Source: Eledone cirrhosa (Eukaryota). Taken from it: DNA of 64,000 bases. Below, piece by piece: positions 1-64,000 of this stretch. The DNA is taken from assembly GCA_964016885.1 (NCBI GenBank), contig OZ024754.1, forward strand, positions 16,678,001 to 16,742,000, in the 5' to 3' direction. Positions within the stretch are counted from its first letter, which is position 1; every line of letters begins with the position of its first letter. The translations under genes and the position numbers were made by a program. The notes under the pieces are model-generated. The model was not told where the DNA came from. It was given only the letters and a program-made list of their open reading frames with translations, and searched no databases.

Positions 1-130
1 GCTTACTTCTATTTTATGTTGATCATCGGTGACTCTGCACCAATTTTTACCATTACATCTAATGATTATTGCCTCGTAATTGATATAACAATTATATTCT
101 GGTGTCTGTCTGATTAAAGGGAATGCATCA

Positions 131-1029
131 TCTATATATATAAAACTGAGGTTGTCTGTCTGTCTACTAAAACGGTCAGCACACATCTCCTCCTAAACCG
201 TACTTTCAAATTTCGGTGAAATTGCTACATTTATAGATGAAAAAATTTTCAAATCGACCCACGCCAAGTGCAAAAATCGAATTTGTAATGTATTGATTTT
301 TGAGTTCAAATGTATAAATAGAGATGAGAGACGAGTTATTTCCCTTTTATGGCGTCATTTGTTTATCTATTTACGTTACGAACAAACTACGCGTGCAAAA
401 GTACAAAAAATACACGAACAGTTTTCGGGCCAGCAAAATTTTAGCCTGCAAAATTCATGAGTTCGAAATTTCAACATTAAGCTTCCATTTTGCTTCATTT
501 CCATTAAAAAGTCTTTTAAAACAATATTTTTACTTGAAAACAAGCCTATTTGATTACACTGTAAAACAAGCCAATATTTTGTAAAAAAAAAAAGCATTGA
601 TCTATATATATAATCTCGAATAAAGCCTTATGAGATTTTCATTTAGAAGCAATGATTTTAAACGACAGACAGATAACGCATTTTTTTTTTTTTTGTTTTT
701 CATGTCCATCCAATTTCTTTGTTTCAAAATAACTGATAGTTTGGTTACGCTGATGTTTTTCTCTGAGACAAGTGTTGCAGTGTTTACATTTTCGATTTTT
801 GTTAATCGATTACCAGTGCAGTTTTTATCCCCAGCATCCTCTTTTGTTTTAACATTCGGGTTATGGTTATGTTTTCTTAACTTCATAAGGCATACTGTTG
901 GTTGAGGGAATATTAATCAAAAGTACCACACTGTAGACTCAACAGTTTTTAAGCCAAGAAAGGAACTTAACATTGCAACTTTAACACAGCTACCGAGCAG
1001 CCCCGAGCAATGCCGGGCTTTACTGCTAG
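131..1029 (+). mobile_element. Non-autonomous Helitron (possibly two fused 5' ends, second TC start at 601)
   Basis: Starts A|TCTATATATATAAAACTG and ends with a GC hairpin CCCG-A-GCA-A-TGC-CGGG (~1002-1017) followed by CTAG|T. It sits between A130 and T1030 with no TSD, which matches canonical Helitron termini. Confidence 0.8.
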
Positions 1030-1645
1030 TATTCTATAAGAGTAATTTTTTTTTTTGATATTTTTTCCCTCTACTTTTCTGTAATTAAGAAAGTAACTAT
1101 TCTACAGACATGTCTAACAGAGACGGGCATAATATAGAATGACTGATGTTTCTAATGATATTGGTGCTTGGAATAACACATTCACATGTGATAATAGATT
1201 AGCTTAATTACTTTAATATAATTAGTGGGCATATTTAATTTAATACTTCAAATAATATAAAATATCAAATTGAATAATTGTTTCTACTTTTGGCACAAGG
1301 CCAGCAATAACCCAGTGCATTACTGGTATATCTAATTGAATAATGCAGAATAAAACCTTTGTATCTTTCTGTAGCAATGCAGCAGTAAATTTTCTGCTGT
1401 ATTTCAATGATAGCTAGGGTCTAATTCATAATGGTCAATTGATATAATCAAAAGTCCAATCAGTTGGAAGGAGATTTGATTTGCAACTGGAAATGTTCCT
1501 ACTGTTAAACCTGATTCATTTAGAAATCTTTGTAATCTTTTGTAATCACCAAACTTGGTTTCTTGATTCTCCTAATTTTTAATGATAAAGTTGCTGTTTA
1601 TAATTCATAAAGTATGTAAGAACTATAATTTTACTTTCTCTAGAA

Positions 1646-1955
1646 CAGTGCTTCTCAAACTATCTGATGTGCCAAACCGGCATTTTTTTTTCAATGTGCC
1701 ACGTACCGCTAATATTTCGTAGTAATATTAATTTATACTGGAAACGATATATATAATGAATATAATAATAGTTGACCATTTTTTTATCTTCTATTTATTT
1801 TGTAAACAAATAATACAATATCAAAACATATAAAAAAGTAATAAAAAAAATTCCTCAAATGATTCCTTAGCATGGACTGGACACTGGCCGCGTACCGGTA
1901 GCTGATGGCTCGCGTTCCGGCACCGGTCCGTGGACCACCACTTTCAGTAGCACTG
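1646..1955. mobile_element. hAT (Buster/Charlie-like) MITE
   Basis: Imperfect TIRs CAGTGCTTCTCAAA / TTTCAGTAGCACTG. Perfect 8-bp TSD CTCTAGAA at 1638-1645 and 1956-1963, with the central TA typical of Buster elements. Confidence 0.9.
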
Positions 1956-2124
1956 CTCTAGAACATTCTCTCACACAGCAGCCTCAAATTATACTTAATA
2001 TAGCTGCAGATGAGGAGGCTTCATTTAGCCAATACTGTGTCATAATAACCATGTTTTTAGCTATGATGAGATAATGACCTTTTACAAATATATTCTCTGC
2101 ACATGAATACTGCATATATATATG

Positions 2125-3375
2125 CAGATATATTCTATGTTATATCCCCCCCTCTCCAATATATACATATATTCTATGCTATATCTACCCCCCCTCCAAT
2201 GTTTACATATATTCTATGTTATATCTACCCCCCTCTCCAACGTATACATATATTCTATGTTATATCTAACCCCCCTCTCCAATATATACATATATTCTAT
2301 GTTATATCTACCCCCCCTCTCCAATATATACATATATTCTATGTTATATCTACCCTCCCTCCAATGTATACATATATTCTATGTTATATCCCCCCCTCTC
2401 CAATATATACATATATTCTATGCTATATCTACCCCCCCTCCAATGTTTACATATATTCTATGTTATATCTACCCCCCTCTCCAACGTATACATATATTCT
2501 ATGTTATATCTAACCCCCCTCTCCAATATATACATATATTCTATGTTATATCTACCCCCCCTCTCCAATATATACATATATTCTATGTTATATCTACCCT
2601 CCCTCCAATGTATACATATATTCTATGTTATATCCCCCCCTCTCCAATATATACATATATTCTATGCTATATCTACCCCCCCTCCAATGTTTACATATAT
2701 TCTATGTTATATCTACCCCCCTCTCCAACGTATACATATATTCTATGTTATATCTAACCCCCCTCTCCAATATATACATATATTCTATGTTATATCTACC
2801 CCCCCTCTCCAATATATACATATATTCTATGTTATATCTACCCTCCCTCCAATGTATACATATATTCTATGTTATATCCCCCCCTCTCCAATATATACAT
2901 ATATTCTATGCTATATCTACCCCCCCTCCAATGTTTACATATATTCTATGTTGTATCTACGCCCCCCTCCAATGTTTACATATATTCTATGTTGTATCTA
3001 CGCCCCCCTCCAATGTATACATATATTCTATGTTTCTATGTTATATCTACCCCCCCTCCAATGTATACATATATTCTATGTTATATCTAACCCCCTCTCC
3101 AATATATACATATATTCTATGTTATATCTACCCCCCCTCCAATGTTTACATATATTCTATGTTGTATCTACCCCCCTCCAATGTATACATATATTCTATG
3201 TTATATCTACCCCCCTCTCCAATATATACATATATTCTATGTTATATCTACCCCCCCCCCTCCAATGTATACATATATTCTATGTTATATCTACCCCCTC
3301 TCCAATGTATACATATATTCTGTTATATCTACCCCCTCTCCAATGTATACATATATTATATGTTATATCCCCCCT
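2125..3375. repeat. ~40-bp minisatellite with 244-bp higher-order repeat
   Basis: Unit ~TATATCTACCCCCCTCCAATGTATACATATATTCTATGT. Six variants (39, 40, 41, 42, 42, 40 bp) repeat as a 244-bp block from 2141, 2385 and 2629, then decay to monomers. Confidence 0.95.
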
Positions 3376-3735
3376 CTATATACACACATATACACACACA
3401 TACATACACATATATACACACACATATATACATACACATATATACACACACATATATACATACATATATACACACCCATATATACACACATATATACACA
3501 CACATATATATACACACATATATACACACGCATATATACATACATACATACACATATATACATACACATATATACACACACATATATGCACACACATATA
3601 TACACACACATACACATATACATACACACATACATATACACACATATATATACACACACATATACACACATATATACACACACATATATACACACACATA
3701 TATACACACACACACATATATACACACACTTACAC
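3376..3735. repeat. (CA/TA)n cryptic microsatellite
   Basis: Alternating TATACACACA-type sequence. Confidence 0.95.
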
Positions 3736-3781
3736 AATGGCTATCTGGCTACCATATTCCACTCTTAATGTATTGTTTAAA

Positions 3782-4010
3782 TTAACCCTTTAACATTTAA
3801 ACTGGCTGTATTTGGCCAGAATTCTCTCATCTCTTTCTGTTCAAACCGGCTGTAACCAGCCACTCATACTAATGTTAAGGTATTGTTCTCAAAATAAATA
3901 ACATCAAAATCTCATAGATTCGATATTATGCGAGATAATTATGTGAGGTAAAGCTTTTACTGCAAAAATATAATAGCATATATAGAGTAATGTAATGGCT
4001 AAAGGGTTAA
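3782..4010. mobile_element. TTAA-flanked MITE (piggyBac-like ends); further copies ~22600-22786, 23922-24140, 47731-47949, 48833-49201, 52893-53106, 61887-62447
   Basis: TTAA|CCCTTT...AAAGGG|TTAA termini. The internal sequence (AAGGTATTGTTCTCAAAATAAAT, GTAAAGGCTTTA) is shared across the copies. Confidence 0.75.
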
Positions 4011-4777
4011 GGCTAAAGTGAAAAATACTTGCTCATGTAGGGGAAGGTACTGGAAGTTGGGCTCACATCTATTCTCTCATTGTAAAATATAAAAGCTGAT
4101 TGAATATAACATTTTGCTACCAGCACATAACTCTACATTATACCAGAAATATTTATACTACTCATGTTGACTTTATTACAATTCTCAGTTCTATCAACGA
4201 ACCTAACAGCATGCCTTCAAATCTTCACTATATAAGTAAATGGCAATCGGCAATCGGTATGTTCTGTGTATTCATTGCACTCATTCTTTGGCATGAATTA
4301 AATATTAGGTAGTCTTACAATATATCAAATAATAGCTTGGTTTACACATAGCTTGGAACAAACACTTCACATATATATTGTTTGTTATGATAGTTTCTTT
4401 ATTTCAGCTTTTAATAACCAATGATTTTGTTTAACTTTTAAAAAAATCCCCTCACTTAAAAAAAAAGAAATAAAATAAAATAAAATATGAACAAAAAAAA
4501 AAGAAGAAATATGAGACTCAGTGATTGAATTAAGAGTTTTTTTTGTGCTGTAATGTAATACTTTTTCTGTTAATATTTATATTTATTATTCTTTTTTTAT
4601 AACAAAAAAAAAAAGAATTAATTGTTGTAACTTGTTTTTTTTAATTTATATTTTGTTAGACATTGCTGTGTGATTGCTTTTGTAACATTTTTCTTTAGAC
4701 ATTCCCAACAACACGTTTACTTTGAAATAATTGAATTGTTGTCACATCTCTGTTCATATATGTGTCTATGTGGGATT

Positions 4778-4810
<33 letters not shown>

Positions 4811-5459
4811 CACATCTTTACATATACACACATATATATCACACCAACATGTGTGTATGTGTTTGTATTATGTTTTGGTGTAGAAATAATGCTAACATGT
4901 AATCATGTTGTTCAGTAAGTAAAGATTAGTGTGTTCCACCGATTGTATATAAAAAGCAAGGCTCTATACCTGTCTGCATGATTACATGTAGGTTTCTATG
5001 TTGAGAAGATGTTGGAATATCTTAGAATGGCTCCTCTATAGAAAGAAATCTACAACAAAAAAAAGCTGATATCCTGAAGAAAGTGATTTACTGTATCTGG
5101 TATTGTTTGGTGTTGAATAGTACTGGGTACTGTACCTATTGATTTACCAACCATTGCTGAATTGAAAATGGTGCTGGCCTATCAGAACACCTCTATGTGT
5201 GTGTACATGTGTACATAAGGAGCTTGTGATAAACTTAAACCTTTTGATATTAAACTACTTGAAACCACCATGAGTTCGATGACACACAGACACAAACATA
5301 AAATAAAAAACCTATATTTTAAAGTGCGAAATATTTATCTAAAAACCTTCATCATAAGAACCCTTATATTTCAAACACCAACATAATAATAGGAAAGTCA
5401 GGTATATTACTCAATCCCTTCAAATTATTGATTATTTTCAAAATCAACTTGAAAACCAT

Positions 5460-5779
5460 AAGTGCTCTCGCCATCAAATCTACCAAGTACATGTCAGAGA
5501 TCACCCACTGATGAGTTAAGTAATGCTATGTCATCTGCAAATTCCAGCTGACTGATCTTACACCCACCAGTCATGATACCTAATCCCACCTGGTTACACA
5601 TGTCAATCCTGTTCATGAAGATTATGAACAGGAGAGGTGGCAGTACGCACTCTTGCCAGAGTCCAGCACCCGCATTGAATGGTTTTGATTTAGCACCATC
5701 TATCTGAACACAACTACTAGGGCTCTCATAAAGAGATACCAGGGCAACAAGAAGCTGTCCATTGATCTCATACTCCTTT
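5460..5779 (-). pseudogene. Old non-LTR reverse transcriptase fragment (RTE-like)
   Basis: Minus-strand translation gives GLWQECVLPPLLFIIFMNRID...CKISQLEFADDIALL (RT QG-motif region and the FADD catalytic motif). Confidence 0.75.
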
Positions 5780-6294
5780 TGATAATTTTGATAAATATAA
5801 CCATTTTAAAATAAGTTTTGTATTGTAGTACCATGGGCGTTTTCAGACAGGTTGATATCAAATGGATTTATTTCGGAAATAACTTACGGCAAGGCAGTTG
5901 TAGGAAATATAATTATTTCACTACACCAGACTTGTAATGGAGTTATTGTGATAACTTCTTAAGTCCTCTGTAATTGACACTAATGAAAATACTATGCAAA
6001 GTTAATTAAATTTAAATTTCAAATTTATTTCACCTTGCATTCATTATTCTCTAGAAAGCCGTCTATTTACACATGAATACTTGTCTTTTTTTCTTGAACT
6101 TAACCGATAACATTTTTCTATGATGTTGTTGTTTTAGCCCTAAGTTGAGCAGTCTTATTACCAAAGGTATTCCAACCACGACTCTCTCCTCTTTTTTTCA
6201 GCCATAGTGTACTCCAGGCTACCTTATCGAATGTGTAATTTTTTTTCAAGACAGTACGGTGTGGTTCATAGGAGAACTTGCTGCCATTACTGTT

Positions 6295-6460
6295 TAGGCG
6301 GTGGATTGGCAGTATTGGTAGAGGGTCAGATGCCATGCTTTGCAGCATAGAATTACAGCCCTTTACAGTCTGAGTTCAAATCATGCCGAGGTTAACTTTG
6401 CCTTTCATCCTTACAGGGTTGATAAAATAAAGTACCAGTAATGTACTGTGTAATTGCTGG
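6295..6460 (+). mobile_element. SINE family B (core GTTAACTTTGCCTTTCATCCTTACGGGGTCGATAAAAT); other copies or fragments ~1275-1330, 8073-8195, 9232-9422, 17878-17962, 22945-23085, 24615-24740, 36575-36680, 45043-45097, 47185-47370, 48884-48960, 50400-50530, 53670-53815
   Basis: Degenerate tRNA-like head with a B box (GAGTTCAAAT), a recurrent central core and the tail GCTGGCCTTGTGCCTAAAGTAGAAACAATT. The core resembles the Meta/Sauria-type SINE core (from memory, not searched). Confidence 0.75.
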
Positions 6461-6534
6461 CACAATTATTGTCTTGCTGGTTGACTGAACACTAAGTGGC
6501 TCCAAGATTGGCTCAAAATCTTCCAATATTTTCT

Positions 6535-6870
6535 AATTTGGTAGAGTCCATTTCTACCTGTGCGACTTGGTTTATAATTTTGGGGAGTTCATTTCTATCT
6601 ATGTCATCCGGTCTGTAATTTGGAGGGGGGGGGGGGGGGGGAGTCCATTTCAATCTATTCAACTTGATCTGTAATTTGGGGGAGTCCATTTCTATTTATG
6701 TCATCTGGTCAGTAATTTGGTGTAATTCATTTCTACCTGTGCTTCCTGGTCTAATTTGGGGCAATTCATTTCTACCTGTGCTATCTGGTCTAATTTGGGG
6801 CAATTCATTTCTACCTGTGCTATCTGGTCTAATTTGGGGCAATTCATTTCTATTTATGTCATCTGGTCTG
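6535..6870. repeat. 39-bp minisatellite (~8 copies)
   Basis: TAATTTGGGGCAATTCATTTCTACCTGTGCTATCTGGTC at 6752, 6791 and 6830, with diverged upstream units; one unit has an expanded G-run. Confidence 0.9.
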
Positions 6871-9444
6871 CAACTGAATAGTTTTAACAAAAGTTCAAAG
6901 TTCACAAATATCATTAGTGTTCAAGGCTGCTATTGTTTAGTAGTTGATTTAGTGTTAATATATTTAAAACGAATAGAGTAGTAACTCCAGGTATTATGGA
7001 AAATTTACATACCTGCTATAATGTTTGTAATTCAGCAGCTAGGTAAACGTAATTTGTATGTTAATAATTAACGTCTGAATGTCAGTAATTAATACATCAT
7101 CATCATTAACATTTTACATCTACTTCACTGGCATGGGTTAGACAGGTTGTCACAATTTGAGATCTAAGGAGTCAGAATGACCTAAGAGTTAGGGTTGTTT
7201 GTGTTTCATATTTTGTATGGTTGGATGCCCTTCCTAATGCCAACCACCTTAAAGAGTATACTGGCTGCTTGTTTTTGTGGCACTGGAACTACCACTTTAC
7301 AGAATGTTCTGTATATATTCTATCTTGGGACCAACACTAGGGAGGTTGTCACATGTACATCCAGACTAAAGAGTCCCCTCAAGTCTTACACTGCTTCCAT
7401 TTGATTGCCAACACTGTAGCCTCTGGGATTTCACCATGTTTACTTTTGGTGTTACATTGCTTGTACTGGTGGAAAATATATATTACATGAATATCATTTG
7501 TCCATTATACTGTACAAATTGTAAATATTCCTTGGAACATATCAGTTATACCCTCTCTTTGACTGGTGAATGTTGTTGCTTCACTGGTCCCATTTTGACT
7601 GACCTCCTCAACAAAGAATAGCCTGGACAGTAGTTGTCAGAATAATCTCTAAGCATACATATTGGCATAAACAAAACAGAATCATTTAGAAATTAAATTA
7701 CTCAAAAATGCCATCTGTATGAAACAATAAATAATTTATTGCTTAATTTTGGTGACTTAGTGGAATTTATATTACCATTTGGCTGGATAATACCCAATTG
7801 ATGTTGTCGCTTTGTGAGCTGCTTTAGGTGTACTCTAAGCTATATCATACACACTAAATTGTAACTTTATGCAATTTACCTTGCCAAATGATCTGCATAT
7901 AATTCACTGCAATCAAAGTATGGAAGACATTTTATGCTTCAATGAAGAAGCTAAGTCTAATTTAATTGTTGGAATTCATTACATGACAATTTGCCAGAGC
8001 AGATCATTATTAGTTTCTTAAAATTCTACTATTTTTATTATTCTCTAGGGACTGGATTGGAAGGTCCATTAGAGGCAGTGGATTGGCAGGCCCATGTCGT
8101 ATTTAGTTATAACTTTCTACATTCCAAGTTCAAATCCTGCTAAGGTCGACTCTGTATTTCATCCTTCTGCAGTCAATAAAATAAAGTACCAGACAATTAT
8201 TGGTGTTGATATAACCCCCTCTCCTCACCAAACAAATTCCTTTGTTCTCACTATACCTTTCTCAAAGAATTCAATATTACAAACTCAATGCTAAATTATC
8301 TCTTAAACACTTCAATGTATCCCTAACCCTTTAGATATCAACCCAGCCAAAATTGCCTCTGTTTCTAGAAAACAAAGAGTACCTGTGTAAATTTAAATCT
8401 TCCAAAATAATTTATGAAAATCTTTTAATAAGTTATGTTGTAATTACCATTAAGAGGAAGATAGGAAAAAGAAAAATAAGGAGGTGAATCAACTCTTTCT
8501 CACATTAACGCAAAATCAGTATTTCAAGGAAAGTCCATTACATCTACCCTATTAACTGATGGAAGGTTTTTTTTTATAGATATCAACATTTCTCCTCACC
8601 CTAAGTGGATAAATCTTTTGATTTTTATTATTAAAAAAATATATAAAATAAATATTAAAAAATAAACAGCTTAGTATTGTAGAACTAAGGTCAGTTTCAG
8701 GTGGCTTCATATTGAAAGGTATGAATATTATCCAAAAGTTCTGAATTTGAAGTACAAGTCAATATAGATAGAAATTATAGTAATAAAAAGTAAGGCAAAA
8801 ATGATTTTGTTAATAAAAACTTCATTATAAATATAATACACAATTTCCATATTTATTAAAATTATGGTTAAAACAGTTCAGTATGGAAACAGTCTTTATG
8901 TGATGGCATAACACATCAATATGCCAAAGTATAAATTCTTAACAAGTGATTATATTGTTTCTTTATTACTTCAACTCTTGCAATAGAATGTCTATTAAAA
9001 AAATGACTACCCCCCCCCCCCCCCCTCTCATTTCTATTCCAGCAATTATAGCATGGGTGGGATTGTTCTAGTAATTTAGATATTTCTATATAAATTATTG
9101 ATGAAAAAAAAAGTGTTTTTTTTGGGGCCATTTGTTTCCTTTCATTAAGTCGGTCATTTTGATGTGAAGTAGAAATCACTATTTTTAGCAAAAGAGACAA
9201 AAGCAAACTAAATAATGTCGCACCTGATAAATAATTGTTTCTACTTTTTGGCACAAGGCCAGCAATTATCCTAGTGCATTACTGGTACTTTATTTTATTG
9301 ACCCCGTAAGGATGAAAGGCAAAGTTAACCTCGGCAGGATTTAAACTCAGAATGGCAAGGGCCGTAACTCTATGCGTCAAAGCATGGCATCCGACCCTCT
9401 ACTGATACTGCCAATCCACTGCACCTGATTAATAATGATAATAA

Positions 9445-10077
9445 ATAGGTATAAACACCTAGCCCAGACTCACTATAATGGCTGGAGGCACGATATAATA
9501 GGAAAGGTGATTCACTGGCATTTATGCAAACTAAATAATATACCATATTCTGAGAAGTGGTATGAACATAAACCAGAGTTGGTGATAGAAAACGATCAAA
9601 TGAAGGTGCTACGGGATTTCAGGATACTGACAGACAAGAAATTAGAACACAATAGGCCTGACCTGGTGGTTTTTGACAAGGAAAAAAGATCCTACCTGAT
9701 TGTAGATGTAGCCTGCCCCTTTGGCACAAAGTGCAAGAAAAGGAGAAGGAAAAAATTAACCGATACCAGTATTTAAAGTAGGAATTAAAAAGGATTTGGG
9801 ACTGTCATACGATCAAGGTTGTCATGATTTTTATAGGAGCACTAGGTACTATCTCGAAGAGTTTTCAAGGATGGTTAAAGAAAATTAATCCAGCCCTCTT
9901 TTTTGGAACACTTTAAAAGGCATACTTGCTGGGAACAGCAAGAACCCTCTAATACGTCCTGAATATCTGAGGCTGCAGGTAGCGACTTGAGGTTCATTTG
10001 AACAAACTTTCCAGTTAAATAACATCACTGACTGAGACTCCAAGAAAATAATAATAATAATAATAATAGATAATAAA
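9445..10077 (+). mobile_element. 5'-truncated R4/Dong-like non-LTR retrotransposon (restriction-like endonuclease), disrupted
   Basis: RHDIIGKVIHWHLC...KWYEHKP...HNRPDLVVFDK...IVDVACPF (RHD and PD..D RLE motifs), then a frameshift and stops, and a (TAA)n tail at ~10048-10077. Confidence 0.85.
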
Positions 10078-11852
10078 TCAACATTGTTTTTATATATATA
10101 ATATGTTTTTTTTTAAATGTCTGTAAAAGACAGAATAAGAACATAATAAATCTAAAGCAAAGGTTAAAGTTGTTATTTATAACCAATCATATTTATTTGT
10201 GTTTTTATATCTTGAATCCATGGCCGTCTTTATTTACATATACTGGAAAAAATTTTTTCAGATATCTGACAAAAATGTTATTGTTGCTTCCCAATCCGAG
10301 GTATTTATTATTGTCTTTTTTATCTGGTTGAGTTTTTTTAATTTGTTTTGTTGTGTTTTGTTAATTACTAGTTTTTTGTTATGTTTTATTAATTACTATA
10401 TAATTTTTATTGCTTTATTTTGTTTTAATATATCCCATAGGTATTTTTTAATGTAAAATATTTTATGAAAACAGGCATGGTTGAGTGATTAAGAACTTCT
10501 CATTGAAATCGTAGATTCCCTCTGCTTTTGATTCTGCTGCATGGCATCTTGGACAATTGTTCTCTAACATAGCCTTAGATCAGCCCAAGTTATGTGAGTG
10601 AAACTACATCAATGAAAATGGTGGAAATCTATGAGAGGGATTGTATGTGTAATTCTAGCCTTGTCACATATCATGTCATGCAGATTTGACCTGGCCTGGA
10701 AATTACTCTAAGGGCACATATATCTGTGAAATACTCAACCACTTAGGCTTTAATTTAATGAATAGGTAGTTCTGATCATCTATCAACTGAATGCGTATTG
10801 TTTTCAAGCCAATAGAATATCCTCATTTTAATTGTAAATGATGTTTAATCCGTTTCTTACCACATTTCTAATGAAAGACACTGCTTGTGACCTTAAAATA
10901 TTTTTTAAATAGTCAGGAACTGGTGGTGATGGGTGTGGTTTAGTAAAATAATGAACTTTGTCATTATTTAGCTGGTGTTTGGAGCATAACTTAACTAACG
11001 TTTGAAAACTTAACTAAAGAAATTATTTTGGAAGGTTTTACATAAATATGAACAGCTTTGTGTCATAGAACCGGGCAGTTTTAAGCAGTTTGGTAAAAAA
11101 GAAAAAAGTATCCCCCCTCCTCCCCCCAAAAAACACACGTGGAGCTAAAAGACAATTTGGTAAAGTATAAAATTGCACTTGATCTGTCCACAAGTAAAGT
11201 TGCTATAAACATTTGAATTAACGAACCTGTTTTAGATTTTTTTTTTTTTTGCTAAATCATTGCAGGATGTTAAGATTTAGTCCTACATCCATAGATACAG
11301 ATAAATATATGTACATGTTCTGATGAAGTAAACCTATGAATAATTCATCTTTTGGGGGATATTTAAAGCTACATTATCTAATCTCTTTTTCCTGAGATGA
11401 TAGGGTGTATTTTAAAAGAAGTTTGGTTATTATATGTAGCTCACATTGGCTCACATTGATGGGCTTCTACACAGTCTCCATTTACCAAACACCACTCACA
11501 AAGCTATTAGAGAAGACACATTGTTAAAGATATCATATTGTGCCATTAAATGTCAAACCACAGGTTTGTTGATCAAAATGTTTAACGATATTGCCATGCT
11601 TGCACACTGACTGCTTTTACCTTTTAATATTGATTTTTTAAAATAAATAACAGTTTATTTTTCAATTGAAAATGGTCAATTTTAATCAAATCAATATATT
11701 GTTTTATGCCTGTTATTTTTGAAAATATGCACATGGGACCCCTTTATCCCAACAGATATCCTAAAATAAATTGGGGATAACTTTATCGCAGTAGTATCCC
11801 TATTGCTCAATATGTTTAGCAATAAAATTAAGGTAGGCAGTTATATTGATAG

Positions 11853-11912
<60 letters not shown>

Positions 11913-11919
<7 letters not shown>

Positions 11920-12481
11920 TTAGTGCTCTGAAATAGCGATATATATATGAATGTATATATAGTGTATTTTGCAATACACTATATGCTTAATTCAAAGCAT
12001 TTTGAAGACCTTACGCTATTGTTTTAAAGTAGTGACTATGTCACTTACTTCTATTTTCAGCAAACAAGGGTAGATAAGCTGACAGAGCTCTGTTTCGTAC
12101 TGTTGGTTTTCAAAAAGCTTTAATTAAGCATATAGTGTATTGCAAAATAGACTATATATACATTCATATGTATATCGCTATTTCAGAGTACCAATTCTAA
12201 TTTTCAATTTTTGCTGGACCGGCAACTGCTCTGTATAATCAGTTCCTGATTATTACTGGAATTCTATAAGAATCCAACATTCATAATTTTCAGCAGACAG
12301 GAGTGCTAGGCTTTGATAAGTACCAACAGTACGAAACAGCTCTGTCAGCTTATCTCCCCTTGTTTGCTGAAAATAGAAGTAAGTGACATAGTCACTACTT
12401 TAAAATAGTAGCGTAAGGTCTTCAAAATGCTTCTAATTAAGCATACAGTGTATTGCAAAATACACTGTATATACATTCATA

Positions 12482-12485
<4 letters not shown>
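11913..12485 (+). mobile_element. Fold-back Penelope pLTR-like module inside (TA)n; related fragments at ~43218-43240 and 43341-43447
   Basis: 11913-11990 is inverted to ~12121-12200 and 11947-12108 is inverted to ~12322-12484. Contains a hammerhead at 12308-12351. Confidence 0.75.
12308..12351 (+). ncRNA. Type I hammerhead ribozyme, U3-A8 core
   Basis: AGGCT-TTGATAA-GTAC(CAACA)GTAC-GAAA-CAG(CT)CTG-TC|AGCTT. All three stems pair. The inverted partial copy (12078-12108) has a palindromic stem III CAGAGCTCTG. Confidence 0.8.
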
Positions 12486-12537
<52 letters not shown>

Positions 12538-12538
<1 letters not shown>

Positions 12539-13786
12539 TGGGTGCGGATGGTATTTGAGGACAGATTTATGGTTTTTAAAAAACGCTTATATAATAACAA
12601 AAACAAACTGTATTCTTATAAAAATAACATAAACATAAAGCTAAATTATAAATTTAATAATTTCATTCAATAAAACCACCATAAGCATTAATAACTGTCT
12701 TTACGCGGGGTCAAAATCGTTTGCAATCACGGATTAAGTGGTCCTTGTTAATATCGGACATGACTTGAACTATGGCGACTTTCAAAGAATCTTTGGTGCT
12801 ATGGAGGTGTTCGTTGACATTTTTCTCAACAGTGCTCCATACATAGTAGTCCAGTGGATTGAGATCTGGAGAATTAGGAGGCCAAATGTTTGGAGTGATG
12901 TGATCATGTAAATTGTCAGCCATCCATTCTTATGGCATTTGAGCCTTGTGTGATGGTGCAGAATCTTGTTGAAAGACATAAGGCCTTCCATTGCATATAC
13001 TGTTGATCCAAGGCTTAACAACTTTATCCAGAACCTCAATATATGCAGCAGCATTCACCCTAAGGCCTTGTGGAAAAAAGTGAGGAGGCATCACATGTCC
13101 TTCATTGCTAACAACACCCCAAACCATGACACTTGCAGGAAATACTGTGTGCATTACTCTTGGAACCTCAGAAGGGTCTGCACATAGTAGCCACCTGTCG
13201 TTTCTTCTGTTAGTTTTCTGGTCCTGGTCAAAGTTTTTCTCATCTGAGAAAGACCAAATCACATCATCTTCTGATGGATTTTTAAGTTTGTTTAAAAGTC
13301 TTTTGGATCTGATTAAACACTTTTCTTTTGTTTTTTTTTACATGAATTGACCTCTCCTCATCACATAAGATTTGTATCTGATGTCTTCATGCACAACATT
13401 TCTGATTGTTTTTTCTGACACGCCAAAATATTTTGCAATTGACCTCATTGATTTTCCTGCTTAACTTCCTGAATAAATTCAGGTGTCCTGATAGAATCAG
13501 AGTGTTTGGAATGTTTATTACGTTTTGATACAGGTAATACGCTTCCATCTTCTTTCTCTAACTCACACTGAATCTTGTGGACAAAAGATCTTGCAACTTT
13601 CAGAAAATGAGAAATTTCTAAATCCCCATGCTTAGCATTCAAAGCCGCAATCACAGCAGGCCTTTTCATTTTCATAGTAAGTATAGTTATTTTCATTGTT
13701 ATTTTCTGAAATGGAAATTCAATAACAATAGTCAAATAAAATAATGACTAAAAATACATGTGTCCTCAAATACCGCCCGCACCCTG
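12538..13786 (-). mobile_element. Tc1/mariner transposon (DD37D/maT-like) with frameshifted transposase
   Basis: ~26-bp TIRs CTGGGTGCGGATGGTATTTGAGGACA / TGTCCTCAAATACCGCCCGCACCCTG. Motifs FSDEKNF, VMVWGVVS, FQQDSAPSH and WPPNSPDLNPLDY are split over three frames. Confidence 0.92.
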
Positions 13787-13798
13787 TGTGTGTGTGTG

Positions 13799-13859
<61 letters not shown>

Positions 13860-13893
13860 ATGATATTAATAAATGGAAACTATATTTATAAAA

Positions 13894-13955
<62 letters not shown>

Positions 13956-14448
13956 TATGTAGGTTCCTGACTAGTCTGGTGGGGGGTGGCAGGTTAACTA
14001 CAGTTAAAAATGTTACACAATACATTGGTAGAGTATAGGCATTTTTATTATATATAGAAATGACTTAAATGACTTTTACAGGACTAGAACTATTTCATTC
14101 ATATGAAATCATCAGGTACTTCAAACAGCTATTTTTGCCACACATTATGTCATGCTGGATCTCCAGCATGACATAATGGATACATGTGTCTATGGAATGC
14201 TCAGCCACTTATATGTTTATTTCATGAGCAGGCTGTTCTGATGATGAATAAATTGGGACACTCCTCATCGAAGCCAATAAAGCTTTGTCCTTCCCTCACT
14301 TGTTTCCCCAAATTTTACCTACTTCTTGAGTATAATTTTAATGAAGCAGATTATCAAAGGGAAATTACTATTAAAAATGTCCTGACCACTATAAGTGCAT
14401 ATTTTATGTGTGTGTCTGTGTGTGTTTTACATATGTAGCAAAATAATA

Positions 14449-14632
14449 CAGGTTAAATTCCGTTATAACGAATACCATTGTAACAAATTTTTCAGTATCA
14501 TGAAATATTTTTCAATCTCTGAGGTAATAACAAACGTTCGATTGGTTTCTGTCAATCTCATTATAAAGAATTTTTTGTTACAACAAATTTCTTTTTATAC
14601 CCTGTGAATTTCATTATAACGGGATTCCACTG
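14449..14632. mobile_element. Tigger/pogo-like MITE, degenerate
   Basis: TA|CAGGTTAAATTCCGTTATAACG ... CATTATAACGGGATTCCACTG|TA (imperfect TIRs, TA TSD). Confidence 0.65.
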
Positions 14633-14868
14633 TATTTTATGTGTGGATTTTCTTGGTTAGTTCTTAAAAACAGGTTATTTCTTCTTTCAGATTTGACTCC
14701 CACAAGTCAGAGTTAATTTACTTCACTCGTGTGTTTTAACCTCTTTCCAGCATGTTTGTCTGCTTTGATCCACTAATGGAAAATTTAACTTGTTGCTTTT
14801 CACTCCAGGTTTAATGTTTAATCTGGCAGGTTGGACTGGGTGCTTTTTGTTGTGTCACCAACACTATA

Positions 14869-14960
<92 letters not shown>

Positions 14961-15002
14961 GTAATAATAATAAATTTGAAGACTTATATATATATATATA
15001 TA

Positions 15003-15490
15003 GTAAGGGACCTATTATTGACCAAACCTGACACTGTAATCGAAAGATCAACAGATATGGCTTAGTATGTGAGCTCATCTCCGATTCTGTGCATGAAATT
15101 TTCCAGTCAGTAGATATATACAGCTGACTGGATGAGAGATAGATGTTACTTCAGGGATAGACTGATGATGATGGTGAGATAATGAACCAATGAGTGGACA
15201 CAAAATACCACATTGTTAGAATGCGTTGTATATATCTACTGACTGGAGAATTTCACATACAAAACAATATTTGATGATCTTTCGATTACAGAGTCAGGTT
15301 TGGTCAATAATAGGTCATTACTCGAGCTGATTGATAGTGAAACATATGTAATATGTTATTAAATATCTTATGATGCAACACTGAATCTTTGTTCCTTTAT
15401 TCTTATAGTATCATACTCTGCTCTGTGCAAGCATTGAGTGTTCACCTGGCATACCACCTATGGATGCAATTTTTCTTGCAATCATACACC
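15003..15490 (+). mobile_element. Fold-back Penelope pLTR-like module with long-stem-II hammerhead (15263-15357)
   Basis: 15009-15125 is inverted to ~15226-15316. The fold reads ATAT-TTGATGA-[61 nt]-GAAA-CATATG-TA|ATATG. The inverted copy reads CATAT-CTGTTGA, so the two-copy consensus is CTGATGA. Confidence 0.7.
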
Positions 15491-15528
<38 letters not shown>

Positions 15529-15717
15529 CACATAATTTATCTCCATATGTGGTTGATGGCTGAGAGAAAAAGAGCACTCAATACCAAAGTAAAGTTTTAA
15601 TATTAATTTTATTACGGTTAAATAGTGAGTCTTGTAACTCTGGAGTTCCACCTGTTAATCACAGAGTCAGCATAATGACCCTGTGATTAACAAGACTGTG
15701 ATTTAGCCTTAATAAAA

Positions 15718-15764
<47 letters not shown>

Positions 15765-15770
<6 letters not shown>

Positions 15771-17171
15771 GAGCAGTCAGCAAAGTTAGGATTAACAATG
15801 AGTATAGCGAGGAATTTAGCATACAGGTTGGGGTCCACCAGGGCTCTGTTCTTAGCCCCATCCTGTTCATCATAGTCCTGCAGGCAACAATGGAGGAGTT
15901 TAAGACCGGATGCCCATGGGAACTCCTGTATGCTGATGACCTCGCACTTATAGCTGAATCTATGGTAGAACTAGAGAAGAAATTCCAAACTTGGAAGCAA
16001 GGACTAGAAAGAAAGGGTCTCAAAGTCAACATGACAAAGACTGAGGTCCTTGTAAGTAGACGAGAAGATAGACCCCAGATCCTCTCAGGGAAATGGCCTT
16101 GCTCAGTATGTAGGAAAGGCATAGGTAGGAACTCCATTCTCTGCCCCAAATGGAAACAATGGGTACACAAGAGATGTAGCGGGATCTCAGGAAGCTTAAT
16201 TAAGAATGTAGGCTTCACATGCAGCAGCTGTGCTGGGACAGCAAGCAGCAAACAGCCACAGGAAACAAGTACCACCAATCTCTGGGAGGGCTCTGTAGAA
16301 ACAGTAGACAGCTTCTGCTACCTAGGTGACCAAATTAGCAGCGGAGGTGGGTCTTCAGAAAGTACAATAACTAGGGTAAGAACGGGATGGAAGAAGTTTA
16401 GGGAACTACTACCAATGCTAGGTGCAAAAGGCTTCTCCCTCAAAATGAAAGGCAGACTGTATGATGCGTGTATCTGAACAGCGATGTTGCATGTTAGTGA
16501 GACCTGGGCGCTGAAGGTGGAAGACTTACGTAGATTAGAGAGAAACGAAGCCTGCATGCTCCGATGGATGTGTAATAGTAATATACGCGAACGGCAAAGC
16601 ATAAATGAATTGAGAGAGAGACTGAGCATAAGAGGAATCAAATGCTGTGTGCAGGAGAGGCAGTTGCGTTGGTATGGACATGTGATGCATATGAAGCATG
16701 ACAGCTGCATAAAAAGGTGCAGAGCACTAGAAGTCGATGGAAACCGCGGAGTGAGGAGACCCAAGATGACCTGGGATGAGGTGATAAAAGCCGACCTTAC
16801 TCAATTACACCTCTCAAAGGCGATGACACATGACGTCATGCAGTAATACAGAGTACCCGACCTCCCATGGGTACAAGCTGAAGCATATAGACAATATGCC
16901 CCCATCCACCCCACTGAAAGGTGGTCATGGAGGTGCCACGGCAGAAAAGCACCCAGCCCACACTGTAAAGTGGACATGTAGGCGCCACGAAAAAGCACCC
17001 AGCAGTCACTGTAAATGAGGTTGGTGTTAGCAAGGGCATCCAGCTTTAGAAATCAAGCCAAATCAGTTCCTGTATGAGCCGACCAGACACTGCCCACAAC
17101 AGGACAACCCGTCTAACCCATGCTAGCGTGGAAGAATGGACGTAAAACGGTGATGATGATGATGATGATGA
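15765..17171 (+). mobile_element. 5'-truncated RTE-BovB-type LINE (RT, Cys/His finger, C-terminus, 3' UTR, (ATG)n tail)
   Basis: GVHQGSVLSP and ELLYADDL motifs, CSVC..C..WVHKRC..CSSC, RWYGHVM; in-frame stop at 16475; begins inside (TA)n. Confidence 0.95.
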
Positions 17172-17700
17172 TATATATATATATTTATATATATACATGT
17201 ACATACAGAGAAACATGCTACTCTCTCTTATAAATCAATAATTGGTTTAATTTCTCTTTCTTAATCCACCACACTGCCACCACCATGACATGTCTGTATT
17301 CTTTTTGGTCACGTTTTGGTGTGTGGCACGTTTGTCATATAAAAAGAAATTAGCTTTACACACACACATATATACATGTTCTCACACATGAAACAGAAGG
17401 AATCCATCAAAAGTAAACCAATTTCCTAAAAAAAAATCACACACCCCCTCCCCCCTAAAAAAAAGAAGATATTTGTCATTTTGTCAGATTTCCTTTGAGC
17501 GGTATTATTAACAAATTTGTTGCCAATGTCAGGCAAATCAACTTCTTCATACTTCTCTATACCTGTTACCAACATTCATTTCATTCTTCTAGTTTACCAA
17601 GGGAGTTAGTTTAATTCCACTAAACGAGTTTATTTCTATTGTAGCTTTCCAATTGTATTTGTTGCAATGTTAAATTATCCTTCTTAATTAGTTATTCCCA

Positions 17701-17730
<30 letters not shown>

Positions 17731-17731
<1 letters not shown>

Positions 17732-18145
17732 AAAGAGATTGTTCAGGTTTGTTTGAAGCATTGTGGAATAAGAAAAAAATAGTCTCTTTGGAAGCCTTTA
17801 CAACGCAGATGGGTAAATCTTCTGGCAACGAAATCCAGTGGCAATAGGAAAAGGAAAACAAATGTAAATAAATGTAATAATTGTTTCTACTTTAGGCACA
17901 AGGCCAGCAATTACCCAGTGCATTACTGGTACTTCATTTTATTGACCCCGTAAGGATGAAAATAATTAATCTTTTAAGGTACACAAACTCTGACATTCTT
18001 CATTTTCTTTTTCCTCTTTTCTCCTTATACCTTTTACATTTATTTATGTTTGTTTTCCTTTTCTTTCTCCTTCTCCTACTGCTATTGGATTTCGTTGCCA
18101 GAGGATTTACCCATCTGCATTGTAGATGCTTCCAAACTGACTATT
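17731..18145. mobile_element. Fold-back module of the same family as 33346-33962, interrupted by a SINE fragment
   Basis: ~17780-17855 is inverted to ~18065-18145. TTGAAGCATTGTGGAA and ATGGGTAAATCT are shared with 33365-33440. Confidence 0.65.
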
Positions 18146-18291
18146 TATATATATATATATATATATATAAACTGGAGCAATGTGAAATAAAGTGTCTTGC
18201 TCAAGGAAACAACACATCACCCGGTCTGAGAATTGAACTCGCAACCTTTCGATTGCAAGGCCAATGCTCTAACCACTAAGCCATATGCCTC

Positions 18292-18363
<72 letters not shown>

Positions 18364-18367
<4 letters not shown>

Positions 18368-18695
18368 CATATGGCTTAGTGGTTAGAGCATTGGCCTTGC
18401 AATCGAAAGGTTGCGAGTTCAATTCTCAGACCGGGTGATGTGTTGTTTCCTTGAGCAAGACACTTTATTTCACATTGCTCCAGTTTACTCAGCTGTAGAA
18501 ATGAGATGATAGGGACTGGGGTCCCTATCATTCCACTGCAAAGTGGTCGTGGAGGTGTCACGACAAAAAAGCACCCAGCACTCACTGTAAATGAGGATGG
18601 TGTTAGGAAGGGCATCCAGCTGTAGAAATCAAGCCAGCATCAGTTCCCGTCCCACCCTTGCAAGCAGGGGAAAGCGGACGTGAAATGATGATGAT
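18364..18695 (+). mobile_element. tRNA-derived SINE family A with RTE-derived tail; other copies 18171-18293(-), 19255-19568(+), 24813-25156(-), 36181-36525(-), 54481-54697(-), 62043-62350(+)
   Basis: A box TGGCTTAGTGG, B box GAGTTCAATTC, core CCTTGAGCAAGACACTT. The 3' part (GGAAGGGCATCCAGCTGTAGAAATCAAGCC...GGACGTAAAATGATGATG) matches the RTE 3' UTR at 16915-17170. Confidence 0.92.
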
Positions 18696-18710
18696 ATATA
18701 TATATATATA

Positions 18711-19245
18711 TAATTCAAGAGATAAGAGTAACATGGTTGTCTGTACAATAAGGGCTTTATTCAGAGTGCTGACAATTGTTTCTTTGATCTGGTAGGTCTA
18801 GGTGTCATTATTTTAACTATTCAGTATCTAGTTATTTTGTTATTGATATTATTGTTCTGGTCTAATACCACTCTATAAAAGCCATGCCTTGCGTATTATC
18901 CTCACATTCGCTCGCTCTGATGAATTAACTAGTTATAAACAAAGTATTGGAGATCGATTGACGCAACATCTAGCGATTAGTGAACTCTAGACCTACCAGA
19001 TCAAAGAAACAATTGTCAGCATTCTGAATAAAGCCCTTATTGTACAGCCAACCATGTTACTCTTATCTCTTGAATTATATACTCCAAGTATAACCTACAT
19101 AGAATTCACCGTGAACTCGCTGCATCACTATGGAAGCATCTTGTTGAGTCAAACTAAGCCATACGTTAATACCATCCACAACACGGAGTACTCTAACTAT
19201 ACTACCTCTAAGTGGACTGCCTATAACGATAACTTGTTATCCCGT
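18711..19245 (+). mobile_element. Fold-back Penelope pLTR-like module with long-stem-II hammerhead (18914-19020); diverged minus-strand relative at ~19833-20078
   Basis: 18711-18801 is inverted to 18987-19077. The fold reads GCT-CTGATGA-[82 nt]-GAAA-CAATTG-TC|AGC. Confidence 0.7.
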
Positions 19246-20090
19246 ATATATATATTGCAATTGAAAGGTTGTGAGTTCAATTCTCAGACCGGGTGATGTG
19301 TTGTTTCCTTGAGCAAGACACTTTATTTCACATTGCTCCAGTTTACTCAGCTGTAGAAATGAGATGATAGGGACTGGGGTCCCTATCATTCCACTGCAAA
19401 GTGGTCGTGGAGGTGCCACGGCAAAAAAGCACCCAGCACTCACTGTAAATGAGGTTGGTGTTAGGAAGGGCATCCAGCTGTAGAAATCAAGCCAGAATCA
19501 GTTCCCGTCCCACCCTTGCAAGCAGGGAAAAGCGGACGTAAAATGAAATGATGATGATGATGATGATATATATTTTTTTTATCATATATATACACATATA
19601 TATATATATATGTATGTAAATAAGGAGACACAGGCTTTGTTTACAAACAGCTAGCATATTTGAAAATTAGTTTGTAACATGTGCTTATGCCGTATTTGAC
19701 TAAATAGAATTAGTTTGTTAGTTGAGATTTAAAAAACCCATCTGAATAGGAAAAGGGATGAGTATTGATGTACATGGGACATGAACCCACATCTTTGGTT
19801 TGGCATATATATATATATATATACATATATATATACGGGGTAACAAATAATAGTTATATGCAGTCCACTTAGGTGTAGTCCAGTTATGGTATTCCGAGTA
19901 GTGGATGATATCAACGCTTGGCTTGGTTTGACTCAACAAGGCGTTTTCATAGTGATGTTGCGAGTATGCTGTAATTCCTATGTTGTAAACACTTGGAGTA
20001 ATAATAAATCAGGAAAGAAGATTGACATGGTTTGCTATACAAAAAAGGTTTTTAATCTCATTGCTGACAATTGTTTCTCTGTGTGTGTAT

Positions 20091-20783
20091 ATCATCATCA
20101 TCATCATCATCAACGTTTAACGTCCGTGTTCCACGCTTGCATGGGTTTGGACGGGGGTATTCCCACTTGAGGCAAGAGTGATTGTCTTGCTTGCATAGGA
20201 CTGTCTGGCAGGTTTTCTACAGTTGGATGCCCTTCCTAACACCAACCACATTTACAGTGTGGGTCTGGGAGGTTTTTACCGTGTTGCCTACACGGACACA
20301 TTACAGCGTGGACTGTGTGTTTTTTTGTCGTGACACCTACACGATCTCATTTGTTTCGGCCTGGATGGTGTGGCACCAACATAACTTTACATAGAACGGG
20401 GTGGTGTGGATGGGGTGGGGGTGGTGGGACGGGGGTGTATTTTGTTAGAGATGCCGACTGGCTGTAGTAGGTTTTACTATGTATTTAGGTAAGGCGGGTC
20501 TTCTCTATTACTGAGTACCGCCAAAGGTCTCGGTCCAGTGACATTGTCTTGGAGAGGTGTAAGTGTGTGAGGTCGGAGTTTATCAGCTCGTCCCAGGTTT
20601 TTCTAGGTCTGCCTATTCCGTGGCTCCCGTCTATCTTTATTGCCCTGCACTTTGTTATACAGCTATCGTCCTTCATGCGCATCACGTGTCCATACCAACG
20701 TAGCCTTCTCTCGAGTAAACAACATCTGATCCCTCTTATTTCTAATTTTTTCCTTAGTTCGTTTATGCTTTGTCGTTCACGTA
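20091..20783 (-). mobile_element. RTE LINE 3' fragment (same subfamily as 55933-56794, 46209-46542 and 43013-43217)
   Basis: [12 protein letters not shown]...GRPRKTW, shared 3' UTR and (ATG)n tail. Confidence 0.92.
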
Positions 20784-21072
20784 TATATATATATATACAC
20801 ACATATGTTTATTGTTATATTTGAGGTTGGACATGTTGCCAGTATTGCCAATAAAAAGAAACACACACACATATAATAAGATTTTCACTTTATCTTTATT
20901 ACTAGTTAATCGTTAGTTCATCACACACTCTGTGACCTCTTCAATGACTATCTGTTCTCATTTGTGTCTCCTCTTCTTTCTGGTCTTAATCTGCTACTCT
21001 ATGTTGTATTTTCTTTTCACATCAAGAATCTTACAAAACAAATACATAAATGTATATATATATATCTATCTA

Positions 21073-21111
<39 letters not shown>

Positions 21112-21114
21112 ATA

Positions 21115-21185
<71 letters not shown>

Positions 21186-21189
21186 AAGA

Positions 21190-21362
21190 AAGTGTGGTAA
21201 GGAACCAGTTAGACCATTACTCACCAGAGTACTCGATACTTAGGGTAGTAGAGTGGGTAATAGGAAAAGAGTCAGGACCCCAACAGCTGAGCTCCGGCCG
21301 TTTCGGCAGCTAGATCCGAAATAGTCGGAGCTCAGTCATCAGTGTCCTGACTCTTTTCCTAT
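21190..21362. mobile_element. Fold-back module with ~100-nt hairpin; related copy at ~36870-36986
   Basis: ATAGGAAAAGAGTCAGGAC (21260) pairs with GTCCTGACTCTTTTCCTAT (to 21362), plus an inner 20-bp stem. GTGGTAAGGAACCAG...CTCACCAGAGTACTC is shared with 36871. Confidence 0.75.
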
Positions 21363-21600
21363 ATATATATATATAATCATCGTCATCATCATCATTTTAC
21401 ACCTGCTTTTCCCTGCTTGCTTTTCATATATATATATGAAAAGTTTGATTATAAAAAAAGCTGTTACATTGCCAAGGTAATAATCAGAGAAAATTGAGAG
21501 AGAAAGTAAAATAAAATAAAGTACAAGTGATTGAAAGTTACCGTAACAATTTATTATTCACCAAATCTTTCAGATTGACATCCATTATCAAGGATGGGTT

Positions 21601-21633
<33 letters not shown>

Positions 21634-23084
21634 CATCAAGAATGCCCCTACTTCAGACCTCTTCAGATTTTACAAAGGGTTTGCAAACATACCATATATC
21701 TGTCTGTCTGTTTGTCTGTCCCCCACTCGATCCATCCATGCATCCCTCCAAATACACTCATCCATGTTCTTCACTCTCCTTCCCCTCCAGCCTTCCACCC
21801 ATCTAACCATCCTTCAATCTACCCCTCTACACCCCCACCTCCCATCTATCCCTCACTCCATCTACACCTGCATTCAACCTTCTACCTATCCACCCATCTA
21901 TACACCTCTCCACCCATCTATCCATCCATCCATCTTGTTTGTTTATAAAGTTCAAATAAACAAATCTGAAACCTGAAACAATGGTGTAGCTGTATAGATT
22001 AAGAACAACATACACCATGCGCTCCACAAAACCCCTTTTAAAATGTTCTTATTTTAATTGTTAACCTGACTTTTCATACTATGAGCTTTGTTTATTGAAC
22101 TGTGATCTCTCAAAATATCAAACGTGATTTTACTTAGGTTAAAGATGGTTGCAAAAAAAACCAAAACAGATTATAAAACCCACTAAAATGTAGTTGCCAT
22201 GTTTAAATTATGGCTGCCATTGCTCGTGACCAAATAATTTAATCACGTTGATTATGACATGTCCATTACCTCAAAGGAAGGGTAAGTTATGACAATATAT
22301 CTGTACACTGCATTAATAATTTTACTGCTGCTTTACAAAGAAAAGTTGAAGAACATATTAAAGATGATTAAAAAGACACCATCAGTTAAATATAGTTTAA
22401 AATATCTTAAAGGCCAATATTGGCAAAGAATTGTAAATTTAGAACTAAACAAAGTAAGCTGAGTTAACCCTTTTGTTACCATGTTTCTAATGAATAACAA
22501 CATCTATAATTTTCAATTCATTTTGAAAATAATTAAGAATTTGGAGGGATTTAGTAATATAACTAAATTTCTCATTATTAAGCTGATGTTAACATATTTT
22601 TAACCCTTTAACATTTAAACCAGCCATATTTGGCCAGCATTCTTTCACCTCTTTTTGTTCAAACCAGCCACAACTGGGCACTCATACTGATGTGAAGGTA
22701 TTGTTCTCAAAATCTCGTAGATTCCATATGTGAGATAAAGCCTTTACCATGAAAATATAATAGTAATGTAAATGCTAAAGGGTTAATGGAAGACACCAGC
22801 TATGGTTTTCAAATCATTTGGAGGGATTTAGTAATAAACTTTATTCTTCATTTTTAAGCTTTGTTTAGAATATAACTTAACAAAGGTTCGTACATAAAAT
22901 TATGATGGCAGGTTTTTAGATAAATGTAAACTAAAGTTAAGGATGGTAAATTGCCCAAATTGCTAGAGTGTGAGACCAAATGCATTGCGTTATCTAGTTA
23001 TGACCCATTGCATTCTGAGTTGAAATTCCCAGAAAGTCAACTTTGACTTTCATCCCTCTGGGATTGATGAAAAGAATTACTGAA

Positions 23085-23358
23085 TTGAGGGATCACAGCT
23101 CCGATACTATGGCCATGTGGTTAGAATGTCTCAGGAAAGAATCACTGGACATATTTTACAAGTAAAACCAGCCGACAGGAGACCCAGGGGTAGACCCCGA
23201 GCAAGATGGTTGGATAACATCCATGAGCTTGGCTGGTCATGCTTGGAGATCCAGCCAGATCAGTTGGAGACAGTTGCTTCTGACAGGGCCCGCTGAAGGG
23301 AGTGTTTGAGGACTCTGCCCCCAAGACCCTCTCAGGAATGAGTCAGTGAAGAAGAAGT
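23085..23358 (+). mobile_element. 3' end of a different RTE-clade LINE inserted in a family B SINE
   Basis: QLRYYGHVVRM...RRPRGRPRARW C-terminal motif and a (GAA)n tail. Confidence 0.7.
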
Positions 23359-25399
23359 ACTAGGGTCAATCTGATTGACTAATCCATCCCCCAAAATGTG
23401 TGGTCTTTTCCCACCAATTATAATTTGGATTCTAAAGAAGTTATTATAACCCAGACACTTGTCAGATTATAAATAGAAACTTGTCTGATATATATAAAAC
23501 ATTAATTAATAACATCCATTTGTTGAACATAAGTATTGTAATGTAAGAAATTTCTTAAGTTAATAGTTTTGAATTTATTACGTATTAGAATTTTAGTCAA
23601 ACCATTTTTTGTTTCTATAATTCTAATGAAAAAACAAAAAAGTTGATGCTTTTCAATTAATTTTGGAAACAATCAAGAATTTAGCAGGATTTAGTAATAT
23701 AACTTTCTCATTATTAAACTAGTGTTTATAGCATTAATATAAATTCTGACATAAAATTATGATGGAAAATTTTTAGATAAAAAAAAAAACAAAAAAAAAA
23801 ACAGTTTCTAATGAAAGAGACTATCATGATTTTCAAATAATTTTGAAAATACTCAAAAATTTGGATGGATTTAGTAATATAACTAACTTTCTCATTATTA
23901 AGCTGGTGTTTGGAACATAACTTAACTTTTTCACATTTACATTACTCTATATTTACTATTATATTTTCATGGTAAAATCTTTACCTCACATAATTATCTC
24001 ACATGATATCAAGTCTATGGGATTTTGGTATTACTTATTTTGAGAACAATACCTTAACATCTGTATGAAGGGCCAATTTGAACAGACAGAGGTAAGAGAA
24101 TTCTGGCTGGATATGGCTGGTTTAAATGCTAAAGGGTTAACAAACCCTTATACATAGAATTATGATGGAAGGGTTTTAGATAATTATTAAACACTTTCAT
24201 ATAAGCAATTTTATATCATAGAACCAAGGGTACTTTCAGGTAGTTTGATATCAAAATCACTAAAATTTAGGTGTGTGATTAATCTGTATGCACCAAAGCA
24301 ACATTGAATTTCCCTTTTCTGTTTGTTTCTAAAATCATTTAATTATCAAAAATTTAGAGAAACACTGTCTTTTTGAGCAGTTGGTGTTCTCCTGGTGATT
24401 TCATAGCTGATACTATCCACTATTCAAACAGCTTGAGTATATCTCTTTAAAAGAAAGTAGCCAATCATCAGATCTGACCAAGGAAACTGTTTACATTGGT
24501 CATTTCATAGCTGGTATTATCTAGTGGTTACAACACCTGGCTGAAGATGGCAGAATTCCACAGGACCAGATCAGATACTAACTCATGAATAGTTCTGCAA
24601 ATCCACGGCCTCATGACTGGTACTTTAATATCACCAAATAAGATGAAAAACAAAGTTGACCTCAGCAGGATTTGAACACAGAGAGCAGTGATGAGCCAGA
24701 GTAGATACTGAGACCCTAATGACTCTCGCAGTTTGCCATCTTGGATTGTACAAGATGAACAAAAAAAGCAACAATTTTTCTTTAAAATAATTTAAAATTG
24801 GGATTTTGAATCATCATTCATCATCATTTCATTTTACGTCCGCCTTTTCCCTGCTTGCAAGGGTGGGACGGGAACTGATTCTGGCTTGATTTCTACAGCT
24901 GGATGCCCTTCCTAACACCAACCTCATTTACAGTGAGTGCTGGGTGCTTTTTTACCGTGCCACCTCCATGACCACTTTGCAGTGGAATGATATGAACCCC
25001 AGTCCCTATCATCTCATTTCTACAGCTGAGTAAACTGGAGCAATGTGAAATAAAGTGTCTTGCTCAAGGAAACAACACATCACCCGGTCTGAGAATTGAA
25101 CTCACAACCTTTCGATTGCAAGGCCAATGCTCTAACCACTAAGCCATGTGCCTCCACAAAGATTTTACAATCATTTTAGATTGATCGAAATGGTTATTTT
25201 GAGTTTTTGTTACATATATCGTCATCATCATCGTCATCGTTTAACATCTGCTTTCCCTGCTAGGGTCAGGCAAGTCATTAACAAGAGAGAGAGAGAGAGA
25301 GAGAGTATATATAAGAAAATTTAATTTCGCTGTTCTCACTCTACTTATGTATTGAGTACCTTATTTACTGTGGTTACCCCCGATTTCACCTGGGATCTA

Positions 25400-25434
25400 T
25401 ATATATGTGTAATATCATCATCATCATCATCATA

Positions 25435-25494
<60 letters not shown>

Positions 25495-25963
25495 GTGTAT
25501 ATATATCTATATGTATATGTATATATATATGTAATATATATATGTAATATATATATGTTTTATATATATATAAATATATATATATAGTTTATATATATAT
25601 ATATATGTCATATATATATATATATATATATATGTAATATATATATAATTTATATATATATATATGTAATATATATGTAATATATATATATATATGTAAT
25701 ATATATATATATATATGAAATTTATATATATATATATATGAAATTTATATATATATATATATATGTAATATATATATTTATATATATATATGTAATATAT
25801 ATATATATGTCATATATATATATATATGAAATTTATATATATATATATGAAATTTATATATATATATATATGTAATATATATATTTATATATATATATAT
25901 ATGTAATATATATATAAATATATATATATATATGTAATATATATAAATATATATATATATATG

Positions 25964-26002
<39 letters not shown>

Positions 26003-26023
26003 ATATATATATATATATATGTA

Positions 26024-26054
<31 letters not shown>

Positions 26055-26262
26055 ATATATATATATATATATATGTAATATATATATATATATATGTAAT
26101 ATATATATATATATATATGTAATATATATATATATATATATATATGTAATATATATATGTATATATGTAATATATATATATATATATATATGTAATATAT
26201 ATATATATATATGTAATATATATATATGTAATATATATATGTATATATATATATGTTATATA

Positions 26263-26304
<42 letters not shown>

Positions 26305-26371
26305 ATATATATATGTAATATATATATGTATATATATATATGTATATATATATATGTTATATATATATATG

Positions 26372-26402
<31 letters not shown>

Positions 26403-26403
26403 G

Positions 26404-26442
<39 letters not shown>

Positions 26443-26478
26443 ATATATATATGTATATATATATATGTTATATATATA
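25400..26478. repeat. Long imperfect (TA)n microsatellite; similar tracts at 27783-28400, 30529-30917, 32738-33345, 33962-34380, 35260-35582, 39250-40040, 41840-42555, 54983-55930
   Basis: Direct observation. Confidence 0.98.
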
Positions 26479-26791
26479 CCTTTCATTTATATATTTATAC
26501 TCGGATTTCTTTGCTAGAGTGCTTAAATTATTTGTGACTAATCCCGGTATTTTTTTATAAAAAAAAAAGCAATAATATTGCTTTTTGCTGAACTCCTTAT
26601 TGTAAAGTTTTTTTCGGAATGTTTTTGACTGTTGTTTCTTGTAAACAAACATTCGTCTGATTCTGACGTCACCAGCCCTGTCTTTCCACATGTGCGTTTT
26701 ATTTTCATAATCACGCATCATGGTGAACTAGCCTGCTTTTAATTCCCTTTTTGGCATATTAATCAGTGAGAAATTTCAGTTATCGAGTTGA

Positions 26792-26868
26792 GCTCTGCTG
26801 AGGATCGAATTCCAACCGTGACCATCTCTGAAAGTTTTCGTGAAATAGTCTTCAAGACTATATAGAGC
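26792..26868 (+). ncRNA. Type I hammerhead ribozyme with full stem III, inside a non-coding module (~26480-27120)
   Basis: GCTCTG-CTGAGGA-T-CGAA...TTCG-T-GAAA-TAGTCT(TCA)AGACTA-TA|TAGAGC; predicted cleavage after 26862. Confidence 0.85.
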
Positions 26869-27131
26869 ATTTGTAGTTTTTCCAAATTGAAGGATGAGTA
26901 TTTTAAACTTTATTTTATCATGAGTTAAGGCTCTATCGATTTTTCCCTGGATTTCACTAAATTCTGTTGAATGAATCTATATCCTGATTCTCTTTGAATT
27001 GAGTTTGAATTATTTTTCCCACATCTTACGTTAACTATTTTTCCCATTTTAACGCTATAATCACTTATATATTATGGAATACTGTTGGCTTTTTGCTACA
27101 ATATTTTCTATACCTTTCATTTATATATATA

Positions 27132-27174
<43 letters not shown>

Positions 27175-27190
27175 TATATGTAATATATAT

Positions 27191-27453
27191 AGTAATAATA
27201 ATAAATTTGAAGACTAAAATACAAAGAGGGCTCGATAAGGATAAATATATATCAAATATATAAGAACCGTAGTAATATATGTAATATATATATGTATATA
27301 TATATATTACATATATATTTATTAAAATAACAGATTAAAGTTTAAACAAAGAATCGCTGCTTTCACCCTTAACGGGATCTTCTGAAACTAACAAAGTCAA
27401 TCTGTAAACGCAGAAGTGGATATTTCAAAAACTTTGGTTCGTGGAAACGTTCG
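27191..27453 (-). mobile_element. Solo copy of the Penelope pLTR (direct repeat of 31573-31832) with variant hammerhead at 27331-27404
   Basis: Closely matches 31573-31832 apart from indels. Confidence 0.85.
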
Positions 27454-27489
27454 TTGGTAAATATATATATTAATATATATATATATATT

Positions 27490-27783
27490 TCATCATCATC
27501 ATCATCATCATCATCACCGTTTTACGTCCGTTCTTCCACGCTAGCATGGGTTAGACGGGTTGTCCTGTTGTGGTCGGCTGACCATGACTTGCTCATACAG
27601 GAACTGATTTGGCTTGATTTCTACAGCTGGATGCCCTTCCTAACACCAACCTCATTTACAGTGAGTGCTGGGTGCTTTTTCGTGGCGCCTACGCGTCCAC
27701 TTTACAGTGTGGGCTGGGTGCTTTTTTGCCGTGGCACCTCCACGACAACCTTGCAGTGGGGTGTGTGGGGGCATATTGTCTAT
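27490..27783 (-). mobile_element. RTE LINE 3' UTR fragment
   Basis: Reverse complement matches 16885-17170; (ATG)n tail. Confidence 0.9.
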
Positions 27784-27790
27784 ATTTATA

Positions 27791-27837
<47 letters not shown>

Positions 27838-27947
27838 TTATATTATATATATATATTTATATTATATATATATATATTATATATATATATTATATATATA
27901 TATATATTTATATTATATATATATATATATTATATATATATATTTAT

Positions 27948-27978
<31 letters not shown>

Positions 27979-28078
27979 ATATCTATTTATATTATATATA
28001 TATTTATATATATATATTTATATTATATATATATTTATATTATATATATATTCATATATATATATATATATATATATT

Positions 28079-28120
<42 letters not shown>

Positions 28121-28243
28121 TATATATATATATATATATATATTTATATTATATATATATAATATATATATTTATATTATATATATATAATATAAATATA
28201 TATATATATATATATAATATAAATATATATATATATATATATA

Positions 28244-28281
<38 letters not shown>

Positions 28282-28400
28282 AATATATATATATATATAT
28301 AATATAAATATATATATATATATAATATATATATTTATATTATATATATATATTTATATTATATATATATATATATTTATATTATATATATTTATATTAT

Positions 28401-30528
28401 ATCATCATCATCATCATCACCGTTTTACGTCCGTTCTTCCACGCTAGCATGGGTTAGACGGGTTGTCCTGTTGTGGGCAGTGTCTGGTCGGCTGACCATG
28501 CCTTGCTCATACAGGAACTGATTTGGCTTGGTTTCTACAGCTGGATGCCCTTCCTAACACCAACCTCATTTACAGTGAGTGCTGGGTACTTTTTTTCCGT
28601 GGCGTCTACACGTCCACTCTACAGTGTGGGCTGGGTGCTTTTTTTCCGTGGCACCTCCAAGACCACCTTGCGGTGGGGGGGCCCGGGGGCATATTGTCTA
28701 TATGCTTCAGCTTGTACCAATGGGAGGTCTACGCATCATACAGTCGGATACACGCATCATACAGTCTGCCTTTCATTCTGAGGGAGAAGCCTTTTGCAGC
28801 TAGCAGTGGTAGTAGTTCCCTAAACTTCTTCCATCCCATCCTTACCCTAGTTATTGCACTTTCTGAACACCCACCTCCGTTGCTAATTCGGTCACCTAGG
28901 TAGCAGAAGCTGTCAACTGTTTCTACAGGGCCCTCCCAGAGATTGGTGGTACTTGTTTCCTGTGGCTGTTTGCTGTTTGCTGTCTCAGCACAGCTGCTGC
29001 ATGTGAATCCTACATTCTTAATTAAGCTTCCTGAGATCCCGCTACATCTCTTGTGTACCCATTGTTTGTATTTGGGGCAGAGAATGGAGTTCCTACCTAC
29101 ACCTTTCCTACATACTGAGCAAGGCCATTTCCCTGAGGGGATCTGGGTTCTGTTTTCTCGTCTACTTACAAGGACCTTAGTCTTTGTCATGTTGACTTTG
29201 AGACCCTTTCTTTCTAGTCCCTGCTTCCAGGTTTGGAATTTATTCTCTAGTTCTACCATAGATTCAGCTATGAGTGCGAGGTCATCAGCATACAGGAGTT
29301 CCCATGGGTATCCGGTCTTAAACTCCTCCGTTATTGCCTGCAGGACTATGATGAACAGGAGAGGGCTAAGAACAGAGCCCTGGTGGACCCCAACCTGTAC
29401 ACTAAATTCCTCGCTATACTCATTGCTAATCCTAACTTTGCTGACTGCTCCCCTATACATGTCTTGTACCGCTTTCACAAGCTATTCATCTACTCCTAGT
29501 TTTCTAAGAGCCCACCAGATTACTGCACGTGGAACTCTGTCAAAGGCTTTCTCAAGGTCGACAAATGCCAAGTAGAGTGGCTTACTTTTAGCTAGGTACT
29601 TTTCCTGTAAATTGTCTCACAAGGAAGAGGGCATCAGTGGTGCCTCTTCCTGGTACAAACCCAAATTGCATCTCGTCTATTTTCACCTGGTCCCTAATCA
29701 GCTGTGCTATAACTCTTTCTGTTACTTTCATGACCTGGTCCATCAACTTTATACCTCTATAGTTTCCTCTATCTAGTGCATCGTCTTTACCTTTGTAGCA
29801 GTTGACAATGATGCTACTGCACCAATCTTTTGGTATGGCCCCTTCTAGTATTACCTGGTTAACGATACGTGTGGTTATAGTGTGACCTACAGACCCAGAT
29901 GCCTTCAGCATCTCGGCAGCTATACCCGATGGACCGGTTGCCTTCCCCATCTTCATATCTCTGATTGCCTTACTTACTACACTGCCGCTGACTTGTACTG
30001 CTGGTCCCTCTATAGGTTCTACTTGGAGTAGGGTCTCTTCTTCCCATGCATTCTCCTCATTTAGTAATCTATCATAATGACTCTTCCATGCATCTTTCTT
30101 CTCAGCACTTGTGAGGGCAAGCTCACCTTTATCATTCCGGATACACTTCTCTCCAATGACATCACAACTATCTCTGACACACTGCCTCGCAATCTTGAAC
30201 ACCTCCTGTTTCTGGTCCTCACGTTGTAAAACATGCTTGAATTTTCTATCCTCTGCTTCCCTCCTAGCTAAGTATACTTGTCGCCTAGCTTCCCTCTTGG
30301 TCTCTATGTAATGTACCCTGCTCCCCCCGTTCTTCCATTCTTTCCATGCCTGTCTCTTGGCCTTGACTGCTTCATCTACCTTATTGTTCCACCACCAAGT
30401 CACTCTCCTCCTGCTTGAGGTCTTACTCCAGCCACAGACCTCGTCCGTCGCCTCTAGTAAATTATTTTTTAGGAACTCCCAGTTCTCTTCTACATTAAAT
30501 GTCTCTATCTGTTCTTCTTTACTGTCGT
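28401..30528 (-). mobile_element. 5'-truncated RTE-BovB-type LINE, frameshifted, with internal 3' deletion
   Basis: TWWWN, NYRGIKL, QFGFVPGRGTTDALF, GVHQGSVLSPLLF, YADD and a Cys/His finger; 3' UTR and tail at 28401-28728. Confidence 0.96.
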
Positions 30529-30537
30529 ATATATATA

Positions 30538-30587
<50 letters not shown>

Positions 30588-31141
30588 ATATATATATTTA
30601 TATTAAATATATATATTTATATTAAATATATATATTTATATTATATATATATATTATATATATATTTATATTAAATATATATATTTATATTAAATATATA
30701 TATTTATATTATATATATATATTATATATATATTTATATTAGATATATATATTTATATTATATATATATATTATATATATATATATATTATATATATATT
30801 TATATTAAATATATATATTTATATTATATATATATATTATATATATATTTATATTATTATATATATATTTATATTATATATATATATTTATATTATATAT
30901 ATATATATATATATATAGTTATGTAATAAACAACATAAGGCAATTATTTCATTTACCAGTGGTTTCTTAAAAGCAAAAAAATGTTGCTTTCAATCATCAG
31001 AATGAAAAAATCCTGGTGTATTTATTGACGTTGGATTTTAAAAACAAAAATGCAATCTATATGAAAGTGACGCTGGAAAAGGAAGAAGGAAAGGAAAAAT
31101 AAAATAAAAACACACATGCAAACACACACACAATCATATAC

Positions 31142-31173
<32 letters not shown>

Positions 31174-31317
31174 ATACACACATAAATACACACATACATA
31201 CACACACACACATGTATATATATACATACACATACATTAAGCTCTGTCACCTACATAGAGCACTCTTTTTTCCTGGACTTTTCCGATGGAATTACTTCAC
31301 ACATATATATATATATT

Positions 31318-31355
<38 letters not shown>

Positions 31356-31572
31356 TATATATATATATATATATTTAAATTATATATATATATATATTTA
31401 TATTATATATATATATATATTTATATTATATATATATATAAATATTTATATTATATATATAAATATTTATATTATATATATATATATATTTATATTATAT
31501 ATATATATATATATTTATATTATATATATATATATATTTATATTATATATATATATATGTATATGTAATATA

Positions 31573-32710
31573 TAGTAATAATAATAAATTTGAAGACTAA
31601 AATCCAAAGAGGGCTCGATAAGGATAAATATATATCAAATATATAAGAACCATAGAGCAAATATTTATTAAAATAACAGATTAAAGTTTAAGCAAAGATT
31701 CGCTGCTTTCACCCTTAACAGGATCTTCTGAAACTAACAAAGTCAATCTGTAAACACAGAAGTAGATATTTCAAAAAACGTTGCAACCGGAGGAAGACAG
31801 GAAGACGATACTTTGGTTCGTGGAAACGTTCGCTATGCAAATAAGTAATGGTATAAACAAAACATATACTTAGCTCCCACATCAAGACGTAAAATATCCA
31901 CGTATAAATCGTACTATCCGTTAGGATATAACGTGGTGCTGTAATACAGGAAAGTTTTGTGCAATTTATGTTTACAAGCCGAAATTGCCTCAGATTTTTT
32001 GTTTAAGATGTGGTCTATGGCGTAGAGTATTTCCAGGGCCTCAGCGGCGCAGAGGTCACATGGTCTTTTATTTCCGTTATACGATCTAGCCCTAGCTAGG
32101 ATCTCCCAGTGTAACTTATATTGGGTGTGGTTGTCTTTTAGACTCCAGATATAAGCTGAAAGTGACGTCATATTCCTTCTTAGAGGGTAACAAAAAGAAT
32201 GGGTATGCATGTAAAGACGCTGCTTGAATCTATTGGCGGTTAACCCTATGTAGGCCCTACGGGACGTGGGTGTTACAACCTTACATTTGTAGACAATGTT
32301 ACTAGAGAGGCATTTCCCGGATAGGGGGCAATCAATCCGATTCCTACAATTACAGTTAGTACTAACTACAGGGTTGCACGTGTTCCTACGGCTAGGTAGT
32401 TTAGCTAAATTTGAAGCTGTGATGTTATGTGCAAGGTTAGGAGTCGTAGAGTAAGAAATTTTAATAGTATTTCTATTAAAAATTTTACTATATTTATGTG
32501 TAGGGAGAAAATGCTTCGTAATAAGGGAGAGAAAGATCTTAGCTAAAGGTGTGGCCACCTCCATATTATATGGTGGGTTATACCAACAAATGCGACGGGA
32601 TCTATTTCTTCTAGGTCTATTTTCGTACTATGTATATGCTACCTTATCGACAAATCCACTTTGAGCAAGAGCTTCATTGTAATAAGTGGAATGGTCGTTG
32701 AAAATATAGT
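31573..32710 (-). mobile_element. Penelope-like element 3' portion: GIY-YIG endonuclease plus pLTR
   Basis: KIFNRNTIKISYS...CNCRNRIDCPLSGKCLSSNIVYKC...YIGLTANRFKQRLYMH...TSLSAYIWSLK...CDLCAAE...LNKK (ORF 31914-32564); pLTR ~31573-31900. Confidence 0.93.
31677..31750 (-). ncRNA. Variant type I hammerhead (A4 core) in Penelope pLTR
   Basis: Minus strand: AGTTT-CAGAAGA-TCCT(GTTA)AGGGT-GAAA-GCAG(CGAATCT)TTGC-TT|AAACT, with a distal stem CAGATTGA/TTAATCTG. Confidence 0.6.
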
Positions 32711-33051
32711 AAAATATAGTAAAATATAGTAAAATTTTTATGTAATATATATATATACATAATATATATAAATATATGTAATATATATATACATAATATA
32801 TATAAATATATGTAATATATATATATACGTATATATATATATTACATATATATATATATATATTATATATATAATATATATATATATATATAATATATAT
32901 ATATATATATGTAATATATATATATATATATGTAATATATATATATATATGTAATATATATATATATGTAATATATATATGTAATATATATATATATGTA
33001 ATATATATATATATGTAATATATATATATATATGTAATATATATATATATG

Positions 33052-33088
<37 letters not shown>

Positions 33089-33155
33089 ATATATATATAT
33101 ATATGTAATATATATATATATATATATATATGTAATATATATATATATATATATG

Positions 33156-33194
<39 letters not shown>

Positions 33195-33213
33195 ATATAT
33201 GTATATATATATG

Positions 33214-33250
<37 letters not shown>

Positions 33251-33311
33251 ATATATATATATATATGTAATATATATATATATATATATATGTAATATAT
33301 ATATATATATG

Positions 33312-34116
<805 letters not shown>

Positions 34117-34137
34117 ATATATATATATATATATATG

Positions 34138-34360
<223 letters not shown>

Positions 34361-34380
34361 TATATATATACATATATATA

Positions 34381-34725
34381 TGGAGGAGGTTACTTGAAGC
34401 ATTGTGTAATGAGGTATAAACGTTTGTATATGTATAATAAAGCCAAAACAATGCAGATATGGACATAGAATAAAATGCAAATGCAAAAGATATTGTTGAT
34501 AATTAGTCTTTTACCTTAGATAATATCTCTTCTTCGGAGGGAAGTAAAGCGGTTAAACCAGTGTTCTAAATAGCTTGCCAAGTCTATTATCTCGAAAATT
34601 AAGGACATTTAAATAAATCTAAGGTAAAAGACTAATTGTCAACAATATCTTTTGCATTTGCATTCTTTATTCTATGTCCATACCTGCATTGTTTTGGCTT
34701 TATTATACATATACAAACGTTTATA
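34381..34725. mobile_element. Fold-back module inside (TA)n
   Basis: ~34415-34521 is inverted to ~34617-34724; shares TTGAAGCATTGTG with the 33346 and 17731 modules. Confidence 0.75.
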
Positions 34726-35058
34726 TATATATATATATATATATATATTAGCCTCTTAATTTTCTTCTAGTCTAATAGGTTTATTGGAGCCTGTAAGCTT
34801 TATGCACTCATTGAGGGATTTTCTAAGGTGCTTCTACGGGACCCCAAGTCTTTTAGTTTAATGTTGATGCGTAAATTATATATTTTTGTCTAATTTTTAA
34901 ACTTCAATCCCTGACCCCGACAACTAATATAAAAGAGCCCCCCTTAGAATATTGACCCCAACTATACAAGCGGAGTTGCTGATGTATACAACAATTTCAA
35001 ACTGCTACCCTTGAGTGATACGTTGATGTAAACAATGATCTTGCAATCACATGTTATA

Positions 35059-35105
35059 TGCCTTGATAAGTCCCACCATGGGGTCGGACGAAACGGCTGT
35101 CGGCA
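35059..35105 (+). ncRNA. Minimal type I hammerhead ribozyme, U3-A8 core, in module ~34750-35258
   Basis: TGCC-TTGATAA-GTCC-C-ACC(ATGG)GGT-C-GGAC-GAAA-CGGCTG-TC|GGCA, with AATAAA starting at the last base of stem I; predicted cleavage after 35101. Confidence 0.85.
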
Positions 35106-35256
35106 ATAAACTTGTTATAATGTCATAATAGTTCCTTTGTTCTTTTTCACTAATATTTCTGCTCTGCGTATACGCATAGAGCTTAACTAGCTACCGTCAC
35201 ATATTTGGTAAGTCAGACGTGATCATCGCGATTCACATACGACCTACCATACATCT

Positions 35257-35381
<125 letters not shown>

Positions 35382-35397
35382 ATATATTATATATATA

Positions 35398-35440
<43 letters not shown>

Positions 35441-35504
35441 ATATATATATTATATATAATATATATATATATATATAATATATATATATATATATAATAT
35501 ATAT

Positions 35505-35573
<69 letters not shown>

Positions 35574-35582
35574 ATATATATA

Positions 35583-35782
35583 NNNNNNNNNNNNNNNNNN
35601 NNNNNNNNNNNNNNNNNNNNNNNNNNNNNNNNNNNNNNNNNNNNNNNNNNNNNNNNNNNNNNNNNNNNNNNNNNNNNNNNNNNNNNNNNNNNNNNNNNNN
35701 NNNNNNNNNNNNNNNNNNNNNNNNNNNNNNNNNNNNNNNNNNNNNNNNNNNNNNNNNNNNNNNNNNNNNNNNNNNNNNNNNN
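35583..35782. other. Assembly gap (200 N)
   Basis: Run of N following a (TA)n tract. Confidence 1.
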
Positions 35783-36821
35783 AAGAGTATATAGTATAAA
35801 TAGGAGTTGCTATGTGAATGGTTCCAAACTGTATTGATCTCTTCTATTGGGCAACATCAGTGACAGGTAATCAAGATTAGTATGCATGGGCAAATGCTTG
35901 TCTTCTACACAAACACAAAAGAACATTCCTTGCTCAAGTTTGTGCCTTGGAGAGGAACTTTGCAGCTGCAACCCCGTAGTCAGCCCCTACAAAGGATGCC
36001 TTATTTATTGTGTTATTACCAAAAGAAAAGAAAAACAACCTTTTGTAGTATTTTCTGTTTTCATAAAACATGTCCACAGTCAGTATTAATATTTATTATT
36101 TATGTTCAGTATCTTTACAATGTTACCTTCAGCATGTAGCCTCAGGATTTATTTGTGTGTGTATGTGTATATATCTATATATCATCATCATCATCATTCC
36201 ATTTTATGTCCGCTTTTCCCTGCTTGCAAGGGTGGGACGGGAACTGATTCTGGCTTGGTTTCTACAGCTGGATGCCCTTCCTAACACCAACCTCATTTAC
36301 TGTGGGTGCTGGGTGCTTTTTTGCCGTGGCACCTCCACAACCACTTTGCAGTGGAATGATAGGCACTCCAGTCCCTATCATCTCATTTCTACAGCTGAGT
36401 AAACTGGAGCAATGTGAAATAAAGTGTCTTGCTCAAGGAAACAACACATCACCCAGTCTGAGAATTGAACTCACAACCTTTCGATTGCAAGGCCAATGCT
36501 CTAACCACTAAGCCATGTGCCTTCATATGTGTGTATATATATGTATATGTGTGTATGCATATGTCAATATATGTAATTGCTTCTACTTTTGGCACAAGGC
36601 CAGCAAAATACTCAGTACATTACTGGTACTTCATTTTATCGACCCCGTAAGGATGAAAGGCAAAGTTAACCTCGGCGGGATATATATATAATGTACATAT
36701 ATACATGTATGTATATGTATGTATGTATATATGTGTGTATATGTGTATGTATATATGGATATATATATTTATATACACTTTTATAAAGTTATATCTATAT
36801 AAATACTAATAAATATAATTA

Positions 36822-36859
<38 letters not shown>

Positions 36860-37193
36860 ACGAAGGAAATGTGGTAAGGAACCAGATGGACCATAACTCA
36901 CCAGAGTACTCAATACTGAGTTCTGAGTCCAGAAATAGCCGTCGAAACGGCTTGAGCTCTGCCGTCGGGGTCATACTTTTTCCTATATATATTTATATAT
37001 ATATATATATATATGTGTGTGTATGTGTATGTATATATGTGAATATATTTATGTATATATATATATTTTTATGAGGTTATATCTATTTAAATACTATAAA
37101 TATATATATGTGTGTGTGTGTATATATATACAGACACGCACAAAAACACGTGTTTATGTGAAAGTGGGGTATATATATGTATGAACTTGTGTT

Positions 37194-37227
<34 letters not shown>

Positions 37228-37274
37228 ATATATGTATGAACATGTGTTAACATATATATATATATGAACATGTG

Positions 37275-37317
<43 letters not shown>

Positions 37318-37642
37318 GTTCATTTATCAGTGTTGTTTGATTTACCCCCCTCCCCCCCCGCCCCACCCACCCACCCCTGCCTGCACCGATCACTACTAAC
37401 TCCCACAATATCACTATTCTGCTTTGGTTTTACTGTCAACAATCACTACAAGACAATATATATATGTCTTTGTGTGTGTGTGTTTTTATATATATATACA
37501 CATACACACACACATATAAATATACTCATACACGCATATATACATTTACATGTATATATATATATATATATACACACACATATATATATGTGTATATATA
37601 TATATGTATATCTATATATTTATCTATCTATCTATCTATCTA

Positions 37643-37701
<59 letters not shown>

Positions 37702-37783
37702 CTACCAAAATTAGATTAAACATACCATGTCTGAGAATATATATATATCTATCTATCTATATATGTATATATTCATATGTATA

Positions 37784-37822
<39 letters not shown>

Positions 37823-37839
37823 CTATATCTCTCTATCTC

Positions 37840-37892
<53 letters not shown>

Positions 37893-37917
37893 ATTTATTT
37901 ATCTATCTATCTATCTA

Positions 37918-37949
<32 letters not shown>

Positions 37950-38974
37950 AATAAATAACTTATACCTATACCGCATCTCTGTCAAAATGTTCTACTGCTG
38001 CTGGTGCCGCTATTGTCATCGCTTGCTTCACCTACACAGATCAGTTCTATGAGAAAGTTCTTCACAACTGATTGGAGCAATTGGCTGAAGGATTAAATTA
38101 TTGATTTCCCTGGCACGAGGAAAAATATTCCAAATTCTACACCCTCCTGTTGATAGTCTCACTCCTTTGTTTTGTGCTTATGGTGTCCACTTCACTCCTA
38201 TGTGAGGGTGGCTCCTTTCTTAATATGATGCAAACAACAAAGGTGTATTCTGCACCACATTCATCAGCGACAACGGCGGTAACATCAACAGCAGCAGCAG
38301 TAGTTGCGACAGCAGCAACAGCACTGGTAGCAGCCACTGTGATTATTAGATATGTGGATGTACGGAATCTAGCAGCACTTAGAACGATGTAGTTGTAATG
38401 AATTGGTTATTTATTCTCTTTCTGCCGATTCCTCTCTTGGAGTCTATTGCATTAGTAAAAGAATTGGAACAAGTTTCATCTAGTAACTGTTAATACTAAT
38501 TAATACTTATCAATATTATTTATAAATTTCCTGGGGATTACATTAATATGACATTAAGTAGAGTTATTAATCAACATTTACTCATTGTTAGATCATTGAA
38601 ATCTTTAAAAAAGATTAAAGCAGGAGTTTTTGTGTTTTTATTACAATACAATGTTTTGTGTTCTTTTTCACTTTTCTACTTTTTCTCCTCAAAACATGTA
38701 AATATTAAGATGGTGCTATAACTTAATGTTATAGCACCGTTGAATGAGTAGGAATAAATGCTTAAGCATGGGTTAAAAAGTTGTCTGTAAGTTGTTTACA
38801 GTATTTCCTTTGAAAACAACAAAAACTCTACAAAAAAATAACAATATTAAATATATTTTTCTAATTTAATGATTTTCTCACTTTGCATTAAAAAGAAAGT
38901 TTAGCTTATATAGGCGTTTTGGCTTTCTAGAGAACAAAAATTTAGTAGTCTTTTTTTTATTTTACTAATTTTAG

Positions 38975-39217
38975 TTTGTATATTGTATGAATAGCTATAT
39001 GTCCAGGAAAACCAATTCTCAGACTCCTTCTTGGTTTAGCTTAGTAAGCCCTGTTCTGGAATACAATAATAATTTGACCAATTCTGGGTCATCATTATCT
39101 CTGACCATGCTGCAGGTCAACAAAGAATATCATAACCAGTCGCGTACAAGTTTGGCATCGATCTTTGAGGATTTAGCTATAATTAGACGTTCATTCCTCA
39201 AACGAGGATCTGATATG
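38975..39217 (+). CDS. Candidate internal coding exon of an unidentified host gene (81 aa, phase 0-0)
   Basis: T-rich acceptor with branch-like CTAAT (TTTTACTAATTTTAG|), a 243-nt stop-free frame FVYCMNSY...IIRRSFLKRGSDM, and a consensus donor ATG|GTAAGT. The sequence is not repeated elsewhere in the window. Confidence 0.55.
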
Positions 39218-39247
39218 GTAAGTTACCCCCCCTCTATTTATAAACAA

Positions 39248-39342
<95 letters not shown>

Positions 39343-39361
39343 ATATATATATATATATATG

Positions 39362-39392
<31 letters not shown>

Positions 39393-39926
39393 AGTGTCTG
39401 TCATTTGTAAGAATTATGAGAATTATGTACATGTATATGTGTGTATGTATATATATATGTGTGTATGTATATACATGCATATATATGTGTGTGTGTGTAT
39501 GTATATATATGCATATACATGTGTGTGTGTATGTATATATATGCATATATATGTGTGTGTGTGTGTATGTATATATATGCATATATATGTGTGTGTGTAT
39601 GTATATATATGCATATATATGTGTGTGTGTGTATGTATATACATGCATATATATATGTGTGTGTGTGTATGTATATACATGCATATATATATGTGTGTGT
39701 GTGTATGTATATATACGCATATATATGTGTGTGTGTGTATGTATATACAAGCATATACATATATATGTGTGTGTGTATGTATATATATGCATATATATGT
39801 GTGTGTGTATGTATATACATGCATATATATATGTGTGTGTATGTATATACATGCATATATATATGTGTGTGTGTATGTATATACACACATATACATATAT
39901 ATGTGTGTGTGTATGTATATACATGC

Positions 39927-39960
<34 letters not shown>

Positions 39961-39983
39961 ATGTATATATATGCATATATATA

Positions 39984-40031
<48 letters not shown>

Positions 40032-40793
40032 TACATACAGAGAGAGAGAGAAAGAGAGAGAGGGGACAGATTACCTATTAATCTATTATACCTTTCACTT
40101 TTCGTCTTTTGTTGATATTTTAATTTTTCAATTGAATATTTTGTCTCGTGGTTAATGTCACTCATAACGTGACAGTAATTTTGACTCCCCTCATCTTTCT
40201 GTCATTTCATTTGTTTTCCTCTTTACTCTAACGTACTTCTACACAAAGTTGTCTTGTAACCTTGTAACTTGTTGAATTTGGTCTCATATTCACAATGTAA
40301 ACACTTGATGTTCGATATTCGGTTTGAAGATAGGAATTTATCAATTTATCTCACTATCAATATCCTTCATCAATATATATATATATTGATCTGTAAAAGA
40401 CAAACTGTTTATATTTATACAGTCCTATGCGAACAAGACAACCACTCTTGCCTCAAGTGGGAAAACTCCCGTCCAAACCCATGCAAGCGTGAAAGATGGA
40501 CCTTAAACGATGATGATGATGATGATGATGATATATATATATAGTTTGTCTTTCACAGATCAATATATATATATATATATATATAGTTTGTCTTTCAAAG
40601 ATCAATATATATATATATATATAAACATGTGTATATGTGTGTGTGTATATATGTGTATATTTATATATGTATCTATATACATATATGTATATATATAAAA
40701 TCAATTAGAAAAAAAAATGATTCTCTTGTACTTACTTCGTAAACTACTTAATCTTTTTTTTGTTTTGTTTTTACCTACTTTTTAGTCTCTAAA

Positions 40794-41080
40794 AATGGTT
40801 CCCAAACTTGTTGAGGAACACCTTATACAATTTTCCAAAAATCATAGAACTCATCCATGTATATTCCCACCAATTTCCACCACCTTAATTTAAATAAGAT
40901 GTTAAATGAAACATAAATACTTTGAGAAAGAGAATTTATCCATTTAAATAACGGCAACATATAATAAATTTCTTTTTTTAATTAAATGTTGTTAAAAATA
41001 AACCCCATCTTATTTTATGGAGCCCTAGAATATTTTCCTGAAACTATACCACCCCTTAGAACTCCATTTGAGGAACACTG
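40794..41080. mobile_element. Degenerate hAT/Charlie-like MITE
   Basis: TGGTTCCCAAACT at the left end and TTTGAGGAACACTG at the right end resemble hAT TIRs; TSD unclear. Confidence 0.45.
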
Positions 41081-41799
41081 GTTTATAGATTTATGATCCT
41101 ATGTATCTAATTATATCTTCTCTTTGTCCATTCTTCAATTAAATTTTAAAATACAATACATTAACCCTTCGATGAACATATTTCTAAAGAAATACACTCT
41201 ATTCAATTAATTAAGATTTTTGAGGGGTTCAGTAAAATTATGAATTATTTTATTTTTCAATCAGAATTTACTATGCATTACATTAACCCTTCTGTGACTA
41301 TATTTCCAAGGAAATTCTTTCTATTTCAATTAATTGATGGAGCATTGTGAGGGGTTTACTAAAATTATTAATTATTTCATTACTAAAACAGTCATGTAAC
41401 ACATGATTCTTACATAACATTATGTTTATGAATATCTAAATTTAAATAGGAACCCTTTAAAATACATGGTTTCATAGAACCACAGCCAATTTTGTGTGGG
41501 TTGTTATGAAAATGGTTAAAGAATATAAGATTCTATGCATGTATTGTAATGAAATGAAGCTTACCAAACTGAGTTGAGGAACAAGTGTAGTGACTGCTCT
41601 ATGAAATCATACATACTATCACCTAGTTCTCCCGTCACCACAGTCTAAGAGGTGGGTTTGTAAAAGTCTTATTCCCCCCCACCCCCCCACCCCCCCATCT
41701 TCCGAACCCTGAAATTACTTTCATGTATGATTATGTGGGAGGTGTCTATTGAATCTTTTTGTGTGTGTAAAATGAGAATAATCCAATAATTAGCCAATT

Positions 41800-42079
<280 letters not shown>

Positions 42080-42150
42080 TATACATATATATACATATAT
42101 ATATATATATACATATATATACATATATATACATATATATATATATATAC

Positions 42151-42197
<47 letters not shown>

Positions 42198-42212
42198 TAT
42201 ACATATATATAC

Positions 42213-42255
<43 letters not shown>

Positions 42256-42260
42256 TATAC

Positions 42261-42351
<91 letters not shown>

Positions 42352-42370
42352 TATATACATATATATATAC

Positions 42371-42893
<523 letters not shown>

Positions 42894-43272
42894 TAAATAT
42901 ACTCCAAATACTTGTTGAGTGCTTTTATATCAGTTATAAATATTTACTCGTTGTTAACCCAACAATTTAAATAAAACTTTGCATATATATATATATATAT
43001 ATATAAAAATAGACAGTAGCCATGGAGTAGGCAGACCCAGAAAAACCTGGGACGACTTGATAAATTCCGACCTCACACACTTACACCTCTCCAAGACAAT
43101 GTCACTGGACCGAGATCTTTGGCCCTACACAGTAATACAGAAGACCCGCCTTGCCTAAGTACAAAGCGAAACCTACAGTCAGTAGGCACCTCTAACAAAA
43201 ATACACCCCCGTCCCCGTGCAATACACTATATGCTTAATCACTGTTTGGTTTGGACTGCTTTTCGCTTCTGT

Positions 43273-43340
<68 letters not shown>

Positions 43341-43906
43341 TAGTGTATTTTGCAAAACACTATATGCTTAATTAAAATCATTTCGAAGACCTTATGCTAT
43401 TGTTTTAGAGTAGTGACAGACTCACTTACTTTAATTTCAGCAAACAGGAGGAGGTGCATGTATAGTACATTGAATAATATACAAATGTCAGGGAAGTGAA
43501 TAGTGTATGAGTCATGATATACATGTGTGCGAATGTATGGAGGGGGAATATTAGGTGTATGTTGGCGAATCTCAGGAAGCATGGAGGTTTTAAAGGATGC
43601 AATGTTTCTTTTCTTATTGTTTTTTGTTCTTCCATTTTAATTTTTTATTAAACACTATAAATGAGAGAACCCATTTCAAATAATATCTAAACATAGAAAT
43701 GACTCAACAGGTAGGCAAATCAGAGAAGCAACTGTGATAGAACTAAGAAAACTGAAGTTGAAGAGGAAAAATGAATGGAATAACAACAACAACCATAAAC
43801 ACACTAGTGAACAAAGATAGGATACAAACACACATAGACTCAGACACGAACACACACACCAAACAGAAAACAGACGCACAAACACATGTGTAAACAGAGA
43901 CAAGAA

Positions 43907-43937
<31 letters not shown>

Positions 43938-44049
43938 AAATAAAAATCGAATAGGCATTACAATACAACGGGAGGAAACATAATAGTACCACTAATGATG
44001 TCTCAAGTGTGTGATGAAAGAACTTTGATGGACTATATATATCTATACC

Positions 44050-44300
44050 TATATTTGGGGAGGGTCATATTGTTATAATATTGCCAGAAATAATAATAAA
44101 ACACAATCACTGTTTGGTTTGGACTGGTTTTCGCTTCTGTATCTTTTATATCTCCATAGTTAATAAACATTGATTGCCAGCTAAATTAACTATAGGGATA
44201 TAAACTATACAGAAGCAAAAAACAGTCCAAACCAAACAGTGAATGTGTTTTATTATTATTTCTAGCAATATTATAACAATATGACCCTCCCCAAATATAA
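44050..44300. mobile_element. Fold-back module (hammerhead not retained); fragment also at 43239-43280
   Basis: ~44051-44150 is inverted to ~44197-44299. Confidence 0.7.
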
Positions 44301-44306
44301 CAATAT

Positions 44307-44990
44307 ATCTGGTACTTATAGCAGAATCAGTAGAGGAGTTAGAGAATAAATTCTGGCTATGGAAGTTGCAGTTGGAATAAAGAGGACTGAGAGTGAACCT
44401 AGCAAAGACTAAAGTGTTGATAAGTAGGAAAGAGGACAAATCTCTGATTCCATCAGGGAAATGGCCATGTTCGATATGTAGGAAAGGAGTTGGCATAAAT
44501 TCTATAGAATGTATACAATGCAGATCTTGAGTACACAAGAAGTGTAGTGGGACAGCAGGCAAACTAACAGGAAGGGAAAACTTCATATGTAATAGATCTT
44601 CAGGGGAAATTGATAGTAGCAGTATCAGTGATAGGCACATTTTTCAAATGTAGGTAGGATCTATAGAGGTGGTTGATAGCTTGCGATACCTAGGTGATCA
44701 GATTAGCAAGGGAGGAGGATCCTCTGAGGACATAGTATCTAGAATAAGGACAGGATGGAAGAAGTTTAGGGAGTTGCTTCCTCTGTTGGAAACAAAGGTT
44801 TTCTCCCTACAAACGAAAGGCCAGTTATATGATGCCTGTGTGAGTTGCGCAATGATGCACGGTAGTGAGACATGGGCAGCAACTGCAGAGGATATGCAGT
44901 GGCTGGAGAGAAAGAAGCAAGCATGCTCCGATGAATGTGCAATGTCAATGTGCGTGAACGACCAAGCAAAACTTGTTAAGGCGGACGTCA
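44307..44990 (+). mobile_element. Decayed RTE LINE fragment (subfamily of 57133-59506)
   Basis: LVLIAESVEELENKFWLWK...GKWPCSICRKG...RYLGDQI...HGSETW, with stops. Confidence 0.9.
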
Positions 44991-45575
44991 CACACATATG
45001 CATATGAATATGTGTGTGTATATTATTATTATATATATGATGTACCAGTAATGCACTGGGTAATTGCTGGCCTTGTGCCTAAAGTAGAAACAATTATTAT
45101 ATATATGATGTATAAATAAATTTCTGTGACAACAATAATTCCTATGAGTAAAAGGATATCACGGTTATTGTACCAGGTTAATTTTCATTAACACCCCCTG
45201 CCCCTCTTTATATTATTTGCTCATCCATCGTCAGATAAATTGATCTTTGAGGATTCTTTGATTATATGGGTTGGAAAAATATAATAAAATAAATGAAATA
45301 AATAAAAAAACAAACAAAAATAAATAAGTAAATAAATAAAATAAATAAGTAAAATAAATAAATAAATAAATAAGTAAATAAATAAATAAGTAAATAAATA
45401 AAATAAATAAGTAAATAAATAAAATAATGAAATAAAATAATGAAATAAATAAATACGTAAATAAAATATAAAATAAAATAATGAAATAAATTACATAAAT
45501 AAACTAAATTAAACTAAATAAAAGTCTTCCACACCTGATTCTCACCTTAATATCATATTAGCTTTCGGACAGCTC

Positions 45576-45873
45576 ACACAGTTTTAACTGTTTAGCACAC
45601 AGTTTTAACTGTTAAACACAGTTTTAACTGTTAAACACACAGTTTTAACTGTTAAACACAGTTTTAACTGTTAAACACACAGTTTTAACTGTTAAACACA
45701 GCTTTAACTGTTAAACACAGTTTTAAGTGTTAAACACAGTTTTAACTGTTAAACACACAGTTTTAACTGTTAAACACAGTTTTAACTGTTAAACACACAG
45801 TTTTAACTGTTAAACACACAGTTTTAACTGTTAAACACACAGTTTTAACTGTTAAACACACAGTTTTAACTGT
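45576..45873. repeat. 19/21-bp minisatellite with self-complementary unit (~14-15 copies)
   Basis: ACACAGTTTTAACTGTTAA(AC) repeated in tandem. Confidence 0.95.
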
Positions 45874-46129
45874 TCTAATACCAACTACTCTGTACCCTAT
45901 CAGCTTACCTTTCATTCATACACCTCTATATACATATATATATATACACACACATCATACACATATATATACACACATCATACACACACACATATATATA
46001 TATATACACACACATATATATATACACACATCATACACATATATATATATATATACACATCATACACACACATATATATATATATATACACACATCATAC
46101 ACACACACATATATATATACACACATCAT

Positions 46130-46195
<66 letters not shown>

Positions 46196-46820
46196 CATAC
46201 ACACACATATCATCATCATCATCATCATCAACGTTTAACGTCCGTGTTCCACGCTTGCATGGGTTTGGACGGGGGTAGTCCCACTTGAGGCAAGAGTGAT
46301 TGTCTTGCTCGCATAGGACTGTCTGGCAGGTTTTCTACAGTTGGATGCCCTTCCTAACACCAACCACATTTACAGTGTGGGTCTGGGAGGTTTTTACCGT
46401 GTTGCCTACACGGCCACATTACAGCGTGGACTGTGTGTTTTTTTGTCGTGACACCTACACGATCTCGTTTGTTTCGGCCTGGAAGGCGCGGCACCAACAT
46501 AACTTTACATGGAACGGGGTGGTGTGGATGGGGTGGGGGTGGTCATACACACACATATATATACACACATCATACACACACACATATATATACACACATC
46601 ATACACACACACATATATATATATACATCAACACACACATATATATACACACATCATACACACACATATATATATACACACATCATACACACACATATAT
46701 ATATATACATCATACACACACATATATATACACACACATATATATATATATACACACATCATACACACACACATATATATATACACACATCATACACACA
46801 TATATATACACACACATCAT

Positions 46821-46866
<46 letters not shown>

Positions 46867-48010
46867 CATACACACACATATATATATATATATATATACA
46901 CACATCGTACACACACATATATATACACACACACACACATGTATATGCATAATATGCACACTGAAATACATATATACATATAATATACACACATAATACA
47001 TATACACACACACACATATATACACATAGACATATATACATTCATAATACACACACATAATGTACACATACACGTACACATATATACACATAAAATATGC
47101 ACACATGTATACACACATATACACATAATTTAGACACATACACATACACATAATTTAGACACACATATATATGTAAATATACATAATTGTTTCTACTTTT
47201 TGCACAAGGCCAGCAATTTACCCCCCAGTGTATTACTGGTACTTTATTTTATCGTCCCCGTAAGGATGAAAGGCAAAGTTAACCTCGGCGGGATTTGAAC
47301 TCAGATCGTAAAGGGACGTAACTCTGTGCTGCAAAGCATGGCGTCCGACCCTCTACCGATACTGCAATTACACATAATGTACACACATAATACACACGTA
47401 TATACATATACACACATCATATAGACACACACATATACTCATAACACTCACATGATACAGATAGACATACATACACATAACCATTAAGCAGAATATTAAA
47501 AGAAATAAATCAAATTTTCATAGAAATAGAAATATTGTCAGATATTGCTCTGTGTATCGTGTATTTTTAGAAGAGGTATTACTGTGTACCCGCATGCTGT
47601 AAGGAGTGACTTAAGAGTCAAGGAAGGGCATCCACCTATAAAATATTGCCTCAAAACATCTCATCCAACCCATGCCAGCATGGAAAAGTAGGTGTAAAAG
47701 TGATGATGATGATAGGAACTAATGGAATATTTAACCCTTTACTATTTACATTACTCAATATATACTATTGTATTTTAGAGGTAAAGGCTTTATCTCACAT
47801 AATATCGAATTTACGAGATTTTTATGTTTTTTTCTATTTTGAGAACAATACCTTAATGTTAATATGAATGGCCAGTTATAGCCAGTTTGAAGAGAAAAAG
47901 GTTAGAGAATTCTGGCTGGATATGGCCGGTTTAAATGCTAAAGAGTTAATTCTACTCTTCAATTGATAACTTCCTCCCTCAAGTCTTTATATATGATGTT
48001 GATTGATACA

Positions 48011-48200
48011 TACGAGGGCTGGCTGAAAAGTTCAGAGGCTGACCAAGATACTATCATGGAATGATTAAGTGAGGTTTATTTTTTAACATAGTCCCTGGAA
48101 AGAAACAATGTAGATATTAAGAAGAAGAGTTGAATTAATGCATGCAAGATTTCACAGCACTAGCATCACTCCTTCATAATCAGCCTATGAACTTTTCATA
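48011..48200. mobile_element. Internally deleted mariner-like element
   Basis: TACGAGGGCTGGCTGAAAAGTTCAGAGGCTGA at the left end; TCAGCCTATGAACTTTTCA at the right end (partial inverted TIR). Confidence 0.65.
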
Positions 48201-48322
48201 GGCTAACTATGCTATATCTAATATATATATAGTATGTCTATAACCATTTTATTTGCGGTATAAAAATGTTGAGGGAATTGAAGATTCAAGACCTTAGTGG
48301 TATGTCGCATAACCAATCTCTC

Positions 48323-48391
48323 ATATATTTTATCTGATGAAAACGTACTGAAACACCATTGTACCTTTGAAATATGTATAATAAAATATAT
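48323..48391 (+). ncRNA. Type I hammerhead ribozyme, canonical core
   Basis: ATATATTTTAT-CTGATGA-AAA-C-GTAC(12 nt)GTAC-C-TTT-GAAA-TATGTA-TA|ATAAAATATAT; perfect 11-bp stem I; predicted cleavage after 48380. Confidence 0.85.
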
Positions 48392-51300
48392 ATTTCGGTT
48401 ATGAGAATATTTTTCATTTATTAATATTTTGAATAATGTAGTATGTCTACATATATATATGTATAGTCTCTGACATTCTGTCTATCTGACCCCCCCCCCC
48501 CCTCTCGCTCTCCCTCTCTCTCTCTCCCTCTCCTGCCTACATACATTATAAAGAGGTTATTTATAATGTACACCCTATAAGGCTTTTTTGTACATTCTGA
48601 TCTTATAACCTCCAAACTACAAACCTAGGTTCATCAACATCTGACAGAAATCTATAAGATACTAAAAGTACAGAATTTCAGGACTTCATGTGTGTATGCT
48701 CATGTTGTTCTTTAGCTCCACATGGGCACCGATGAACAAACTTGTGACCAATGGCATACAAGTTATGACTAGCTTATTTTTTCTAAGGCATAGGGTGTCT
48801 AGGACAACATTATCTAATGTGTTAGTTATATTTTAACCCTTTAGCATTAAATTACTCTCTATTGTATTATTATGGTAAAGGCTTACGGGGTCGATAAAAT
48901 AAAGTACCAGTAATGCACTGGGTAATTGCTGGCCTTGTGCCTAAAGTAGAAACAATTATTATGGTAAAGGCTTTATCTTACATAATTATCTCATATAATG
49001 TTGAATCTATAAGATTTTGATGTTATTTATTTTAAGAATAATACCTTAACATTAGTATGAGTGACCAGTTATGGCCAGTTTGAATAGAAAGAGGTGAAAG
49101 AATTCTGGGTGGATAAGCCCAGTTTAAATGTGGCCAGTTACAGCCAGAAAGAGGTGTGAGAATTCTGGCCAGATATGGCCGGTTTAAATGCTAAAAGTTT
49201 AAAGATGATAGTGTTTAATTTGGAGGAATTTTGGTTGTTATTTCTAGCAACCCTGATATATTCTAGTTCAGAACCATCCAGTGTGGTCATTTCTTTGCCA
49301 GATAATGGAATCTTACAGTTTGTTGGTGCCATGATAAAATACTGTATAAAGTGCATTTTGTGAAGTAATTGAATATATGTAGGTGAGAAATGAGCCCTCA
49401 GCCTGTCTGAGAAGTCTTTGGTTCTGATGAAGTACTGACTTGGTTTGTGATGACTCATCCAATCCTTGCTAGCAGGAAAAACTGACATTAAATGATTATA
49501 TTATTATAATCAATGTTTGGGCCCTATGATTCATGTTTGCTTGATTCTATCTCCAAACATTTTTGTTTCTTTTTCTATAATTTATTTTAGTATTATGTTT
49601 AACATACATAACCATGAGTTCTCATTTCGCTTAACAGTTTTTCATTCTTTTTATAGCAATTTCCAGTTCTTTAGTTATTTCTGTGTAAAGTATCCACAAT
49701 AGATGAACCATATGGGATTTCTGATAATGTTTCCTACTTGTGTGGAAATTTAGTGCTAATATGTGTTTCATGCACTTTTAACATGCTTCAATGGTTTCAG
49801 CAGAAAATAAAGAATTCATTTTCATGTAGGAAATTTCTAGAAAGGATCTTCTTCTATGTAATGTTACTTAAGTTACAAGACCATCATTTAGTAATATAAT
49901 GTCTCTATGCATCTACAGAACATGAATATCAAGTTGATTTCTGTTTCAGTGAATGTCTTTTAACCCTATTTTGTCAATCTTTTCTGTCATTACTTTTCTC
50001 AATTTCTCTCATATTAATAGGGTTGAAAAATGTTCTCTCTTTCGATAGAATGGTTTATCAACTAGATCCTTTCAAAAACTGTTCTGATGGGATTTCAACT
50101 TGAAGCTGTGAGCTGGGTCAATTCCCTTGACAGTTTAACATGATTTGACATGTATCTCTTAAATATGATGGCTAGATACTTATTTTATTATATCTATCCT
50201 GGGAAAAGTAATGGTGATGTAAATCTCTGTATAATTTCAACCTTGAGTTCATAACCTTTGAACTTTTTTCAGAACAAATATTCTTCAGAGAGTATCAATA
50301 TCTAGTTTTGTTTCATTATACAGAATTACTTGCCTTTATCTAATACAATTACCTAGTTATTGGGATCTGAATAACATAAAAAATAATGGCTTTTAATTTA
50401 GACACAAGGTCAGCGATTGGGGGACAGGGAAGTTGATTATATCAACCTCAGTACTTGACTGATACTTTATCTTCTCAGTCTCCAGGAAGATGAAAGTCAA
50501 AATTGACCTTGGTGGAACTTGAACTTAGTGTTCAGGACAATTACTGAGGACTGGATTTGTGTGACAATAATGAATGTAGCACTTCTTTATGTAAGCCTTT
50601 TGATACCAAACCACCTGAAAATGTCCCTGGTTCTATGACAGGAGTTTATATTTCAATGTGAACTCTTTAAAGAGGGTGTACTTTTTTACATATCATAGAT
50701 AGGGATGGTGGATTGGTAGAGCAGGTGGGAACTGAAATTCATGCTTACAGTATCTGCTTTAGCCTCTCACAATTCTAAATTCAAATCTCCCCTATGATAA
50801 CTTTCTAAAGTAAAGTCTGTCTTTAGCCCAGAGGCAATACGTATTTCTGATGTAGGTATTAGGTTCCAGATTTATTTATATGTGAAGAGGGAAATGGGTA
50901 GTTGTGATGAACATGCCTTTCTCCGAGCTACCATCATCATCACCATCATTATCATTTAACGTCTGTTTTCCCTACTAGTGAGGGTTGAATAGACCATCAT
51001 GTGGTATAAATGAAAGAGATTTCAATAACTTGTGATAATAATCTTGTTTGATTGATTTTAATTAATTACAAGAGAATATTGATTTTATTATAAATATGAC
51101 GCTACAAACTGAGTATTCGTGTTAAAATGAAAAACCTTTTTGAAGCAAATGTTTGCTACTATGTCACTGGAAATAACTAACTTTATAATTTCATTAAAAG
51201 TAGTTTAAGTTCCTGTGTGATAAAAGCAGACATGATCAGCTGTATTAACAGATCCTCATGGTGACGAGACTTCATTACAAAATCTCCTTTCATGCAATCT

Positions 51301-52141
51301 TTTTAACCATTTCATTACTATATTTCTAATAAAAAATATTGTCTATGATTATCAAGTCATTTTGAAAATAATCAAGACTTTGGAGGGATTTAGTAAAATA
51401 ATGAACCTTATCACTTTTAAGTTGGTGTTTGGGGCATAACATAACAAAGGTGCCTTCATAAAATGAAAGTTTTTTTTTTTGAGAAATATATACACTCCAG
51501 CCCTTTTATTACTATATTTCTAATAAAATATACTGTCAAAGGTTTTTTGATAAATATAAACCTGTTTTCTTTGTCTCCTACTATCCCTGTGACTATATAT
51601 ATATATATATATATACAAAAAGGTAGTACACCATAATCGAAGCTCTGGTTGCAGCCAAGCTAACGAATGCAGTCAGGATGTGCAGCTAAATCACTCAATA
51701 AGGAATTTTACCTTAGAGTTATAACATTACAGTTAGACAGCTATGCAAATTGAAGACAGCGACCGGTAAGCGAGCCGCTAGGACCAGAACAACGAAAAAA
51801 TCCGACTCAGGAAAAATTATGACAGACCTGACCATCATGTTGATATTATAAGACATCTCCGCTAGGTTTCTGTAAATCCAAAATCAACAAAATCCATTTG
51901 CAGGGGCCTGCAAGTTATTGGTTTTGGAAGATAGAACAGTGGAATTTACTTTGTCAACAAGTTTTCGTTCTGCCGCCCCAGTAAGCACTGCCAGTAGTCA
52001 CATGGTTTTCCCGAAAGGAGGTGACCCCAGGTCTTGGCGGTCAAATTCAAAATTTGAACAAAGGAATTATATCCTTTACACAAACCGATTAAAAGCTCTC
52101 AACTAGATGTTATTAAACAAACATAAACAATTAACCAATCA

Positions 52142-52173
<32 letters not shown>

Positions 52174-52486
52174 TTAATGGTAGCTATGTGTGTGTACGTA
52201 TGTGTATGCGTATATATGTATGTATGCGCATATGTGTATGTGTATATACATGTGTGTGTGTATGTGTGGGTATATATGTGTGTGAGAGCGGACTTGTGAA
52301 ATACCAAACCCAGCATGAGTCCATTGAAGTGTATCGGACGGAGAGTAGCTGATGGCAAGTATGGCAGCAAATATTGACTAGAATTTATGATGACATAGAA
52401 AAACAACAGCCAATAGCAAGACAAGAGAGGAAGATGTTTTTTTAAGATAACACCCCAGTGAGAAAATTTGTTCCGAAAGTATTGCA

Positions 52487-52576
52487 TGTGTCCGAAGAAC
52501 CTGCAGATCTAGAATCAGACAGATCCATACAGTGATCGTGTCTCGAGCTATCTGCCGGCGAAACAATTGTAACACA
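52487..52576 (+). ncRNA. Long-stem-II type I hammerhead, C4 variant core, in module ~52284-52615
   Basis: TGTGT-CCGAAGA-ACCT-GCAGAT...AGACA-GATC...GATC-G-TGTCT...ATCTGC-CGGC-GAAA-CAATTG-TA|ACACA, then AATAAA. Confidence 0.7.
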
Positions 52577-54780
52577 CAATAAACTGAGTCCAGATGCATC
52601 ACTGATTTTTCGTTTTATATTATATATATATATATATATACGTATATATATTACTTTCCACAACAATTGTCTGTCAAATATTACTAGTTGCACCTGATAG
52701 GCACACAAGTTCCCATCCCAACATACATCTATTAATAAATTATTTTACATAATGTTCTAAACTCCAGCTCAATTCTAACTCAAGAAAGTAGGTTAAATTA
52801 ATAAATATCTCAAACTTCTTGATTATTTTCAAAATGATTTGAAAACCACAGGCAGCATCTGTTATTAGAAACATAGTAATGGAAGGAATTAGTTATGTCC
52901 CTACTCTATAGTTACTATTATATTTTCACAGTAAAGGCTTTACCTTACATAATTATCTCACATAATATCGAATCTAAGATTTTGATATTATTTATTTTGA
53001 GAACAATACCATAACGTCAGTATGAGTGGCCAGTTACAGCCAGTTTGAACAGAAAGAGGTGAAAGAATTTTGGTCAGATATAGCCAGTTTAAATGCTAAA
53101 GGTTAATGAAGATTTAATGGAGGGATTTTACTAAAGTTATTAAATATTGTATCATTATGGTAGTAACCTAATATATAGTTCTTATATTTATAGTTAAACA
53201 GGGTTATAGGAAGGAATATTCACTATATCTCCAGTTACTTTCATTACTCACTCAACGAGGCAAGATTTGAACATATAACCATGTGAAGCGATACCCAGAG
53301 TACTTACAATATGTTATTCATAATGAGGATGGTTGCACGTGGATGTCTTGGATCAATAGATCTAATGGTTTCTGCAAGTATAGACTGATCTGATAAGTGC
53401 ATCTGTAAATTGTTTTTCATAAGGTGTATTAGCCATTTTCTATATTGCTTCATTGGTGGAATGGCCTCTTGATAGCAAGAGAAGACCAAAGGGTCAACCG
53501 ACCTTTCACATTAATAATTACTATTACATAAGCAAGAGAGACAGTCAGCAACATGTGACAACGATAGATTCGACCATCGTTAGGAGCAGTTCTTAATATA
53601 AAATTATGCTAGAAGATTTTTATTTTTTAAAGTTGGTATCAAAAGAATTAATGCGACATAAATAATTTCAGGTGGCAAATTGGCAAAGCTGTTAGACTAT
53701 TGGATAAATTGCTTTGCTGATGTATTAATTCTGGTTGACTGTACCCTTTGATTTCAAATCCTGCCAAGATCAACTTTGTCTTTTATCTTTTCAAGTTTGC
53801 TAAAAGAAGTACCACTAGTGTTGATTCCTTCTCTGTATCTTTTTCTCACTTTCCCCCCTCTCTCCTTCCCTGGATAAAATCTGCTGTGTTCAGACCTGAA
53901 GAGTGGTTGGGTTCTACCAGATTAAAAATGCCTTTATGTATCCCTACGAGTTAGGTGTCCACACATACAAATAATTTGAAAGGCTCTGCTTGCACTAACA
54001 CCTTTTTTGCTATAAAATCAAATTCGAAAAATTCCAGCTAGCACCTGTTGAAGGGAATGTCCCATTGTGTAAGCTATACAAAGATATTTATAATATTTAC
54101 ATATCAGGTATTAGTTCTAGATCAGATTAACCGTTCAGGAAAAAGAATTACATAACAAATGCTACATTCTTATAAATGATTGGTAAATTTAAGAATATAA
54201 GATGTTTTCATTGCTGCCTAAAACTTTTACTGCACTGAATGAACAATTCCCATGTAGTGTTTTATTTTTTTTAAGCACCCAAGCATATGAGGAATCAAAA
54301 ACAGATCAGCATGCTGTTTTCTTTCTTCTTCCTACCTCACCTGGATTGTTGATTTGCATGAACTCATCTCTCTAAACCATTTTTTGGAGAGAGAGAATCA
54401 AGGAAATGTAAAGTAGGAATGTGTGTGGGGTTTTTTTTCCGTACTTTTACTCATAATGTTATAATATATATATATATATATCATCATCATTTCATTTTAC
54501 GTCCGCTTTTTCCCTGCTTGCAAGGGTGGGACGGGAACTGATTCTGGCTTGATTTCTACAGCTGGATGCCCTTCCTAACACCAACCTCATTTACAGTGAG
54601 TGCTGGGTGCTTTTTTGCCGTGGCACCTCCATGTCCACTTTGCAGTGGAATGATAGGGACTGGGGTCCCTATCATCTCATTTCTACAGCTGAGTAAATAT
54701 ATAGTAAGTATATATATATAGATATATAGATATATATATATATATTTGTATATATATATATATATGTGTATATATATATA

Positions 54781-54985
54781 TGAAAAGATAGCAAGGACGA
54801 TTGGTTACTCCTTCATTACATTTATTGATAGGGTTAATAAATGTAATGAAGGAGTAATCAATCGTCCTTGTATTCTTTCGATATATTACACTCTATATAG
54901 CTCTACACCTCAACACAGAAGTGAACCTAAACATCGAGTGCTCACCTGGGTGAACCTGCAGTAACTCCAAGTTACACTCCCTAGA
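54781..54985. mobile_element. Short fold-back module inside (TA)n
   Basis: CAAGGACGATTGGTTACTCCTTCATTACATTTATT pairs with AATAAATGTAATGAAGGAGTAATCAATCGTCCTTG (54792-54870). Confidence 0.75.
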
Positions 54986-55362
54986 TATATATGTATATAT
55001 ATATACATCCATACATACATACATACATATATACATACATATATACATATATACATACATACATATATACATACATATATATATATATATATATAGTTAA
55101 ACAAATAAAACAAACACAGGGATGAAAAAACACAGTCTTAGTAGGATCATGCTTAGAAGGAAGTATATATATGTATATACATATGTGTACATGTATATAC
55201 ATATGTATACATGTATATACATATGTATATACATATGTGTATATGTATGTACATATGTATATTAAAATATGTATATACATATATACATACATATATATAT
55301 ATATACATACATACATATATACATACATACATACATATATATATATATACATACATATATAT

Positions 55363-55445
<83 letters not shown>

Positions 55446-55546
55446 CACACATATATACATATATATATACATATATATATATACACACATATATACATAT
55501 ATATATACATACATATATATATATACATACACACATATATATATAC

Positions 55547-55580
<34 letters not shown>

Positions 55581-55598
55581 ACATACATATATATATAT

Positions 55599-55658
<60 letters not shown>

Positions 55659-55855
55659 ATATATATATATGTATGTATATATGTATATATGTATGTATAT
55701 ATATATATATGTATGTATATATGTATATATATATGTATATATGTATATATATATATGTATATATATGTATATATGTATATATATATCTATGTATATATGT
55801 ATATATATATATGTATATATGTATATATATATATGTATATATATGTATATATGTA

Positions 55856-55928
<73 letters not shown>

Positions 55929-55932
55929 CTAT

Positions 55933-56794
55933 AACACTATTAGCCGCTAAAGGGTTCTCCCTAAAAATGAAAGGCAGGCTGTACGATGCCTGCATACGAA
56001 CAGCAATGTTGCATGGCAGTGAGACCTGGGCATTGTGTGCAGAGGATATACGCAGACTAGAGAGAAACGAAACTTGCATGCTCCGCTGGATGTGTAATAG
56101 TAATATACGTGAACGGCAAAGCATAAGCGAACTAAGGAAAAAATTAGAAATAAGAGGGATCAGATGTTGTTTACTCGAGAGAAGGCTACGTTGGTATGGT
56201 CACGTGATGCGCATGAAGGACGATAGCTGTATAACAAAGTGCAGGGCAATAAAGATAGACGGTAGCCACGGAACAGGCAGACCCAGAAAAACCTGGGACG
56301 AGCTGATAAATTCCGACCTCACACACTTACACCTCACCAAGACAATGTCACTGGACCGAGACCTTTGGCGGTACTCAGTAATAGAGAAGACCCGCCTTAC
56401 CTAAATACAAAGTAAAACCTACTACAGTCAGTAGGCATCTCTAACAAAATACACCCCCGTCCCACCACCCCCACCCCATCCACACCGCCCCTTTCAATGT
56501 AAAGTTATGTTGGTGCCACAACATCCAGGCCGAAACAAATGAGATCGTGTAGGTGTCACGACAAAAAAACACACAGTCCACACTGTAATGTGGCCGTGTA
56601 GGCAACACGGTAAAAACCTCCCAGACCCACACTGTAAACGTGGTTGGTGTTAGGAAGGGCATCCAACTGTAGAAAACCTGCCAGACAGTCCTATGCGAGC
56701 AAGACAATCACTCTTGCCTCAAGTGGGGCTACCCCCGTCCAAACCCATGCAAGCGTGGAGCACGGACGTTAAACGTTGATGATGATGATGATGA
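55933..56794 (+). mobile_element. RTE LINE 3' fragment with intact C-terminus, 3' UTR and (ATG)n tail
   Basis: [20 protein letters not shown]...[12 protein letters not shown]...GRPRKTW; stop at 56404. Confidence 0.95.
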
Positions 56795-57087
56795 TATATA
56801 TATGTATAGACATATATATATGTATATACATATGTATATGTGTATATTTATATACATATGTATATATGTATATACATATGTGTATATGTATATACATATA
56901 TATATACATATGTATATATATATATGTATATGTATATACATATATGTATATGTATATACATATATATATATATATATGTATATGTATATACATATGTGCA
57001 TATGTATATATATATGTATATGTATATACATTTGTATATATATATATATATATATATACATATGTATATATATATATATGTATATAC

Positions 57088-57120
<33 letters not shown>

Positions 57121-57132
57121 CATATATATACT

Positions 57133-59506
57133 TATCATCATCATCATCATTTTACGTCCGCTTTTCCCTGCTTGCAAGGGTGGGACGGGTCTTATTCAGC
57201 ACAGCATCTCTCCACTCGTCACGGTCCTTCGTCATCTCCACCGTGAGCTTCAATGATCTGAGGTCTGTTCTCACCACCTCCGCCCATGTTTTTCGTGGTC
57301 TACCTCTACCACGTCTCCTTCAACTGGCATTTCCTGGCACTTCTTCACCCATCGGTCATCCTCCATGGGCATTACATGCCCATACCACCTCAGTCTTCTC
57401 TCCCATACACTACATTCTATCCCTCTCAGACACAGTTTCTCTCTCAACACATTTATGCTGGGTCGTTCACGCACATTTACACTGCACATCCAACGGAGCA
57501 TGCTTGCCTCATTTCTCTCCAGCCGTCGCATATCCTCTGCAGTTGCTGCCCATCGCGCTCCTCACACAGGCATCATACAACCGGCCTTTCGTACGCAGGG
57601 AGAAACCCTTCTTCGTCAACAGAGGAAGCAGCTCCCTAAACTTCTTCCAAGCCGTCCTTATTCTAGATACTATGGTTTCGGAACACCCTCCTCCCATGCT
57701 AATCTGATCTCCTAGGTACCGGAAGCTATCCACCACTTCTATAGCGCCCTCTTGCATTTGAAAAATGTGTCTATCAGTGCGACTTCTACTGTCTAATTTC
57801 CCTGTACATCTACTGCATACATATTTCTCCCTACCTGTTAGTTTGCCTGCTATCCCGCTACATCTCTTGTGTACCCAGGATCTGCATTGTGTGCATTTTA
57901 TAGAATTCATGTCAGTTCCTTTTCTGCATATCGAATATGGCCATTTCCCTGACGGAATCAGGGTTTTGTCCTCTTTTCTACTCATCAACACTTTTGTCTT
58001 AGCTAGATTCACTCTCAGTCTTCTTGCTTCCAACTGCTGTTTCCATAGCCAGAATTTATTCTCTAGCTCCTCTACTGATTCTGCTATAAGAACCAGATCG
58101 TCAGCATAGAGAAGTTCCCATGGACAGCCAGTCTTAAACTCCTCTGTTATGGCTTGGAGGACTATAATGAACAAGAGCGGGCTGAGGACCGAACCCTGAT
58201 GTACTCCTACTTGTATCTGGAATTCCTCACTAAACTCCATTCCTACCCTGACTTTACTGAGAGTACCTCTGTACAAAGTTTGCACTGTCCTCACAAGCCA
58301 TTCCTCAACACCTAGCTTCCTTAGGGACCACCAGATGACAGATCGGGGTACCCTATCAAAGGCCTTCTTTAGGTCAACAAAGGCTAAGTATAATGGCTTA
58401 TTCTTCTCTAAGAACCTCTCTTGCATTTGTCTCACCAAGAAGAGGGCATCTGTTGTACTCTTCCCAGGCACAAAACCAAACTGCATCTCATCTAGTTTGA
58501 CCCTTTCTCTAATTAGTTGTGCTAAAATCCTTTCTGCCACTTTCATAACCTGATCTATCAGTTTTATACCCCTATAATTGCTCCTTTCCAAAGCATCCCC
58601 TTTACCTTTGTAGCAATTTATGAGAATACTGCTGCACCAGTCTTTGGGTATGACACCACCATATATAGCCTGATTGATGATGCGGGCAACCAGTTTAGTG
58701 CCTACGTCCCCTGATGCCTTCAGCATCTCAGCAACTATTCCCGATGGTCCAGCCGCCTTACCATTTTTCATTTCCCTAATCGCCTCTTGGACCCTATATT
58801 CGTCAATCTCAATAGCTGGTCCCTCTGTAATTCCCTCTTCAAGGGTAATTTCTCTCTCTCCCATTCGTTCTCCACATTCATCAGTCTCTCATAATGACAT
58901 TTCCAGGCCTCCTTTTTCGGATCATTCGTGACACTAAGTACACCGGCATCATCCCGGACACATTTATCTCCAACAACATCCTGATTTGCATTGACACACT
59001 GCCTTGCAATGTAGAACACCGCACGCCTCTGATCTTCCCGTCGCAGAACATTGGCAAACCTCCTACTCTCAGCCTCCCTGTGTGCTAAGTACACCTGACG
59101 TCTAGCTTCTCTCTTAGTGGCTGTATATTCTTCCCTACTCCCACCCTTTTTCCAAGCCTTCCATGCTAGTCTTTTGTCTCTAATGGCTCTATCTACTGTG
59201 CTGTTCCACCACCAGGTCACTCTCTGTCTGGTTGGAGCTCTGCTCCAGCCACAGGTTTCATCAGTAGCCTGCAGCAAGTTGTCACGTAAGAAATTCCAGT
59301 TATTATCTATGTCATACGTCTCTAAATCGTCTTCTTTTTCGTCATATACATCTTGAAGGGCTTTCCTAAATTTGTATTTTAGTGAAAGGTCTTTTAGCTT
59401 CCAGACCTTTCTTCTCCACACCTTCCTATATGTCTCATTCCATCTCTTGCTTAGTGAGATATCACTAACAACTAACCTATGCTGTGGGGTACATTCTTCC
59501 CCAGGG
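57133..59506 (-). mobile_element. 5'-truncated RTE-BovB-type LINE, second subfamily, frameshifted
   Basis: TWWWNS, KAAGPSG, NYRGIKL, AFVDLKKAFDRV, GVHQGS, YADD, Cys/His finger, RLRWYGHV. Confidence 0.96.
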
Positions 59507-59567
59507 TATATATATATATATATATATACTTATATATATATACTTATATATATATACATATATATAT

Positions 59568-59922
<355 letters not shown>

Positions 59923-59928
59923 TATATA

Positions 59929-60000
<72 letters not shown>

Positions 60001-60051
60001 TATCTATATATATATACACACACACATATATATATAGTTATATATATATAC

Positions 60052-60190
<139 letters not shown>

Positions 60191-60420
60191 TTTATCCTCC
60201 CCCACATTTAGTTTTTGAGAAAGAAACCAAAAAAGTGCTAAAAAACCACTCCATGGAAACAAATCTTCAAGACTGCAGTTTCTATGAAGTAGTAAATAAA
60301 AGCAATTAGAAGATTTAGTCTGATTAATCTTGACAATTGTCTAAAGATGTTTCTTGTCCTCTTTTACACTGACTTGTCTTAATGCTTCGCTCACCTTCTT
60401 ACTTTTTCTCATTTCTTCAT

Positions 60421-61800
60421 TATCACCACCACCACCATCACCACCATAATACCACCACTACCACCACTACCATAATCCCACCACTACCGCCACTACCATA
60501 ATCCCACCACCACTACCATCACCACCATAACCCCACCACCACTACCATCACTACCATCACTACCACCACCACTACCATCACCACCATAACCCCACCACCA
60601 CTACCATCACTACCATCACTACCATCACCACTACCATCACCACCATAACCCCACCACCACTACCATCACTACCACCACTACCATAACCCCACCACCACTA
60701 CCATCACCACCATAATCCCACTACCACTACCTTACTCTACCACCACTACCATCACTACCACCACTACCATCACCACCATAACCCCACCACCACTACCACC
60801 ACTACCACTACTACCACCACTACCATCACCACCATAACCCACCACCATAACCCCACCACCACTACCACCACTACCACCACTACCATCACTACCATCACCA
60901 CCATAACCCCACTACCACCACTACCATCACCACCATAATCACACCACTACCATCACTACACCATCACTACCATCAATAACATCACCACTACCATCACCAC
61001 CATAATCCCACCACCACTACCATCACCACCATAATACCACTACTACTGCCACTACCACCATAATCCCACCACCACTACCACCACTACCATCACCACCATA
61101 ACCCCACCACCACTACCATCACTACCACTACCATCACCACCATAATCCCACCACCACTACCATCACCACCATAATCCCACCACCACTACCATCACCACCA
61201 TAACCCCACCACCACTACCATCACTATCACTACCATCACCACCATAATCCCACCACCACTACCATCACCACCATAATCCCACCACCACTACCATCACTAC
61301 CACTACCATCACCACCATAATCCCACCACCACTACCATCACCACCATAATCCCACCACCACTACCATCACCACCATAACCCCACCACCACTACCATCACT
61401 ACCACTACCATCACCACCATAATCCCACCACCACTACCATCACCACCATAATCCCACCACCACTACCATCACCACCATAACCCCACCACCACTACCATCA
61501 CTATCACTACCATCACCACCATAATCCCACCACCACTACCATCACCACCATAATCCCACCACCACTACCATCACCACCGTAATCCTCACCACTACCACCA
61601 CCACCACTCCCCATCACCACTACCACCATCACATAACCATCACCACCATCATCCTCACAACTATCACCACCACTACCAACAATACCATAATCTTCACCAC
61701 TACCACCACTACCACCACTACCACCACTACCACCACTACCACCACTCCCACCCACACTCCTCATCATCATACCCCCCCTTCCTCCACCACCATCCAACAA
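60421..61800. repeat. Cryptic (ACC/ACT/ATC)n repeat with recurrent ~29-bp unit
   Basis: ACCACCATAATCCCACCACCACTACCATC recurs throughout; G is almost absent from the plus strand. Confidence 0.95.
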
Positions 61801-62449
61801 CGACATCAATATTATCTTATTCATTGATTTTACAGCTGTTGTAGAGTCTTTCAAAACAAAGAATTTCCCTCCAAAAGTCTTTCTTTTAACCCTTTAGCAT
61901 TTAAACCAGCCGTATCCGGCCAGAATTATCTCACGTCTTTCTGTTCAAACCGGCTGTAACTGGCCACTCATACTGATGTTAAGGTATTGTTTGCAAAATA
62001 AATAATATCAAAATCTCGTATATTCAATATTATGTGAGATAAAGCATTGGCTTTGCAATCGAAAGGTTGTGAGTTCAATTCTCAGACTGGGTTATGTGTT
62101 GTTTCCTTGAGCAAGACACTTTATTTCACATTGCTCCAGTTTACTCAGCTGTAGAAATGAGATGACAGGGACTGGGGTCCCTATCATTCCACTGTAAAGT
62201 GGTCGTGGAGGTGCCACGGCAAAAAAGCACTCAGCACCCACTGTAAATGAGGTTGGTGTTAGGAAGGGCATCCAGCTGTAGAAATCAAGCCAGAATCAGT
62301 TCCCGTCCCACCCTTGCAAGCAGGGATAAGCGGACGTAAAATGATGATGAAAGCCTTTACCATTAAAATACAATAGTATATATGTAGGAATCTCAAACAC
62401 TGAAGAAAGCAGCCAGCTGCTATTATGCTTAGCAAACATCGGGTTAAAA

Positions 62450-64000
62450 GTTCAAGATTGAAAGTATTCAAAACATAAATTTTGAAAACTTGATTCAGTG
62501 GAATGATATGTGATGGGGCGCCCCATGGCCCCAGTGGACAGTATGGAGAAGGCGTTTCCCCGGAGGACGGCAAGGGAGATGCGCTGGAAAAGCCACTCCA
62601 ACTTACGGGGCTCAGTGCCTATGGTGGTGAGTAGGGAGGTAGCCCTAGGGCCGAGGACACCAGAAGTCTCCACTGCCAAGGGTACAACCTCAAACCTGTC
62701 GGAGAGTGACCGTTATTTGAGGAGTTTGGCCTCCTCAGCCCGATGTACAGCAGAACCTGGGTTAGTCGCAGACTGCAACAGGTTGTGGCTGCAGAAAGTG
62801 TCGGTGCAAGTGGCATCCCAGACGAGGAGTTTGCCACCGCGGAATCGGGAAGATGGCCTTTTGCCGTCCCCTCTGTCCAGCCCCACCGGCTCGAGCTGTA
62901 AGGGAAGCCTGCAGCGTCCAAGCCATGCTTTATGACCTCGTTGATGGATGGCGGCTGGCACTGTGGTGACAGGAAAGCGGGTGGAGGCCGAAAGAGACCA
63001 CGGTGGATCTGCAGTGACATTGGTGTGGCTCGCAGATCCGGGGGCCGAGCCTCAAGGAAACGCCACTGCTCAGGCTATTGTTATCTAGCTGCGTGCCAGT
63101 GGAGAAGGAGGGCAGGGTATGGAGCCAGGCACCACTGTGGGGTTTGGAGGCTGCACGAAAACAGGCAAGGCGGTGCTGGTCGAGCTGGTGCGTGAGCCTG
63201 TCTGAGGCCAGGCTGCACTGGATGGCATCCCAAGTGCTTTGGGGGCACTTGACGTCAGCAAGGGGAGAAGGAGGAGGGGCGTCTACTAGGCTAAGTCCCA
63301 GCTGGTCCCACGTTTCACAGGCGGCCTCATATTCTCTGACAACAGAGGGTTCTATTGTGTTTTGAAGAACCCTGCTGATGAGGACGCGACATGAGGTTAC
63401 CGACGAAAGAAACGCCGGCAAAGCCAGTGAGATCGGGGACCGGAGGCCAAGGCCGTCAAACCTGACAGGTAAAGTTGGCTGTTGCCATCCAATGTCATCA
63501 AACTTGACGTTGCATATCTCCTTGGTTGCTGCTTGGATACAAGTATCTAGGTCAGCGAGGAGAGATGTGTGGGTGTAGCACGGAACGCTGCGAAGGGTAT
63601 AGAGGAGCTTCGGCATAGGTGAAGCAGTTCCTCAACAGAAAGAGAGCTGGGTGGCCGTCGATCAAGCCCAGTCGGCTCGTGAGGGTCTGGAGTTGTTGGA
63701 GCGGAGGCCGGCGGGTGGATCGGTGACCCAAGGATGAGGACATCCTCTTTGGGGGTCACCTGAACCTGGTGGAGAATGGACCGCACGTCTGAGACAGCGG
63801 CTGCAAAGCTCTCAGCATCGTGGCTGACATTCACCACCTCCGACTTGGACGAGTTGACCTGGAGGCCGATTCCCGCCAGGGCAGGAACCACCGATTGTAG
63901 GTCATAGCAGACAGTCTGTACGGGCCCGCCCAACATAGCATCATCCAGATACCAAACGTTGAGAGGGACCATGATACTCCGGGCGATGTGGTCTATACCA
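62450..64000 (-). mobile_element. CRE-clade non-LTR retrotransposon (RT plus Zn-knuckle/RLE), frameshifted, continues beyond the window
   Basis: VWYLDD, GLQVNSSKSE, PKLLYTLR, LPVRFDGLGLRS, SGAWL, LRLG, CHC..HPLSC, EPVGLDRGDGKRP, LVWDATCTDT, AVETSGVLG; markedly GC-rich. Confidence 0.88.

What the first reader, a model, noticed from the sequence alone, without database searches (positions are those of the whole stretch)
26792..26868. Best candidate for a monomer-active hammerhead
It has an intact core (CUGAGGA/GAAA/AUA), a 6-bp stem I and, unlike the minimal ones, a stable 6-7 bp stem III (TAGTCT/AGACTA), so it should not need dimerisation. The stem II base is U-U followed by CGAA/TTCG. The host module has no recognisable ORF.
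Basis: partly seen in the sequence, partly recalled or inferred. Interest (0 to 1): 0.75.

Follow-up and report, generated by a model that had tools for sequence, protein, structure and literature searches.

The report
Braced hammerhead ribozyme in jumping repeat
A hammerhead self-cutting RNA motif sits in one slightly decayed copy of a 634-base non-coding repeat found over 2,000 times in this animal genome; the family carries an unusually long extra helix that likely braces the ribozyme, this copy has partly lost that helix, and cutting is untested.

Summary
The motif is real: a type I hammerhead with intact core, 6-bp stem I, U-U plus 4-bp stem II, 6-bp stem III, predicted cut after 26862. 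It lies in a 634-bp ORF-less unit with at least 2,276 core-intact copies, from solo insertions to a ~46-unit array. Copies share a 3' end at (TA)n, have variable 5' truncations and form partial tandems: a non-LTR retrozyme, likely moved by a Penelope-like element (partner not found). Across subfamilies the core and stem III never change, N7 varies and stems I and II covary, so the ribozyme was under selection. This copy is not the best candidate: three private changes weaken that helix (15th weakest of 134), make a G-U pair at the cut and open a rival fold for stem III. A published U-U hammerhead cut poorly as a monomer. Cleavage and expression are untested. The scan noted shorter (7-bp) loop II/5'-flank pairings in other genomes, and no look-alike of this sequence.

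The parts
26475..27121 (+). One insertion of the retrozyme-like repeat: a 634-bp unit (26480-27113) plus a short terminal overlap; 32% GC, no ORF
   Evidence: 5' edge ambiguous by about 4 bases with the TA tract
25435..26478 (.). (TA)n microsatellite, 5' side of the insertion site
27122..27191 (.). (TA)n microsatellite directly after the family's fixed 3' end
26764..26790 (+). 5' strand of the predicted flank/loop II helix P0: CAGTG 26764-68, (TG>CA)GTTA 26777-82, CG 26784-85, GTTG 26787-90
   Evidence: the change at 26777-78 occurs once in the genome
26792..26797 (+). Stem I, 5' strand
   Evidence: two pairs with double-sided changes
26798..26804 (+). Core C3-A9 (CUGAGGA); N7 at 26802 is the one variable core position
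26805..26841 (+). Stem II (U-U, then CGAA/TTCG) closing a 27-nt loop II (30 nt in the subfamily); the loop holds the 3' strand of P0 (CAAC 26813-16, CG, TGACCA 26819-24) and lacks 3 nt after 26827
26842..26845 (+). Core G12-A15.1 (GAAA)
26846..26860 (+). Stem III, 6 bp plus A15.1-U16.1, loop TCA; stem invariant, loop length variable among subfamilies
26861..26863 (+). U16.1, A17 and predicted scissile bond 26862/26863; base 26863 is C in 126 of 130 aligned units and T only in this copy
26863..26868 (+). Stem I, 3' strand
26869..26887 (+). Possible small hairpin 3' of stem I (ATTTG/CAAAT); conservation only, no covariation
   Evidence: 82% of cells paired

Best explanation
This is a type I hammerhead motif inside a 634-bp non-coding repeat family with the insertion pattern of a non-LTR retrozyme, likely copied by a Penelope-like retrotransposon, and the family's ribozyme likely cuts as a monomer with the help of a long loop II/5'-flank helix that this decayed copy has partly lost. 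Shown: motif, copy number, tandem and partial-tandem layout, fixed 3' end at (TA)n, 5' truncation, selection on core and stems. Inferred: tandem units are transcribed; the P0 helix forms first during transcription and holds the far ends of stems I and II together as a pseudoknot, making up for the weak U-U stem II and the large loop; cuts one unit apart release ~634-nt monomers that are circularised or stay partly uncut; a Penelope-type RT/endonuclease copies such RNA into (TA)n tracts. The window copy is one ordinary solo offspring (about 3% from its subfamily) with one ribozyme, so it could not release a monomer on its own, and is predicted to cut more slowly than intact copies (my odds: some cleavage at 10 mM Mg2+ about 0.6, fast cleavage at 1 mM about 0.25).
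For: 2,276 matches to the core-plus-stem III pattern, 0 for the reversed control; 5,092 matches to the 3' end; array of about 29.6 kb on C2. 70 of 75 insertions end at unit position 639-641 and 5' ends are scattered. Among 4 subfamily majorities built from loci found without hammerhead letters, 0 of 34 core, stem I and stem III columns vary against 89 of 478 elsewhere (p=0.001), and N7 varies. On 30 copies stem I shows G-C>A-U and U-A>A-U, stem II C-G>U-A. P0: 17 pairs, 91-98% of cells paired per segment, U-A>C-G in 3 rows and G-C>A-U in 8 rows with 5 G-U intermediates; duplex median -17 kcal/mol, z below -2 in 102 of 134 copies scored (162 examined), and loop II of one copy prefers this flank (-20.7) to any other window of its unit (-11.4); paired columns vary in 3 of 27, linkers in 9 of 15 (p=0.001). 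Pseudoknots between stems I and II are needed for speed in other hammerheads (PMC3088659). A young RT-bearing family that ends in (TA)n is present.
Against: No cleavage or expression data. No Rfam hammerhead match. P0 covariation rests on about two evolutionary events; 11 of 93 helices of 3 bp or more that hold in all subfamilies also show a double-sided change, most of them probably chance, and P0 columns are not better conserved than the rest of the unit (p=0.24). Full P0 leaves only a 6-nt linker back to stem II, which may be too short. Nested folding gives stems I and II probabilities near 0 in the whole family. 69 of 75 insertions run through the cut site and only 1 starts at it, so nothing in the DNA proves cutting. 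No autonomous element sharing this 3' end was found. On a crude total-energy gap the window copy is mid-ranked (50 of 113), which softens the claim that it is impaired. Eight of nine Xenopus retrozyme dimers did not cut in vitro (10.64898/2026.07.22.740005).
Confidence: 0.7

Rival explanations
1. P0 is a brake or switch, not a brace: the long helix forms during transcription and keeps stem II from closing, so most RNA stays uncut and can be copied across the site. The window copy, having lost part of P0, would then cut as well as or better than intact copies.
For: P0 dominates the nascent 5' part (-21.2 kcal/mol in L009); a 6-nt linker is short for a 17-20-bp helix; 69 of 75 insertions span the cut site and 5' truncations gather just 3' of P0 (13 in 2,688 bases at risk against 31 in 17,002, p=0.005).
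Against: P0 uses no core, stem I, II or III base, so it does not sequester the ribozyme; its inner segment sits where activating pseudoknots sit; spanning the site is equally explained by re-ligated circles; the truncation test window was chosen after seeing the data and TA microhomology is not controlled.
Confidence: 0.2
2. One reading: the 77-nt motif of this copy is an efficient stand-alone monomer because stem III is stable, and the flank does not matter.
For: Intact core; stems I and III form in the isolated 77-mer; fungal Penelope hammerheads with a large helix III cut as monomers, 0.16-1.97 per min (PMC4209133); U-U is the best tolerated mismatch at 10.1-11.1 (PMC3088659 section 8).
Against: G-U at the cut, U-U plus 4 bp closing a 27-nt loop, stem II not formed in the isolated fold, rival hairpins take stem III and the core in the 121-nt construct; axolotl U-U precedent.
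Confidence: 0.2
3. A satellite or orphan pseudo-LTR repeat in which the hammerhead is a dead relic.
For: Long arrays with alternating unit variants suggest unequal crossing-over; single copies carry core mutations (9 in 642 cells).
Against: Invariant core, free N7 and compensated stems between subfamily founders; dispersed 5'-truncated insertions; one subfamily has copies 0.5-1.3% from its majority.
Confidence: 0.07

Closest known systems
Non-LTR retrozymes of animals (Cervera and de la Pena 2020, PMC7229834; Li, Clavereau and Pollet 2026, 10.64898/2026.07.22.740005)
   Same: ORF-less, low-GC unit with one type I hammerhead per unit; monomers, dimers and long arrays; coexists with Penelope-like elements.
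   Different: Unit is 634 bp (150-450 bp in the 2020 paper, 51-972 bp in the 2026 preprint); 6-bp stem III, 27-30-nt loop II and the long flank helix; circular RNA not shown here.
Axolotl HHR_Amex2 (PMC7229834, section 15)
   Same: Type I, U-U at the base of stem II, in a tandem retrozyme.
   Different: Its stem III is 2 bp; here 6 bp. No long loop II/flank helix is described for it in the section read.
Pseudoknot-braced hammerheads of all three types, including the human C10 hammerhead (Perreault et al. 2011, PMC3088659)
   Same: Watson-Crick pairing that links stems I and II in place of loop-loop contacts; U10.1-U11.1 variants.
   Different: Pseudoknots named in the passages read are 4-6 bp; here about 17 bp in three to four segments using nearly all of loop II. 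That paper left the repetitive type I motifs out of part of its pseudoknot survey.
Hammerheads in pseudo-LTRs of Penelope-like elements (Cervera and de la Pena 2014, PMC4209133; Craig et al. 2021, PMC8557442)
   Same: Partial-tandem layout, 5' truncation, (TA)n bias; a large helix III resembles the fungal and protist variants.
   Different: Metazoan ones are minimal with tiny palindromic helix III; no RT/GIY-YIG frame is attached to this family in the loci examined.

Membership tests
Type I hammerhead ribozyme | Core C3 U4 G5 A6 N7 G8 A9 / G12 A13 A14 / A15.1-U16.1, H17 | tested here: met
   0 of 12 core columns vary among subfamily majorities, N7 does
Type I hammerhead ribozyme | Three helices with open stem I, supported by covariation | tested here: met
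   double-sided changes in stems I and II; stem III invariant with variable loop
Type I hammerhead ribozyme | R10.1-Y11.1 pair at the base of stem II | tested here: not met
   U-U here; A-U in other subfamilies; U-U is a known natural variant
Type I hammerhead ribozyme | [quoted passage not shown] | tested here: inconclusive
   P0 helix predicted and partly covarying; whether it is compatible with the active fold was not testable
Type I hammerhead ribozyme | Match to an Rfam hammerhead model | tested here: not met
Type I hammerhead ribozyme | Site-specific self-cleavage | not testable with these tools
   needs in vitro assay
Non-LTR retrozyme | Tandem repeats with a type I hammerhead in each unit | tested here: met
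   (family level; the window copy is a solo monomer)
Non-LTR retrozyme | No coding frame, GC below 50%, no LTR arrangement | tested here: met
   GC 32%, longest ATG frames 25 and 96 codons
Non-LTR retrozyme | Expressed as linear and circular monomer RNA | not testable with these tools
   no run on record as RNA was listed
Non-LTR retrozyme | Target-site duplication | tested here: inconclusive
   both flanks are usually (TA)n, so a duplication cannot be read
Non-autonomous derivative of a Penelope-like element | Fixed 3' end, 5' truncation, partial tandems, microsatellite target | tested here: met
Non-autonomous derivative of a Penelope-like element | Sequence shared with the pseudo-LTR of an autonomous element | tested here: inconclusive
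   one young RT-bearing family tested, no shared 3' end; 0 of 30 loci picked by the 3' end showed a shared unique upstream part; other families not tested
Minimal (dimer-type) Penelope hammerhead | Absent or tiny palindromic helix III | tested here: not met
   6-bp non-palindromic stem III

The most novel reading that the evidence does not exclude
An animal retrozyme family uses a type I hammerhead whose whole 30-nt loop II is read by the 5' flank in a ~17-20-bp segmented helix that folds before the catalytic 3' half is made: the inner segments brace stems I and II while the outer segment must open, giving a built-in folding timer that sets how much RNA is cut, circularised or copied uncut.
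Probability: 0.25. Interest if true: 0.65.

Novelty: new variant of a known kind. Interest (0 to 1): 0.4.

Why it matters
Hammerheads in animal retrozymes are well known, so the class is ordinary. What is fresh is the architecture: a long stem III in an animal element and a loop II/5'-flank helix about three times longer than the pseudoknots in the passages I read. How Penelope-linked hammerheads, which cut poorly in vitro, are tuned is an open question; this family offers natural variants (A-U or U-U stem II base, intact or damaged helix, compensated pairs) that make brace versus brake directly testable. It also shows why short-loop models such as Rfam miss such motifs.

Tried and rejected
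Rfam scans found no hammerhead. No RNA holder was listed for the unit; two contig sets of unrecorded kind hold the family with the same variant sites and say nothing on expression. Idea that insertions start at the cut: 1 of 75 does; 17 exact (TA)4-cut-site junctions exist but a TATA microhomology sits there, and by hand count only 5 of 28 distinct loci in the first 100 rows start at the cut; rejected. Within-insertion versus between-insertion divergence did not separate circular from read-through templates. Mutual information over all columns was dominated by relatedness. The extended stem I predicted for the window copy is not kept in other subfamilies. Flank/loop II pairing in three other hammerhead families of this genome was not better than shuffles (median z -0.9, -0.2, 0.4), so it is not counted as support. 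The window's variants are not a subfamily: 1 match for the flank change, and the second match for the deletion is unrelated DNA. Pfam found nothing on five Penelope-like fragments and only a weak RVT_1 match on a longer frame. Lunse et al. 2017 was not held. In one search, 15 redundant loci were dropped before counting and one locus (L041) was mis-chained.

Full report
Observation. Stem I is 6 bp with a G-U pair next to the cut, the core is CUGAGGA/GAAA/UA, stem II is U-U plus four pairs closing a 27-nt loop, stem III is 6 bp plus A15.1-U16.1, and the predicted cut follows A26862. A strict descriptor finds this one motif in the window and none in 200 shuffles. Rfam misses it, probably because of the large loop II (inference).

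Host element. The 641 bases between two (TA)n tracts match many places of the 3.0-Gb genome at 92-96%. The unit is 634 bp, 32% GC, without a coding frame. Exact patterns give 2,276 copies with intact core and stem III, 2,441 with the loop II motif and 5,092 3' ends, with 0 matches for each reversed control. Of 75 insertions picked by a motif outside the ribozyme, 70 end at the same 3' position, usually followed by (TA)n, while 5' ends are scattered; many are a full unit behind a 5'-truncated one. Arrays exist, one of about 29.6 kb or 46 units. This is the layout described for Penelope-like elements and their non-autonomous derivatives (PMC8557442, passages) and fits the definition of non-LTR retrozymes (PMC7229834, passages and sections 14-15; 10.64898/2026.07.22.740005, parts 1-3 of 5). 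Subfamilies lie at median 1.3-4% from their majorities, so spread was recent. A young RT-bearing family ending in (TA)n is present with open frames up to about 1,200 codons, but its 3' part is unrelated, so the partner stays unidentified.

Selection on the ribozyme. In 130 aligned units N7 is G, T or C (69, 50, 10) while the other core positions are at least 94% constant. Using only loci found without hammerhead letters, 0 of 34 core, stem I and stem III columns differ among four subfamily majorities, against 89 of 478 in the rest of the unit (p=0.001). Stem I shows two compensated pairs, stem II several, the base of stem II is U-U or A-U, and loop III changes length while its stem is fixed. 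The older subfamilies were partly found with a pattern that demanded the core and stem III, so only their stem I, stem II and flank changes count as evidence.

Loop II is conserved and is complementary, in colinear antiparallel order, to the 28 bases before stem I: GTTG/CAAC, CG/CG, TGGTTA/TGACCA and CAGTG/CACTG (helix P0). On 30 copies chosen to span subfamilies, 91-98% of cells pair per segment; one pair goes U-A to C-G and one G-C to A-U through G-U; slid controls pair at 32-41%. The duplex has a median of -17 kcal/mol and z below -2 in 102 of 134 copies scored. Paired columns vary far less than the linkers between them. Limits: about two independent compensations, a chance background of such changes (11 of 93 short helices), and no better conservation than the unit at large (p=0.24). 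P0 crosses stems I and II, so with them it is a pseudoknot; it uses no catalytic base, and its inner end joins the tips of stems I and II, where activating pseudoknots act (PMC3088659, passages and section 8). I rate P0 as real at about 0.75 and as a brace rather than a brake at about 3 to 1. The 6-nt linker after the outer segment may force that segment open in the active fold.

This copy. It differs from its subfamily majority by 18 substitutions or insertions and 4 deleted bases, a typical 3%. Three events hit the ribozyme: C to T at 26863 (1 of 130 units), TG to CA at 26777-78 (unique) and a 3-base loss in loop II (unique). Its P0 duplex is -11.5 kcal/mol, 15th weakest of 134; its stem III probability in context is 0.18-0.44 against a family median of 0.99 in 113 copies, because of a rival hairpin over the cut site. 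Against this, a crude sum of hammerhead and duplex energies ranks it in the middle (50 of 113), and nested models cannot score pseudoknots. With a single ribozyme it could not release a unit-length RNA.

Monomer activity. A long stem III removes the classic need for dimers, and fungal Penelope hammerheads with large helix III cut as monomers (PMC4209133, parts 1-2 of 4). But the axolotl motif with a U-U stem II base cut 22% in an hour as a monomer and much better as a dimer, and 8 of 9 Xenopus retrozyme dimers did not cut. The genome gives no proof of cutting: 69 of 75 insertions read through the site, so templates were circular, re-ligated or uncut. 5' ends are enriched between stem II and the cut (p=0.005, post hoc, microhomology uncontrolled), which fits RT stalling at folded RNA.

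Novelty. Six paper searches turned up no description of this family or of a flank/loop II helix of this length; subscription papers, Lunse et al. 2017 (title only; not held) and supplements were not seen. PMC6765202 was read in passages. The scan holds no look-alike of this sequence, many notes on scrambled hammerheads in this genome and two unchecked notes on 7-bp loop II/5'-flank pairings in Penelope hammerheads of other genomes, seen after I had found P0. Verdict: a real hammerhead in a new retrozyme family, a new variant of a known kind; the family's intact copies, not this one, are the ones to assay. Interest 0.4.

Noticed in passing
window 30947-31007 (-) and 31917-32627 (-): A second type I hammerhead (7-bp stem I, long stem II, CCACTGG loop III) lies about 900 bases downstream of a 237-codon frame that looks by eye like the C-terminal part of a Penelope-like protein; Pfam gave no match.
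   Followed up: partly
window 42597-42662 (-) and 42787-42852 (+); 48323-48391 (+): Type I hammerheads with palindromic TATATA/TATGTA helix III; the first two form an inverted pair, as in inverted 5'-truncated Penelope insertions.
   Followed up: no
fetched loci, about 900 kb: 72 further type I hammerhead-like motifs of roughly a dozen unrelated families, so this genome is very rich in them.
   Followed up: partly
L097, L122, L123, L134, L176, L182, L209: A family with C-A at the stem II base, a ~35-nt loop II and a conserved GAGAA/TTCTC flank/loop II complement next to stem I; not better than shuffles.
   Followed up: partly
L221-L250: A young RT-bearing family (97-98% protein identity among 121 scored copies, open frames up to 1,218 codons) ending in (TA)n, with a minimal hammerhead-like motif in its 3' part seen by eye.
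   Followed up: partly
window 25089-25146 (-) and 36454-36517 (-): Two identical-looking tRNA-like stretches near Rfam's threshold, probably heads of a tRNA-derived SINE.
   Followed up: no
L052-L057, L093, L134-L137: Tandem arrays of the family show alternating unit variants (higher-order repeats); some units in older arrays have lost core bases.
   Followed up: no
window 26774-26779 with 26828-26833: The two private substitutions in the flank make TTTCAG, the exact reverse complement of CTGAAA in loop II; possibly a template-switch mutation.
   Followed up: no

Follow-up and report, generated by a model that had tools for sequence, protein, structure and literature searches.

Hydra-clade Penelope-like elements are defined by a DKT motif, an N-terminal RWK motif, a CxCX5C linker and CxxC/CxH motifs around conserved E and N residues (PMC8557442). 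Their published hammerheads carry U at position 4 in all 25 listed families, and 14 of these 25 have a U10.1-U11.1 mismatch (PMC8557442), which is a known tolerated hammerhead variant (PMC3088659). Family-wide core variants (U3-A8) exist among the metazoan minimal hammerheads described by Cervera and De la Pena (2014, PMC4209133), and no mention of a position-4 variant was found in the parts of that article considered here. Position 4 is changed in a viroid U4C variant, in which activity is lowered and yet the change is tolerated in vivo (Perreault et al. 2011, PMC3088659); the term U4A is absent from the text of that article, figures aside. Comparisons with these articles, and with PMC11167929, PMC2377424 and PMC3846280 below, refer to parts of each.

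The window analysed here is a stretch of 64,000 nucleotides from Eledone cirrhosa (contig OZ024754.1, positions 16,678,001 to 16,742,000), and coordinates are those of the window. It holds two copies of an element family whose hammerhead has A at position 4. Like the C-terminal, endonuclease-bearing (EN+) elements of the Hydra clade, this A4 family has a single ORF with DKT, RW(R), CxCX5C and CxxC/CxH motifs, (TA)n targets, a tail, an inverted pLTR and a type I hammerhead near the 3' end with U10.1-U11.1, whereas A4 itself, a longer stem III, a bulged 14-bp stem I, a 750-nt 3' UTR intron and a 3,259-bp unit set it apart (PMC8557442). It shares with the metazoan minimal hammerheads the type I order, the pLTR location on the sense strand and the predominance of dispersed truncated copies, but, unlike them, it lacks G10.1-C11.1, and its extended stem I together with a true stem III of 5 bp could allow the motif to fold as a monomer (PMC4209133). 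The same core position is changed as in viroid U4C, although here it is A, and the genomic copies fixed for it number tens of thousands (PMC3088659).

The element and its hammerhead

Judged by its motifs, the element is assigned as a new, very abundant Hydra-clade Penelope-like retrotransposon. Its full ORF starts at L041:2125, spans about 709 codons and contains SDKTGN (DKT instead of DKG) and RLRWRAF (RWR, a conservative variant of the N-terminal RWK); RT motifs and the endonuclease are present in three loci (L041, L045 and L047). The frame in the window reads CNCRNRIDC, a CxCX5C linker, and CDLC..E and N..ACKH, corresponding to CxxC/CxH. The Neptune clade was rejected, since the linker is not CX2-5CxxC and no CCHH motif occurs. 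The published alignment blocks of Hydra-1_Obim were compared by eye (PMC8557442), a Pfam search of the window fragment gave no GIY-YIG match, and two motif strings of the A4 family were not found in the parts of the PMC8557442 supplement considered. A preference for insertion into (TA)n is seen in 3' flanks and loose contig ends. The features of the right copy and of both hammerheads are as follows.

31576..32706, minus strand: right copy, a 5'-truncated element assigned by motifs to the Hydra clade, about 98.5% identical to the family majority
31914..32627, minus strand: open frame of 237 codons with CxCX5C linker and GIY-YIG-type endonuclease with CxxC and CxH (motifs compared with PMC8557442)
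31832..31833, minus strand: exact splice junction, 750-nt GT-AG intron missing (compared with L041:4334-5083)
31676..31751, minus strand: A4 hammerhead of the right copy (sequence, fold prediction, aligned family rows)
31751-31743 with 31684-31676, minus strand: its distal stem I
31730 (C3) and 31729 (A4), minus strand: its core, with U10.1-U11.1
31690, minus strand: its predicted cut, after U17
31735, minus strand: putative transcription start, from the 5' ends of family copies
31576..31662, minus strand: tail between the short end (about 31662) and the long end (31576), the putative reverse-transcription start sites
32707..32741, plus strand: 5' junction of the right copy, with a short inverted piece, slippage repeats and then (TA)n
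27330..27405, minus strand: A4 hammerhead of the left copy (C3 27384, A4 27383)
27344, minus strand: its predicted cut, after this position

The right copy comprises the end of the RT thumb, the linker, the endonuclease, a spliced 3' UTR, the hammerhead and the long tail, and an in-frame stop (32628-32630) lies directly upstream of the 237-codon frame. The inverted piece at its 5' junction was templated from inside the element (window 32477-32497). In the full element, the 750-nt GT-AG intron lies in the 3' UTR (L041:4334-5083), and loose contig ends at 31831-31834 carry intron letters; the right copy is a spliced retrocopy from which this intron was removed. C3 lies 184 nt from the stop, and the strand of the distal stem I begins 163 nt from it. 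The original prediction had placed the motif in the sense orientation about 160 nt after the stop, and this spacing holds only on account of the splicing in the right copy; the corresponding distance in the unspliced element is 933 nt.

Fold, conservation and genome-wide state of position 4

The string CAGAAGA-TCCYGTTAAGGGT-GAAA, together with its stem III and stem I partners, occurs on the minus strand at 31730 and 27384, so both pLTR copies do read CAGAAGA as first noticed. This motif is real at both sites and not a chance match, because the A4 core pattern gave 26,172 exact matches in the genome and 0 in the reversed control. In stem I, a 7-nt bulge separates 5 bp from a 9-bp extension, in agreement with the earlier observation that this stem continues past an internal loop, and stem III has 5 bp and a 7-nt loop. 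The claim that all stems pair holds for stems I and III and a 3-bp stem II, but had overlooked the U10.1-U11.1 mismatch that closes stem II in the A4 family in place of G10.1-C11.1. The core letters C3, G5, A6, G8, A9, G12, A13, A14, A15.1-U16.1 and H17 are each kept in at least 98% of 216-227 aligned copies. With the three stems in type I order, 92.5% of cells were paired compared with 25-52% in slid controls, a value matched by only 6 of 500 shuffles.

Folding energies were not significant as support (z-scores -0.9 to +0.4). The hammerhead fold was predicted at -13.5 kcal/mol, compared with -15.6 kcal/mol for the minimum-energy fold, and its predicted occupancy was at most 0.1% with either A4 or U4. 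An alternative fold that pairs A4 with U16.1 was rejected at a predicted probability of at most 0.10. In targeted scans, the Rfam hammerhead models matched neither an A4 copy nor a natural U4 copy of the same family, and no hammerhead was present among the matches listed (150 of 247) in the Rfam scan.

Whether A4 is the family consensus, a question raised with the original prediction, was answered by genome-wide counts. Instead of the U4 of a type I hammerhead, A stands at position 4 in 12,599 of 12,696 exact matches, the remainder being 35 U and 62 C/G. A search for older subfamilies gave A in 97 of 100 among the matches listed, two contig alignments showed no change at this position among the matches listed, and unbiased copies covering C3 had A4 in 74 of 77 cases, the other three being fold-back junction strands. 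A4 is thus fixed in both the young and the old subfamilies of this Penelope-like family. A candidate U4 sister subfamily (884 matches) was discarded, as 27 of 30 fetched loci were fold-back junctions centred on position 4; exact fold-back junctions numbered 669. A candidate second A4 family with a GTCAC stem was dropped at a single match. Another motif family in the genome, far smaller than the A4 family with 2,001 matches, is fixed for C4 (100 of 100 among the matches listed), and U4 is present in roughly a dozen further motif families among the loci that were fetched. Because these dozen families and the 25 of 25 published Hydra families all have U4, this base appears to be the ancestral state. 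High copy number and A4 coincide in one lineage only.

Comparison of the young consensus with that of the older U7 subfamily revealed no change at the 35 paired positions that the search had left free, in contrast to 8 changes at 20 loop or bulge positions (p=1e-4). The structure therefore appears to be under selection, since stems stay fixed while loops change between subfamilies. Conservation of the core itself is shown weakly by the alignments: none of 12 core positions changed (p=0.014 against the 8 of 20), although the search itself dictated 8 of the 12, and the other 4 alone give p=0.26. Across the subfamily consensuses, N7 varies and the other core letters do not. Covariation, also looked for, comes down to the stem terminal pair: among 25 rows it is U-A in 8, C-G in 5 and unpaired in 12, the young family included. 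The stem III difference between the two window copies had been read as compatible with pairing; because C occupies this position in 222 of 227 aligned copies, the T of the left copy is a private change and not covariation. A dead fold bound by protein would be expected to show the same stem conservation.

Copy ends and the RNA template

The 5' ends of 99 family copies (one of 100 was left out as a misalignment) fall at -9 to +4 relative to C3 in 31 cases, 10 of them exactly at -5, and at +37 to +44 in 2 cases. Among 22 non-templated starts, 15 had an untemplated G at -6 (p=7e-6); these 22 remained of 32 AGTTT-start rows from searches of mixed design after 10 with a template-matching T or CTC upstream were removed by eye; about 6 of the 15 G could derive from the partner arm. 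Such a G is taken as a cap mark in L1 (PMC9341517). The copies also end at two fixed 3' sites, short and long, and as the predicted cut lies upstream of both, the RNA that was copied extends across it. These ends suggest that copies are made from capped, uncut RNA starting at stem I. Two loci with a body and a downstream pLTR (L041 and L042) came from RNA uncut at the downstream hammerhead. In 30 loci of a canonical U4 family, clear 5' ends were likewise lacking at the position of the cut; uncut templates are therefore uninformative about A4 in particular, and missing cut-site ends were rejected as evidence against A4 activity.

On this evidence, transcription would start at the first base of stem I within T(C/T)AGTT, which we take to be initiator-like, and the RNA would be capped. 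No DPE-like match was found that would explain GAAA. In such a transcript, stem I of the upstream hammerhead would be limited to its 5 bp, and the downstream hammerhead would carry the full bulged stem. Reverse transcription would likely begin inside the RNA at the short or the long site from both nicked strands of the (TA)n target, and the two cDNAs would be joined by microhomology into head-to-head pairs. Of 18 such pairs, 16 combined a long and a short copy, and among 29 palindromic junctions, 14 had the T on the long arm and 15 had it on the short arm or another one. Unless re-ligated, RNA cut at either of the two hammerheads would be lost as a template, and slower cleavage would thus spare more templates.

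This scheme resembles that of the Anolis Poseidon element PAc (Frangieh et al. 2024, PMC11167929), in which two internal RT starts bound the tail, both strands of AT-rich targets are cut and extended, and the RNA template is uncut. The PAc hammerhead is protein-assisted, as is proposed for the A4 family, but PAc belongs to another clade and its catalysis was shown in vitro; what the A4-family junctions contribute beyond this is a cap-like G together with a start at stem I (PMC11167929). An internal pLTR promoter and a mostly retained spliceosomal intron are shared with Drosophila virilis Penelope, although the A4-family intron lies upstream of the putative start site (Schostak et al. 2008, PMC2377424). 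Palindromes at head-to-head junctions recall the inverted pLTRs of Adineta vaga (Arkhipova et al. 2013, PMC3846280), but the A4-family junctions favour two sense-template cDNAs over the antisense-template self-priming proposed there.

Possible consequences of the A4 change

To the first reading we give about even credence: a family-wide change from U4 to A would slow cleavage while selection keeps the fold, leaving a weak, probably protein-assisted ribozyme that acts outside the insertion step. That the ribozyme is probably slowed yet kept in shape follows from copy ends that suggest capped, uncut RNA. All single CUGA mutants have low activity (PMC9901934), the viroid U4C variant is weak in vitro but still infectious (PMC3088659), and catalysis of the anole element needs protein and is dispensable for insertion (PMC11167929).

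It is somewhat unlikely that A4 abolished catalysis long ago and that the sequence has been kept as a transcription start and as a protein-binding RNA structure near the reverse-transcription starts. The start site overlaps stem I and the copied RNA is uncut, as this account would have it; furthermore, no single CUGA mutant stayed active, nor did a second change restore any of them (PMC9901934), catalytic mutants leave in vitro insertion unaffected (PMC11167929), and Naiads multiply without canonical hammerheads (PMC8557442). Loss of catalysis fits less well with core letters that stay unchanged between subfamilies while N7, which is free in active hammerheads, varies, or with a distal stem conserved although it lies upstream of the start site and hence outside the 5' transcript end; the missing DPE-like match also leaves GAAA without an explanation.

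More doubtful is a working A4 hammerhead, its core being one considered almost inactive, that is switched by its place in the transcript: the capped 5' copy, without the distal stem, would remain uncut, and the downstream copy, with the complete fold, would cut with the aid of the element's protein. If true, this would be a built-in brake or processing switch, retuned independently with C4 in the second family. A fully active alternative core, in which stem III, the bulged stem I and a G...A loop II compensate for A4 and only the downstream copy, with its distal stem, cuts efficiently, is improbable. A4 has long been held while loops turn over, stem III exceeds the 3-4 bp listed for Hydra families (PMC8557442), outer contacts offset core changes according to Perreault et al. 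(PMC3088659), and the second family is fixed for C4, all of which would suit such a core; against it, L041 and L042 derive from RNA uncut at precisely that hammerhead, pairwise mutagenesis rescues no CUGA change except the C3-G8 swap (PMC9901934), and the predicted fold is weak.

Under any of these readings, the family represents a natural experiment in which a supposedly essential core base was changed in at least 26,000 copies with the fold conserved; since the genome also holds U4 and C4 families that are built alike, a dead fold could be told from a slowed or a rewired ribozyme by one series of cleavage comparisons. Its 5' junctions provide genomic evidence on RNA start, cap, uncut template and two-cDNA head-to-head ends. 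Descriptor searches that demand CUGANGA miss families such as this one. Should cleavage be absent, the family would clearly illustrate how a retroelement can thrive once catalysis has been lost.

Layout of the two copies in the window

The original prediction described the copies as 4.4 kb apart around RTE and (TA)n sequence and proposed an interrupted tandem pLTR array. The two hammerheads are 4,346 bp apart, with two RT-bearing LINE pieces and (TA)n blocks between them; for these pieces, in which an RVT_1 match and a simple-repeat tail were seen, RTE is a label that we presume. The left copy and the intervening features are listed below.

27193..27457, minus strand: left copy, an independent short insertion with the long end, its start lying at the intron's 3' end
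27491..27785, minus strand: shorter 3' piece of the same LINE family as the next (90% identical), also in (TA)n
28403..30526, minus strand: 5'-truncated LINE with RT (Pfam RVT_1) and a (GAT)n tail, in (TA)n
30915..31120, minus strand: fragment from a different repeat family, carrying a canonical U4 minimal hammerhead whose core is at 31000
31236-31310: a further fragment

The tandem array did not hold up, and the two copies are separate truncated insertions in a (TA)n-rich tract. It is very improbable that they form the pLTR pair of a single tandem in which LINE and microsatellite DNA took the place of the body: they share strand and subfamily letters, lie 4.3 kb apart compared with a 3,259-bp unit, and have about a 5% chance of a same-strand neighbour within 4.4 kb under uniform spacing, but no element body lies between them, the right copy stops at its long end in (TA)n whereas true tandems run on into the ORF (L041), both copies are long-ended whereas the true tandem in the 100-copy sample combined a continuing and a short copy, the right copy is spliced whereas the left looks unspliced (on 3-4 informative bases), and the LINEs were inserted in (TA)n and not in the element. 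The proposed link between the window's hammerheads and Penelope-like elements stands for the A4 motif but does not tie those at 31000 and 42654/42795 to this family; they belong to other, U4 families. The left copy additionally carries a 33-nt deletion at 27431/27432 and a 43-nt AT-rich block at 27273-27315 that replaces 6 nt.

Position 4 within and beyond the A4 family

The sequence CAGAAGA-TCCYGTTAAGGGT-GAAA, with A instead of U at position 4 of the hammerhead core, was found at 31730 and 27384 on the minus strand of the window, within two pLTR copies that could be aligned across the pLTR and tail.

31576-32706, minus strand: right copy, from which the 750-nt GT-AG intron in the 3' UTR is precisely missing
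27193-27457, minus strand: left copy, beginning at the intron's 3' end and ending, as the right copy does, at the long one of two fixed 3' sites

An open frame of 237 codons precedes the hammerhead of the right copy. A DNA search of the genome (3.0 Gb) returned 2,299 candidates, 40 of which were scored; the A4 core pattern had 26,172 exact matches genome-wide, and a 25-nt downstream anchor of the family had 31,726. At one locus (L041), two pLTRs flank a complete 3,259-bp unit that has a single ORF of ~709 codons, and 124 aligned pieces of at least 300 nt showed a median identity of 96% to the majority sequence. Judged by its motifs (DKT, RWR, CxCX5C linker, CxxC/CxH) and its (TA)n targets, the family matches the Hydra clade of PMC8557442; an assignment to the Neptune clade was dropped, since the motifs match that definition instead. 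A 750-nt spliceosomal-type intron lies in the 3' UTR ~80 nt past the stop (L041:4334-5083; window 31832/31833), and it was retained in 41 of the 43 informative copies of a 100-copy sample and spliced in two.

The A4 that the original prediction had read from the two window copies proved to be the family consensus. With fixed flanks, position 4 was A in 12,599 genome-wide matches, U in 35 and C or G in 62; A4 was also present in 74 of the 77 copies covering core position 3 (C3) in the 100-copy sample, which was chosen by the downstream anchor, and the three with T were junction strands. Because U amounted to only 0.28%, U4 in this family is at the level of point mutation. A further 884 apparent U4 matches were rejected as a U4 subfamily, since most (27 of 30 fetched loci) represent head-to-head junctions that arose at the near-palindrome TTC-A-GAA. 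Genome-wide, and exemplified by L061-L090, 669 exact head-to-head junctions were centred on position 4, one strand of each reading a canonical CUGAAGA core without a stem I partner. Three linked copies at L056 (C9:23474980-23479288) all carried true U4; a single insertion from a template that had reverted to U4 is their probable origin.

Searching for older subfamilies yielded 257 matches. Among the 100 listed, 97 had A4, two U and one C, and loop II took at least five forms; N7 was A in ~64, U in 28, G in seven and C in one, counted by eye with a few young-family variants included. U4 was present in all 25 families of the published Hydra table (PMC8557442, available part), 14 of them with U-U closure, and in ~12 other hammerhead motif families within the fetched loci; U4 is therefore probably ancestral. 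Judging from these sequences, A4 seems to be older than the subfamily splits. One other family of similar build (protein identity 35%) had a fixed C4, with 2,001 exact matches and C4 in 100 of the 100 listed; it shares a CxCX5C linker and has an asparagine-rich spacer and a mismatch at 10.1-11.1.

L241-L252, L291-L293 and also L178 (at most 8 kb right of the window): C4 family, second Penelope-like

The genome is very rich in hammerheads, with ~14 distinct motif families in the flanks of fetched loci. No natural U4A hammerhead was found in the literature, mainly that outside subscription papers, and an earlier record is possible. None was present in the available part of the Hydra table (PMC8557442), and a change of position 4 to A did not occur in the accessible parts of PMC6765202, PMC6155905, PMC11014351, PMC13282606, PMC2837043, PMC3376415, PMC2377424 and bioRxiv 10.64898/2026.07.22.740005.

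Copy ends, transcript start and junctions

In the 100-copy sample there were two 3' end sites, the short one used by 54 copies and the long one by 46, the long class also counting copies that continue into the ORF. The predicted cut is upstream of both sites and also of the loose ends in public-run contigs; the copied RNA therefore spans the cut site. GCTC...GAGC sequences directly behind the two sites (L041:1999-2043 and 2086-2101) each fold as a hairpin.

Among 99 usable 5' ends, 31 were located at -9 to +4 relative to C3 (ten exactly at -5), compared with 12 across the 100 nt further upstream and two at +37 to +44. Where copies starting at -5 had a non-template base ahead, it was G in 15 of 22 (p=7e-6), ~6 of these possibly derived from the partner arm. 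In older subfamilies the start site reads TCAGTT, which we take to be an initiator-like word. In L1, an untemplated G is taken as a reverse-transcribed cap (PMC9341517, available part). We infer a capped transcript whose 5' end is the first stem I base; no earlier report of such a Penelope start site was found in the literature searched. In a U4 family of similar build (L181-L210), a CA 8-9 nt upstream of C3 is conserved, the forms of stem I covary and a single copy carries an additional G at the CA site, hinting that a start at stem I is common to both families.

Head-to-head neighbours paired a long with a short arm in 16 of 18 cases. The T strand of the palindromic junction was followed by the long arm in 14 cases and by a short or other arm in 15; a single folded-back cDNA is excluded for the long-arm cases, whereas two annealed cDNAs with a central mismatch would yield both arm classes. 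This reading agrees with the two-site internal initiation on both strands of the anole element (PMC11167929) and departs from the antisense self-priming that was proposed for Adineta (PMC3846280).

Conservation of the fold and its predicted state

Beyond stem I (AGUUU/AAACU) come a bulge of 7 nt and an extension of 9 bp. Stem II pairs CCC with GGG and has U-U as closure, and stem III has 5 bp, with the predicted cut 3' of CUU. In a family-typical copy this fold lay above the predicted minimum (-13.5 vs -15.6 kcal/mol). No folding z-score of the A4 hammerhead was significant, and an Rfam scan recognized neither it nor a natural U4 copy of the family. Between the young and older U7 consensus, changes affected eight of the 20 positions in loops, bulge and N7 but none of the 35 paired positions that the search had left free (p=1e-4). 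Pairing held in 92.5% of cells of a 25-row alignment, a value reached in 6 of 500 shuffles, with slid controls at 25-52%; the end pair of the distal stem was U-A in eight rows, C-G in five and unpaired in 12. Core conservation (p=0.014 including search-forced positions, 0.26 without them) is weaker evidence than stem conservation. The stem III difference between the window copies, originally thought pairing-compatible, turned out to be a private change, with C in 222 of 227 copies.

The available parts of published work report low activity for every CUGA single mutant in pairwise mutagenesis (PMC9901934), a viroid U4C variant that is viable though weak in vitro (PMC3088659), and an anole hammerhead that requires protein and is not needed for insertion (PMC11167929). 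Given the conserved fold and these data, the most likely state, in which we place about half of our confidence, would be a slowed, protein-assisted ribozyme. A dead fold retained as transcription start site and protein scaffold is possible but ranks second, and a fully active new core is the least likely of the three and improbable. In the U4 family at L181-L210, which served as control (8,516 anchor matches), 5' ends were also near the core, with no clear ends at its own cut site in 30 loci; absent cut-site ends are thus no measure of A4 activity. Since transcription would begin downstream of the distal stem, this stem would be restricted to the transcript's downstream hammerhead.

The two copies in the window

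An interrupted tandem pLTR array had been proposed for this locus. This was not borne out: no element body was found between the copies, and the right copy terminates at the long site within (TA)n. The LINE pieces between them have (TA)n on either side, and the U4 hammerhead at 31000 belongs to another family. The only close same-strand pair in the 100-copy sample was a true tandem, its upstream pLTR continuing into the ORF. Independent insertions are the best reading of the two copies.

Other features were observed nearby. A LINE frame at 28729-29481 carries a cysteine-rich insert after the RT with a Pfam PHD match (E 5e-5). Near-perfect head-to-head U4 minimal hammerheads from another family, with a long stem II and a TATA loop III, occupy 42654 (minus) and 42795 (plus). 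Another repeat family is represented at 33341-33968 by two copies, partly inverted and with unequal arms, that lie in (TA)n; a descriptor search found no hammerhead in them, and the family is present at three fetched loci too (L025, L053 and L166).

What the first reader, a model, noticed from the sequence alone, without database searches (positions are those of the whole stretch)
35059..35112. Second, unrelated U3-A8 hammerhead followed directly by AATAAA
A compact fold with GC-rich stems (TGCC/GGCA, GTCC/GGAC), a GUC cleavage triplet and a quasi-palindromic stem III CGGCTG. AATAAA also follows the motifs at 19028, 42849 and 52578 and overlaps the cut at 48380, which suggests a coupled ribozyme/3'-end signal (inference).
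Basis: partly seen in the sequence, partly recalled or inferred. Interest (0 to 1): 0.75.

Follow-up and report, generated by a model that had tools for sequence, protein, structure and literature searches.

The report
Penelope hammerhead with conserved AATAAA behind
This is a known kind of small RNA fold, predicted to cut itself in pairs, at the end of a jumping gene with over 800 copies in this animal genome; many related jumping genes here also carry the hexamer AATAAA just behind the predicted cut, which likely serves as their transcript-ending signal but has not been tested.

Summary
35059-35105 is a minimal type I hammerhead with a U3-A8 core and a self-complementary stem III that folds only as a dimer in silico. 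It lies in the 3' end (pLTR) of a young Penelope-like retrotransposon with Hydra-clade protein motifs, at least 823 copies. U3-A8 in Penelope hammerheads is published (PMC4209133), so the ribozyme is ordinary. The AATAAA link is not explained by composition: AATAAA is the top hexamer of 4096 just after the cut, in 9 of 24 hammerhead families (0.5-0.8 expected; 6 of 19 held-out families). The five positive families I could tie to a protein are all Hydra-type, so it is probably one inherited trait. It is not tied to U3-A8. A poly(A)/termination role is about even odds: insertions end 50 and 157 nt past the cut without A-tails, and published Hydra families mostly lack the hexamer. No RNA data were available. 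The scan noted other Penelope hammerheads in this genome, none on this DNA or on AATAAA.

The parts
34750..35258 (+). 5'-truncated 3' end (pLTR with tail) of a Hydra-type Penelope-like retrotransposon, between (TA)n runs
   Evidence: longer copies carry RT and GIY-YIG coding sequence upstream on the same strand
34928..34935 (+). TATA-box candidate TATAAAAG, 153-174 nt before the cut (inferred promoter)
   Evidence: no shared subfamily variant in 34921-34945; distance
35059..35105 (+). Minimal type I hammerhead: stems I and II, U3-A8 core, predicted cut after C35101
   Evidence: subfamily changes fall at N7 (35067) and loop II (35080-81)
35093..35100 (+). Self-complementary stem III; 8-bp helix between two molecules
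   Evidence: self-duplex -9.7 kcal/mol; pairing within one molecule about 0.01
35105..35110 (+). AATAAA, starting 3 nt after the cut
   Evidence: one substitution among 115 aligned copies; family enrichment
35111..35149 (+). Conserved segment with CA at 35124-25 and a U-rich tract 35132-47 (fits a poly(A) site and downstream element; inferred)
   Evidence: no shared variant at 8% or more, one at 9 of 115
35150..35156 (+). First fixed insertion end (about +50 from the cut)
   Evidence: 12 of 30 pattern-picked copies; 42 alignments end at 35156
35157..35258 (+). Optional tail of about 100 nt up to the second fixed end (+157); holds a splice-donor-like GTAAGT at 35208-13
   Evidence: 16 of 30 copies end here
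35259..35582 (.). (TA)n target microsatellite, followed by an assembly gap

Best explanation
The motif is a minimal U3-A8 hammerhead in the terminal repeat of a Hydra-type Penelope-like retrotransposon; it is predicted to cut only as a dimer, and the AATAAA behind it is a lineage-conserved signal that likely acts as the element's polyadenylation/termination signal. Shown: the fold, the host element, the copy number, two fixed insertion ends at +50 and +157, the hexamer's enrichment, and that in head-to-tail copies the same unit lies 238 nt before the next ORF start. Inferred: a transcript from the repeat's TATA promoter would carry two hammerheads about 5.3 kb apart; pairing of their stems III would cut out a unit-length RNA and sever it from cap and poly(A) tail, while the hexamer on the 3' product would still let the host machinery end transcription. 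RNAs that read through the signal, or circles of the cut unit, would be the templates copied from +50 or +157 into (TA)n.
For: Host: RT and C-terminal endonuclease coding sequence upstream with DKT, RWR, CxCX5C, CxxC and CxH motifs, matching the Hydra description and by eye the published alignment; inverted 5'-truncated partners and (TA)n targets. Fold under selection: a sister family (63% amino-acid identity, cut 253 nt before its ATG) keeps the fold with paired changes in stem I, stem III and the 3-8 pair. Dimer: cofold minimum is the double hammerhead, -36.1 against 2 x -13.0 kcal/mol. Hexamer: 9 of 24 families, rank 1 of 4096, 0 in the next three windows, TTTATT 0, 0 of 5000 shuffles reach it; AT-matched expectation 0.52-0.84, held-out 6 of 19 against 0.32-0.58; offset varies 0-12 nt, as for a linear signal; 8 of 9 start at or after the last base of stem I; T fraction 12-36 nt downstream 0.47 against 0.31 for 2300 random AATAAA.
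Against: Insertions extend 40-150 nt past the hexamer, so templates pass it. No copy of this family has seven or more A within 28 nt of the searched anchor; one locus of about 27,900 in a related family has an A-run, abutting (TA)n. In tandems the hexamer lies between TATA box and ORF, where a strong signal would abort the mRNA. In the sister cluster only 3 of 9 hits keep AATAAA (others AATAAT, AACAAA). Only 1 of 26 published Hydra rows has AATAAA within stem I plus 20 nt (counted by eye). One Hydra-linked family here has AATGAA. The positive families are probably related, so the P values overstate independence. AATAAA-negative families are also T-rich downstream (0.39). In a Poseidon element the hammerhead needed protein, was dispensable for insertion in vitro, and no RNA-seq read ended at its cut (PMC11167929).
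Confidence: 0.5

Rival explanations
1. Same hammerhead and host, but AATAAA is part of an element-specific recognition motif in the 50 nt before the first insertion end, bound by the element's own RT/endonuclease to set where copying starts.
For: Hexamer-to-first-end distance is roughly 38-56 nt in the positive families where an end was seen. The whole segment 35102-35149 lacks shared variants. 9 of 15 H. magnipapillata rows keep AAAGTT after stem I rather than the hexamer. Three negative families carry a different motif, CCCTTG(C/T)TT, at the same place. PAc binds RNA just after its hammerhead and starts internally.
Against: The exact canonical hexamer, not a neighbour, ranks first, at variable offsets; variants seen include AGTAAA and AATGAA, recalled as weak poly(A) signals.
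Confidence: 0.3
2. AATAAA is a TATA-like promoter element for an ORF transcript that starts near the first insertion end.
For: TCACT, described as Inr-like in a rotifer pLTR, sits at the first end here and in other families; published Hydra rows show CATAAA and TATAAA.
Against: Hexamer-to-TCACT spacing is about 41-44 nt and variable, longer than the recalled 28-33; a better TATA box lies at 34928-35.
Confidence: 0.08
3. AATAAA is only the 3' strand of an A/U-rich stem I or its extension, or an inherited neutral remnant.
For: In the most abundant cluster the hexamer lies in stem I opposite a T-rich strand; here its first A is in stem I; positive families may share one ancestor.
Against: 8 of 9 families have it at or beyond the stem's last base; it persists among families whose endonucleases are about 40% identical.
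Confidence: 0.12

Closest known systems
Minimal hammerheads of Penelope-like elements, including the U3-A8 variant of Schistosoma mansoni Cercyon (Cervera and de la Pena 2014, PMC4209133; parts 1-2 of 4 read)
   Same: Type I, short stem I, palindromic stem III, in pLTRs, mostly in truncated copies; U3-A8 reported with about 1,300 hits; dimer needed, low activity in vitro.
   Different: Here the host has Hydra motifs, stem II is 4 bp with no unpaired base after A9, and AATAAA follows; the parts read do not mention it and the search listing shows 0 occurrences.
Hydra clade of Penelope-like elements (Craig et al. 2021, PMC8557442; passages, section 11 and supplement parts 1, 2, 52 plus one search)
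   Same: DKT, RWK-like, CxCX5C, CxxC/CxH motifs, C-terminal endonuclease, (TA)n targets, 3' hammerhead.
   Different: Unit about 5.3 kb with a 2.4-kb 3' region (published mostly under 3 kb); U3-A8 core (all 26 published rows C3-G8); tail about 100 nt (published 30-40); AATAAA in 1 of 26 published rows.
PAc Poseidon element of Anolis (Frangieh et al. 2024, PMC11167929; parts 1-2 of 4 read)
   Same: Hammerhead at the pLTR-ORF junction; two internal start sites of reverse transcription downstream of it define the tail.
   Different: Other clade; its ORF starts inside the hammerhead, here 238 nt after the cut.
Clec2 3'-UTR hammerhead of mammals (seen only as a passage of review PMC6765202)
   Same: Cut lies upstream of a poly(A) signal, so cleavage removes it from the mRNA.
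   Different: Split, host-gene ribozyme with shown effect; here a dimer-type motif 3 nt from the hexamer in a mobile element, untested.

Membership tests
Minimal type I hammerhead (PLE type) | Core YUGANRA ... GAAA ... UH with Watson-Crick 3-8 pair | tested here: met
   U3-A8, GUC
Minimal type I hammerhead (PLE type) | Stems I and II, G10.1-C11.1 pair | tested here: met
   paired changes in sister family
Minimal type I hammerhead (PLE type) | Palindromic stem III giving a dimer fold | tested here: met
   in silico only
Minimal type I hammerhead (PLE type) | Unpaired base between 9 and 10.1 (common, per PMC4209133) | tested here: not met
   stem II follows A9 directly
Minimal type I hammerhead (PLE type) | Self-cleavage | not testable with these tools
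   needs an assay
Penelope-like element | RT with C-terminal GIY-YIG endonuclease in one ORF | tested here: met
   by motifs and by eye; Pfam GIY-YIG only E 0.009-0.04, below cut-off, no RT family hit; no complete unbroken ORF seen in the copies read
Penelope-like element | pLTR tandems, inverted 5'-truncated partner, optional tail | tested here: met
Hydra clade | DKT, RWK-like, CxCX5C linker, CxxC and CxH around E and N, (TA)n target | tested here: met
   RWR instead of RWK
Hydra clade | Placement in the clade on an RT tree; absence of CCHH by alignment | not tested
Hydra clade | Generally under 3 kb | tested here: not met
   tandem spacing about 5.3 kb (places)
Canonical metazoan poly(A) site | AAUAAA, CA 10-30 nt after it, U/GU-rich tract (recalled definition) | tested here: met
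   sequence; T-richness; sequence pattern only
Canonical metazoan poly(A) site | Transcripts polyadenylated there | not testable with these tools
   no RNA run listed; genomic A-tail proxy negative
Non-LTR retrozyme | Non-coding short tandem units of 150-450 nt | tested here: not met
   coding unit of about 5.3 kb

The most novel reading that the evidence does not exclude
A lineage of Hydra-type Penelope elements has wired a dimer-dependent ribozyme directly in front of its poly(A) signal: uncut RNA is a capped, tailed mRNA, while pairing of two hammerheads strips cap and tail and switches the RNA to a transposition template, with the signal left on the 3' product to end transcription. With tens of thousands of such cassettes, the genome would be strewn with ribozyme-gated poly(A) sites.
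Probability: 0.2. Interest if true: 0.75.

Novelty: new variant of a known kind. Interest (0 to 1): 0.45.

Why it matters
The role of hammerheads in Penelope-like elements is called unclear in PMC8557442, and how their transcripts end was not found described in my searches. A conserved hexamer 0-12 nt behind the cut gives a precise, mutable handle to test whether cleavage competes with or complements polyadenylation, or marks where copying starts. The U3-A8 ribozyme alone is not news.

Tried and rejected
Rfam scan: no hammerhead family among the 150 listed of 247 matches. Monomer folding z-scores near 0. RNA evidence: no RNA holder listed; contigs of four runs showed variants only. Kozak-like ATG in loop II (35078-80) opening 16 codons: not kept in the larger subfamily, where the loop differs; rejected as the ORF start. 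Link of AATAAA to U3-A8: 3,650 U3-A8 pattern matches (control 10); 97 of the first 100 listed belong to another family with no AATAAA within 13 nt of the cut; rejected. Neptune assignment (my first guess): replaced by Hydra. Poly(A)-tailed retrocopies: none here, one doubtful in a related family. PDB search with the RT part: nothing relevant. One cluster of 12 hits was dropped as a minisatellite artefact before counting 24 families. Four AATAAA-positive families could not be tied to a protein. Lunse et al. 2017 and Evgen'ev et al. 1997 were not held; their content and supplements are unseen. Literature searches for a poly(A) signal beside Penelope hammerheads and for U3-A8 found no report of the link; most subscription papers are outside the library. 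Supplements of PMC4209133 were not read and may show such hexamers.

Full report
The motif is as described. Stem I is 35059-62 with 35102-05, the core TTGATAA has U3 and A8, stem II is 35070-73 with 35086-89, and the predicted cut follows C35101. AATAAA is 35105-35110 and shares its first A with stem I. One molecule cannot form stem III (pair probability about 0.01), but two molecules fold at minimum energy into the double hammerhead with an 8-bp shared helix, -36.1 against twice -13.0 kcal/mol. The monomer's folding z-score is -0.04, so the case rests on the descriptor and on comparison, not on stability.

Host element. The window is G000:C14:16678001-16742000 of a 3.0-Gb genome. The motif lies in a 510-nt piece (34750-35258) between (TA)n runs. 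The exact core pattern has 280 matches (control 0); a subfamily with another N7 has 543 more (lower bound). Longer copies carry reverse-transcriptase and endonuclease coding sequence upstream on the same strand, then about 2.4 kb of non-coding sequence before the hammerhead. The protein has DKT, RWR, CxCX5C, CxxC and CxH motifs, which match the Hydra clade of Penelope-like elements (PMC8557442) and resemble its alignment by eye. Pfam support is weak and no tree was built. Copies show inverted 5'-truncated partners and head-to-tail units about 5.3 kb apart (places). In tandems the hammerhead runs on into the next ORF start, 238 nt after the cut. The window's copy has no ORF.

Ends. Of 30 pattern-picked copies, 12 end about 50 nt after the cut, 16 about 157 nt after it, one runs on into a tandem and one stops early. 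In one search, 42 alignments end at 35156 and 72 at 35257-58, the latter including tandems, since the reference stops there. Two fixed ends with an optional tail match the two internal start sites shown for PAc (PMC11167929).

Selection on the fold. Among 124 distinct alignments, shared subfamily variants number 23 in 161 nt and 7 in 89 nt upstream, but inside the ribozyme fall only at N7 and in loop II. Many of these copies were picked by core patterns, which biases core, stem II and stem III; contigs of other runs, not so picked, show the same main sites. A sister family (63% amino-acid identity) has a hammerhead at the matching place with paired changes in stem I, stem III and the 3-8 pair. 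U3-A8 is published for Schistosoma Penelope elements (PMC4209133). It is common here too: 3,650 pattern matches against 10 controls, mostly another family.

The AATAAA test. I scanned 1.86 Mb (1.16 Mb of it from 116 arbitrary places, the rest from my searches) with a relaxed descriptor: 360 hits in 25 clusters, 0 in control DNA. One cluster was dropped as a minisatellite artefact. A family counted as positive if a third of its hits had the hexamer starting 0-12 nt from the cut. AATAAA ranked first of 4096 hexamers, 9 of 24 families; it was absent from the next three downstream windows and occurred once in nine upstream windows; none of 5000 shuffles reached 9 in any of four schemes. Composition-matched expectation is 0.52-0.84; leaving out families known from the window gives 6 of 19 against 0.32-0.58. 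So base composition does not explain it. Five positive families tie to Hydra-type proteins, four are untied, and one Hydra-tied family has AATGAA. The trait is probably inherited once, so the P values overstate independence; what counts is persistence at shifting offsets among families with endonucleases about 40% identical.

What it does. For a poly(A) signal: exact hexamer, variable offset, strand specificity, CA 14 nt later with a U-rich tract here, and T-rich downstream sequence (0.47 against 0.31; negative families 0.39). Against: templates extend 40-150 nt beyond it; no A-tailed copy of this family and one doubtful case in about 27,900 of a related one; the hexamer also precedes the ORF in tandems; the sister cluster keeps it in 3 of 9 hits; only 1 of 26 published Hydra rows has it, while 9 of 15 H. 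magnipapillata rows keep AAAGTT (by eye). From recalled knowledge, not checked here: promoter-proximal poly(A) signals are weak, as in 5' LTRs, and a ribozyme's 5'-OH end is a poor entry for the terminating exonuclease, so a signal behind the cut could still be needed. I put the signal role at 0.5, recognition by the element's own protein at 0.3, the rest at 0.2.

Verdict. The ribozyme is a new member of a known kind. The hexamer behind the cut in this lineage was not found in print in six searches or in earlier notes of the scan, and makes this a variant worth a modest test. No RNA data bear on cleavage or polyadenylation.

Noticed in passing
L036 about 7700-7760 (+); L031; L245; window about 52490-52583: A U4C core (CCGA.GA) recurs in several hammerhead families, some Hydra-linked.
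   Followed up: partly
window 12307-12350 (+); L139-L168: The other U3-A8 hammerhead belongs to a large family, often in tandem units of about 316 nt, with covarying palindromic stem III and CCCCTTGTTT-like sequence after stem I.
   Followed up: partly
window 35208-35258 and L120-L129: Candidate 60-nt intron from GTAAGT/GTAGGT to TTTAG between hammerhead and ORF start; the second insertion end lies inside it. Not clearly matched in the sister family.
   Followed up: partly
window 31560-32630 (-): Remnant of another Hydra-type element, endonuclease 42% identical, with a decayed hammerhead-like stretch near 31700.
   Followed up: partly
window 42654 (-) and 42795 (+): Inverted pair of hammerheads of a very abundant Hydra-linked family; one exact 27-nt pattern has 27,948 matches.
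   Followed up: partly
window about 21260-21342 (-): CTGATGA ... GAAACGGC motif with extra strands, resembling the permuted hammerheads of earlier notes.
   Followed up: no
window 33346-33960 and 34352-34730: Two other (TA)n-inserted pieces with internal inverted repeats next to the element.
   Followed up: no
L036, L176, L116 (sister family): The subfamily that has AATAAT after the cut has AATAAA just before stem I instead.
   Followed up: no
window 35147-35152; L282-L311; L031: TCACTA marks the first insertion end in this family and in a distant Hydra-type family.
   Followed up: partly
window 15700-16850, 28700-30600, 57500-59500: LINE-type reverse-transcriptase fragments by eye; no host gene seen among ORFs of 110 codons or more.
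   Followed up: no
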